From Zygnema circumcarinatum SAG 698-1b (lineage: Eukaryota; Plantae; Zygnematophyceae): 64,000 nt of DNA. The stretch's first letter is position 1. Each line of letters starts with the position of its first letter. Shown in pieces: positions 1-64,000 of this stretch. Position numbers and translations under genes: made by a program. The notes below the pieces were generated by a model. It was given only the letters and a program-made list of their open reading frames with translations. It had not been told where the DNA came from and did not search any database. The stretch is from contig CM074812.1 in NCBI GenBank assembly GCA_037447605.1, positions 868,001 through 932,000 of the forward strand, read 5' to 3'.

Positions 1-3000
1 AACCACCTACAAGATTCATGAGAAGATAGTTGCAAAGGACTGAGATTTTGAATGACAAATGGAAATTCATATCCAGTCTAGCATGCTCTTCCAGCATGCA
101 GCCATTTTTTCCATTCTTTACTAAATCGGCAAAGCACTTTCAAAATGCTATGCTCCGAGACTTACCCAAAGTACTTGGCCTTCCGGCTTGCCTTCGATCC
201 TCTGCGCTCTTCGGTCTTTCCTTATGCTGAGACGCATCCTCAGTTCCTGTCTCAACTGCACCCGTTGATGCAGGAGGAGCTGACATGCACAAACGCCAAT
301 CCGTACGAGATAAGAATACTACTATATTACTGACATACCAATAATTTTGTCCTCATGTGATTGTTAAGCGTGATTGAAGTCAAGAGCTGACGTCGATGCA
401 TCACATGGAGGTCTCGACGACTTTGTTGTGGCTGCCTAACAGCCAAAGAACTTACAAAGGGCTGTTATGGATGACACAAGAGGCAGTCTGCAGGCTAAAC
501 CAACAAGTCTGGAGGGACTTTCGAGAGCTACAAATGATTGCCTTTAATGAACATGAACATAACCGTAGACAATACCGTGTGGACGTAAATCCGGATTTTT
601 CTCGGAGCCAAGGCTAGGAAAGTCTCCTCCCGACAACTGGAATTTTGCAGCCTGGTGAGCTTCTTCAGCCTGCAGCCAATGTAAGAATCAAAATCAATAA
701 GTGGGTGAAAACCCGCGGTTGTCAAACCAATATCAAGCTATTTCCTTGAGCGACTTGCAAAGACCACTGCAAGGCTAGCCCACACCAAATGAGGGCTCCC
801 TTCAATGACTTCATCAACACAGATACACTCAGGATGCAAGAAATACTTCTTGATGTAACTTGCTGATGGTGAGTTTCCAGAGCAGAACCATAGGACTCAC
901 AAGCTTTTTTGCCCCAGTGCCGCTCCAAGCAGGAGTTAAAGCAGTAGCAGCTGAAGATGAGCCATCCCCAGGTTTCGAAAGTCCCATATATACTCCTGGT
1001 CCATGCCGAGCCTCTGCGCTATGGGGCCTTTGGGGTTGAGAGGGCTGCTCATAGCCGGCCTGCGACTGTACTGCTGATGCAGTAGCGGGTCTTGTCACCT
1101 GTCGCCAACTGCTACTAAGACCTCCCTGAATATCTCCACGATCTGCACCTGCCTCTGCAGATGAAGGGCGTGAACCACTTCCACCTGAATGGGGCCTCCC
1201 TTCTCCTATGCTGCTGCTTGCAGCTATTCCTGGCCATGGTCCACTCACAGAAGCTTCGCTCCCATGCTCCTGTTGCAAAGCATGGGCAGTGGTAGGGGTA
1301 GGGGCACCCCATGCATTTGGGGCAGAACTGCTGTTTGATGATCCCCAAGCACCTGTCGCAGAGGCAGACGTTGGGGGCGATTTCCCTGTTGCTGTTGAAG
1401 CTCCCCACGTAACAGTCCCCCTGTCCCAAACTCCACCTCCAGTCAGCACACTTCTTAAGCAAAAATACATTCGCCATACCATTCTTGAAAAGGAAGAGAT
1501 TGTAATCTATCGCTAATGTAGAAGAACCTATGCTGGTTTTCTCTCTAAATTAGAGTCGGCATTCATAATTACAATTGTACTCAAAGCCTCGAATAATATA
1601 CTCCAAAGTGTCATACTTTCATAATTTCCAAATTTAATTGAAGGAAAAATGTGGAATACAAGCCGCAGACCTCACAAACACAACTTGTTCAAGATAAGCT
1701 AACAGCATTCAAATGACAGCACTTCACATATCCACCGACTCAGCAGGTGTTAATAATGCAACATCTTTCAGTGAACTCACCGTGGTACAATCTCCACATT
1801 TGGATCCAAGCCCCGATTCTCCAACCTGCGTATACATGACAACCAATCACTGGTCATGAACAAATCTTTTTACTCACAAAGTCATTTATGGTCATTACTT
1901 ATGAGCAGTATTACTTATTTCCCTTTATCAGCACCATTCTTCATCACCTTCGACTAGAGGTAAACGTTCATCACATAACTAAGGCTAACGGGATAGGATT
2001 TGCCCCAAAACAATAAGGTAAGAGCACAACCAGAAAAGGTGAAAGTGTACAATTCACTACAGCACTAAAGCATGGTTTGTGACAGTGTGGATAGAATGCA
2101 AATACCAAACGCAAGATACTTAGATAAGGCATCTGTCTGAGTGCATTAATACCCATAACAGGGATTACAGCACTCGGATGCCATAGACCCCTACTCTACT
2201 TTGACAACCTGAAGTGATACTTGTACTTTCATTATGGATGCACGCATAACAAGAAAGAGAGGGGACCACAAGAGGCCCTAGCCACGGTTTCCTGCAAACG
2301 GTTTGCACCTCGTTCTATATATTTCTATGGAACGATGGTTCAATTTCACTTTTGCATCTTCGTGGAAATGGCACTATCCATACCGCTTGACAAGCTATTC
2401 GTGCGATACCACATGGCAAAACAGCTTCACTCCTAAACAGCTGAAATTAAGACTTCCTTATTGACTCCACCACTCGACAGATTTCATGAATTGGGAAAAA
2501 GTGCGAAGTGCACATCCAGACTAACTGAATGAAGTACTGCTTTGTACCGTTGGCTTGGTAGATTGATAGGCTTTGGTACTGCAGGTATCTTCCCCAGTAC
2601 AGTCATGCCCCGACGGGTAGACGTACTCCCCCTGGAAAACAGTTATTCACTTTGTCCGTTAGGCACTCCCTGAAATGCTCAAAATGATAGGCGCATGAGA
2701 GCTTGTACGGGAAAAGAAGCCACAAAAACACCTGGCTCAGAGGGATTAAAGAACTTAAGAAAAGATTCACTTTGGAGAAAGCGGGGCCATTGCGAGACGA
2801 GAGCACGCCGGTAATTGCGTGAGATAGGAAATAGAAAAGCTCCTTTGATGCATGGAATAAAGCCTCCGAGAAACGGACAGTCGCGTAACAGACTGCGAAT
2901 AGGTCCATATTCAACATAGACCTCCGGCTCCACCACGGGAGCAGGAAGGAAACCCATCGGAAACCTTCCTCCACTGACGAATTCAAGTGAGCGACAAAAT

Positions 3001-3200
3001 TTCTTTGTTTCCTGGTAACTTACAAGATTAATTGTGCGACTCTATTTAGGGTTAATACTCGTCACAACGTGACAATAAACGGCATCAACCGCCCGTTTAA
3101 ACTAATAAGGGTGCCTCCAGACGACACAGTTGTGTGACTGGTTCTTTACCAGCACAGTGTCCAAAGACAAATGTTCTTACCTACGGTCCAGGCCCAACAT
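1..3200 (-). CDS. MOS1: MODIFIER OF SNC1 1 (BAT2/PRRC2 N-terminal domain protein); 5' part, runs off the window start
   Basis: Frame-consistent GT-AG exons 3181-3200, 2548-2631, 1781-1825, 901-1420, 576-669, 166-246 give MLGLDRRGSTSTRRGMTVLGKIPAVPKPINLPSQRLENRGLDPNVEIVPRGTVTWG...FQLSGGDFPSLG. This matches the plant MOS1/BAT2_N motifs KPINLPS, GLDPNVEIVP and GDFPSLG. Confidence 0.9.
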
Positions 3201-3572
3201 GGTGAATGCTTGCGTTTCCAAATGAGTTGACCTGACATGCGACGGGAAAAATTGGCTCAGAAAGTAACCATTTATAATTCCTAAAGCTCAAGACTTGACA
3301 AGAGTCATGCAACGGCAGCAGGAATGCCAATATGATTGCCGGCAGACAAAGAATTAAACATGCAGGAGAAAAAGCATACTTCAAAAAGCACTCCGCCTCG
3401 TCGGGATGTCTTCAAAGCAAACACAGTCCAAGCAGCTCTCTGACTCAGCGTAGTCCTGCCAGGCCTGACAGCAGACGAAGAAGAAGCACGAGCAAAAGGA
3501 GGAAGCACGAAGCTTCCATCAATCTACGCCTTCAAGCAGTCCTGATGCCACTTCCAATATGAAAACCTTGCC

Positions 3573-3580
3573 AAACCCTA
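3573..3580 (+). promoter_or_regulatory. telo-box (AAACCCTA) in the MOS1 5' region
   Basis: Exact AAACCCTA. Telo-boxes are typical of plant translation and RNA-processing genes. Confidence 0.4.
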
Positions 3581-3724
3581 GCGGGCAACACATACCTTGC
3601 AAAGCAACTTGAAAAGAAAAGCGGCAGTACAAGGATGAACAGGAGACGACGCCGCCGTGCCCACTCCACGCCCCCGGCAAAGGGAGTGGACGCGGCTGCA
3701 GCACCAATACGCGCCTCCTCCTCT

Positions 3725-3820
3725 CCCTCCGCCCGCTATCCCTCTCCCTCTCCCTCTCCCTCTCCCTCTCCCTCTCCCTCTCCCTCTCCCCCTCCCTCTT
3801 CCTCCCCTCTCTCTCTCCCT
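3725..3820 (+). repeat. (CCTCTC)n / CT-rich microsatellite upstream of MOS1
   Basis: Directly visible. It explains the PSPS, PLPL and GRGR ORFs in the track. Confidence 0.9.
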
Positions 3821-4403
3821 CCCCCGCCTTACAGCAGCCCTACCGGCAGCCTGCTGCCAGCGGAGGGGCAACGGCTTGTGCCTGCTGACTACTGAACTGC
3901 ACTGGGCCTGTTTCACGGCTTGTTTTACGGGAAAATTGCAAACATGTGAACTCATAGAACAGGGCTTCTCGAACTTTGACATTTCATTTCGGGACATACG
4001 GATAACTCGAAACAAGTACTCGTACCGGTACTTGTGAATCCAGTTTGATTTAATTTAGAAGGACAAGATGTACTGATTTTGACTTCAAATTTTTGGGGGA
4101 ATGTCAAAGCCCGCCACGCGGTACCGTACGAACGCGAACGTGGCGAGACCCGTATGGTAAGGTACAGTAAGGAGATATTTTCATCGCTGACCAAGCTATG
4201 TGCGCAGTTAGCGTCGAATTGAAGATTTATAAGGATGTAGCAGTTCTGATTTGTCTAAACTACAGCTATTAACTGCAACTTTAACTTCTTAGTTGGGGCA
4301 AAGAACCCCAAACCCTCGTTCTGACGAGGTCATGGCTGCATGCAGTTTCCCTTCGGAAGGGAGGTGCAGGGGCTGCTGCTACCGCCTTCCAGGAGGGAAG
4401 GAT

Positions 4404-4411
4404 TAGGGTTT
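4404..4411 (-). promoter_or_regulatory. telo-box (TAGGGTTT on +) just upstream of the methyltransferase ATG
   Basis: TAGGGTTT lies 7 nt before GCCATGG at 4418. Confidence 0.45.
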
Positions 4412-4417
4412 GCGGCC

Positions 4418-5986
4418 ATGGCGGATCTGCAGGCTGCGGGCAGGGAGGCGAGCTCTTGCACCTCTCCCCAGAGAGGCGATGGCTATGTGGCGCGCCTCGA
4501 CCGCGTGCCGTGGGCTTTTGCAGGAACAATTGTACATTTTCGGAAGCTCAGTCGCAAAATATTCTTCTTCGACCTTCGCTTGCATCCCCCTCTTTGTGCT
4601 GCAGGTGAAGGAATGTCGGCGATGCTAATAGATTTTGAAGCAAGTTTATCTTCGATGGCAGTAGAGACGCCTTTGATAGCGTCCTCGTTGGGCATCGATT
4701 CAGTCGCCTTTGAAGGAGGAGGCAAGATTGAGGTTGTGTTGAAGCATCCCCTTTGCGCGGATGTTAAAAAATATTCATCGCGGCTTCATTTGGGAGACAA
4801 GGTGCTTGCTCGCGGGCAACACCTGGAAAAGGTTAATGACATGAAGCGCAATCATGTCGTCTTTCATGCATTTGAGGTCATTGTTCTTGTAAACATCAAG
4901 CAGACATCCTGCAGATTTCCAGCAGTAGAGAGGCCTCAGATGCATGAGAGTATAGCCAGTCGTCAAGAGCACTCTGCACTGTGTTCTTCCCCAAATTCAG
5001 AGCCTCAAACAGAGAATTGCATGGCAGACGGCAATTGCACTTCACAGGAGGAATGTGCTGGCTTGGATTTGATGAAGATAACTTCAAAAGTTGAATCGGC
5101 AGCAGGTGTAGATAGTGGCCAGAAAACTCATACTGTGGAAGTGGAAGGGTTGGCAGCTGGGTGCGAAGCTCAGCCTGTAGAAGAAGCGAGAGTCGCAGCA
5201 GTAACTTTATTCGAAGAAATTGATTGGCGGAAGGCATGCAAATACTGGATAAACACTCGAAGCTGCAGTAATGGTGCACTGTGTCCTTATGAACATCCTA
5301 CTGGCCGTATCTATGAACTGACTCGAAAGGCTTGGGTAGCGAACAGGATCGAAAGGCGGAGGGTTCAATTTGCTGAGAAGGAGGACCCCTTCGATCCGCA
5401 TGCCAAGGCACGGAAGGGTTTGCGTGCACTGGTTTTTGCAGAATGGTTAATGGGTACTTTTTCAGCAGCTCTTCTCTCGTCAGGAGAGGGTGTCCTAGAT
5501 ATTGCGGGTGGGAGGGGGTCTCTTTCCTTTGCATTGCATGTGATTCACAGTGTCACCACGACACTTGTTGACCCCCGACTTCGAAAACTTTCTAGATTTG
5601 AGCATCGATACCTTGCAAGTCATCCAGAAGCAAGTCTCCCATCTGTAGTTCAAGACGAATTTGATCTTGACAAGCCGCAGTGGAGGTCTATGGTGCGATC
5701 CAGTTCATGCCTTGTGGGTTTACATCCCGATGAGGCTACAGAACTGATAGTAAAGGCTGCCGTGGAATTCCGGAAACCATTTGCTGTCGTCCCTTGTTGC
5801 GTCTTCCCAGCTTTGTTTCCAGAGAGAAAAATAGTTCTCGGGGGGTCGCAACAGTCCGTTGAGTCCTATGAGCAGTTCGTGGTTTATTTGAAGGCGTTGG
5901 CAGAGGCTGGAGGTGCTCATGTGAACATTGGTTGGTTGAACATAGAGGGAAAGAATCAAGTGGTTTACTGTAAATCATACTATTGA
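4418..5986 (+). CDS. intronless protein: OB-fold + CCCH zinc finger + class I SAM-dependent methyltransferase-like domain (about 522 aa)
   Basis: The 548-codon ORF has a likely start at MADLQ (4418). OB-like GTIVHFRKLSRKIFFFDL...LHLGDKVLARG; C-x8-C-x5-C-x3-H at 5237-5296; SAM motif VLDIAGGRG, LVDPR, GLHPDEATE and PFAVVPCC. Confidence 0.85.
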   Translation: MADLQAAGREASSCTSPQRGDGYVARLDRVPWAFAGTIVHFRKLSRKIFFFDLRLHPPLCAAGEGMSAMLIDFEASLSSMAVETPLIASSLGIDSVAFEGGGKIEVVLKHPLCADVKKYSSRLHLGDKVLARGQHLEKVNDMKRNHVVFHAFEVIVLVNIKQTSCRFPAVERPQMHESIASRQEHSALCSSPNSEPQTENCMADGNCTSQEECAGLDLMKITSKVESAAGVDSGQKTHTVEVEGLAAGCEAQPVEEARVAAVTLFEEIDWRKACKYWINTRSCSNGALCPYEHPTGRIYELTRKAWVANRIERRRVQFAEKEDPFDPHAKARKGLRALVFAEWLMGTFSAALLSSGEGVLDIAGGRGSLSFALHVIHSVTTTLVDPRLRKLSRFEHRYLASHPEASLPSVVQDEFDLDKPQWRSMVRSSSCLVGLHPDEATELIVKAAVEFRKPFAVVPCCVFPALFPERKIVLGGSQQSVESYEQFVVYLKALAEAGGAHVNIGWLNIEGKNQVVYCKSYY

Positions 5987-6287
5987 TGCGGAAGCCGTTG
6001 TAGAGTGAGAGAGCCTGAGAACCTTCAAGAAAAACGAAGGTATTGATAGCTGATTAGGTTAAGTTACTTTAATGAAAAAAATATAAGAACAGAGAGTAGG
6101 CTCGACAACCCTATAAAGATATGCGAATTTATCGCTGTACGTCCAGCAACCTGTCGTTAATGTTCCAATGTCATTGATCTTGGCAGGTTGTAGAAAGCCC
6201 TTGCAAGTTGGAAGTATTCTGTTTCTGACAAACCCCTTGTATGAGGACTTCCTGTTTACCAAATGCCCAAATTTTATACCATATATC

Positions 6288-6430
6288 GGGGGGGTCAGAC
6301 TTGAATTCCTCTCTTGGAATCCGAATTTGCGTGCTACCGATTACGGTACTATACGACATGGTCCAGGATCAGAATCCGTAGCAAGCCAATTCGGATTCCA
6401 GAACTGCGAAGTTAGGTCTGAATCCCCCTA
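6288..6430. mobile_element. MITE-like element with imperfect GGGGGnnTCAGACyT terminal inverted repeats
   Basis: GGGGGGGTCAGACTT (6288-6302) versus AGGTCTGAATCCCCCTA (6414-6430). A perfect internal 13-bp inverted repeat, TGGAATCCGAATT / AATTCGGATTCCA, is also present. The termini resemble the element at 29906. Confidence 0.5.
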
Positions 6431-6527
6431 TAGTAAAAGTTTAGACTCTTGGCATAAAGATTCCATTGCCGGCCATTCGTGATTTCATAGGATGGGTTTC
6501 TATTGAGGGTCCTTTGGATGGCATCGA

Positions 6528-6581
6528 CCAATCTACGCTTACCAAGTGTGCATTCAGTCCGACGTGGCGAGCTATGATTGG
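6528..6581. promoter_or_regulatory. inverted pair of CCAAT-N9-CCACG-like elements
   Basis: CCAAT-N9-CCAAG on +; exact CCAAT-N9-CCACG on -. Confidence 0.5.
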
Positions 6582-6659
6582 ATTGTGTTACATTATGCCC
6601 TCAATGGAGGTCCACCATGTGCCATGGCACCCATGGCCTGGTTTGCCATTTTTTGCCAA

Positions 6660-7800
6660 TTCTATTGCAACATGCCAAGTATTAGTTGACTCTGTTCCAT
6701 GCGCAACCTCCAAATAATGACCGAAGGAAGGCTGCGAACAACGGAACGTTCAACAACAACATGCGCATGTGAAAGGTCGACGCGGCGCCGACCTACGCTG
6801 GCACGGAAACGTATTTCCAATGAGGGCAGCACGTGTGGCTCCCAAGACGCGCCACGTTGGATTTGCGGGCTCCGCTTTTTAACATGTAGCCAATCATCTT
6901 TCACCACGTGGATGATAAGTTGAACTCTTCTGCGTAGTGGCTCTCGATTGGAGGCGTGCCGGTATTGTTTTTTTCGAAAAACTCTGAACACGGTGTCCTA
7001 CCAAAAAAACGTACACGCGGCAGCCACGTCAGTGTCACGTCAGCGCCACGTAGTCAAAAAGGGCCGACGCCAAACCGCCTGATGGAGCACCACGCTGACG
7101 AGCCCCTAGCTTACGTGACTTACGATCGACGGTTCCAAATGCACGAAGGAGAACGATCGACGGCTGGAAGGACGCCAGCAGGAGCGTTCCAATGGTGACT
7201 ACCCTATACGACAAAGTCTCGATTTTCTCCAATCTCAGCCGTTGATATGAGGACGCCGAGAGATCTCCGCCGTCCGAAACTGGCGAGCCGGAACGAGACC
7301 AGAAAGCCGCGGCCCCAAGTCGGCGCGGAAGATCTGTCGGTCCGGCAGAAACGGCCGGCGCCGGTCGGCAACGCCAGCCTTATTGAAGGCGACGGCCGGC
7401 GAGGTCGGCACCGGTTGGCCGACTGTCACGTGGCAGCGTCCTGCCGCTGGCGGCCAAGGCTGGACCGGCGCGACCACCGACAAGGGCCCCGCGCGGTCCC
7501 GGGCGGCAGGAGGGGTTCGGGCAGGAGATAAACGTCTCTCATGGCAGGGAGGTAAACGTTTTGTGCGAGGCTTGGCCAATCGGGAGAAGGTGTAGGACCA
7601 ACTGGACCAATCCGAAGGATCTGGGTAGTGAAAAAACGTTTTTTAACCTCGTTCAAAAATATGTTGTTGATGACATGGCAGTTGGAGGTCGGCAGCAGAT
7701 TTGTCGGCAGACGGCGCGGAGGTGCCACGTGGCGCGCGGAAGCTGCCCGGCGAGCAGTCGACGGCAGTCAAAGGGCCGCAGCGAGATGTAATCGGTACTC
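6660..7800. mobile_element. GC-rich non-coding region, probably a transposon relic
   Basis: No credible ORF. Dense CACGT/GCCACGT motifs and an ATCAACGGCTGAGATT motif (minus strand) resemble plant DNA-transposon arms. Boundaries are not defined. Confidence 0.3.
6890..6951. promoter_or_regulatory. inverted pair of CCAAT-N9-CCACG-like elements
   Basis: Exact on + (6890-6908); CCAAT-N9-CTACG on -. Confidence 0.5.
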
Positions 7801-8195
7801 GGAACGGCTGGCACGACTTTCACAAAGGTACTGATTCGGTGTTGCGACAGAGCAGACATGGTGATAGACTGGACTGGTAGCGCTCGGAACAGCTGAGTGC
7901 GGGCGGAGCTGCTGCGGGCTTGGACAGGAGAGGGAGAGAGAGAGGGAGAGGGAGAGGGCGAGGGAGAGGGAGAGGGAGAGGGATAGGGAGAAAGAGGGAG
8001 GGAGAGGGAGAGGAAGGTAGGGAGGGAGGGAGAGGGAGAGAGAGGGAGGGAGGGATCGAGAGGGAGTGGGAGAGTGGAAAAGGGAGAGGTAGAGATTCGG
8101 AGAGGGAGAGAGAGGAAGGGAGGAAGGGAGAGAGGGAGGGAGGGAGGAATCGAGAGAGAGAGGGAGAAAACGCGAGAGGGATAGGATTGAAGGAG

Positions 8196-10325
8196 ATGGA
8201 GGGGCCAGAGAAGATACCTGGCGTGAAGGTGAGATTTCTAATTAATCACATATGCTTCTTATTTCTCCTTACTGCGATGGCTCTTCTCTGCAGCACATAA
8301 AAACTGCACATCGAAATTCCATTTCATACGAATATTTCATCTTTGTCCCCTCCAATTCCTAATCCCTCCCTCCCTCCCTCTCTCTTTCCCCTACCTTTCA
8401 TCCTCTCTCTCTCCCTCCCTCTCTCTCCCTCCCTCCGTCTCTCTCCCTCCCTCCCTCTCTCTACCTCCCTCCCTCCCTCCCTCCCTCCCTCCCTCCCTCC
8501 CTCCCTCCCTCCCCCCCTCAATAATTTGATTTTTCGCAACCCTATTTCGCATATACCCCCCCCTCTTACCGACCCCCCTTTCCCCTCCCCTGCAGGGAAA
8601 CCACGATGGAAGGAGAGCCCCTGTTCCGCGTTTCGGAGAGTGGGAGGAGAAGCCCCTCCAAGGCACCTACTCGGGCCAGTTTGAGCTCGCCATGGCGACC
8701 CGCCTCGGCGCAGAGGCAAAATCAACAAAGGAAGATCTGCGGAAACCTCGCCCTCCTCCCTCGTCCACTGCCTCGCAGGGAGGGTCAGGACAGGACTCCC
8801 TTACGAAGTCAGATGCAAAAACTGCATATAGAGCACAAAGAAAATCGACTTCGTCTACTACGAACCCTTTGAAGAATGGTTCCGCGGAAGCGTGGGAAGT
8901 GAAGAAACCTCCTTTTGTTTCTCCTGCAGCATGTGCACCTTCTGATCTTCCTCCCAAGGGGGGGACAAGTGGTTCTAAAGGAAGCAGTCCGGGGAGAACA
9001 ATGGATCGGAGACAAGGGGGAGAAGAGAGGAGGAGGCAGAGGGTGCGGGAGTACAGCGCGGAGGAAAGTGCGGGTGGTGAACATTCCAAGGGGGAAAACT
9101 TAAATGAGACCTCACATAAGAGAGATGGCGGAGAGAGGGAGAAGAGGGAGAAGCCTGCACTCATACATCCTCCTCTCACTCTTCAGGTTGAATCTCTGAA
9201 AAACTCTCCGAGGTCAGAAAGCGGAGAGTCGATTCGGAGTCCCGGAAGCAGAACCCCCAAATTTGGAGGCTGGCAAGAAGCTCAAGGTTTAGTTGCATCA
9301 GGGGAAAGCTTTACTCAGCAGTTTGAGGTGATGAAGGAGGAGAAGAGAAACTCTCCGTTACGTGTCGAAGCTGGTTCAGAAACTAATCGGAAGGCCGGTT
9401 ACAGTATGCCTGAGAGGAAAGTGAAGGAAAAGGAAGGAGAGGGTGCTTTAGCCTCTTGGAAAATGGAGGAGAAGACTGCTACAAGGAGATCATCTGAAGG
9501 GAGTGATGTTCATGTGCGTAGGGGAGGCTTAGTGGTGGGTCCCACTTTGGGAGGGCTTTCTGAAACTTTGGGAGGGAGGTGGTCACAAGGTTCGGTAGGA
9601 CATGGAGATAAAAGAGATGCTGTTACAAGGAGACTGTTGGATACGTCGGAGAGAGGGAGGAGGGAGGGAGAGAGTAATAGCTCCGGGAAAGTGTTGAGGA
9701 CACCAAAGTTTGGAAGCTGGGATGGAGCGTCTGGAGAGGGGCAGTACACAAAGGAGTTCGGGTACATAAAAGCAGAACGCATGGCTGGAAAGGAGGGGGG
9801 AGGAGGAGGTGGAGGTAAGGGAGGTTTAAGTTTGACCAAGGTGGTTCCACATGACGATAAGAATTCAGCATCCTCTCCTATCAACTCGGTAAGGATATGC
9901 TTGATTTTGTCTTCCCCATTTCAAAGCATGCGGATGGGTTGCGATGCGTGTTATCGTTTATGTGCTTTAGACGAAATTTGTGAGGGGCAAGTAATAGGTT
10001 TTTTGCTGGTGAATGAGCTTGACAGGGAATCATTGCACCTTTGCAATGGGCCGTTGTCCTTGGGTTGAATTGGCTTGATGATGGGTAGAGAGATTTGCAT
10101 TTGCAGAGATGTCCCGTTGGAAGTCGAGGTGTTTTTTCGACCATCCTGGGTTAAGCTGCCTTCTTGTCAAATGTATTTTTGTCAATCATGATGAGGAGGA
10201 GAGGGACAGACGCAGAAAGGGGAAGATTCTAAGTGCTAAGAATCCTTGCGTTTTGTGGGAACTTGCAGAAACCACCTCATACAGGACCACTGTTTTGCTG
10301 CCTGGCCGCCCTGACGATGGAGTAA
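8196..10325 (+). CDS. RIN4: RIN4-like / NOI (AvrRpt2-cleavage domain) protein with three NOI motifs and a C-terminal Cys pair (about 460 aa)
   Basis: join(8196-8228, 8596-9888, 10269-10325), all phase 0. Motifs are VPRFGEWEEKPLQGTYSGQFE, TPKFGGW...GESFTQQFEVMKEEK and TPKFGSWD...GQYTKEFGYIKAER; the protein ends GPLFCCLAALTME*. Confidence 0.8.
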
Positions 10326-10739
10326 CTATCCAAAGAAAAGGGACGAATAAATGAGCGCTTTGTCTTTGGATTACATTCGATCTAAAGATGAATGAGCGGC
10401 TTCATTCGTAGGGTGAACCAAGCCGATGTCGATGTCTGCAGTTCTCTTCTCGCGGAGTGCTCAGTTGCTTTGTGAGAAGCAGCGTGTCCAGGTGAATAGC
10501 GTCATGTCTGTGAGCTTGAACCTTAATAGGAACAGTGATTAGGAAATAAGTGGTCACTCAGGGCTCGTCTTTGGCAGCGCTCAAGGGGGAAATAGGTCGG
10601 AGGCTGTGAAGGGGACTGGGTGACCATTGGTAGGATCGGGGAGACATACTTCTTGCATGTCTCATTTTTCGTTTTTTTTTTTTTTTTTTTTTCTCTTTTG
10701 TGGGATCTTTTGTAAAGGGTTTTGCTCACTAAGTACATG

Positions 10740-13643
10740 TTAAGTTTCATATTTTCGATGCTCGTCGTTGAATACGAGTGACAGGTCAATCATGCGGCTA
10801 TGGCTCACTCTCCTGAATGTTCTCCGGCAAAAATGGCGAGGGGCGAAGTGATAGTCGCATGCAGGCTTGCATGCATTTATTGAAGTTAGCATGTACGCAT
10901 GCTATCATGCCTTGCTCGATGTCTGTATCCCGCTCCCTCTCCCTCTCCAACTCCCATTCTCTCCCTCTCTATCGTTCGATTACAACTTTTCCAGGCAAAC
11001 ATGGACACAGGACCGAAACCACTTCATGACGGAATAAACGAAACCGAACTAAACAAGTACACAGGAAACAATCTGATCCCTTCAGGGGGAGTACAAAATA
11101 GTGATTAATTGCAACAGTAAGGTAATGATAACATTATCCTGCGATGGCAGCCGCCTTTCTTCCCACAGAGATGGGCAGTTCCCTTTTCAGACGGCCGTTC
11201 TTTGGGGTCCGACAACAAACTTCTTGCTAACCTGTGGACCTGCTAAAACGAGTCTCCATAAAAGAAATCCCGCAGGATTCAGGGAGACTCAGACAAACCC
11301 TACAAAAGCCCCAAGGCCTCCGAGGTTCAGGAGACCCTTCTGACTTGAATGTTATAGGATTGTGGCACACCCTTAAGAGTAGGGCATGTCAAATGGAGGA
11401 ACGAATGAATGGTTAATGATAGGACCTAAGACTAAGGCTAAGTCTAGATCTTCACCTGCTTGGACATGCAATGTCCACAAGGACTTTCAATGTGCAATAT
11501 CTGCAGGCCCTCGGTGCAGTGCGTGCAAAAAAGAAAATGAAAAACGGCGAGTGCCTGTACTGAGGTTTCCGTCTTTGGAACCTGCAGCGTCTGGCAGTGT
11601 CGCTCTGAAAAACTGTGGGCTTGGTTGGATATTCCCCACTCACTTTCTCCATTCAGCAGGAATGTCATCGTTCCTGACAGGTTTCATCTTTACCTGCACA
11701 CGCGGAGAGAGAGAGAGGTTAGAGACAGGCAGAGAGGGAGAGATTGATGACAAGCTTCTGGTGTGCTCTGTGTTCTTATATATGGATCGAACCACAACGA
11801 GAACAATCATATTTTACTTACCTTTCTTCCTGGTTGCTCGTCAAAATTAATTTGGACATCATTGACATTGCTTTCCAATTGGGGAGAAAAAGGGGAAAAG
11901 AAAATATGAAAACTGACAGCGATGATAAGTCTGCAAGAATGGTTCTCAGTCAGACCCTTGCCTCTTTCAATGCTTTGAAACGTAGAATACTTGCAGGTCC
12001 CACTCAGATCACTTTTCCGGGTATTACTAACGTATGTGCTACCTTTCATGTTTTGTCATTGTCTTTGCCGCTTTAACATGAAAGTCCAATTGACATGGCT
12101 AACTCCGAAGAGCATTCCTATCATCCCTGGCTTGTAACCTGAAAAAAGCGAAATAAAGTTGCTCGACTAACCCAGTTAGAAATCAACAAACACTACCTTT
12201 CGATTCAATGACGTGATTCCACCCGCTTTCTCGCCTGTCGCCTCCCGTGAAAAAGTAGGCACCACAGAAAGTGCTTGAAACGCTATTTTGAACTTCTCCC
12301 AGCACGTCTGCTCCCACCGACAGCCTCCAAACATCATCAAATTTCCAACTCATTCATGCAGCATTGCAGCACTTCGTAAGCCCTTAAAAAAAGAAATGTA
12401 GAGTACGGCAGGTCACATTGCACATAGAAATCCCTCAAAACTCATGTGAAGGTGAAGAAAGAAGACAAATTTAGAATAAAGCAACACTAGATATGTTCTC
12501 GCCGTTTAGCGTACGTAAAACCACAAACATACGCACCTCCAGAGACGTCGCGCCCAGATTGGAGACAGCCGCGCTCTCCTTCTACATAACCAACCGACTT
12601 CTTTCAGTTCGTAGAATCGCACAAAGTGTGTAATCCTCACATAAATACATAGTTAAAATTATCTGGAAAGAATGCTATAATCTTGGTAGGAGTAACATAT
12701 TTCTTAGCATTCAACTCAGCCTATCGATTTTCTAAAATCAGATCAGGGACATGGCAAGTAGCCGTGTAGTCTCAACTGGTAACTTAATGGAAGTAGTTCA
12801 CTGAAATTCAACTGACTTTTGCTATTTTTATGCACCTCAAAATCCTGATTATGCTAGTCCAAACTCTCAAATCCCCTGAATTTTACATTCTAGCTGTCCC
12901 AGTCAGCAAAGAAAAGAGACACTAAAAAGTAGAAACACATCACATCATGCCATAATAACGTAGCATTAACTCTTTAATAGACGCAGAGCAAGATTCATTT
13001 TTCTAGTCTTCCATGGTCCACTGGAAAATCACTGAGCAAGGGTTGAAGAATTCAACATTAAATAGCCGAAAAGATCACTACAACAAAGAGGAAAAAAAGA
13101 AAGGGAGGGCATCCTTCTTACCGTATTAACAGGCTGCATGCTTTCAAAGGTGTAGTAGGGTACATGGTGTTCCCCAGACCACAGCATTTCCTCTTGCAGG
13201 ACGACAAGTCGTCGCCTCCGGGACCAATCATTGAAGACCAACACGAACAGACAGACCAGTAGCAGCGCCATGAAGGATTGCTGTCCTTTTGGAACCCTAA
13301 AAAACCTGTATACCTTCGAGACTCTCTGACGAACAGAGCTTCCCAAAATTCCGAGAAGTGCTGACCCCTGAGCATCGTCCGCTGTCCGAAACGAAAGTCT
13401 CTTTGGTGCGATGGGAGATACTTCATATGCGTAAGGAGTTCGCATGTACGCGAACTCTGGCAAGTTCTTCTCAAAGGTCAGCTGGCAGCTGAGACTGAAA
13501 GCTACGAGCCATCTGGAAGGCAGGGACCACAACTTGTGACTCGAAATAGGGCTCAATGGCTTGTCTGTTAAAGACGAACGAAAGGGAGTCGCAGGATTCT
13601 CTGATCTTACTGCAGACATCCTGGAAGAGACCTTGGGAAGCAT
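10740..13643 (-). CDS. uncharacterised multi-exon gene, predicted single-pass (type II) membrane protein
   Basis: Frame-consistent model 13122-13643, 12537-12581, 12197-12307, 11644-11693, 11456-11500, 10740-10812 (about 281 aa). Hydrophobic segment FMALLLVCLFVLVF. Family not recognised; the 3' exons are tentative. Confidence 0.5.
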
Positions 13644-14299
13644 TATCCTTCAAAAACCCTCTCACATCTGCATACTAGTAAGCCTGTTGGAGGCGCTCAT
13701 TCAGTTCCTAATCCAATCAATACATGCATGCCCTCAATGCAAACCTGCGCGAGCAATGCCAGTAGCAGTGGTGGAGAAAGGAGAAACGGAGCTGCAGAGA
13801 GAGCTGCTCCGGAGAGTAGAGGTCCTGCAGGGCCCTCCTTTGAAGCTGCAACGGTCACAGAGGGGGAAAAAAAGAGCCGTTGGAGGGAGCCAGAGATCAC
13901 GGGGAACCGTCCGATGTGACGCTGAGAAGATCGGACGGCCCAGAATGGTGCAGAGCGCAAGCAGCTTCAAATTTCCTCAGGCTGGCGCGTTCCGTGCTAG
14001 TTAAACAAAAACAAATTCGTCAAAACACTGCGTTTAAATTACAAAGAGTACTGTACTGTACTTTAAAAAAATGGAATCAAATATCATAAGAGTACTTGTT
14101 CTGGTATCAAACTGGATAAATTTCTATGCCAGTAACACGGACCGTTTTTCACGTAGTAACGGCCAACATGTGACCACAATATTTCCGTTCAATATCGACA
14201 AATACTGAATGTTTCAATACGATCAGTATTGAGATATATCGAGCATCCGATACGGCCTCATTCCGGGGAAGGCTTCTTCTCTTAGCAATGGCTCCAAGA

Positions 14300-15690
14300 A
14301 GTTTTTATAGCGCTAGAGACACTGTGCAACGTTTTGTGCGACATCGACTCTCTAGTGAGGGTAGATGTGCAGGCCTCTTCAAATAGGGGATTTCGGCTTA
14401 AGATAGGGGACTGTCCCCTAACTTGGTTTTGTAAACACACGTAAATATGGACTGTACGGACGAAACCGTGCACGTACGGACGAGAATTTTGTGGAGACCT
14501 TGCTTCATCATTTCCCAACACTGCTACCGTCGAGTCTGATTTTTCAGTAATTGGATGGGAGAAAGACGAGTTTCGAAAGAGGTTGACAGACTTTTCATTG
14601 GAAGGCATTCTTCACTGCAAACAATTAGATAGTTTGACCGCTCTTCGAGGGTCTCTTTGAGTAGTTTGCATCACTTCTATAGCTGTCTTGATCAGCCTAA
14701 AACTCTTAAGGGAGTGAGACCATTTTTCATTTCATTTCTAATTTTAGTTCCTATTTCAGTTTTTCTTTTGTGACTACACCTAGAATTTCAAAGGTTATGA
14801 TTTGGAATAGAGTTTTTGTGAGGAAATTTCAAGACTATGATGGATTCTAAAGTGATACTTGGAGTAATTAATGATGGATGGAAAAGAAAATAGAGAGCTT
14901 AGGATTGGATATACAAAGTTTCAGTGCAATTGGGTTTTTGAATAAGCAACTATATGTTGTAATTGCCAAATGCACAGTTGTTCTAATTGATTGGTAAAAT
15001 TTACCAATCTATAAGAGTCGAAGAGGTTGCACCAGTTTCTAAAGCCGTGTTGTTATACCAACAAGTAAAGTTCATATACATCATTGCTATTGTGGTTGCA
15101 AATGCAATTCATTTCCTTTTTGTTTTTAACCAAAAAAATGCTTTTTTGGGGCTTGTGTGGTATTTAAGTTGAAATCACGTAAACTAATCTCAAAATCTTA
15201 CATAAATAAGCTATTTACGATATTTAGGGGATCTCCCTTATTTGAAGAGGCCTGTAGATGTGTCGTGCAGACGTAGGAGGCGCGATTGTACGGAAGTCAG
15301 GGTCCGTACCGTACCGTATTGCTCTACATGTACCCCCCCTAATATTTTCGCCATGAGAAGGATGAGAGAAGAAAAGCAACAACAAAATTATGATAAAAAC
15401 TCTTTATACACACAGCAAAAAAAAGCCACACCTTTCTTCTTCTTCTACTATTTATAATATTCACACCCAAAAAAGACAAGTGAATCGTGTTATACGGCGC
15501 TAGAGACTGTACAACATTGTTGGGACATAGACTCTTTCGAGGACAAGGAACTAGATGTAGGGTTCAAGCTTTCTGAAGTCTGCCTTATGTGCTTGGAGAT
15601 GCGGCGCCGCCATTCCTGTACATCAGTATTTGCCGTACAACCCGTACACTTCGTGTACGAATGGTACGGTACATTACAGTACGGACATTA
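14300..15690. repeat. cluster of diverged repeat relics (direct and inverted copies)
   Basis: Perfect 16-bp inverted repeat CAGGCCTCTTCAAATA (14370-14385) / TATTTGAAGAGGCCTG (15239-15254). 14310-14370 has a diverged direct copy near 15498-15560. GTACGG/CCGTAC motifs are frequent. Confidence 0.5.
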
Positions 15691-15957
15691 ATGTCGCGCC
15701 TCCAACATCTGCAAAACACATCTAGCCTCACTGGAGAGTCCTCAGTCTTTAGTGCTGTTACTGCTGTACACCACAATCCATGGCGGCTCGGCCTCTCTGT
15801 GGAGCGCTCGCACTGCTCCTCCTCCCGCCATGCTCGCTCGGGCCATTAAGTGGTTCTGTAACCTGAACCTGGAAGGAACTATATTTTTCTTAAGAAATAT
15901 ACTATAACTTTTTTTTACAGAAAATCTGTAGGCTGCGAAAGCTACATTGTCTGCTCT

Positions 15958-15965
15958 TAGGGTTT
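15958..15965 (-). promoter_or_regulatory. telo-box upstream of ZMAT2
   Basis: TAGGGTTT lies about 45 nt before the first ATG. Confidence 0.4.
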
Positions 15966-16007
15966 CTTGAATGAAGGGATTTCCGTAACCGTTACGACCC
16001 TTGGAGT

Positions 16008-16121
16008 ATGGAGCAGATAAAATCTAAAATGGTAAGAACGCCTTGGCTTTGAGATGTCTGGATTTTGGGAAGACTATGGTTCGTGAGCAAGCGCACCTTT
16101 CTTAGTCACATTCCTTCAAGA

Positions 16122-16155
<34 letters not shown>

Positions 16156-19100
16156 TTCTCTTTGAGATTGAATTAAAACAAGAAATTTAGGCCAATTGTA
16201 TTAAGTTTTAAGATATGCCTCTGCTGTTTTTCTCGCAATGTTCTGCTGCGGTGAAGACTAAAGTCTCTGAAAAGGGCGAAATCCGAGGCCTTTGCAGAGC
16301 TCGATACTTTTTCCTTCATATGAATTTGCAAGTCCTAAAAAATTGAACCCGGGGCTGTTTCAAGCAAGTTCTTAGAGTCAATTAAACTTAATTTCTGAAT
16401 TTAAGAGGTAACAGTCCTAGCCTTGTTCCTGCGTGTTTCTTCCAACGAGACTTCTGTCTATGTTTGAAGCAGGCTTTCAGACTTGAAATTTGTAAGAATT
16501 GACCGTGGGGCCCCGGAGCTTGGTACCGCTTTAACTTTAAGCCATCATTCCGTGGGTAAATCTTATTATACTCATCACGGGGTAAAGAGCACGTTGTCAG
16601 TAAATAAAAACAAGGAGATTTTTTTATAAGGAAAAAAAATAATAGACCTAAAAGGCACGAGAAGCCCATGTGCTTTCCAGACACTTCTACTTTACTCATA
16701 GTATTTCTATATGGGGGCTGCAGGCCAGCGGAGTGGACAACACTTTTCGAAGAAAATGGGATCGGGATGAGTTTGCTGAACGCGCCAAAGAGAGGGACGA
16801 GCAGGTAACTGTTTGCTGTACCCTCATTAGATAAAGGAGGCTGTCTGCATCCGCTCCACTCTGTTACATTTGGATATTAACTTTTGTCAGGCAAGTATGA
16901 ATTTCCCTTTGTCATTGACATTGTTGAGCTCCGCTTCATTTTGTGCTGGTGATGCTCTGCTAGAAGGTGTCCTTGAACTCCCGAATGAAGGGTTCTTTGT
17001 GGGACAGGAGCGAGAGGAAGAGGATGGCCATCGCAAGCCCAAGCGTGCGTTTCTCTCCCTCCCTCCCCTCCCCTCCTCCCTCTCTCCTTTTTTAATTGAG
17101 AGGATCATTTTTGGGGATCCTTGCTGTTTCCCTCCATTTTGATGGGACTATCTATCATAGAAGCTTAGTATCGTAAGACCACAGCAGAGCTTTCTGTTGG
17201 AGAGAAAGAGTCCTACGAGGTAACCAGTTTGTCTTCCATTTGTGTCACTCTCAAGCTGTCTAAGTTTAAGTACTCCGGGGAATGCAGCAAGAGGCCCCCC
17301 CGTGCAGCGCAAACCGCTGAAGCATCGCGAATATGAAGTGGACCTCGAGTCGCGGTTGGGTCGAACGCAGGTGAGCTCGAAACTGGTCGAAATGCGACAA
17401 TGCATGAATGTGAGAATGGTCGAATGTGAGGAGGGCTCATCTGAGATGGAGAGGCTCATACATATTCCATGGCTGCTTTAGAGTCTTGCGAGCCAGATTA
17501 TAACATGTGGACCATATGGCATGTATGTGAACTCCTCCATGTGAGCTCTTATTGGCATGTTTTTGAACTTCTTTGCTATATGGCCTCAATGGCTACAAGG
17601 TAGTTTTGCATACTGAAGTCATAAGTTTCTTTCAGGCTTTTCCCTTTGGACATTTAAATGAGAAGCTTGAGCACTGTAAGGGTATCTGAGCAGGTTGTTC
17701 TATGTGGTTGGACCAGGTGGTGACACCAGTTGCACCGTTAAACCAGCAGGTAATGTGTAACAGGCTTTCTCATAGAGTTTTAAAAAGGATATCCACATTG
17801 AGATTGTTCTCTCTCTCTCTCTCTCCCACTCTCTATCGCTCTGTGTCCCTCTGTGCCATCCGGACTGTTGGCATAGCTCTCGTAGCCAATGCCTGTCCGT
17901 ATATGGTGACTGCTTGACTCCACATCTGCTACTTGGCAACATGGGATGCATTTAGATGTTCAGGCATATTTGAATATTTGTACCAGATATGCTTGCAATG
18001 TTATAAAGGTTCTTTTCTTGATAAACCAGTAAACAAGAGTTCATCGAACTGAAACCACTTTGGAGTATACAGAGAATTGTATCCAATTTTGAGGAGCTCG
18101 TAGTTGTTGCCTCAAGTGTAACTTGCCTTCTTTAAAGGGTTTCCATATGGGCAAAAAACCCACCTTCCCACAGTCTCCTTACAACGCCTTAGTAACGGAT
18201 TTCAGGCCGGATACTTCTGCAATGTCTGCGACTGCGTCGTAAAAGATTCTGCAAACTATCTCGACCACATCAACGGCAAGAAACGTGAGTTAGTGTCCGT
18301 TCAGTTGCAACCATCCTTCAATAAACTTTGAGCAGTGAGGGTATTTAAAGTAGAGGCCTTTCATTTTCTCGCAAATGAAGTCTGCTTTTCGATCACAGGC
18401 TCTCGTGTATTGGGAGCTTCCTGTCACTCAGGCATGAAGTGTGTGAATCAATTCTATGTACTTTTATCCATTAAACCTTCCTGCGGTAAGAATTCGTACT
18501 GAATACGCTCGTGTTGGAGGCTGATTTGCAGATCAGAGAGCTTTGGGTATGTCCATGCGTGTAGAGCGTGCAAGTCTCTCGCAGGTGAGGCTGAACCTCT
18601 ATCTTGAATTGCTGATGCCATTTCTGCATTATTCTTTTTGTAATCCTATCAACGAGGTATTTGTTATGGTGCCATTTGGGAGTGCCTCGCCAAACAATGA
18701 TCGAATTGAAGAATTTATGAAGAGCAGGGAAAACTACTTGCAGTTTCACCCCATAGACGTTTCGACGTTTGTGAAAGCAATATCGAATCCCTGCAAGTGT
18801 TTATTAGTGAGAGTGAGTTCTTTGACGAGGCCGTTTTGTGTAAGTATATAATAGACGCGATGACCACTTGTCAGTTTACAGAAGCAGAGATTTTATATTG
18901 TGCCACAAGCCCTCATAAAGAATTTCAAACAGCAAACGAACTGTCTCTCTTTAGCAGTTTTTTTGCATGCCCGGGAGAACTAGCAGGAATAGGATGAATG
19001 TTATGTTATGTCATGTTATGTTATGTGATGTGGTAGTATAACATGAGAGGTTGACTGTGACAGGTGCAAGAGCGGTTTGAAACATTAAAGAGGAAGCAAT

Positions 19101-19535
19101 CGGACACTTCCAGCTTTTCAGAACAGGGTGAGCCCACTGCGCTGAGGCTGCTGCCTGCTGGGGAGGCATCAAAGGGGGAACTGACTTGAATAGAACTGAA
19201 ATTTGGTTCATTTTCTTCTGACTAAACCACCGGACTGGACGCAGATCTGGAAAAAAGAATACAATCGCAGATAGAAGAGGAAGGGGAGCTAAAACGACAG
19301 CGGAAAGAAAAGAAAAAAGAACGAAAGGTGATCATCGTTGTCTTCTTATCCCCTCCTCCTGCTTGTCCTTTTCCTTTCCCGTTCTCTTCTTCTTCTTGAC
19401 GGTCTTCTGACCTCCGCCACGGCTTTGGGGATTCAGAAAGAGAAGCAAGGGGCTGTGGAGGGAGATGTTGGAGACATTGACCCGGAGATGGCAAGCCTCA
19501 TGGGCTTCGGCGGCTTTGGCTCGTCTAAGAAATGA
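16008..19535 (+). CDS. ZMAT2: zinc finger matrin-type protein 2 (Snu23, spliceosomal B complex)
   Basis: Exons include 16724-16804 ([27 protein letters not shown]), 17008-17044, 17288-17370 ([20 protein letters not shown]), 17717-17749, about 18210-18285 ([25 protein letters not shown]), [15 protein letters not shown], and a last exon ending [15 protein letters not shown]. Start is 16008 or 16029. Confidence 0.93.
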
Positions 19536-20029
19536 GAAAGGGCGTTCTTTAATTCTTTCTTTATGTAAAGTTGAGGTTGAATTAAGCCCCTCTTAATGTA
19601 ACGTGAATACAAACCTTTTCATGATCCCCTTCTTCCCATGTTCCTTCCTTCTGCGCTTGACCCAATGAAAGCTTCCATCGTGGTCAAACTGTGACCAGTG
19701 TCACACCCTTATTTGGCTTTGTGTTCTGCTTTCTTTACTGGTTTCTTTATCGTCTTGCATTAGAAAGGCGATGAGAGCCGAGCCAAGCCGACCCAACAGC
19801 TATAGCCATCGTGAGATTTCTCCGTTTAAGTTGCACACTCCTCAGTCGGGAAATCTGCTTCTTTTGTACAAAATGAGATACATGAGGCCACAACCCACAA
19901 CGGGTTTAGTTTGGTAATAAATCTCGAACTTCTATAAGAGTCTCAGTTCTAAGTACTTGTTGTAAGGTCTGGACAATGTGTGAAGACACTCTATCCCAAT
20001 AATGGCATGCAGCAGAACTATGCAGCGCA

Positions 20030-20190
20030 TCAAGATCAGGTTGTTGCGGCTTTTACCGATTTTACTTCTCGGTTGGCCGCAATGCAGTTGACGGTAAATT
20101 TGTCAAAGTGTTGTGCTTGGTCTCCGGTTGGTATTCCTTCTTCTCCTTCGCTCGTTTCTGGTATCCAGACTTGTACTTAGGGTTTTTAGG
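20030..20190 (+). mobile_element. degenerate non-LTR retrotransposon reverse-transcriptase fragment (CRE-like)
   Basis: DQVVAAFTDFTSRLAAMQLTVNLSKCCAWSPVGIP resembles the segment after YxDD (L-x-VN-x-x-K-C-x-x-W-S-P) in plant and algal non-LTR RTs. No intact YxDD is visible. Confidence 0.5.
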
Positions 20191-20844
20191 GAGGGAAAGA
20201 GGGAGCGACGAAACAGGGAGGCCGAGGAAAGGTGCGCAGAGGGTAGAGGGAGGCAAGGAGGTGAGGATCAGGGTGGGTAGAGAAGGAAGGCGAGGGAGAT
20301 GGAAGATGGGATGATGTTGAGATGCCGAAACTTCTGCATGGAGGTCCTCCGGCAGAGCTTCCAAACGAGAAGGGGAGGGCGAGGAAACGAATGGGCGAGG
20401 GAGAGGGAGAGCGAGGAGGAGGAGAGCACACGGAAAGAGGAATAGGGGATACAGACAGCTCAGAAAGGCGAAGTTAACAGCACCTTAGCCAGAGTCATTC
20501 ACCAAGGTACACGACTTCTTCAATGTCTAAACGTGACAGGAATTCCCTGACGAGTGTTATCCTGCCTCACTTCAGACCATCCATTTGTTAGCCAACGGGT
20601 GGCAAAAAAGCTAAGAAAGAGTGTAAGGGTCAGCTTTGCTTTTTGAAGACTACACCGCTCAGTGATATAAAGCACATTCCTAGGCGCAGAGATTACCCCT
20701 TCACGCCCTCCCCCCATTGTCCCTTATGACCCCCTCACCGCATCTCCCTCTACCTACCGCTACATTTGCCTACACAGATCATTCGTTAGGTCCCGAACAG
20801 CGCGTACTCCCGAAAACTGTGCCATTTACAGATCACTGCTCGAA

Positions 20845-22767
20845 TCACGACAGGGACTTCGCTGTGATGTTCTTTGACTTTAAATAGTCTGACCAAAGGG
20901 TAGGCCTCTTTGAAGAGCCAGGATAAGGCACTGCCTTTGGGAGCGATTTCTGGTATGTTAGAAGTGTTCCCCCTTCCCCCAACAGTTGGGCTACAGCTGT
21001 CGCCTGTGTTCCATCGGAGTAGTTGAGAGCGACTAAAGGTGAAGGTAAGTCACTCAACAGGCGCTTTATGTACCTGGCAAGACGCACCATCACATTGTAA
21101 CATTTAGCAGCAGCAGGCAAGTGCATCAACATCTAGGCTTTTCTGTTACAGGCATCTCCAATATTCCAATTGGCTTAAAAAAGTTGTGACTGGTTCAAAT
21201 ACCTTACCAACGGGTCTTTTCATTCGAACAGACTTTGGCTCTACGACAAAATTCCACATTGCTTTCCCTCTCTCACCAACACACTACAAACCGCTTTAAA
21301 AAGATGACGCTATTTGCTCGTCCCATTTCTACGCTCACATAATCACTGGAACGTACTCCTTTTGCTTTAATGACCGAGCCACAGATGATCAAATGTGGGA
21401 TATGTTGCTCGGAGCAAACTGTGCCTGTCTTAAGTAACAAATATGGCAGTGCAGCCTATTCAAAGAAGGACCTATACACATTAACCAACCCATGCGTTTT
21501 TCTCTGTGCCATACACGACATCATCAAAGCCCGTCATCAGAACAAGCAATGTTACCTGTTAATTTTCAGCTGTACAACACAAAACAAGCGGACAAAGAGT
21601 CGCTAGGAATCCAGCATAGGATTAGCGTCTGGAATGACGGTTGGATAGCATACCAGGTTTTGGTGTATGACTCAGTGACTACAACATCTCCTCCGAGGCT
21701 CTTCAGCTGTTCAACATTCTCCGCTGTTCCGGGCTTATCCGCAATTACGTTGATAGTCTTCACACCCCGCTCCTTTGCCAGCTGGATCACAGATTTGCCA
21801 GTCTCACTGTCCGCCTCATTCTGCACCAACACGTCACCTGCTCGCACGAACTCCCTCCCAGAAGCGTCAGAACAACATTTGCACGTTGCTATGATCCATG
21901 GATAGCAAATATAGAAGTCATGGACATGACACATGAACGTGATGTGCAAATGACTTGCACTGTTGTCACCATCGAACTTTCCTCACCACACGTTTTGATC
22001 CTTACATTAACCCTAACTCTATTGCTAATCCTAACCCGTTAACCCGTTAATCCTAACGATTTCCCCAACTTCACCCTAACCAATCCTAACCCTCACCCTC
22101 ACCCTCACCCTCACCTCAACCCTAATCTCGTGCATCACCCTCACTCTCATCCTCAACCTCATCCCAATCCTCATCCTCATCCAAACACTAACCCTACTCC
22201 CGTGCATCACCATTACCTCACCCTTATCCTCACCCTAACCCTAATCCCGTGCATTAGCCTCACTCTCACTCTCACTCCTCAACCCCTCCCCCCCTCTCCG
22301 CCCCGCCACCTTCACCCTCAACCACATCCTCATCCTCACCCTCACCCTAACTCTGCTTCCGTGCATCACCCTCACCCTCATCCTCACCCTAACCCTAACT
22401 CTGCTTCCGTGCATCAACCTCACCCTCACCCTCACTCTCACCCTACTCCCGTGCATCACCCTCACCCTTATCTTTATCCGTAGCACCCTCACTCGCACTT
22501 TTACCCCTTCACCCTCACCCTCAACCTACTCCAATTCATCACCCTCACCCTCGCCCTCACCCTCACCCTCACCCTCAACCTCACCCTCACCCTACTCCCT
22601 GCATCACCCTCCAGATCACACAGCGCGCCAAGGGGCTCACCTGCGCGCAGAGGGACGGCGTCCAGCAGGAGTGCTGCGGCAGCCTTGTCCGCATAGCCCC
22701 GCGCGAGCAGGCCCGCGGGCCCTCCCAGGCCTCCCAGGCCGCGGGCGGCGCCTCTGCAGAGCGCCAT
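20845..22767 (-). CDS. mitochondrial trans-2-enoyl-CoA/ACP reductase (MECR)-like protein, nucleotide-binding domain only (179 aa)
   Basis: join(22641-22767, 21654-21837, 20845-21073) = 540 nt. AGDVLVQNEADSETGKSVIQLAKERGVKTINVIADKPG...LKSLGGDVVVTES...ALNYSDG...LLGEGGTLLTY aligns with the MECR Rossmann fold. The N-terminus is Ala/Arg/Gly-rich and presequence-like. Confidence 0.8.
22009..22610 (-). repeat. degenerate telomere-like (TTAGGG/TGAGGG)n array in intron 1 of the MECR-like gene
   Basis: CCCTAA/CCCTCA hexamers on +, interspersed with a recurring CCGTGCATCA motif. Confidence 0.8.
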
Positions 22768-23055
22768 GGCTTCCCTTCCTCCCCTCCCTCGTCAACAGAG
22801 CGCACCGCAATACAGAGCTTCCCCGGGCCTCTCCCTTATTCCCTGTTGCGATTCGAACTCGAGCATCCTCCAACCGCAGCGACTAGCCACGTGTACAGTT
22901 TTGTACACGTGGCGCGTCGCCATTGGAGGACCGTGGTGTACGAGTCGCAGTGGAGGGCGGGCGAGCTTTCAGCGAGCGAGGCAGGAAGGAGGGAGAGCAG
23001 AGAGAGCAGGGCACAGAGAGAGCAGGGCACAGAGAGAGCAGGGCCTGCGCTGGCC

Positions 23056-26000
23056 ATGGAGGCCGGCAGAGCGCGGGACAGGAGAGGCAGGGACAAGGAC
23101 CCCGAGAGGGAGAGGGAGATGGCGAGAGACTCAGATAGGGATAGGGATAGAGATAGGGCGAGGGAGAGCGAGAAGGAGAGGGAGAGGGAGAGGGAGAGGG
23201 AGAGGCACGGGGATAGGGATAGGGAGAGAGCCAGAGTTAGGGACAGGGACAGGGAGAGAGGGAGAGAGATGGACAGTGGTAGGGATAGACATCGGGATAG
23301 GGATAGAGATAGGGATAGGGATAGAGATAGGGACAGTGATAGGGAGAGGGCGAGGTCTAGGGATAGGGATGATGGAAGACGGCAGGAACGGGCTCGGAGC
23401 TCACGGGATCACTCCCCAGAGTCAGCTCGGGGCAACACGAGGAGCGAATTTAAACGCAGGTGCCATTTTCCCCAAGTTCCTAGGGTTATGCAAATTGCTT
23501 GTCTTCAATTCTGGACACGTTCAGAGGTATATGAAGTGTGAAATCAACATCAGCATCATTATCCGCATCGTCACCAGCTTCATCGGCTGCATTTCGGTGG
23601 TTTGAACAAGAGCAGACGTGGTCGAATAGGTTAAAGGACTTGAAAAATAGGCATCACAAATTTTGTAAATGTAGGATAACAAACAGCTCGAAAATCTGGA
23701 AAGCCCTCAGATTTTTGAACTGTAAAGTCTGAATTTTAGAAAAAACTTGATTTGTATTTTTCATCCTTTGGACACATTTGGGACATCATGAGCGCCTGCT
23801 ATTTCGTGGTCCAAGTCTCGTTGAATGTAGTGGACAGAATGGACTTAACTTGCCTACTCGTGCTTAGAAAGCTTTTCGCCACGCACCGTTCATAAGTTTA
23901 GAAGTAAATTCATGCTTTCTTTATTCAAGTATCCATAATTTTCATCCCATATGCATCACTCCCTCTAGAGAACTCGGCATTAGGAGCAGGGCTTTACTGA
24001 CCAGAGCAGCAAAGTTGCATGCTGGCTGCTGAACTTGTGAGGCCTCACCATCAGCTTAGTTTCACAACCAATTATTATGGGCACTGCTTTGAAATAGCCA
24101 ACAAGCATCTCTTATTCATTGGCGCTTTGCCAGAGGCTAGAGGCTTTGCCATACATTCATAGAGGGTCATGTTCGCAATGTGCCTTGAGTGGTTCAATAG
24201 TGTAACTCCAACAGTAGCTGTGCATTGTTGTTGAGCCAATGGAAACCAAAGGCTTGCCTTGAGACTGGAAAAAATGTAGTTTTTTAGTTGGATGAGGCTT
24301 CCAGCAGGTTTGAGAGGGTTGCCGGTCCAGCCAAAGACTATTCACTCTTCTTCGCCTCAGCCTATCTCAGGATTAGTTCGAGGTCGTAAATACATCAAAA
24401 ATTGAGTGCTGTAGCCAGCTGTATCATACTCTGTACTCTGAATTCCTTGGTAACTATACCTGACGATGCTCCCATTAAGTTAGAGCTATTGGCACTTTAA
24501 ATTCCGTCAGGGGAGCTTTAGAAATCAAGGAGAAATTTTGATCCTGCTGTATTTTTGAACACAATATGTGCTCTTGGACAACATAGTTCTGCATGCCTTC
24601 TTCATATTCGTTTGGCTTGCCCTCTCGTTCATGCATGCTCCTTTCTGGCACTCCATCCTTCGGTCGTTATGGAGGATTTGCGCGGGTCAGCCTCGCACTA
24701 GTTTTGTGCTATTGGAAGGTGACAGCTCTTCCGGTGTACCCATGTCCTTGCCTTCAGGCTTCCAACAGAATTGATCACCTCTCTTATCACAATTGCATGG
24801 TGCGGTCCCAAGTTTCTGTGAGGATTCATTATGGAGGGACAGGGGAGTTTTGTGATGAAGGGTCAACATTACGTGCAATAATTTGACGGGCAGGGGAAGG
24901 GGTGATGACACTTCAATTCCCCCATGAACTAATGAGTTGATTCCGTTAGTGCAGCACGGTGCCTTAGAATGTAGATAGCTGTTTCCCCTCGGGTTGTTTA
25001 ACTAGAAAAAGTGGTTTCACCCAAGTCAATCGGCTCGGGCTTTAGCCTACCTATAGATTGCATCAAAAACTTGAACTGAGTTCGTACTGTCTAGAACTAT
25101 AAACCTGTTTGTCCCTCTTTCGGTTGCTTCCATCATGCTCTGACTTGAGACTGCCTCCGCCGTTTCCAACAGTGAGGTACAACGACGGTGGTCGCAGGGA
25201 ACGGGGGGATGGAAGGGACGACGGGGAGGATTTAGGGAAGGAAGGAAGTCGGCGCACTCGAGATGTTGGGAGTGATGGAGAAGTTCAGGATGAGTTACCA
25301 GATGGGAAGAATAAGTGAGCTTTGCTGGCCCTGCTACCATTTTAACTATGTGGCCAGCCGATTTGGTCAGTTTGAGAGAGTGAGAAGGGGCAGAGAGGGG
25401 AGTCAGAGTGTGGGAGTGAGGACTGGTAAGGACAGAGAGCGAGCGGCTTCACAATGCAGAAGAGCAGTTGAGAAATCAGTATCTAGTGATTGGGAATGAA
25501 CTGCTATTTTCCGAGAAGCCTTTTTGTTGCTGCTTTTAGCTTTCACTGTGCAGATCATGGCAGTAGCACACACAGATTACCCGGTTAAATATCATGTTGT
25601 GTATCAATACCATGTGTCGGCCACTAGGTGATGTTGGTGAATTATCATTACCTCAGTGTTCAGTTAACTACCTCAAAATACGCAGGTCTGAAGAAGCAAG
25701 AGCTGACTTTCTTCCAAATCATCGAAGTTGCTTGTACACAATCTGTGAGAAGTATGTATGATGAATAAGACTTGTCCAGCTTGAAAATTTAGGATGGATG
25801 GAGGTGAGCGAGAAAGGGAAGACGGGCCTGGACATCATGTCGCTGCGGAGGGCGGCTCAATTGCAGCCATGGAGACTGCTGCAAAGGAGCTGGAGAAGAA
25901 GGAAACCAAGAAGGTGCTTGAACTGCTTAGCTCTGACTAGCTTTGGCCCGAAGCCGATTTATGAGCGGGTGAATAAGATGAGTGGTTGTCAAGAAGTAAT

Positions 26001-28670
26001 GGCACATAGAAATTAGTAATCTAACTAGGCTCGGACTTCTCTCTGTTTTTTGCAGGTGGAACCGACCTTCGCATTATCTGGAAAACTGGCAGAGGAGACG
26101 AATAGAGTTCGAGGTGCAGAACCTGATGATTTCCTTTTTTAAGTATCTTCAAGTGTTGGATAGTCGGTTACCTTTGCTAAAGAATCACAATGTCTGTTGT
26201 TGAAGTTACTATATGGCACTGCTTCATAGTTTGCTGGACATGGATATGGAAAGGGGCACTTCTTTTCTCGAGCATGGACATGTTGCATTTTGTGTCGCTG
26301 TTTGAACTGGAACTTAAGCTGGGCTTTCTTTTCCCCAGTTGATATAGTTTTTGTTCCATCATTCGGCTGCTGTATGATCAGCAACATTAATCCTTCAAAT
26401 TCCCGTTCTGCTCTACCTCGCAGATGAGGATGTGACATGCATAGTCTAAGTCCATCTCCTCCCTGGAAAGGGTCCAACTTCTCGCTGCTTAAGAAGTGTG
26501 TGAATTGACCTGCTGAGTGCATTCTATCATTACAGGTGTCACCTTGCTATTCACTGAGCCCCCCGAAGCTCGCAAACCAACCACAAGATGGCGCTTATAT
26601 GTGTTTAAGGATGGCGAGCCTCAGAATGGTATCTTTTCCATTCACTGACCATTTGTCCGCACTCTTTAGCTTTTACATCTAATTGCTTTAGCTTCTGAGC
26701 TAGAGTAAAAAGTTAAGCTTTTGTCAATAAGGTAAGCTTCACCGCTTATTTCTGACCAGTTCCACTGTTGAGGGATTGGGTCATCAGAGCCACTGTACGT
26801 CCACCGGCAGAGTGCGTACCTCTTTGGGCGGGAGAGGAGGGTAAGTTGTCACAATTTCTCCCTCTATGGGTATGCAGTTTCTTTACGCCTGTCCTCTCAG
26901 CTAACTCAGTTTTGGTTTATTCAAGTTTTTGAATGTGTTATTTTGGGCAGTTCACAGAGGTCAAAGTGGTGCCATTCATTCATTCCTCTTCGGAGATTGC
27001 AGGTAGCGGATGTCCCCACAGACCATCCGTCCTGCAGCAAGCAGCACGCTGTTCTACAGTATAGGTGAGTGGCTAAAATCCCGATGAGAACTTACAATCC
27101 CTAAAATCCCTAAAATCACTTTCCTGCATGCAGTTATCTATTAGTGGCGGATGTCTGTGTTCCGCATGATCTCATCTCCTTTTTCAAATTTCAATACCAG
27201 AATTTGTGGTGATGAGTTCAGGATGCAGGAGGGAGAAGGAAGAGGACACAGAAACCATAATAAGCTCATTGTTGAAAGCAATGGAAGGCGTATCTGTAGC
27301 AATAGAGACACGCATTGTTTGGGAACATTCTGTTCCTTTCTTTATGTAAATTTCGGATTGTCTTGTTGGTGTGTGCAGAATGATGCAGATAGAGGATGAC
27401 AATTTTAATACAAAAAGCATTGTTAAGTGAGTCAATCATCAACCCTTCACACGAGCTCGCGGAGTCCCTTTACAGCTTGATCGATAGTCCTATAAGAAGC
27501 AGCTTCATTCTCACCTGCAATTTGTCGTTTGATGCTTGGCGTCTCCCTTACTGGAGAGAGGGCTACTCCCTTTGGGCTGTAAAACAATGTTCTCTCAGTC
27601 ATGTTGTTTCTGTTCTTATTTTATTGTTGTTATTTTTTGAACCAATTTTGGCTTTTATTCATGCCGTTATGTGTCTCATACGGACCGGATCGGAATTGAT
27701 GGGAATTCTGTGTTGTGTACAGACCCTACGTCATGGACTTGGGCAGCACTAACGGCACGTATCTCAATGTATGAGACATGCCACCCAACTTCCTCCTTTG
27801 ATAGTTACTTCTCTTCCCTGATACATACCTGAACCCGTTCTATTAACCTTTGACAGATAGCTTTTCTTGCTCAGAGATGCTGCGTTTCCGTTCAACGGAG
27901 TTTTTTTCCGACATGGAGAGGGAAAGGTGGGGTTTTGTTGTGCAGTCTGAGAGAATTGAGCCGCACCGCTACTACGAGCTCTTGGAAAAGGATACCCTTA
28001 AATTCGGAAATAGCAGGTGGGCCGTTTTTTTCTTCTTTTCTGTGCCTGTAGAGGCCTGCCACCTTGTTTCTTGGCTGCTCCCTGTTCTATGCTGAACTGA
28101 TTGTTATTGTATCTTTGATTCGGGGTGAGGGTTAGGGCTGGGGTCAGTTTACAGTTAGTGTCAGGTTTAGGGTAAGGGGTAGGGTTACGGTTAAGTTAGG
28201 CGTAGGGTTAGGGTTCGGTTTACGGAGGTTAAGAATTAAAACCAGGGTTAGGGGTTAGGGTTAGGGTTAGGGTTAGGGTTAGGGTTAGGGTTAGGGTTAG
28301 GGTTAGGGTTAGGGTTAGGGTTAGGGTTAGGGTTAGGGTTAGGGTTAGGGTTAGGGTTAGGGTTAGGGTTAGGGTTAGGGTTAGGGTTAGGGTTAGGATA
28401 AGGGTTAGAGTGGGGGTCAGCTTCAGGGTCAGGGTCAGGGTTAGTGTTAGAGTTAGGAGGATTAGGGTTAAGGTTAGGGTGAGGGTTAGGGTTAGGGTTA
28501 GTGTTAGGGCTAGGAGGATTAGGGTTAGGGTTAGCGTCAGGTTTGGTTTATTGCACCACTTGTTGAGGGTTTGGGCCACTCTTGCACTTTTTTTTCGCTA
28601 ACTGATTCTATGTGCTTGTTCTGCGAGCAGTCGGGAATATGTTATCCTGCACGAGAATTCGGCCGCGTGA
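23056..28670 (+). CDS. DDL: DAWDLE / SNIP1, FHA-domain RES-complex protein
   Basis: RD/RE-rich N-terminus, then exons [123 protein letters not shown], and last exon 28631-28670 ([13 protein letters not shown]). Start codon is tentative. Confidence 0.93.
24570..24840 (+). mobile_element. possible second degenerate non-LTR RT fragment inside a DDL intron
   Basis: Weak, frame-broken similarity to the same RT segment (…GQPRTS…[11 protein letters not shown]…PSFCEDSL). Confidence 0.3.
28255..28392 (+). repeat. interstitial telomeric repeat (TTAGGG)23 with degenerate flanks (about 28125-28540), in the last DDL intron
   Basis: 23 perfect hexamers counted; TCAGGG, TTAGTG and TGAGGG variants lie on both sides. 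Confidence 0.95.
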
Positions 28671-28957
28671 CCCCCCCCCCCTTTTTTTTTTCCCTACATT
28701 GGATTCTTCGTAGTAGCTTCTTCTGAAGAGAAAGGCGAACGAATGGAGGACCCGCCAGTGGAGCAGGGACGCGGCTTAAAAAAAAAAAAAACGGCACTTG
28801 GAAGAAACTGCTGCAAAATGGTTTTGGGCTGTTCGGATGTTTTGTACGGAAGACATTTTTTTCTCCAAAATTTGGAAGTACGATGGCTGAATAATGCGGT
28901 GAGGATGATACTGGAAACGTGAGTGGGATGAGATATGGCGCCATCTGCCAATGTGTT

Positions 28958-29152
28958 TCTCTCTCTCTCTCTCACTCTCTCTGTCTCTTTCTCTCTCTCA
29001 CTCTCTTTTTCTCTCTCTCACTCTCTCTCTTTCTCTCGCTCTCCCTTTCTCTCTCTCACTCTCGCTCTCTGTCTCTCACTCTCTCTCTCTTTCTCTCTCT
29101 CACTCTCTCTTTCTCTCTCTCACTCTCTCCCTTCCTCTCTCGCTCCCTCACA
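28958..29152 (+). repeat. compound (CT)n/(CTCA) microsatellite
   Basis: Directly visible; source of the SLSL ORFs. Confidence 0.9.
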
Positions 29153-29329
29153 CACACTGACCCCCATAACAGGGTTATTGAGGAACTTAGCACCCTGCCT
29201 TGCAATCTAAGAACCCTGCAATCTCCTCCATGTCTACTCTGCTCCTGAAACCAAAAGGAAAAATCGCGAGTTTTGTATTAGGGCGGGTTTCCATTGTGGG
29301 TACTTTGTATACTTTGGGTAATACGATGG

Positions 29330-29382
29330 CTAATCAAGGATTGCCACGTGTACATGCGTCCGACGTGGCGAGCTTGGATTGG
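29330..29382. promoter_or_regulatory. inverted pair of CCAAT-N9-CCACG-like elements
   Basis: CTAAT-N9-CCACG on +; exact on -. The spacer is similar to the copy at 6528. Confidence 0.5.
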
Positions 29383-29905
29383 TTCATCTGTAAACTAAGA
29401 CCCTATTGAAGTTGATTTCTCAAGATTCACCTACTCGTGGTTTCCAACAAATCCCAGACTCCCATGTGTTTTGGAACTAAGTGACGTCATATTATCATTT
29501 ATGACATCACCGTCGCAAATAGGGTTTACGCCGGTACGGTCCCCTGCCAAAAGCCAAAGGCCGTCGTCAAGGGAAAGGTGAGGAGCCGTACAAGTACGGT
29601 ATTGGAGAGCAAAAGTCCCGGCTTTCCTTGTGGATCCAGAGTCTAGGACCCGTCCAGACCAATGGGGCATCACCACGTCAGCTTGAATTTTTCTTGCTGG
29701 AGCTGCTTGCAAGGGTGACCAAGGAAAGTATCCCCGTCCGAACGGTCAACAAAGAAACTATTTTTTAGCTGAATTGTCCCACGTGACTCGTCGCGTTGGA
29801 TAATGCTTGTGTTTTTTTTTTTTTTTTTAATGAAAGGCGCGAAACTATTTTCATATGAGCCAGCTGCCAAGCACCATAGTGTATGCTTACGTAACTCGCA
29901 CTCAT

Positions 29906-30066
29906 TAGGGGGTGTCAGACTTAAAAAATTTCAGTACGCGTGTTCGTAAGTTTGACATCAGAACGAGTACTCCAGTATAATGGCGATCCTCCCGCGGCGG
30001 AGTACTTTCGTAACCTTTTTTTTCGTAACGCTTTTCGTAAGATTTTGTTAAGTCTGACACCCCCTA
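29906..30066. mobile_element. MITE, about 160 bp, with perfect terminal inverted repeats and a possible TA target-site duplication
   Basis: TAGGGGGTGTCAGACTTAA (29906-29924) / TTAAGTCTGACACCCCCTA (30048-30066). TTCGTAA is repeated four times internally. Confidence 0.75.
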
Positions 30067-30157
30067 TTGGCCAGAGAATCGTTAGCGCATTTTTATTCGT
30101 ACAATTTCCGTCGGCTCGCATCCTTGTGGACGCGCAAAACCAAAACGTATGTATCCG

Positions 30158-30208
30158 CCAATCATCGGTCGCCACGTAAGAAAATTACACGTGGCGCGTT
30201 ACTAGTGG
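30158..30208. promoter_or_regulatory. inverted pair of CCAAT-N9-CCACG-like elements upstream of DCP5
   Basis: Exact on + (30158-30176); CCACT-N9-CCACG on -. Confidence 0.5.
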
Positions 30209-30531
30209 ATGGTGCTCGCAACAAAAAAAATATCCTCTTAATTTCCATGTGGACTCGAATTCACTGTATTTTCCAAACTGGAATGCCACAGCGTCACATG
30301 TGACGAGGCCTCCCTTGGCCCTTATAGGGGTTGTGGGACCGTTGAAGGCTCTTCCCTATCTTCGCCACGATTCCCTCCCTCCCTCTCCCTCGCTCTCTCG
30401 CTCGCTTTCTCGCTCGCTTTCTCTCGCTCTTGCTCTCTCTCTCTCCCTCTACTCCCCGCAGCTCCTCTCTCTCTCCCCCCTGTCTGCCGGATACAGCAGA
30501 GGCGGCGCTTGCCCGCAGAGCAAGCAGGGCC

Positions 30532-32938
30532 ATGGCGGACGGGGGAGGCGGCTCCTCCGCTGCGGACTCGTACATAGGAAGTTTGATTAGTCTGACATCT
30601 AAGAGTGAAATTCGCTATGAAGGAACGCTGTATACTGTGGACACGGAGCAGGCCAACATAGCTCTTGCAAACGGTAGGAAATTTCTACAAGTAGCTGGCA
30701 GAGTCGCGCAGGCTGGTGGATTTGTATCATTCGCATGCATGCTTAATAGTCATTGTTGTAGTTGAGGTGAAAAGTTGTAGATAAATGAGTATTTGGATGC
30801 TCGTCAGGTGGTGGAGGTGTGAAATTAGGGTTAGTGCTTGGAGGGAGCACGCTTTGCTGCAGTGTTCTGGAGGCGTTGCGCAATTGGCAGAGATTAGGTC
30901 TTAGAAATTGTGGAAAAACTTTCTGACTCCTTCTCAGCGTTTTTGGCATAGCGTTTGGTTTCGTAATGTCGGTTTGTCAGCATTTTATGTCACTCATGCT
31001 GTCTTCTTGTATCAGTTCTTGTCTTTGACGCTTACTCTCCGAGAACATGTATGTATGTACAGTGCGCTCGTTCGGCACAGAGGGAAGGAAGAAAGACGGA
31101 CCGCAGATTCCGCCTAGTGAAAAAGTATACGATTACATCATCTTTCGTGGCTCTGACATAAAGGTGATCATTTCCCGCAGTCGCTTAATTTTCTGGAAAA
31201 TAACTTATAGTGATGGGAGGTATTCCCTCGAACTTCACTACTTGCGGCAAGACTTTTCGAAGGGATGAGGGTGGGCTCAGAACTGGACGTTTTTCTGTGA
31301 ATGAGTTTCGAAGTCAGCCATTGATGTTTTGAGCTTGTAGCCGGAGTCGTTGCATCCGGAGGTTCTCATTTTCCTAGTCGGTTTGGAACTGACTAATCGA
31401 GGAATGCATGCAATATTGTTTTCCACTCCCTTCCAGTTCCTCCAGTTTGAATCCCTTCCTCAGGGAAAATGTCGTTGTTTCTCCAAGGGCAGATGTAGGT
31501 GCCTAGATGAAAGAGGGAGATGGACATTCTTACAGATGTAGAAGTGTCAATCGCTTCCTGAGTTTGGGAATTACCTTCTCTGAATTCCGATAGTCCAATA
31601 TCTAGTAGTGTGTGCGTTGTCGTTTGGAAATGATTTATCCTTTTTTAGCATTTTGTTGTTATTAGGTAGGGGCTATTGCGTGATTTGTTTTTCAAATTGG
31701 TCTCTTTCTCAGTTGTGTACTTCAAGAAACAATTCTTAACATTTGGCTTGGACATGAACAGGATTTGCAAGTGAAATCCTCTCCGCCGCCCCCAACTCAG
31801 CAGCATATAGCAAGTGATCCTGCTATCGTGAGCCAGGTATGCTTTCTCTGGGAAAGTCATTCGTTTGTACATTTTTGGCCCATGGTTGCAATCATCAGTG
31901 TCAAGGTATTGATCTGGTGGCAACTGCTTTGTGAGGTTCAGCTCAGCTGCAATTGTGCACTGACTGTGAAGGCTTACATTCGTGCTATGTCTGATTTATT
32001 CATTTGCAAATGTGTGCTGCTAGTCTCAACTCGACATTCCCATTTTGAAGACAGAATTGTTTCGCTTTTCCACTTCACTGGCAGTGTACTGTCATATGCC
32101 TGACAGCTCCTGTTGTGCACTGTCTGATGCATGAAAATGCTCAGTTTGCCAGTAGATTGTGATTGAGCTACTGTGAATCTTTAGAAATTTATCGCAAAGA
32201 TTTGAACGTTGGTTTGCGAGACTCAAGGGTTGACTGAAGATGATGATGACTCGGTTACTCTTCTCTTGAAAGAAGTGACGCTTTTCGTTGAAGTTTTGTA
32301 TGATTCTAGTTTGTGACATTAGGATATGATAATGTCATCTCAAATCCCAATGTTTTCTGAAGCCAGCAGATTAGATCTGCAGCTTTTAACGACCATTTAC
32401 TCAGGAGAGTTGATTCAGTTTTAAATTTCCCTGCATTTACTGGCAAAAACATCCTGACCTTATGTTTGAGATCATAAATTTTTCTTATTGTTGATGTGAT
32501 ACCTATGCAGACACATTTTCTGCAGCCTCCACCTGCACCCCCTGTTGCTGGTCCAGCACAATATGGGGCACCGGCGGCAGCTTCTGCTCCGCAGCCATCT
32601 GAAGGTAGTGCTGCAGCTCCTCAGCAGTACAGTACAATTCCTCCATCCGCTTTCCGCCCGGGCATGCCGGCTGCCCAAATGTATCAAACCGCGCCTCCAA
32701 TATCCGGCATGTGGGCACCACCTCCTGTTGGCGCCCCTCCAGGCAGTTTGGGTGCACCTCCACCTGTGTATTGGCAAAGTTATTATAGGGGCCCTGCTGG
32801 TCAACTTCAACCTGGTCCCCCTGGACCACCACTACAAGGACAGCCGCCTCACATGCAGCAGCCATCTATGATGCCCCCACAACAGCAGCCGCAGCAACAG
32901 TATGCAACTGCTCCGCATCAGCCTCCACCTGGACTTGG

Positions 32939-32996
<58 letters not shown>

Positions 32997-35841
32997 GTTC
33001 AGTCTCAACTTCAGCCACTTCCAGCATCGCAGCAATTGCAGCTGCACCCTCAGCCTCACCCTCAGCTTCAGTCTCAGCTGCAGTCGCAGCCCCCGCCTCA
33101 GTCACAGCCTCAGCCTCAACCTCAGGCTCAGCCATCGGCTCAACTGGCCCAAGCACAGCAATCTGTACAGCTGCAGCAGCCTCTTGCTCCTCTATCTGCC
33201 GGAGCTCCTTCACTTCCTCTACCCTCGCAGCCGACCGGGTCGTCATTGCACGCTTCTGCTGCATCAGGTGTGACTCAGTTCGGTTCAGGCTGAACCAACG
33301 TTCAGCATAGAAATGCCTTTTATACCTTTTTTTGCAAATGAATCAGCTTCTTCTGAAAGTGGACATGTATTGTCCACACGAGGTCCGGTCGATGCCACTG
33401 CTTTCGCTTCTATTGCTGTTACTTTGCCCGTCTTTGATTCGCCAGTCCCGTCACTGGCATAAGACTCAGTTGTCCCTCAATCAACTGGCTATGGTGGGCC
33501 TTCTTCAGATTTAAACCAGCTTCTGACTCATCTTATTGGTCCTGCTGTGGCCATTGCATTCTATTCTATTCATCTCCCCACAGGCTCGACGGCGATTGGC
33601 GACGCCTCTTCAAATAAGGTTACGGAGACTCCCATTTTGGGATCCAACCAGCCGCAATCGCAGTTATCGGCAGATGCGGCAGATGCGGCGACAGGTTGGG
33701 ACACCGCACCAGGTTTTGCACCTGTTGCTCCGTCGATCTTGTCTCAAACACAACGGCAGCAGCAGCAGTCGCAAAGATCGGGCTGGGACGCACCAGCTGC
33801 AGAGCCAGTTCTGTCAGTGCCTTCACTGACAGCATCCACAACCTCAACACAGCCTCTACTTCCCCTCCCCACAAGTGGACTGCAGAGTTCCCCGCAGGTC
33901 TGTACTCCTACTACATAGGCATGTAGTGTTAATAGCCCTTTTCAAAGCATGCGAGCCTGCCTATTTGGGCTAATTTGCAATAGTAGGGGAACCTATGATT
34001 TGGCCACGACTCCTTCGCACAAGTAATCGGATTATTACATTTTGTTGAAATTCTCATTTCTTTGTCGTTTGGCCAACAGAGACGGAATCTTGGAGGATAT
34101 GTGGCTGGACGAGGGCTTGCCTGGCAGGTGGGCTAAGCAGCTGTTACTTTATACTGCGCATGGTCGAATCTTCTTTGCTGATAGGATGTTTAGGAGGCAC
34201 TGGTGGAAGTTTTCATTTGTAGATCTGAACTTAAGCTTTCTGCAGTTGGAGTTCTGGTGTGTTTAGTGTACTTGAGGGATGGTATGCAAGCGGGTGGGTA
34301 AAGTTTTCCTCAGGCCTGTGTTTCAATGGCTTTCATCTTGGAGGATGCCTTTGAACATCGCTTGAAATCCGTCCGGGCTGTTTTCCTGCAGGGAAATGGT
34401 GGACCTGTTGCACCAATGGGTTATGGCAGGAGAGGAGGGCGTGGAAGGGGGCCGTTCAATCCAGGGAGGGGTCCGCAGGTATATTATCATCGATCATATG
34501 GTCATAGGCATGTGCTTCGTATGTGTATGTTCAAGTTTTGTTTTATCTTTGTCGTAGTGAGTGCTGGTTTTGCAGCCTGCTGAAAAGCTGGAGATAAACA
34601 TACTGCCATGTGCAGTTGAGTTGTTGGGTTTATAGTAGATGTTTTTTTTTTTTTTTTTTTTTTTGGTTTTTGGCTATTTTCCGGATCATTTGAATGGTTT
34701 GGACGGAGTGTCCACAGCATCCCTTTCTGTGAAGCAGCTCATTCATTCTCGTTTGTGTATGCGGCCGGGGGGATACATGCAGACGTTCTCAGAGGATTTT
34801 GATTTTGAAGCAATGAATGAAAAATTCAAGAAGGACGAGGTCTGGGGAGAACTCGGAGGCGGGTCAAAGGCTCCGGAGGCGGAGTTAAAGTTCGAAAATG
34901 GCACAATGAATGCAGATGATGTCGAGGTCGACCATGCTGATGGGGAGGGCATAGTGACAGCAGGCGAGGAAGCAGACAATTCCGGATCAGAGAAGTCGAA
35001 GGTGGGATTGACACATCTTAACCTTTTCGTTAGATGTTTCTGTATCCTTCAAAAAATTTGGTGCAAAGGTGGACTGGCTTCGGGCATGATTATCAGGATT
35101 GTTATTCATACATTCGCTGTGTTTCATATGTTACAAAATTTGTGGTGTTTCGAATAGACACTTGTCCATAAAAAATTGATGAGGTGCTCTAGATTTTGAA
35201 CAGCAAACACAGGTAAGGGAGGTCGTTGCTCATTTTCAACTTGTGTTTATGTCGAACAGACCATGCTGTACACCAAAGATGACTTCTTTGACGGTATTTC
35301 ATGCGACGCACTTGATCGAGCCGGGAGGTCCGACCGTGCCAGCTTTTCAGAGCAGCGGAGGGTGGACGTCGAGGTACTTCTTCCCCTCATATTTTGCATT
35401 TTGTCAGAATCGCATGCTGGAAAACTATTGGCACCGACAGTGTACCTGTAGCAGCATACTAATTCTTTACTGATGAGGTATGTTCAGACCTTCGGCAATG
35501 TGATCATGCGCTCCAACCGAGGCGGTCGCGGAGGCCGGGGAGGCCGACGAGGAGGCTATGGTTCTGGAGGGGGAGGAGGATTTTATGGGGGTAACAACCG
35601 AGTGAATTCATACTATGGTGGAGGAGGTGGCGGCTATGGAGGAGGTGGCGGCTATGGAGGTGGTGGCGGCTATGGAGGTGGTGGCGGTTATGGAAGGGGG
35701 GGTTACGGTGGAAGGTACGGTTCATCTGATGGGTCTGTCCGGAATGTTCCAAATACGTCTATGGATGATGCATTCGCTCAAGCCAGAGGGGGATACAACC
35801 GTGGGGCACAAAACAAACCACATGCAGCAGCCCTGAACTGA
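30532..35841 (+). CDS. DCP5: Decapping 5 / LSM14 (Scd6) P-body protein
   Basis: LSM14 domain [21 protein letters not shown]...[38 protein letters not shown] (exons 30532-30673, 31063-31163, 31762-31836); P/Q-rich middle; FDF ([22 protein letters not shown]), FFD ([12 protein letters not shown]) and TFG boxes; RGG tail. Confidence 0.95.
32940..32996 (+). repeat. (CAG)n tract encoding Q19 in DCP5
   Basis: 19 Gln codons, one of them CAA. Confidence 0.9.
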
Positions 35842-37070
35842 GGTGGCTGCACCATAGCATGGAAAGCCTAATCAAGTAGGCAGTGTAGCTGGCGACGGCA
35901 CAGCTGAGGCATGGAAAGGCTAGGTCTATGTAGTGAGGGCATGTGGGCGGCCATGTGCCCTACACTCTGTCACAGCGCGATAGTGCGGCAGGTCATTGTG
36001 GCGAATGGGAGGACTTGGCGGAAGTGAACGCTAGCTTATGTGAAGAAGCGTAGGGATGGAGGACCAATGTCCATGTATAAAAGCTACAAAACCTGGACAG
36101 GGTAAGGTATGAGGATTCTGTGTGGACGAAGGAATGTCTCTGATTGGTCGGTTTTGTCCTCATAAAACAGTGCCTCCCTGGGGCTGTTGGAGAGGAAACT
36201 GCGCTTGGCTTTGTGAGAGGGAGAGGGCACGCACTGAATGCAGATCAGATGAGAAGCACTGTGCATCGGCCTTTGGGAAACGGGAGGCTCCAGATGTCGG
36301 GGCATAGAAAATGGTGTGCAGGCAGCAGCTGAGGAACTGATTCGCATCACTCTCCAGGCTTACTTTGGTTTAATGCCGTCGGTGTGTGTACCATCTGCAT
36401 CTTTGCATTTTTATCGTCTGTTGTAACTGAAACCCCGTTTACAAGTCTATTAGTGAGAATTTGTAAAGATATATGTTTGAAGCGAATATAACTTGATCCC
36501 TTATTGTACATTAACCGTCCATTGTCTCAAAGACCGTCAGCGATGTTTCAGGCAGAAAAGACTAAACGCTGCTTTTGAGAAGAAACAGACGTGTAAAATT
36601 GAACCGAACCTTTTTACGAATTGGTGATAAATTTGAGATTCACTGAGCTGAAACTTTCACAAGGAATTCTGAATATGGACTAAGAGGAGATACTTCCAAG
36701 CTACAGAGTGGAGATAAGAGACGAAAGGGAGAGATGGAAGAGGAGAGAAGAGAGAACGCAAGGAGGGAGTATAGGGAATAGAGAATATGCATTGCAGCAA
36801 ACAGGACCATGCAAACAAGAACAAGCACACCTACATTCTAAAGAATTATTAAGCTAGACCCAAAACTGAGATGAATTCTAAGGCCGATATAAAACTGTCG
36901 TTTTGCTCGTGCTCAGAGTAGTCGCCTTCCTCCGCGAACGCCGCAGCCACGACCTTGTACTGAGCGCGAGCGCGCCTCTCCATTTTCCTCAAGGAGAAGG
37001 TCGACTGCTCTTTGAAACTTTGTCAGGTCCTTCTCCTTTCTTCCTCTCATATTTTTTATTAAACCACAGA

Positions 37071-37235
37071 CAGTGGAGGACCTACACTATAAGTTGGGGA
37101 GGCTCAGCTCCCCCTCCAGTTTAAAAAAAAAAATCAAGCTTTTTTACATAATCTTATGTAGTTATTTTACACCGTATAGTTTTTGCAGAGAGGGGGCCTA
37201 GTCCCCGCTCAGCAAAATTTTTGGATCTGCCACTG
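37071..37235. mobile_element. hAT-like MITE relic
   Basis: Ends CAGTGGAGGACC / GGATCTGCCACTG resemble CAGTGGCGGATC-type TIRs, with GGGG..CCCC subterminal hairpins. No 8-bp target-site duplication found. Confidence 0.4.
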
Positions 37236-37565
37236 CCCGGAACACCCCCGCCCGCTCCCGAACCCCTAACCGCACCCCTAAACCCTATACCCCAACCCCT
37301 GATTGGCTCGTGGCGAGCCTCGTGGGGTACCTTGAATGGAGCCCCGCCCTCGAGGCGAACCCAACGGAGGGTGGGGCCGAGCCGGCCCGCAGTCCCTTGG
37401 GAAAGACGTACGGATGGATGTACGGTCAATATATTTGGAATCTTCGAAGATTTGAAGATCGTAACAATCTGTTCTCATGCGTAAACGTACTCCGCTATTG
37501 GTTGTATACCTGAGAAAGCATCTAGGCGTCGTCAACTGTATGGCTCGATTTGGCTCGGGTCGAAC

Positions 37566-37900
37566 TGGCTCGGCTCGAGCAAGATCTGGCTCGCCCTTCG
37601 GGCGTACTTACTGGCTCGGCTCGAGCAAGATCTGGCTCGCCCTTCGGGCGTACTTACTGGCTCGGCTCGAGCAAGATCTGGCTCGCCCTGCGGGCATACT
37701 TACTGGCTCGGCTCGAGCAAGATCTGGCTCGCCCTGCGGGCATGCTTACTGGCTCGGCTCGATCAAGATCTGGCTGGCCCTGCGGTCGTACTTACTGGCT
37801 CGGCCTCGGCTCGAGCAAGATCTGGCTCGGCCGGCGGCCGTACTTACTGGCGCGGCTCGAGCAAGATCTGGCTCGCCCTGCGGCCGTACTTACTGGCTCG
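37566..37900 (+). repeat. 46-bp tandem minisatellite, about 7 copies
   Basis: Unit TGGCTCGGCTCGAGCAAGATCTGGCTCGCCCTTCGGGCGTACTTAC starts at 37566, 37612, 37658, 37704, 37750 and onward, with no spacers. Confidence 0.92.
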
Positions 37901-38149
37901 GTTCGGTCCGAGGCCCAGGCATGGCCGCTCGTGCGAAAATAGAAATTCTCGACTTTAATTTCCGATTTTATTTTCGGTATTTTGGCAGCCCCTCGGGGCT
38001 CGACCAACCGACGGCTCGGTCAAAATGTGTACCAAACCGTACGGCATCGTACGCCACTGACGGTGTTGTTGTACGGACGCACGGCCAGTCTCTGCATGGG
38101 TCATGCAGGGATGTATGCACGCGCTGTGGCTCCCTCCGGTCGCGAGCGG

Positions 38150-38203
38150 CCAATCACGAAGTGCCATGTCATCAAATGAGTCGACGTGGTACGTGCTGAT
38201 TGG
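38150..38203. promoter_or_regulatory. inverted pair of CCAAT-N9-CCACG-like elements upstream of the MAPKKK
   Basis: CCAAT-N9-CCATG on +; exact on -. Confidence 0.5.
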
Positions 38204-39028
38204 CGGTCACCTGTTTCTTTCTCACCTTCAAATGGAGCCCAGTGCCCGCCCCAGGCACTGTCGGACTGTTTGGAGGGAAGGCGGATAGCCATGGTAGACA
38301 GCCATGGCGCCCTGCGGGGCAGATCCATGGCTGCCGCTGCAAGCGCGTCCGACCTCTAGCAGCGGCAGCGGCCATGGCGGCTGCGTCCTGTGTGTCTGCG
38401 AGAGGGACCTTTGAGCTGTGATCCCGTTCGTCCAGCGCCCGCGTGGCAGGGCTGGACTGGCATGGGTAGCTTCCTCTGCACAGGAAAAAGGGAGTTATAC
38501 GCTGATCATTCGTCGGACTTGGTGAGAAATAGCTGTGAAATTGGTGTTTAGATTGCGTAGAGGCGGGTAAAAGTGGAACTCGCATTGGTGTTTGAGTTGC
38601 AGTGCGTGGGAGCTAACATTTGGCAGCTCCCACGGGAGGAAGGAGGACAGCTGAGGAGGCCGCTTCAAAGATTCTGATGATAGAATCTTTAATTATTCAA
38701 AAGTTCTGAAAGCGATGTGTAGATGGTCCAGATTTTGCCCTATCTGACTGATTCAAACTCCTTGTTTGGAACTTCGGACTTGTTTGGTACATCCTTTGCA
38801 TCGTCATTCTGCTTCGCGCAATGCGGTCTGCTGTGGTATAAGCTAGTATTTTGGATATTTTTTCGCACAGTCACACTTCTGGGACATGTCTACTGCTGTC
38901 CACGCTCAGCTGGAATTAAAGTTCTCTGGGCAAAGCCTTTCGTTATGGAGTGAAAATTCAGTTTTGTCTGTGAACTGAAGCATGGTATTACTTTTTCTCT
39001 CCGTTCTTCGTTTAATGTTTCGGCTCAG

Positions 39029-42000
39029 GAGGGACGACTCGTCGATAATAAGTCCTTTGGCGACAGCGCTTTCCAAACTTCATATTCGTTTAGTAGGGAG
39101 AGCATACCGGTGGCGAAGGGGCGGTACCACCATTCTCCGTCATCTTTTGGCGAGCAGTCTTCAGCAAGCGTAGTATCTCAGGTGAATGGTTTTCCTATCA
39201 AGTGAATCTTGGAAACTTGTCACAGTGTTTAAGATGAGGTGAAGCGGCATACCTACGCAAGGCTTGCCCGCATACCTCCAAAGCATGCCATTGCCTGCAG
39301 AAATGGGTACAGAAAGGTGTGCCTGCTTGCATCATGCTGCCCTCCCGCTTGCACCTCTCGTCAAGCGTGACGGACGATGGTCGGCATTCTTACTTGCGAG
39401 ATGGAGGCTCGAGTCTGGCAGATTATCAACGCTAGCTGTGCACGGTCATGACATCGCACTATAGTATTGTGTGATGTGTTGCTAGGCATTTCGGCACAGC
39501 TGTCAGTCGTAAGGAAGTGGCTGGGGGCACAGAGATGTGACGCTCTTTTGTGTGCACTGGCAGAGCTTTGGCGAGGAGCACTATTCAAATAGCAGCCTCT
39601 TGGAGACTGGAGATACAGCCGGTGAAGGCAGCGATTTTGACGACGCAACCACATCAAACATGAGTCCAGCTAGGCCTCGACCGATAAAGTGGAAAAAAGG
39701 AGACCTTTTAGGAACAGGTGCATTTGGACGGGTGTACATTGGCCAGAATGTCGAAAATGGCGAGCTAATTGCTGTAAAGGAGGTAATGTACGCAGATCTA
39801 ATCCTGGTCATGTTGACAGTGTCACAGTAAGTTCGCATGCTCGTGGTCGGGTGAGAGTCTTCGCGGCAGTATTGATCTATTTGCAGCCATTGGTCGAAAG
39901 TGAGAGATTCTTCACCATCTTTTGACGATCCGGGGCAAGTTAAAGTGAATTAAGCTTGTCCTCGAGCCTGCCGACGGTGGCGAACGCAGAGCTTCAACGT
40001 TATGAGAGAAGGAATCAATACTGACGAAATAGAAGATGTCAAATGACTGAAAGGCAAAGATTTTAAATTTGCAAGAAACTTTAGTGGGACAATAGTGGAG
40101 ATTTAAAATATGTATCAATAGGCCACGGACAGAAATAGACATTATGCTAGACTACATGTCCACTGAGGAAAATTGTTAAGCATAATGTGGTCTGCATAAT
40201 CCTCATTATTCTTTCGGACGGATGATTTCCCTCAGTTTTAGGGAGGACTTGAGCCACTTATGCGCACTATTGCTGAAACTGAGACACATCACAAATGTCT
40301 CTGAAGAAATGCATACTGCAATTATCAATTACACCAGTTTTTTCAACATCTCAGCCCCACAACCAATGTTGGCTGCTTGAACAAACATGATAGGACCATA
40401 CTTGGTCGGGCTGCAAGCTGCATATGATCGATAGTTGCGCACAATAGTCGTGAAGAAGTGAGGGACCTAACCATATAAAGCGAAATCAAGAATGAAAATG
40501 AATGCACGTTGAGTCCGACAGAAGCGATAGGATGATGATCATGTAAATGAAAATAGCATGATATTGAGTTGCTGTTTTCACTTGTTCAATTACTGTAACT
40601 TGACTTTAGATTATTAAATAATGGTGGCCAAAGACTTATTTTGAGCTCGTCTGTCTCGTCAGGTCTCCATCAACACCGGTACCGGGACTAAGAAGCAAGC
40701 GCAGGTAAGTAACTAGAAGAAATTGTCACATATGCATTGTTTCATCTGTCTGCTGGCCAGTAATCTGAGAGAGGCACGTGTGCATGGAGCATACACGTTG
40801 TATTTTGTTCCTTCACATATGACCTTATGATTGCAAATAGGATCGTCAGCAGCTTAGATGACTATATATGATCTGGCAGAGATGTATGCGAAACCAAAGA
40901 CTATAGTTCTATTATATTTTTCCAGTTGATGCGAACCCATATCATTTTACTCTGCATAACAACGGTCAGTATGGGGAACTGAGATGCTACTGCTTCTGGC
41001 AGCAGCACTTTAGAATTTCGTCTTTTTACACTCACGATAGCGTCGACCCACTTGCTTGAGAATATTTCTTCCGTTTTTGCTTTTTGGGGTTCTTGGCTGC
41101 GCTGACTCTCTTAAGGCCAGATTTGCAGGATCATGTTCGAGCTTTGGAAGAGGAGGTTGCAGTGCTCCGCAACCTATCACACCCTAACATAGTGGTGCGA
41201 ACTCACAGAATGGAATGGCATGTTTTGGTCCTTTTTGAAAGCTATTGTCTACAATGATTGTGTCGTCGAGGTAGCTGTTTACTCCGGCCCTGCTTATCAA
41301 GTTAACACCGTCTAGTTTGCCCCCATGTGACAGAGGTATCTTGGAACTCAGAAAGGGGAGGATACTTTGAAGATTTTCTTGGAATATGCGCCTGGGGGCT
41401 CCATCGCGCACCGCCTCTCCAAGTTTGGCCCGTTCAAAGAGCCGGTACTAATACCTATCTGACATTGAGCTCAAAGACTCTTGGATGCGAGGTTCCTGAA
41501 CCAGAGCAGAATTCAACGAGAAATGGTTTGTCTGGCAAATAAAGTAATGATGGTTACAAGCAGGTTACAAGCTGCCTTAAAATCACGACTGTGCATGTGC
41601 TTTGACAACGGCTTCCATGCAGTTTGTGCTGCCGCACGCAGATGCTTATATCATCACGATGTAGGGTGGTGGAAAATGGATGTTAAGGAGGAACTTTCGA
41701 AATAGTTGCAGTGACTGTCATTGGCTCCCATTGTCTCCCCTACCATCGTCTCCATTGACACAGCAAACATCTCTTTTATTGTTTGCCTAGAAATGTCTCG
41801 TGGGACGTTAGCACTCTTCAGTCCTCTGGTAAATCTAAGTAGTATACGCTTGCAATTATTTCTTGAAGTTATTGTAAACAAAAAAATGCACGATAAAGTA
41901 GCCATTGCAGAAATCAATGAGCTGCCGCTACAGATGCACTGTCGAATCTTGACTAACAGCCTCGTGTAGAGTTTCCTCCATTTCCTCGTACACATCCTTT

Positions 42001-45000
42001 TTGTATTCTTGCAAAAGATCTGCCTGTACTTTCCCCCCACCTTGAGGGAGGGTTGGACCCAGAACCATGAGGATAGGTTGCAATTTTGGACATGTCAGGC
42101 CCCACTGTAGGCCACTATAGGCGAACAGTCTTTATTTTTAGGTCCTAGTTGCATTGTTAACTTGGATGCCTGAGATTCAGAGTATATCTAGATACGTGCA
42201 CTTGTCGGCGTTAAATTGACCCATTTTTCTGTAAGAACAAAGGAGATGCTGGCTGGGCATTCATGCATTGTTTGATAAAGAATGAAGGCGATCGTCTATC
42301 CTTGTCCACCAAATGTAGTGGATGGATGGATGGAATAGCTGCATTCACTACCAGACCATTATGCTCCCTGCTGTTTTGCGGATGGAGGATGACAAGAAAA
42401 CAGCCCTCATATGTTTTGCAGCATAAGGTTAATCACCGTTTGTTCCATAATGAAGAAGTTCTGGATCGTGTACTAGGTATGTTTGATGAAAAGTTTGTCT
42501 TCTTGACATAGGCGAAAAATTCATTCGTTTCTTACAAGCAGGATTGCACCGCAGCACTTTGTAATGTTCTCAGGCTCACAAAACTCCTCGACAATTTTTG
42601 CGATGATTTGGTCCAAAAGTCAATGTGTGCCGTCCCCACCTGTTGACACTCGATGCAGGAGACCTTAGCACTCTGCTTATTACGGGGTGTCATCATTGTC
42701 TGCAGATGATCCAAAGCTTCACTCGCCAAATTCTGTGTGGTCTGGACTACCTCCATAGGAATGGCATCATTCACCGTGATATCAAGGTGCAAAAAAGTTC
42801 CCTCCACTTCACAGCCTTGTTTGATTCCCTCATGTCAGTCAGTTTGTCCCTGGATTAAAAGGGCTTGTTTTCTCTCTGAAGATCGTTTGGAATTTGGTGT
42901 GGTTGAGATGTGTAACTTCCATTGAGGAGAATGATATCCTGAACTGGCATCATTATGGTTTATGGAACTACAGACAGAAGCTCACCTCCCTCGATTTGCT
43001 TGTGCAGGGTGCAAACATGTTAACGGACAGTGCAGGTAACGTGAAACTGGCGGACTTCGGTGCATCCAAGAAGATTGAGGACCTTGTAAGAGAACTGGCA
43101 TTGTTCTGAAACTGCTGAGACTGATCTTGAAACAAGTAGTCAATCTGAGTAGTTAAACATACGTTACATGCAGCCAAGCTCGCTGCCACGCAGCAGGGCT
43201 TGCTGTTTATTTGCCTTCGTCCACGTTTTCGAGCGTTCCATCTCGTGTAGTGCATGTAAAGAGTCTCTTTTTTTATTTTTATGGCTTCTTTTTGAGTTTG
43301 GCTTGCGTGCTATGCAGGCCACCATGTCCACTGTCCCCAGCTTGAAAGGGACGCCGTATTGGATGGCTCCTGAAGCAATCACAGTGACTAATGTAGGAAG
43401 GTGAGATACAAGTCCTTGCGTCTGACTTGCAGAACATCATTCTATCCCCTTCGAGATCGGGTGCAGCACTTTCCTTATTCATACTCAGGGGCCGTGCGTG
43501 TCTTTTCACATTAGATTCTTGTTAACAGAGTGCTCCGACGTATGGTTGGGAACATAAATATTCTTAGGTTGGGTCTAATCTCTAAAGGGGCCTAGCAGCA
43601 TGACGAGGGGCTTGGTTGGTTGGTGGGAGTTAAGGATTTGGCACTGCGTGTGGGAGCAGACCTGCTGACATATGGAGCGTCGGATGTACTGTGTTCGAAA
43701 TGGCAACTGGAAAACCCCCTTGGAGTGATGGGGAGGGCAACGTAAGCATACTCCATTTGCCAGGGCATTCCTCCCATCTGGCATCTTCGTGCATTTTGAA
43801 CACACGTATAACAATTATCTGCTGTGAGCACTTTGGGTTGCAGATACCAACCATGATTATGTTTAGAATCATGAAAGCAACAGACCCTCCCGTTCTTCCT
43901 GATCATCTCAGCTCCCGGGCCAAGGATTTCATTCTTAAGTGCTTGCAGAGGTGGGTCATGCATTAGCAGCATCCCTTAAATCCTGTTTTGGAGGATTTCT
44001 CATCGTAATGCCAAGTCATTGCTGATTAGCCTGGTTCAAAAAGAGCAGTCCTTGTTCGTAAATGGTTTGAGGAGGTCATGCAACCCCAGAGGTGTTATTA
44101 GAGGCAGCGTTTAAATTTGCCACCAGTTGCTCCCTGCCATCACCTTTCAAACAGGTTGCTGACTTCAGTCCTCACCATGCGAGTCAGAGTATCCCCTTCG
44201 TTGGGCTAATTAGCGTTACATATGTTCTGCAGCTCCATTGTTCCTTGTGCATGTCCATAAAAAAGTTGGGAATTTGACATAGGGTTTCCATGCCACGCAG
44301 AGATCCAAAGAAGAGGCCAACTGCAGGTGAACTGCTCAAGGTGGGAGTGTTTATTTTCTTAAAAGCTTTTATGCAAGCTTTCCAGTTAGTCGTAGTTCTT
44401 TGCAGCATTTAGGCCAGTGCAGAGTGGAAGGATGAACGAGGCTATGCTTTCGTTGGATCTACAATTCAATAGTGACCACATGAGAGCATGCTGTTGGTTT
44501 CTGGAAGCCTTCAGTATGAAGGCGATTCTTATGGAAAGGCACTAACCAACTATGAAGATATTGAGCCCCTTAAGAGCTGCCAAATGGTGGTAACTTATCT
44601 AACCATTCCTTTCTTTCTCATGTTTTTCTTTACTGGATTTCAGCATCCTTTTTTGTCAGATAACGCAAATGACTGTTCTGATCAAGCGCACTCACCGAGC
44701 TCTCGAAGCAGAAGACTAGTCGGAGAACAAGAGTGGTTACGCTCTCCAAGCCACTCTCTGCAGTCTGCATCACTAGCTTCAATACGGGTGAGACCTGCCG
44801 ACCGCATCGCTTCATTATGATTTTGCTGTCAGTCTCATATTGTAATGGAAATCTTGCTCGCCCCATTGCGGGTCTGAATGAAGCGGGGTCTTGGTAATGT
44901 TTGGAATGCTTCTACTGCGCGTGGATGAAGTCAGCAAATAACGTATGTAGTCTGCAAGTTGGCTGACTGTAGTTTGAAGCCTTAAACGTGTGGTGTGGAA

Positions 45001-46210
45001 CGTATTTGTCTTTGACTCTTGAGTGAATGATTTGGGATGGTCTACAGACGGATTACAACCCCGTACTTGTGATGGAGTCATCATCGTATGCACCCAACGA
45101 GAGCAGAAACAGGGACCAATTTACGGACGAAAGTGTGAGGCTCAGCACCCAACTCTAAGATTAATCCTGTCTGTATGATACGGGTTGTGCTGCTTCGATG
45201 TTGTTGCACGGGGATTTTTCAGCGGAGTTTATCGGCAGCGCCCTTATCATTGAAAATATAAGCCTCATGATGCAATTGATTGCATGTGATCAGGTTGTGG
45301 AACTTGAACGCCGGGGATCCTCTCCATTTGCTGAACTTGCAACTCCATCAAAAAGTGGAGGAGAAGTTTCAAGTCCTTTCACATTTCCTGACAGAGACGG
45401 GTCTCCTTGGGAATCTCCCAGTGTGAACAGCCTAATGGAGGAAGAGTCGGTAAGGAGGGCAGGCTCAAGTGCAGGCCCTCCTGCAGCCATTATGAGCAGC
45501 TGGCAAACCTCCGTTGACAGTCCCGGCGGCTGGCAAGAAAGTCGCTACCACAATGAAAGCAGCAGGGAACACTACACAGATCACAGGGATAGAGGAGCCA
45601 CTCTTTTGTCTCCACCCAAGTCAACAACAGCTGGAGAGAGAGCGCGGAGGCAAGGGGCACTTGAGGAGAGAGCAAGAACTAGAGAAGCAACCACGTCTCC
45701 TGATGAAGGCGGTGACAGGTGAGGAGACACAGAGCTAATTTTCCTTTGCCAATACTCTTAACAGTAACTTAACAGTAACTTATTGTAACAGTCCTGCTGC
45801 TGAGTTGGGGCACCGTCGTTGATGGACTTTTGGAACAACGAAATGTTCATGAAAGACTTGTTTTTTGGCGTGCAATATCGATTTCGGTTCTTAAGTGAGC
45901 CGATTGGATGCAGCGCTTATGTGGCAACCAGCGCTCGGAGGCAGCGGTGGGAGGAGAAGTACCCGCAGTGGGATGAGGAACTCCACCGCGATCTCAACAG
46001 AGCACGAGGTAGTTGCTCCTTTTTACTACTGGATGTGAGAACCTTTTGATCAATCATTGCGCATCTTTTCTATAGTAATTTCAGAGTTAATAGCTTTTGG
46101 TTGAAGATGTTTAACTGCTCTGTTTTCTTGGGAAATAGGAAGTGAAGTTGGACGAAGAGGGAGATATGAGGCCATTGCTGAAGATGCAGAGCAGAACTAG
46201 CTTTTCCTGA
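39029..46210 (+). CDS. NPK1: MAP kinase kinase kinase, NPK1/ANP subfamily (start codon not resolved)
   Basis: Exons give [120 protein letters not shown]-terminal [19 protein letters not shown] resembles the NPK1 coiled-coil. Stop at 46208-46210. Confidence 0.88.
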
Positions 46211-47789
46211 CCATCTTCCTCCAATGGGTCCCTTAGCATGCTCACTAGGATCCTTTGGGCCTGTGGACTAGGGACTAACTGACTCGGGATGTCGGCAATG
46301 AGAAATCTTCGCTAAGGCTTAAAGAATGTGGCAATGGAAATGAAGAGGGATCTCGGTTCAATGATTCCCCCCCCCCCACCCCCTCCCCTTGCCCCATCCC
46401 CCTCCCACCAACCCCCCCCCTTCCCATCCTTTCTCTCCCCCATCCTCCCCCCCCCCCCTCTCCCCCGCATTCTTCCCCTCCTTCTCTTCTCTCTGTGTAT
46501 CCGACCCTTGTATCAGTCGTTGCTCTTGTGGTAATGTAGCTCTCTTGTGGGAAGTGCAGCCATCTGGAGGGGAAAGCAGAAGAACGGCAGCGGGAGTGAC
46601 AGTGGGAGTGGGAAGTCATCCCCGCGAGAAAAGCTTGCCAAGTCCCCAGGCCTACACTGATTGCTGGTGCCTTGTGGGGGGAGAGGGACGGAGGGAGAGG
46701 GGTGGAAAGGGAGGGTAAGGGGGGTCGAGGGGAAGGGGGCAACAGAGTAGAATACTAGAAACACTACTTAAAATTTAATGTAATGTCAAATGTCAGCAAT
46801 TTGCTGCTTTTCAGCTATATGAAGAGTTGTTTTTAGGAACAACTCATTTTTCTCCTTGAGAATCTTACAGTGGCTCAAACCACGTGGAATTCTGTGTTTC
46901 TTCGTTGTTATGGGAATTTAGATGTCACCACCCATTCAATCTAGAGCAGCCCCAAGCACAAGGGCGTCTTGGGAGATGGTCCATGAAAAGCGATTTGGGC
47001 GGGGAAAGTGGAGAGGAAATGTTGGAGCGAGAGGGGGCTGAGGCAGAAAGGGCAGCAATGCTAATGCTGCGTGACCTGTGCCAACAATCCACCTGTTTCT
47101 GTTGACATTCTTGATCAGCGCCATGTCGAAACTGGCGAGCAATTCAGTACTGAACGCATCTGCAACAAGAACAAGAAACAAGGTCTTACTGAGCACATCG
47201 GTCCAATGAATCCGACCGCCACATTTGGCGAACCACTTGTCAAAATGTTCTGTGTTGCATGCACCGTACTATTCCCGACTGCCCCCTGGGCGGCAGGTTT
47301 TGCAGAGGTCGGACCAGTGGATCGGCAACGGCCAGGAAATTTCATTGAACTCATGATGGCGAGGCCATCAAACGTACATGGACAAAAGCATGATGTGGAA
47401 CCACGAGGGACTGGTCGCAAAGGACCTAAGCACAATAGAACGAAGCTAAGAGCGGAAAACTACGCCTAGGCACAACAACGCAGCCCTAGAACCAGCCGCG
47501 AAGGTTACCGATGTGAGGCACATCGCGCGAGGAGGGAGCGGCGGAAGTACACCAACACGGTCACCAACAACCGCAGCACGCAGAAGAAGCGTAGAATCGA
47601 GGCAACGCTGAAGGGCGACGGAAATGCGCTGTCGCTAAAAAGTAGCCAAGATCGCCGACAATCATTGGACAACCATTGGACGGCAATGGTTGGACGTCTA
47701 ATGGTTGCCAACCATTGGCATCCACTGGTTCCGAACCAGTCGAATGGTTGTTTCGGTCCGTCGCCAACGGCTGGCAACCGGTTGGTATC

Positions 47790-49420
47790 GTACCGTTGTC
47801 AGCTGAATCGTATCGTTCCGTTGTCAATTGTATCGTATCGTACCTTCGTCAGTTGTTACGTAATTGTAGAGTTGTCAATTGTATCGTATGGTACCGTTGT
47901 TAATTGTATCGTGTCGTACCGTTGTCAGTTGTAGCGTATCGTACCGTTTTCAGTTGTATCGTATCGTACCGTTTTCAGTTGAATCGTATTGTACCGTTGT
48001 TTATTCTATCGTATCGTACCGTTATCAGTTGTATCGTATTGTACTGTTATCAGTTGTATCGTATCGTAATCGGTGATATCGTATTGTACCGTTGTCGATT
48101 CTATCGTATTGTATCATTGATTTGTGTATCGAACCGTATTGCTGTCAGTTACATCGTGTCGTACCGTTATCAGTTGTATCGTATTGTTTGTATCGTACCG
48201 TATCGCTCATAACTATATTGTTCGTACAGATGTATCGTATCGTACGATAGCCGATTGTATCGTAGCGTATTGTACCGTTGTCAGTTGTATCGTATTGTAT
48301 CGTTCTCGATTGTATCTTACTGTACCGTTGTCAGCTGTATCGTATCGTACCGTTGCAATTATGTATCGTATCGTATCGTTACCAATTGTGTCGTATCGTA
48401 CTGTTGTTAGTAGTATCGTATTGTACCGTAGTCAGATGTATCGTATTGTACCGTTGTCAGTTGTATCGTATCGTACTGTTGTTATATGTATCGTATTGTA
48501 CCGTTGTCAATTGTATCATATCATACTGTTGTCAGCCTTATAGTATCGTACCGCAGTCAGTTGTATCGTATTGTACCGTTCTTGATTGTATCGTATTGTA
48601 CCGTTGTCAGTTGCATCGTGTTATACCGCTGTCAGTTGTATCGTATTGTACCGTCATCAATTGTATCGTATTGTACCGTTGTCAATAGTAGCGTATCGTA
48701 CCGTTATGAGATTGTATCGTATAAAAGTTGAGTGCCTGTACCAATCACAGTTTGCCACGTCTAAAAAAGGCACGCGGCAGATGGTGATTGGTTCAAGCTC
48801 CGTTGTCAATTGTATCGTATTGTACCGTTTCCAGTTGTATCGTATTGTACATTTGTCAGTTGTAACGTATCGTACTGGTGTCAGTTGCATCGTATTGTAC
48901 CGTTGTCGATTGTATCGTATCGTACCGTCGTCAGTTGCATCGTGTTGTACCGCTATCAGTTCTGTCGTACTGTACCGTCATCGGTTGTATCGTATTGTAC
49001 CGTTGTCAATTGTATCGTAACGTACCGTTGTAATATTGTATCGTATTGTACCGTTGTCAGTTGTATCGTATTGTACCGTTGCCAGTTGTATCGTATTGTA
49101 CTGTTGTCAGTTGTATAGTATCGTACTGGTGTCAGTTGTATCGTATTGTACCGTTGTCAGTTGTATCGTTTTGTACCGTTGTCGATTGTATCGTGTTGTA
49201 CCGTTCTTTAGTGTATCGTATCGTACCGTTGACAGCTGTATCGTCTTGTACCGTTGTCGATTGTAGCGTATCGTACTGCTGTCGGCTGTATAGTGTCGTA
49301 CCGTTATCAATTGTATCGTATTGTACCGTCATCAATTGTATCGTTTCGTACTGTTGTCAGTTGTACCGTATCGTACCGTTGTTATTTGTATCGTATCGTA
49401 TTGTTGGCATTTGTATCGAG
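47790..49420 (+). repeat. about 1.6-kb diverged tandem array of a 25-bp unit (GTATCGTATTGTACCGTTGTCAGTT), roughly 60 copies
   Basis: The unit is seen intact, for example around 49038-49087. The array is interrupted by unique sequence at 48721-48801. Confidence 0.92.
48741..48791. promoter_or_regulatory. inverted pair of CCAAT-N9-CCACG-like elements embedded in the satellite
   Basis: Exact on +; CCAAT-N9-CCGCG on -. ACCAATCAC/GTGATTGGT form a perfect 9-bp stem. Confidence 0.5.
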
Positions 49421-49591
49421 CTGAACCGGCGGCCGGACCACCCTCTCCGGAGCAAGCGTCACGGCATTCCATGTGCATAAGTGCGGGATGCCTTGGCAGA
49501 AGAGCAGGCGAACAAGGGCGGGGATGTAGGCGAAAGGTTTTCATAGATAATAAAAATACGATAAAAAAAAAAACAAAAGAGATAGAGAGTC

Positions 49592-49663
49592 GTTTTTAGT
49601 CTATTTACAGCTTCTGCTATGGCTTCGGTTTTTAGTCTATTCACAGCTTCTGCTATGGCTTCG
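49592..49663 (+). repeat. 36-bp tandem duplication
   Basis: GTTTTTAGTCTATT(T/C)ACAGCTTCTGCTATGGCTTCG x2, one mismatch. Confidence 0.9.
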
Positions 49664-50370
49664 ACTGTGAGGCTGCAGAGCCTCTTCAAGAGTACGGGCT
49701 TGACTAGCAAGCTTGATGATGGCTGTCTTCGCCTGAGAAAGTGAAGGACAGGGGCGGTTTCCTGACCAGACAGGCATTCAAGTCGAAGGCATGCATCAAT
49801 ATTGCCCCTAGTCGTCTGCTAAGTGGCCTAATGAGTAAAACCTTCAAAGGACGTTGGTGCACATATTACTTGCTTCTGTAATAAGAGGGCGACGAGCTTT
49901 TCTGTTTTTTGCAGACAGAGACCGAAAGCGCATGATGGCATTATGTCGCTTGATCCGTCCTTCACTGCAATGCGCAATAGCGATTAGAAAGAGTGTCGCC
50001 TGCCAGGCTTATGAAGGTGAACCACGAAAAGGTTTGAGCGGCAGAGGCTGACAGCAGTGCTGTTTAGAGAGTCTGCGTTCCGTCCATCCAGCGCTGCGTT
50101 GCCTTCGGTTGACCTTGCGCGGCCACACTTCGCTGCTTCTGAACCGGCGAGGAGGGACAGGAGGAGGCACAATATGAAGTAGAGTTAAGCACATGTTAAA
50201 AGTCGACAGAGGCCTCTCCGCCGGCAATTTGCGACTGCATGCAGTGCCAGTAACAATGAGCAGAACAAGCAAACTTAGGGGCCTACAAGCTGTCGTGTTC
50301 GATGTGTCTCGTCACGTACTGCGCAGTAGGCAGCCAGCCCACCATTGCTAGGAAGTTAGAAACAATGAAC

Positions 50371-50506
50371 ATGAACACCAACAACAACATGAACAACTTT
50401 CCATTCATTACATATCCACGTGATTCCCATATAACAGAATGAACACCAACAACAACATGAACAACTTTCCATTCATTACATATCCACGTGATTCCCATAT
50501 AACAGA
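50371..50506 (+). repeat. 68-bp tandem duplication
   Basis: ATGAACACCAACAACAACATGAAC...CCCATATAACAGA x2. Confidence 0.9.
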
Positions 50507-50921
50507 ATGACAGAAAGGACGACGGCCACGTCCTCGGCCCATAACATTCCACTGCCCTGCACTGTCCCAGAAACGGACCCGCGCTCCTTCCTGCGCGCAG
50601 ACAGCCCCTGCAAACATTCTCGTTCTTCCCCCGCCTAGCAAAAGCTAATGCCACCACATGCGGTTATTTACAGGCGTACGTTGGCAATCGACTAAATCTG
50701 AGTAACTACCTAACTACTCATACTCAGCTACCTCGCAGTCATGCGGGGGCTCCTAACAGAACAATAACTATGTTACAAATAACCTAAAATATGAAATGAT
50801 TCCCCTTACCCATCTTACTAAACGCTTCTATTCCCTCCCTCCCTCTCTCCCTCCCTCCCTCACTCCCCACCAGACCAGGAGGAGGTGAGCGAGGAACCGA
50901 AAGCCTGAGGTATGTATCCCC

Positions 50922-55171
<4,250 letters not shown>

Positions 55172-55385
55172 GGCTTCTCTGAAATGACAATCAAGAAACC
55201 ATGGTCGCTGCGCTCTCCTCAGGACAGAAGCGCAGGGCTTCCCTTCCCACAGTGCGGGCCCCAACTGTACAATGTTCTAGAAGCCATGGCTGCACGAGCT
55301 CAAGCAGAGCTCGCAGGTGCAGAGCCCCCGCTTTGCAGGTCCGGCCATTGGAGCGTACGGATCGCCACATGTGCAAAATATCTGG

Positions 55386-55393
55386 AAACCCTA
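55386..55393 (+). promoter_or_regulatory. telo-box in the shared START/HNH divergent promoter
   Basis: Exact AAACCCTA. Confidence 0.4.
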
Positions 55394-55602
55394 AAAATCG
55401 CCAAACCTTTCCGAACCCGGAAAGTGCAGATATGATATGGGAAGATGCGTGTATGATATTGTCCCCCGTTGACGCATTACATCACATTACGCACTACAGG
55501 AGACCGTACTTTTCCTTCTCATTTTCTTGCCCTAAAGTCACAGAACTAACACAAAGTGGGCAGGTTTAGAATTGAAATTAGCAGCAGCTTTCCACATTCG
55601 CC

Positions 55603-57905
55603 ATGGATGCAGAGAGCGAGCAGGGCGCAGCAGAGCAGCTGGATGACAGTGTAGGGTCTGCGGGGAGAGAAAGGGAGAAGGAGAGGGCGAGGCTGCGGAT
55701 TTTTGATGCAAAGATGAGAAGTGCATGTTGGGAGAAAGCAGATGTAGTTGCAGGCCGCCATCCGGAGAGGTGGAGGAGGGACGCTGCAGGCAACACAGTG
55801 TGCCGGAAGTTTGTGGGCTGTCAGGGCTGCCTCTGCTACGAGTACGACCACATTGTGCCTTTCTCTAAAGGTATTGTCACTCTATGCGAGAGAGAGTGGT
55901 AGTGGTTTTTGGGCTTGTTATTCTTGGTCCTGAAGCTGAACTTCATTGGATCTCTCCACTGTTGGGTCTCTTCCACTCTCTGCCTCTCTGTGTGCTCTCG
56001 CGCGTCACCCTCTTTCAAGTCTCGCTTCCTTTGTCATTACCTCTCTCATTCCCTTTGTCCGATCACTCTCCTCACTTTTTTATTTACTCCCTCGTCCACT
56101 TTCGCCTCCTTTCACTCGTTCATCCTCTTCCGTCCACAAACTCGTTCTCTTCATATACAGTTTTTTTCCCGTTTTCCGTTCTTCTCCATCCTCCCGTCTC
56201 TCCTTAATCTCCCTCTATGTTCTACAGGCCTTCTCTCTCTTTTGTCAAACTCCTCTTGCTCTCTATTCTCGTCCTCCCATTTCCCTGTCAAATTCTTATG
56301 CTTATCATAGAAACCCCTTTCGTCATCCTCCGCACTGCTCATTCTCTACTTCGCCTGGGTGGTGATGCAGTTGGGGTGCCTATAGAGGCCAAACCCCAGC
56401 CATAGTCCATCTGCAGACCTTCATCCATTCATGCCGTCTTTGACACTTCAGAGGACAGCTGTTGCGCAATATCACAAGCAGGTGCTCTCCCTTGCTGGAA
56501 AGCCAGTGTCCATTCCTCTCTACGCTTGGTCTGCTGGAGAAGTGGTTGCTGCAAGGCACAGCTGGGGGGAGCTTATGTCCTCAATATATGGCATACTGAC
56601 TTATGAAGGGAACCATCCTGCCCTTGCCACCGTCATATAATTTCGAAAATGGATTGTAGGCGGTGGCTTCCTATTGCCGCCCTGGGGTTTTCTGGAAAGC
56701 AGTTCATCAAAGGGTGGAATTGACATTGTGAAAAAGCTACCGGCTGGAATATCTCTAGTTCATACAATGCTGTTTCTGCCAATTTGAATTTTAAAGCTGC
56801 ATTCTAAGTTCTTCCATTCCAAGCAGTTTCTCGAGCTTTCATGCCAGCCTTAGTTCTGCACTCTTCAGCTGCCTTTAAGTCCTGTAATCGACATACTTAC
56901 AACTGAAACAGAGATTCTCTACGAGCTTTTTAACTGTGCTTCTCACTGGTTCAGGAAGCTCAGCGAGCCTCCACGAGTCCTTTGTCAACAATGGATGTCC
57001 TTGTTCATTTTCGTACTGCAGTTTCTGGGTCTGTAGGGTTTAGCTGTGTAACTGCATTCGAAGTTTCATCCAATTGACAGTTTCGATTGTCAGTTTTTCT
57101 TCACGTAGATATTTTTAGGGGATCCCAAATCTTTTTTTCTCAGCATTCGGATAGCGATATCTTCCCTAGGAAAACAGATGGGTATGTCCTTGGTGTTTTT
57201 TCCCTATGGTATGCAGGAAGGAGATGGTGGAGTTCTGGGATGAATGTAAAGGTGTGAGCTTTTGCATGTGTGGTGCAGGCGGCAACACAGAGGTGAGCAA
57301 CTGCCAGATTCTGCAAACTCGAGTGAACCGCATGAAGGGAGATAAGGAGGATGTGGGCAGGGACCACATGCGGAACTATTCCTGCAACCTGCAAATTAGA
57401 GGTGAGTTAATGGGGCCTGTCTCTCCTGGCTCTCCCTCTGCCTTTTCCTGTCTTCCCTCCTCTCCCCTGTCTCCCTCCCTCTCTCCCTCCTTTTCCCTAT
57501 CCTTCTCCCGTTCTACGTCTCCCTCTCCCTTCACTCTCAGCCCTTCTCCCTCTGTCCCTCCCCACACTCTCTCTCTCCCTCGCCCTCTCCCTCATTCTCT
57601 CTCTCCGTGACACCTCTGTACACTTCAGGAAACGCAGCCCCCTTTACACACACCACTCTGACTCCTCCTGTACATATACAGCTTTGCGTACAGACAGTTT
57701 TGTGTTCACCCTTTGTGTGGTGTGGGCCGTGGCAGACCGAGAAATGGACATGGTCGAGATGGCGGTGTATGGTAACGTCATTCGGCCGGGCCTCCAGTGC
57801 CGAGTGAAGAGCGTGGCAGAGGCTGCAGGCATCATCTCTGCCAAAGCGAAGGACCTCCAGACAGCCTGCGAACTTCCCCACTCAGAGCCACCAAAGGGTT
57901 TGTAG
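55603..57905 (+). CDS. plant HNH endonuclease-domain protein (At1g18680/At3g47490-like), 186 aa
   Basis: join(55603-55870, 57279-57401, 57736-57905) = 561 nt. CWEKADVVAGRHPERWRRDAAGN...GCLCYEYDHIVPFSKGG..EVSNCQILQTRVNRMKG...EMAVYGNVIRPGLQCR. Confidence 0.9.
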
Positions 57906-58573
57906 TCACATGCAGTTCAGTACAATTTTGCTCCTCTTCCATTCGGCTTAGCTCCAGTAACGTTCTGTTCGTTATTCAGTTAAGACTTGTAACGGTTTTG
58001 TATCATTTGGCATAGTCATACATGAGAAAGGAACATGAGGAGGCGAATGCGCTCAAAGAGCTTCACGTGAAATTTCACGGCGGAAAGAATCTCCCATCAG
58101 ATCCACATGTCAGTGCTGCTGTTGATGTTAATGTTATATGACATTGGAGTTGAGAAAAATGAGCCCTTGACTGATCAAAATTCCTTGGACACTTTTATCC
58201 TCTCAAGTGTTGAAAGCTATGTCTCTTTGCACTTCAATGCCCCTCCTATACACTGCTTGCTGCTCTAAGCTCCATCGCTGCACATCGAACCCGGCTGGAA
58301 ATATGCCCCTGTGCGGAAGAAGTCTCCCTAGCGCCTCTACAATGTCTCGTTCCAAGTTCGTAAAAAACCTGAGCAAAACCTGACCTGACGATATCGTTTC
58401 TTTTGTCAAAGGGGAATCTCTACTCTTTCTTTCTGCAATCCTCCACCTATTCGCAATCTCCAAAAGCTCGTTGATGAAGGCCAGTTCTGTAAGCATTTCA
58501 GGAGGTTTCTCCATGCAGCAGGATAGTCTGGTTGGAATGGTAGGAAACGCCTAATGTCATTGAATGCTCCCCA

Positions 58574-60573
58574 CTATGCAGCAGCTGCAAGCTCATCAGC
58601 CTTCACTGCTTCCTTGATAAGTTCAATCAGAGTTCGAAGCACATCCTTCCGGTTCTCCTCCCTATCCCTAAATCTGTACAACACAACCCACAGAAAAAAT
58701 AGGAAGAGCTATAAGAATTCACAAGAATCAGAGAGAGTTATTGGCCCCTGAAATGATGGTCTTTCTACAACAATTCCCTCTTTCTCTTTCTCTCTCCCTC
58801 TCCCCATCCCCCACTCTCCTCCTCCCCCCCTTCCCTCCCTCTCTCCCTCTCTCGCTCGCTCGCTCTCCCTCTCTCTCTTTCCCTCTCTCACCTTTCGCTG
58901 ATGATCGTTAGCTCGTCACGCCCGGGATGATACCTCTTGCCCACCATGACAAGCAGCCGCTCCTTCGCTAAACTTGAGAGCTCCAAGTGTGACACCGTCA
59001 CACTGACCTTCACCTTGCGATTGGCTGGATGCCATGCATTGCCACCTGGACCGAGGATCATACGCGTCTCCCATCTCAGCTCAGGCCCGTCCTCCTGCTC
59101 AGGGGTTCGGCCAATCTCCACCTCCCCTTCCCTCAAGGCGTCGTCTGCACTTCAAGAAAAGGACGACCACATTTGAAGAGTAGATCAGTTGTTTGCCTTC
59201 CACGACAAGCCCACTCTAACCAGCTCTGTTGAAGGTCTCAAGAATGAAGGTTTGCCGTCAAGCCATGGGAGCAAGGAGAGGCGAAGTGCTATTTGCATCG
59301 TTCTGATTCTGTTCAACCCTTACAGATGATTCAATCGTCAGCAACATCTTGGCTACCCACAAAACCATTTTGTTTTTCCTTTCTACAAGTTCAGGCTCCT
59401 CCTTGAAAGGACACAAACAGGACTGTCTACCTCAATAAGGGTGAAAGATATGTCCGATTCTGCATAAGATGTCTCATACCTGAGAGCATCCCCATCAGGG
59501 TTTTGTGTCCCATCCATTCCTCCACCATCCCTCTCGCATTATAAATGTGAGAATCTACTTCTGGAAAATCTTCCAGTTCGTCCTCTATATCGTGCTGGTA
59601 GGTTCCATACTTTTCCTTCTTCCGCATTCGCTTCGGTTTCTCTATAACCTCTTCGGGTGGCGCTGCTTCTGATTGCTGCTGGCTCTCCACATTTCCTGGC
59701 TGACCGCCTGCAACCAAAGCCGCGTTTTCATGAATTGAAAGGTTGAAAGCCTAAAATAGCTTGATTTTTATCTGAATATCTAATGCGTGGATGTTGCGAC
59801 CAGTTAAAAAGGACCAGTATTGAAATCACTCTCATTTACTGCAGTATTCCACTGACTTGCATTTTGAATCTCCTTAAAAATAGCTAGTTTTGATAAACGG
59901 GATGATAACTGTCATGAAAACTTCAATTGTCTACATCTCGGGCCATATAGCTGCCGTAATCGAGCCCGAAATAGTCAGCCCTATTATAGATGTTTTGGAA
60001 AACCTGCAGCAATATCCTTTTGTAATTCTTGGCGAATATAGGTAAGCATTCTGGCAGTCCAAGCGACAGAAATTCCACATAAGAATTAAACACGAGTCCA
60101 AACCCTAAATCGCCTGCAGAAGCCATTCCGGATTCCTTACAAATGCAAACTCAGCCAATCTTGCAAAGTGGTCCTTTGGTCATAAATGCAAAAAAACTAC
60201 AGTAAAAGCTTTGTCTCATCTTTCCGCAAAGTTTAGGGGTCCATACGAAATTCTTGCTAGCAATAACGGTTTGGAATGACGCAAAGGCTGCTCTACTTTT
60301 ATTGCAAATACCTTCAGTGATGTCTGATGACATTCTGCACGCACTTGCAGACACGCCTCTCGACTGCTGCCATCCATGGAGTGGGGCTTTTGAGCTCCCA
60401 GGGAAGCTACAACGCACAAAACCACCAGAGCAGGCCTCTGCAATCTGACAAGCAGAAGGCACCCATGGCCTCCCACGCTGCTGCTGCTGCTGCCATGTGG
60501 ACGACGGAGATGAGGCCGCCGCTTGCAGGCCGCTACGGGAGCGCCATAGCGCTCGCAGCATGCGAGACGCCAT
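58574..60573 (-). CDS. MRPS35: mitochondrial ribosomal protein mS35 (MRP-S28 domain)
   Basis: join(60312-60573, 59480-59707, 58892-59144, 58574-58673). Presequence MASRMLRALWRSR; WHPANRKVKVSVTV..L..LVGKRYHPGRDELTIISERFRDREENRKDVLRTL. Confidence 0.9.
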
Positions 60574-60897
60574 GGTCTCTCTCGGATGGAGTGAGATGGT
60601 ACGGGAGAAGCGAGAGGATTTCTGGACGAAAACAAATTAGGTCAAAGCTCCTATCTCTTGTCCTCCCTCCGTCTCCCCTCCCTCTCTCTCCCACTCTCTT
60701 CCTCTCCCTCTTTTTCCTCAACCTTCTCTTCCTTCCCCCGGCCTCCTTCTCACTCTCCTCCTCCCCCCTTTCCTCCCCTCGCTGTCCCCCCCGTTCCTTC
60801 TCCTTCTTCCCCCGCCTTATCCTCTCCTCTCTTTTTCATCCTTCCCTTTTCCCTCGTCCCTCGCCCTATCCCTCTCCCTCTCCTCGCCCGCTCCGCC

Positions 60898-62957
60898 ATG
60901 TTTTACGAGCTGGGCATGGCTGCCGCCAGCAGCCGCGACTCGCAGGCTCGGCGGGAGCTCCTTGCAGCCGCCCTGCGGCTGGGCTACCACGGGGCTGCCA
61001 CGTGTCACACTGTGGTGGGGCAGCTGGCCCTGCAGGACGCCTGCTCGGTCTCTTCTCTACCGCTGGACACTCTTCTGGCAGCTGCTTCTGCTGCACCTCA
61101 AAATCCGAAGAATCTCCAGGTGATCATTCCCCTGTGTGCGATCATACAATGTATTGCGGTTGACTGAAGTCCTGGTAGCTTGTGGGAGTAGTTGTGTGAA
61201 GTCCTTGTAGCTTGAGCTTTTGCATGTTTTTCCTGCACATTCTGTTGAGTACTCTGCTCTGCTCTTGTGGCAAGTTGGGATCACGGAAAAATCTTCAGTT
61301 GCACAGGATTAGGGAGATGAAGCAGCGAGAGAAGGATTACTTGGGTGTTAGGGGAACTCTTTCTCTTCTGTTGCTCAACCCTATACCTTGAATCCTAACC
61401 CCTAAAGCAACAATTGGGAACGATGCTCTCGGAATCCTATTAATCTTTTGTTGTTCATATGTGCATCGCCTCAACTCTTCAGGGCCTTGTGAAGAAGGAG
61501 AATGAGCGGACCTTCAAGCAATTTAATAGACTCACGGTGGTTGCCTCGGACGTCACTCATGTAAATGCTTTGAATGTTTCAAATGTGGTGGTGCAATCAT
61601 ATGACTTGGTGGCGATCAGGCCGACCAATCTGAAGGCCTTTGCACGAGCATGTACCAATGCAGAGGTATAATTTACTACCGTCTTTTTGGATATAGAGCT
61701 TTTTCTTTTATTGAGATCTTTTAATCAGGTTGACTCTGATCCAAGAAGTGAACCAGGATTCTAGTTTTAAGTTACGCAAGCAGCGTATGTTTGTAACTGC
61801 ATGGAACTCTACAGTACTCTTTGTCCTACTCTACTTTCGTATTCTAAAACTGTGAAAACTTTTGGTCAACATTCCTCATTCGCATTCCTCCTGCAGTTAT
61901 GCTATCTTGCAAAGCATCCTAAAACATCTTTTCGTAATGACCGGAAGCAAGTACTACTTTCCACAAGTGACGAAAGGAATAAGTAGACTACCTTCCATCG
62001 TTCCAGGCCCCTGGTTGATAGATTTCTGGTCTCATATGAAGGTTTTTGGTCAACAACCCTTGTCAATCATGTGTGCACATGCATGTCTTTTTTTCGAATG
62101 AACCGTATCTGCTCTCTCTGGCTGTGTGAGCAGGACATGTTCAGACAGTGCAAAATGCAAGTGAAAGAGTGCGGAGCCCTGCAAGGCGTCCAATCGAAAT
62201 TTCGAAGTTTCGATTCGAATCGAAACGAATCACGAGTTGGAGTCGGTTTGCTTTGAAGGCCTCTGAACGAATGCTCTGCTTCTGGTTCAGGTCGACATCA
62301 TCAGCGTCGATCTCAGCAGCCGATTGCCATTTCGCTTCCACAGGCCCATGCTCGATGCAGCCATTCAGGTACAGCTCTGCGATTTCATTCGATTTGACTT
62401 CATCTATTGATCCATTTATGCCTTTTTTTGTGTCTCCGCGCCGCCTTACTCGGATTCACCAACGCAGCAGAGGCAGATCAGGACTATCATATTCCAGGTT
62501 TTTTTTTTGGTGTTGTCTTGTGCGGGGTGAAACCTATTGCTGAGAGATCCCGATGTTGAAAGCATCAACATCAAGAAATGTCATCACCAGTGCTTGATTG
62601 AGGGCTGCTATGTGCTGACTTTGTTGTTTGCTGGTATTTCAAATGCAGAAGGGTATTTTTTTTGAGATCACATATTCAGCAGCCCTTCGAGATGTAGGAG
62701 CGAGAAGGCAGCTCTTTGCAAACGCACAGGTTAGTCGTTTTTGCTAGGCCCAAGGTTTGTTTCATGCTTTGTATTATTATGTTTTCAAAACCGGGAAGGT
62801 GTTATCCCCAAACTCTAACAGACAGGCGCTAAAGGACATCAGCATATATTTTGGTTGTGATGCGTGATAGCATCATCTCATCTTGGTTGATATGTGATCG
62901 TTTATGATTGGGATGCGATGCTGAAGAGAAGATGATGATGATGATGATGAAGATGAA

Positions 62958-62994
<37 letters not shown>

Positions 62995-64000
62995 CGTGAT
63001 GTTAAGGAGCGTTATGTGGCTCTGCTTGAGCAGATGCTGTACGACATGACGCGAGGGCGCAACATCATTGTGAGCAGCGGAGCCCTTCAAGTGGCGGAGC
63101 TTCGCGGGCCCTACGATGCTGCGAACTTGGCCACGCTCTTTGGGTTTGACGCCAAGGGAGGGAGAGACGCTCTCTCGCACAATTGCATGTAAGCCCCGAT
63201 TTCTGATCACTTTCGTTCGTTGTTCTCTACTCTGGAGCACATCAGGTACAGAAAAATAGGTATGGTTGAACAGCTCAAATCAACTGCACACTTTCTGTAG
63301 CACTCTTTACTGCTAATAACGAGTATTTTGAGGTTGATGTGAACCATACCCAAGGTCGTAATCGTCATGTACCTTGTAGAAGGAACCCTGATTATGCAGT
63401 CTGATGTAACTCATATCTAACACGTATCATGAATTGGGTAAATTCCAGGGCTGTCCTTGCACGGAGTGAAGAAAGGAGGACCGCTTTTAAGGCCATAAAA
63501 GTTGAGAAGCTTCCGCAGCTTACCCCAGACCCTCCCTCTCTCCATTCAAAGCCTCGGGGCTCTCCTGCTGCAGCCAACCCCTCATATACCTTTGTGATTC
63601 CCAAAGAGTGGGATCCTCCTCAAGCTCCAAAAGCCACTGCTGCTTCGCCCTCTACTTTAGGTCACTCTCCTTTCAGAACAGGGGGAAGGGGCCCTACCCC
63701 TAGAGGGCCTCAGCTGAATGCTACCCCTCCGCAGAGCTCCTTCCCTTTCAGAAGAGATGGAGCTCTGTCTATGGAGGGTGGTTCAGTGCGGCCTTCAGAC
63801 AATACTGGAGGGCTGCACCTTGCAGGGAGTAAGAGGAGTACAGTAGAGGCTGTGGGAGAGCAGGCATTCCAAGATGATGGCTTCATTCCAATGGACCTTG
63901 ATCAGTATGATAATAATACAGAGCGGATGCGATCGAGCAGGAACTTGCAAAGTAAGTCAAGTCAGGCGGCAATGAGAGGATGGGGCTCACAAGGGGCGCT
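60898..64000 (+). CDS. RPP30: RNase P/MRP subunit p30 (RPP30/GAF1); runs off the window end
   Basis: Exons 60898-61119, 61483-61665, 62291-62368, 62649-62729, 63034-63188, 63449->64000. Motifs LGYHGAA, QFNRLTV, SYDLVAIRP, VDIISVDLSSRLPFRF, GIFFEITYSAALRD, TRGRNIIVSSGA and LRGPYDAANLATLFG. Confidence 0.92.
62931..62994 (+). repeat. (GAT/ATG)n microsatellite in RPP30 intron 4
   Basis: About 21 triplets; yields a poly-Met reading frame. Confidence 0.9.

Follow-up and report, generated by a model that had tools for sequence, protein, structure and literature searches.

RIN4 is a protein of 211 residues and is among the most studied immunity hubs of plants. Two features define the NOI family to which RIN4-type proteins belong, the NOI motif itself, a domain of some 30 residues, and a C-terminal cysteine with an aromatic flank; 1-3 cysteines lie in the last 12 residues, and their acylation leads to membrane tethering (PMC3661340). 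An intron directly before the C-terminal NOI was present in 48 of 51 RIN4 homologues, and 41 of the 51 had a short exon ahead of the N-terminal NOI (PMC3661340). NOI6, a one-NOI protein, binds EXO70 subunits (PMC5853926), and binding of rice Exo70F2/F3 requires the PxFGxW core of the motif (10.1101/239400). Zygnematophyceae already possess three EXO70 subfamilies (10.64898/2026.01.28.702365). The family has been described as reaching "as far back as moss" (PMC3661340), and the moss two-NOI proteins are the deepest-branching members described (PMC3661340, PMC9514647). A survey that recognized one-NOI and two-NOI classes only found the family absent from the sampled green and red algae and from Marchantia; streptophyte algae were not among its samples (PMC9514647). 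Predicted proteins with more than two NOI motifs evidently exist in grass proteomes and were filtered out in one study (10.1101/239400).

We analyzed a 64-kb stretch of DNA from the alga Zygnema circumcarinatum, referred to here as the window. On its plus strand, a three-exon model at 8196-10325 encodes approximately 460 residues (11 + 431 + 18 codons). An earlier sequence-only reading had proposed an exon at 8196-8228, an acceptor at 8595, a terminal exon at 10269-10325, and three NOI units, and all of these features were found at those positions. The predicted coding part of exon 1 (8196-8228) consists of an ATG and 10 further codons (M-E-G-P-E-K-I-P-G-V-K) and ends in phase 0, which is compatible with exon 2. 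Its donor (AAG/GTGAGA, GT at 8229-8230) was the best among all ATG-started exons in 5990-8560, matching MAG/GTRAGT at 8 of 9 positions. The predicted intron 1 (8229-8595; 367 nt, GT..AG) has a CT-rich tract (8388-8519) and, ahead of the acceptor AG at 8594-8595, a pyrimidine tract; the stretch preceding that AG is 95% pyrimidine. A GA-rich (GGGAGA-like) tract on the plus strand at 7927-8147, just 5' of the start codon and complementary to the CT tract of intron 1, is probably promoter or 5' leader.

Exon 2 (8596-9888) is 1293 nt in length and has 431 codons without a stop. It forms the low-complexity, disordered body of the protein, holds all three NOI units, and ends at the donor TCG/GTAAGG. 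The last stop in its frame lies at 8527, no in-frame ATG occurs between that stop and unit 1, and the first in-frame ATG within the exon, at 8692, starts an unspliced ORF of 458 aa. We infer junction 1 (8228/8596) as the sole good phase-compatible splice pair, and it would be the sole route to translating unit 1. Intron 2 (9889-10268; 380 nt, GT..AG) is followed by the coding part of exon 3 (10269-10325), which is preceded by TTGCAG and comprises 18 codons and a TAA. An antisense gene was considered and rejected, as both minus-strand ORFs (8667-9179 and 9510-9884) are mirror frames of low complexity. An Rfam scan of the whole 64-kb window gave no match. The neighboring gene is an intronless ORF whose closest clusters in the ESM Atlas carry the labels Oomycota and Chlorophyta. 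Exact look-ups of the 458-aa ORF and of this intronless ORF, the latter with two start choices, matched no recorded protein.

RNA-like contigs were placed on 9859-10659 only and cover junction 2 and the 3' end. One contig of run X1 skips exactly the 380 bases of intron 2 (GT..AG) and joins 9888 to 10269, confirming the junction and with it the terminal F-C-C exon of the sequence-only reading. The contig holding the splice and the 3' exon had a depth of 309, compared to 45 for the intron contig, and intron 2 was partly retained in RNA-like runs. Unspliced contigs had depths of 24-45. Over 10268-10659, the contigs of X1 and X2 had depths of 309-358. These same X1 and X2 contigs define the minimum extent of the 3' untranslated region (10326-10659), which reaches a T-run at 10660-10690; 34-37 more letters in each contig were left out as repeat. 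Runs X1 through X5 contained 95-98% of the words sampled from 8596-10400. The gene is real and expressed, and the cysteine exon is spliced on.

Each NOI unit has two parts, a PxFGxW core and a second motif of the form Y/F-S/T-x-x-F. Unit 1 (8611-8703) reads V-P-R-F-G-E-W, 8 residues, Y-S-G-Q-F, with PRFGEW at 8626-8643 and YSGQF at 8668-8682; its second motif has Ser where Thr is usual. Unit 2 (9241-9345) reads T-P-K-F-G-G-W, 12 residues, F-T-Q-Q-F-E-V-M-K-E-E-K, with PKFGGW at 9256-9273 and FTQQF at 9310-9324. Unit 3 (9688-9780) reads T-P-K-F-G-S-W, 8 residues, Y-T-K-E-F-G-Y-I-K-A-E-R, with PKFGSW at 9703-9720 and YTKEF at 9745-9759. All three are on the plus strand and are separated by linkers of approximately 180 and 115 residues. 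The consensus of the AvrRpt2 cleavage site has Val, Ile or Leu at the position where units 2 and 3 have Thr. A profile HMM built from the three units found no fourth or degenerate extra unit in the protein. Six-frame translation of the window yielded 3 P.FG.W matches, which were exactly these units, whereas such matches averaged 0.17 over 200 shuffles and never came with the second motif. Chance motifs were therefore rejected, as three two-part units lie in one frame where the shuffles lead one to expect 0.17 cores and no two-part unit.

Whether all three units are translated depends on where the protein begins. Translation from ATG 8692 would leave unit 1 outside the protein, as a remnant in the 5' leader that is untranslated or was lost recently, and the product would then have two units, the known RIN4 architecture (PMC3661340). 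That ATG is the first in-frame one within exon 2, and junction 1 rests on sequence logic, the RNA-like contigs covering 9859-10659. However, both halves of unit 1 are intact and correctly spaced, the unit shares the frame of the ORF that follows it in a stretch that is stop-free from 8596, and only 0.17 core matches are expected by chance in the six frames of 64 kb. Thirty nt 5' of unit 1 is a strong acceptor, and 367 nt above that acceptor comes an ATG exon that matches in phase and has a near-consensus donor. Family members usually have a short exon ahead of their N-terminal NOI (41/51 homologues). We consider the two-unit product improbable and continue with a protein of three units.

Exon 2 matched PF05627 (AvrRpt-cleavage) over three stretches with 43.5 bits (E 1.9e-11). 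Three hits to this model had been anticipated from the sequence; three stretches were indeed recovered, but when the units were scanned singly only unit 2 (24.5 bits, E 1.7e-5, profile positions 4-36 of 37) exceeded the gathering score of 20.3 bits. Unit 1 alone scored 16.7 bits (E 0.0048) and unit 3 alone 15.1 bits (E 0.014), so that each unit was significant by itself (E <= 0.014). Searching 177,635 PDB sequences with the three-unit profile returned Arabidopsis RIN4 C-NOI peptides as the top two matches (2nud_C, E 2e-4; 8two_B, E 0.028), with the alignment extending past both motifs. Unit 3 is the closest of the three to the RIN4 C-terminal NOI, aligning with the peptide of PDB 2nud chain C over 31 residues that include the trailing K-V-R-E-E-R. 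The three nearest ESM Atlas clusters were all RIN4/PF05627 and from Streptophyta (scores 0.87-0.88, 196/256 features in common). By its sequence, the protein is a member of the NOI/RIN4-like family (PF05627), and the claim that it joins three NOI units to a terminal Cys-Cys is borne out by the Pfam match, the PDB profile match, and the spliced cysteine exon.

Searches for full-length relatives were run exon by exon, the joined three-exon protein not being the query. The PDB search with the whole of exon 2 returned a chance match only. A word-indexed search of 5.8 billion clustered proteins, queried with exon 2 as a whole and with the regions of units 2 and 3, found no relative, because low-complexity words swamp the candidates and short motifs have too few common 5-mers. 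Likewise, exon 2 had 0 matches at E <= 1e-3 when 1.84 billion representative proteins were searched exhaustively, the motifs being too short for so large a library. With no relative in either collection, there is no cross-species conservation to indicate selection on the units. A metagenome scan with the unit alignment found one locus, L001. It was rejected as a multi-NOI relative, being a land-plant-like RIN4-type sequence, and its C-NOI scored 58.8 bits on PF05627.

These results could be read as a gene without function, either chance look-alikes in a low-complexity ORF or a gene in decay. The linkers are of low complexity, no homologues were found, and the per-unit Pfam scores are weak compared to that of the L001 C-NOI. 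Against these points stand an open frame of 431 codons, three two-part motifs where none is expected, a cysteine exon correctly spliced at high depth, and RIN4 as the best PDB match. We regard this explanation as close to refuted and return to a functional NOI family gene.

The opposite possibility, that the protein is a true RIN4 orthologue and in this lineage already acts as a guarded hub of immunity, with pathogen effectors targeting it and NLRs monitoring it, is quite unlikely. The units are most like the RIN4 C-NOI, including a Thr that aligns with Y-T-H-I-F and the basic-acidic stretch beyond it, and the nearest Atlas clusters bear the name RIN4. However, no similarity was detected outside the units, there are three units and not two, and the intron found before the last NOI in 48/51 RIN4 homologues is missing. 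The motifs are common to single-NOI and RIN4-type proteins and thus by themselves give no orthology. Since the remainder of the protein is disordered and without detectable relatives, we take it from its sequence to be a divergent member of the family that carries an extra unit, for which RIN4 orthology is not demonstrated. RIN4 orthology and the "immune/exocyst hub" of the sequence-only reading were not upheld, given no detectable similarity outside the units and no RIN4-typical intron before the C-terminal NOI.

Exon 3 ends in ...P-L-F-C-C-L-A-A-L-T-M-E, with F-C-C at 10293-10301 (residues 10 to 8 counted from the end). This tail agrees with the cysteine rule of the NOI family in having an aromatic-flanked Cys-Cys on its own small exon, spliced on in the RNA-like contig. 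By analogy with other NOI proteins, F-C-C is presumed to be an S-acylation anchor. In exon 2, 81% of the residues are polar or disorder-promoting, and the units hold 7 of the 8 Phe and 3 of the 6 Trp. AlphaFold2 gave exon 2 a mean pLDDT of 43.7 and a pTM of 0.16. On this model, the protein is predicted to be almost wholly disordered outside three short linear motifs.

Taken together, these data favor, with a probability that we put at roughly three in four, an expressed three-exon nuclear gene for a disordered tether of approximately 460 residues with three NOI units, a divergent member of the NOI/RIN4-like family. Judged by what is known of land-plant NOI proteins, S-acylation of the Cys-Cys would pin the chain to the plasma membrane, and each NOI unit would serve as a docking site for a cytosolic partner. 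Phosphorylation of the Ser/Thr in the second motif could act as a switch for docking. EXO70-type exocyst subunits would be the best candidate partners; if one were bound at each unit, the three units would act as a multivalent membrane tether. The EXO70 genes of the alga lie outside the 64-kb window. A part in immunity or defense, and cleavage by AvrRpt2, may be suggested by the same analogy.

A broader scenario can be offered tentatively, and we think it somewhat doubtful. Multi-NOI, lipid-anchored, disordered scaffolds might be the ancestral form, arisen in the ancestor of conjugating algae and land plants alongside the three-way split of EXO70, with two-unit RIN4 and the small one-unit NOI proteins as reduced derivatives later co-opted as effector targets or NLR guardees. 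The genome would then contain several such scaffolds, a small family in which the units number three, four or more and the anchors differ, with S-acylation as the anchor of this member.

The NOI family is probably older than land plants. If so, the design of NOI motif plus lipid anchor originated before the move onto land, and the number of units is variable within the family. An origin of NOI in the same ancestor as the EXO70 subfamilies would make NOI-EXO70 testable as an ancient module for secretion or membrane targeting and not only as an immune invention. The value of the finding has limits, in that motif copy number is a modest change and function in this alga is something we infer throughout. 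Our literature search found no paper on three NOI units or on NOI proteins in streptophyte algae, in keeping with the three-NOI variant put forward in the sequence-only reading.

Among known proteins, Arabidopsis RIN4 and its two-NOI land-plant homologues resemble the protein in their PxFGxW plus Y/F-T-x-x-F units and disordered body. They are also alike in that a last exon of its own encodes an aromatic-flanked Cys among the final 12 residues, and in having a short exon ahead of the first NOI (PMC3661340), which here is the predicted exon 1. In contrast, RIN4 proper has two units, one N-terminal and one C-terminal, where the algal protein has three, and the approximately 460 residues of the latter compare to 271-304 aa for the nearest Atlas clusters. 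The algal gene lacks the intron that is typical of RIN4 ahead of the C-terminal NOI, units 2 and 3 lying within one exon of 1293 nt. The last intron falls 8 residues ahead of the Cys pair, compared to 0-1 in RIN4 homologues. The linkers of RIN4 have no sequence similarity to those of the algal protein (E <= 1e-3, two large protein searches), and the units score 15-25 bits on PF05627, a model trained on land plants.

One-NOI proteins, such as Arabidopsis NOI1-NOI9 and others, share the motif pair and the C-terminal Cys anchor. However, they have a single unit and are small and comparatively ordered (PMC9514647), whereas the protein described here is long and disordered and has three units. The two-NOI proteins of Physcomitrium, with which comparison was made by description, likewise come from a non-seed lineage and have long disordered bodies and a last intron that falls near the Cys residues without directly adjoining them (PMC3661340, PMC9514647). 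They differ in having two units with extra introns between them, whereas the algal protein has three units in a single-exon body. The NOI integrated domain of the rice NLR Pii2 has the same PxFGxW core, which in that protein is an Exo70 docking site (10.1101/239400). In Pii2 the domain is joined to an NB-LRR portion, whereas the algal protein is free-standing and predicted to be lipid-anchored.

Exactly three matches to the P-x-F-G-x-W core were found in a six-frame scan of the 64-kb window, and these were the three NOI units of exon 2 in the gene at 8196-10325 on the forward strand. Each core is followed after 8 to 12 residues by [YF]-[ST]-x-x-F. The cores lie on the forward strand at 8626 (unit 1, V-P-R-F-G-E-W ... 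Y-S-G-Q-F), 9256 (unit 2, T-P-K-F-G-G-W ... F-T-Q-Q-F), and 9703 (unit 3, T-P-K-F-G-S-W ... Y-T-K-E-F), which bears out the three units claimed by the sequence-only reading. Across 200 shuffles, the core matched 0.17 times on average and the two-part form never, so the units are not attributable to chance. Seven of the 8 Phe residues and 3 of the 6 Trp residues of exon 2 are inside the units. Trp residues outside them occur at 8893-8895 (Trp 100, A-E-A-W-E-V-K-K-P-P-F), 9457-9459 (Trp 288, L-A-S-W-K-M-E-E), and 9580-9582 (Trp 329, L-G-G-R-W-S-Q-G), in contexts that faintly recall the G-x-W-[DE] portion of an NOI core. These sites may be remnants of additional units; none of the three was picked up by a profile of units 1-3.

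The Pfam AvrRpt-cleavage (NOI) domain, PF05627, scored 43.5 bits on exon 2 with 3 matched stretches, compared to a gathering score of 20.3 bits. When scanned singly, units 1, 2, and 3 scored 16.7, 24.5, and 15.1 bits (E = 0.0048, 1.7e-5, and 0.014), and the two linkers between them, cut out, gave no score. Each unit is significant singly, and routine Pfam annotation would flag the middle unit alone. The three hits that had been expected were obtained as stretches of exon 2, but only unit 2 passes 20.3 bits by itself. The C-terminal NOI of L001, a land-plant-like RIN4-type sequence (metagenome contig Ga0214503_1045272, 1-1303), reached 58.8 bits, indicating that units 1-3 are divergent from a model trained on land plants. 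A profile of units 1-3 only, compared to all PDB sequences, returned two Arabidopsis RIN4 C-NOI peptides as its top matches (2nud_C, E = 2e-4; 8two_B, E = 0.028). Unit 3 alone aligned with the RIN4 C-NOI peptide over both motifs and the next basic-acidic stretch, with Y-T-K-E-F-G-Y-I-K-A-E-R placed against Y-T-H-I-F-N-K-V-R-E-E-R. The three nearest ESM Atlas clusters were all RIN4/PF05627 of Streptophyta (0.87-0.88, 196 of 256 features shared), a consistent lead. On its defining features, the protein belongs to the NOI family. Neither exon 2 as a whole nor the stretches surrounding units 2 and 3 had detectable relatives among 5.8 billion clustered and 1.84 billion representative proteins.

The ORF list holds a single ATG-to-stop ORF here, 8692-10068, which runs on into intron 2 and is the 458-aa ORF named previously as the only one in the track. 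Translation from the ATG at 8692 would leave unit 1 untranslated and yield a two-NOI protein, a reading that we consider improbable. In the exon 2 frame, the nearest upstream stop is at 8527 and no ATG follows it in frame before unit 1, which is therefore translatable through splicing alone. Four AGs are available as acceptors, and only that ending at 8595 combines a pyrimidine tract with the correct phase. When the 149 pairings of an ATG with a donor in 5990-8560 were compared, the donor of exon 8196-8228 came closest to the consensus (8 of 9 positions) and the exon was in the correct phase; a short exon precedes the N-terminal NOI in 41 of 51 RIN4 homologues (PMC3661340). For these reasons we accepted 8196-8228 as the predicted first coding exon (forward strand; ATG at 8196, 11 codons, donor AAG|GTGAGA), joined to exon 2 at 8596. 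The predicted intron 1 (8229-8595, 367 nt) ends in a 95% pyrimidine tract followed by AG at 8594-8595. Exon 2 (8596-9888) is an open frame of 431 codons with the donor TCG|GTAAGG. Intron 2 (9889-10268, 380 nt) has TTGCAG at its 3' end, and coding exon 3 (10269-10325) has 18 codons and TAA. A GA-rich tract just 5' of exon 1 (7927-8147) and a CT-rich tract in intron 1 (8388-8519) show 70-79% complementarity across about 105-131 nt. If both are transcribed, their pairing could loop out exon 1 with its donor and could influence use of the first junction; alternatively, they may be mere low-complexity sequence.

Of the words sampled from 8596-10400, 95-98% were present in five RNA-like sequencing runs from two studies (X1-X5). 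Contigs of X1 and X2 were placed on 8150-10700, and their evidence spans 9859-10659 and bears on the second junction. An X1 contig passed from 9887/9888 to 10268/10269, skipping the 380 bases of a GT..AG intron, and extended to 10659 at a depth of 309, which confirms the terminal exon bearing F-C-C that had been proposed from sequence. Contigs containing intron 2 had depths of 45 (X1) and 24 (X2), whereas the last exon stood at 309 and 358 in these runs, a pattern that indicates RNA with some intron retention. The unspliced contigs (9859-10297 in both runs) could represent intron retention or pre-mRNA. A retained intron 2 would end translation at 10066-10068, before the Cys tail is reached, giving the 458-aa ORF as an unanchored isoform. 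Another X1 contig (371 nt, depth 4.8) tracked intron 2 at 10144-10195 and continued for 255 letters absent from the stretch; possible explanations are a minor alternative junction, the edge of a repeat, and a chimera in the contig itself. Contigs also broke at a run of about 25 T on the sense strand at 10660-10690, within the 3' untranslated region.

Polar or disorder-promoting residues, among them Gly (14%), Ser (12%), Glu (10%), Arg (9%), and Lys (8%), make up 81% of the exon 2 product. A single-sequence AlphaFold2 model had a mean pLDDT of 43.7, a pTM of 0.16, and nearly no secondary structure; by itself weak evidence of disorder, the model is in line with the composition and the disorder known for RIN4-type proteins (PMC9514647). 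Exon 3 ends in ...P-L-F-C-C-L-A-A-L-T-M-E, which conforms to the NOI family rule of 1-3 Cys in the last 12 residues with a flanking aromatic residue (PMC3661340).

The residue before the core Pro is Val in unit 1 (V-P-x-F-G-x-W) and Thr in units 2 and 3. In RIN4, the second-motif Thr acts as a phospho-switch. Land-plant NOI proteins are anchored by acylated C-terminal Cys, as in RIN4, which is thereby tethered to the membrane (PMC3661340). NOI6 binds EXO70A1, and fragments cut at NOI sites lose most binding (PMC5853926). In rice, RIN4c and the Pii2 integrated domain need their PxFGxW core to bind Exo70F2 and Exo70F3 (10.1101/239400). By analogy, the algal protein is most likely a disordered chain pinned to the membrane and displaying three docking motifs, which would make it a multivalent tether with EXO70-type partners most plausible. 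The immune/exocyst hub suggested previously is not supported in that form: no result here points to a role in immunity, and AvrRpt2-type cleavage of the units would be a formal possibility only.

A literature search found no description of proteins with three, four, multiple, or several NOI domains. Judged by title and abstract, no literature joining RIN4 with streptophyte algae, zygnematophytes, or charophytes concerned the family there, and in two such papers RIN4 is named only among the references. The family has been traced "as far back as moss" (PMC3661340), and only one-NOI and two-NOI classes are recognized, with the family absent from Marchantia and the algae sampled (PMC9514647). [quoted passage not shown] The upstream neighbor (4340-5986, forward strand) is an ORF of 548 aa without introns, which matched a CCCH zinc finger weakly (21.1 bits, under the cut-off of 29). 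Its nearest ESM Atlas clusters (0.96-0.97) were labeled Oomycota and then Chlorophyta, with a methyltransferase family lower in the list; this mix of labels is unexpected in a streptophyte gene and speaks neither for nor against a streptophyte lineage.

The RIN4-type sequence L001 carries a canonical C-terminal NOI (A-V-P-K-F-G-E-W-D...Y-S-G-I-F-N-K-V-R-D-E-K) and the tail C-S-C-C-G-W. Upstream of it is R-W-E-D-Q-G-T-H-L-Y-A-N-Y-F, apparently the latter part of an N-terminal NOI that an intron splits directly before the Trp. The algal gene has three NOI units compared to two in RIN4, and lacks the intron before the last NOI that is conserved in 48 of 51 RIN4 homologues (PMC3661340). Its last intron sits 8 residues from the Cys pair, and its linkers share no similarity with those of RIN4. 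The sequence-only reading of a three-NOI RIN4-like protein holds for the family and, with the first exon as predicted, for the number of units, but because of these four differences the gene does not qualify as a RIN4 orthologue.
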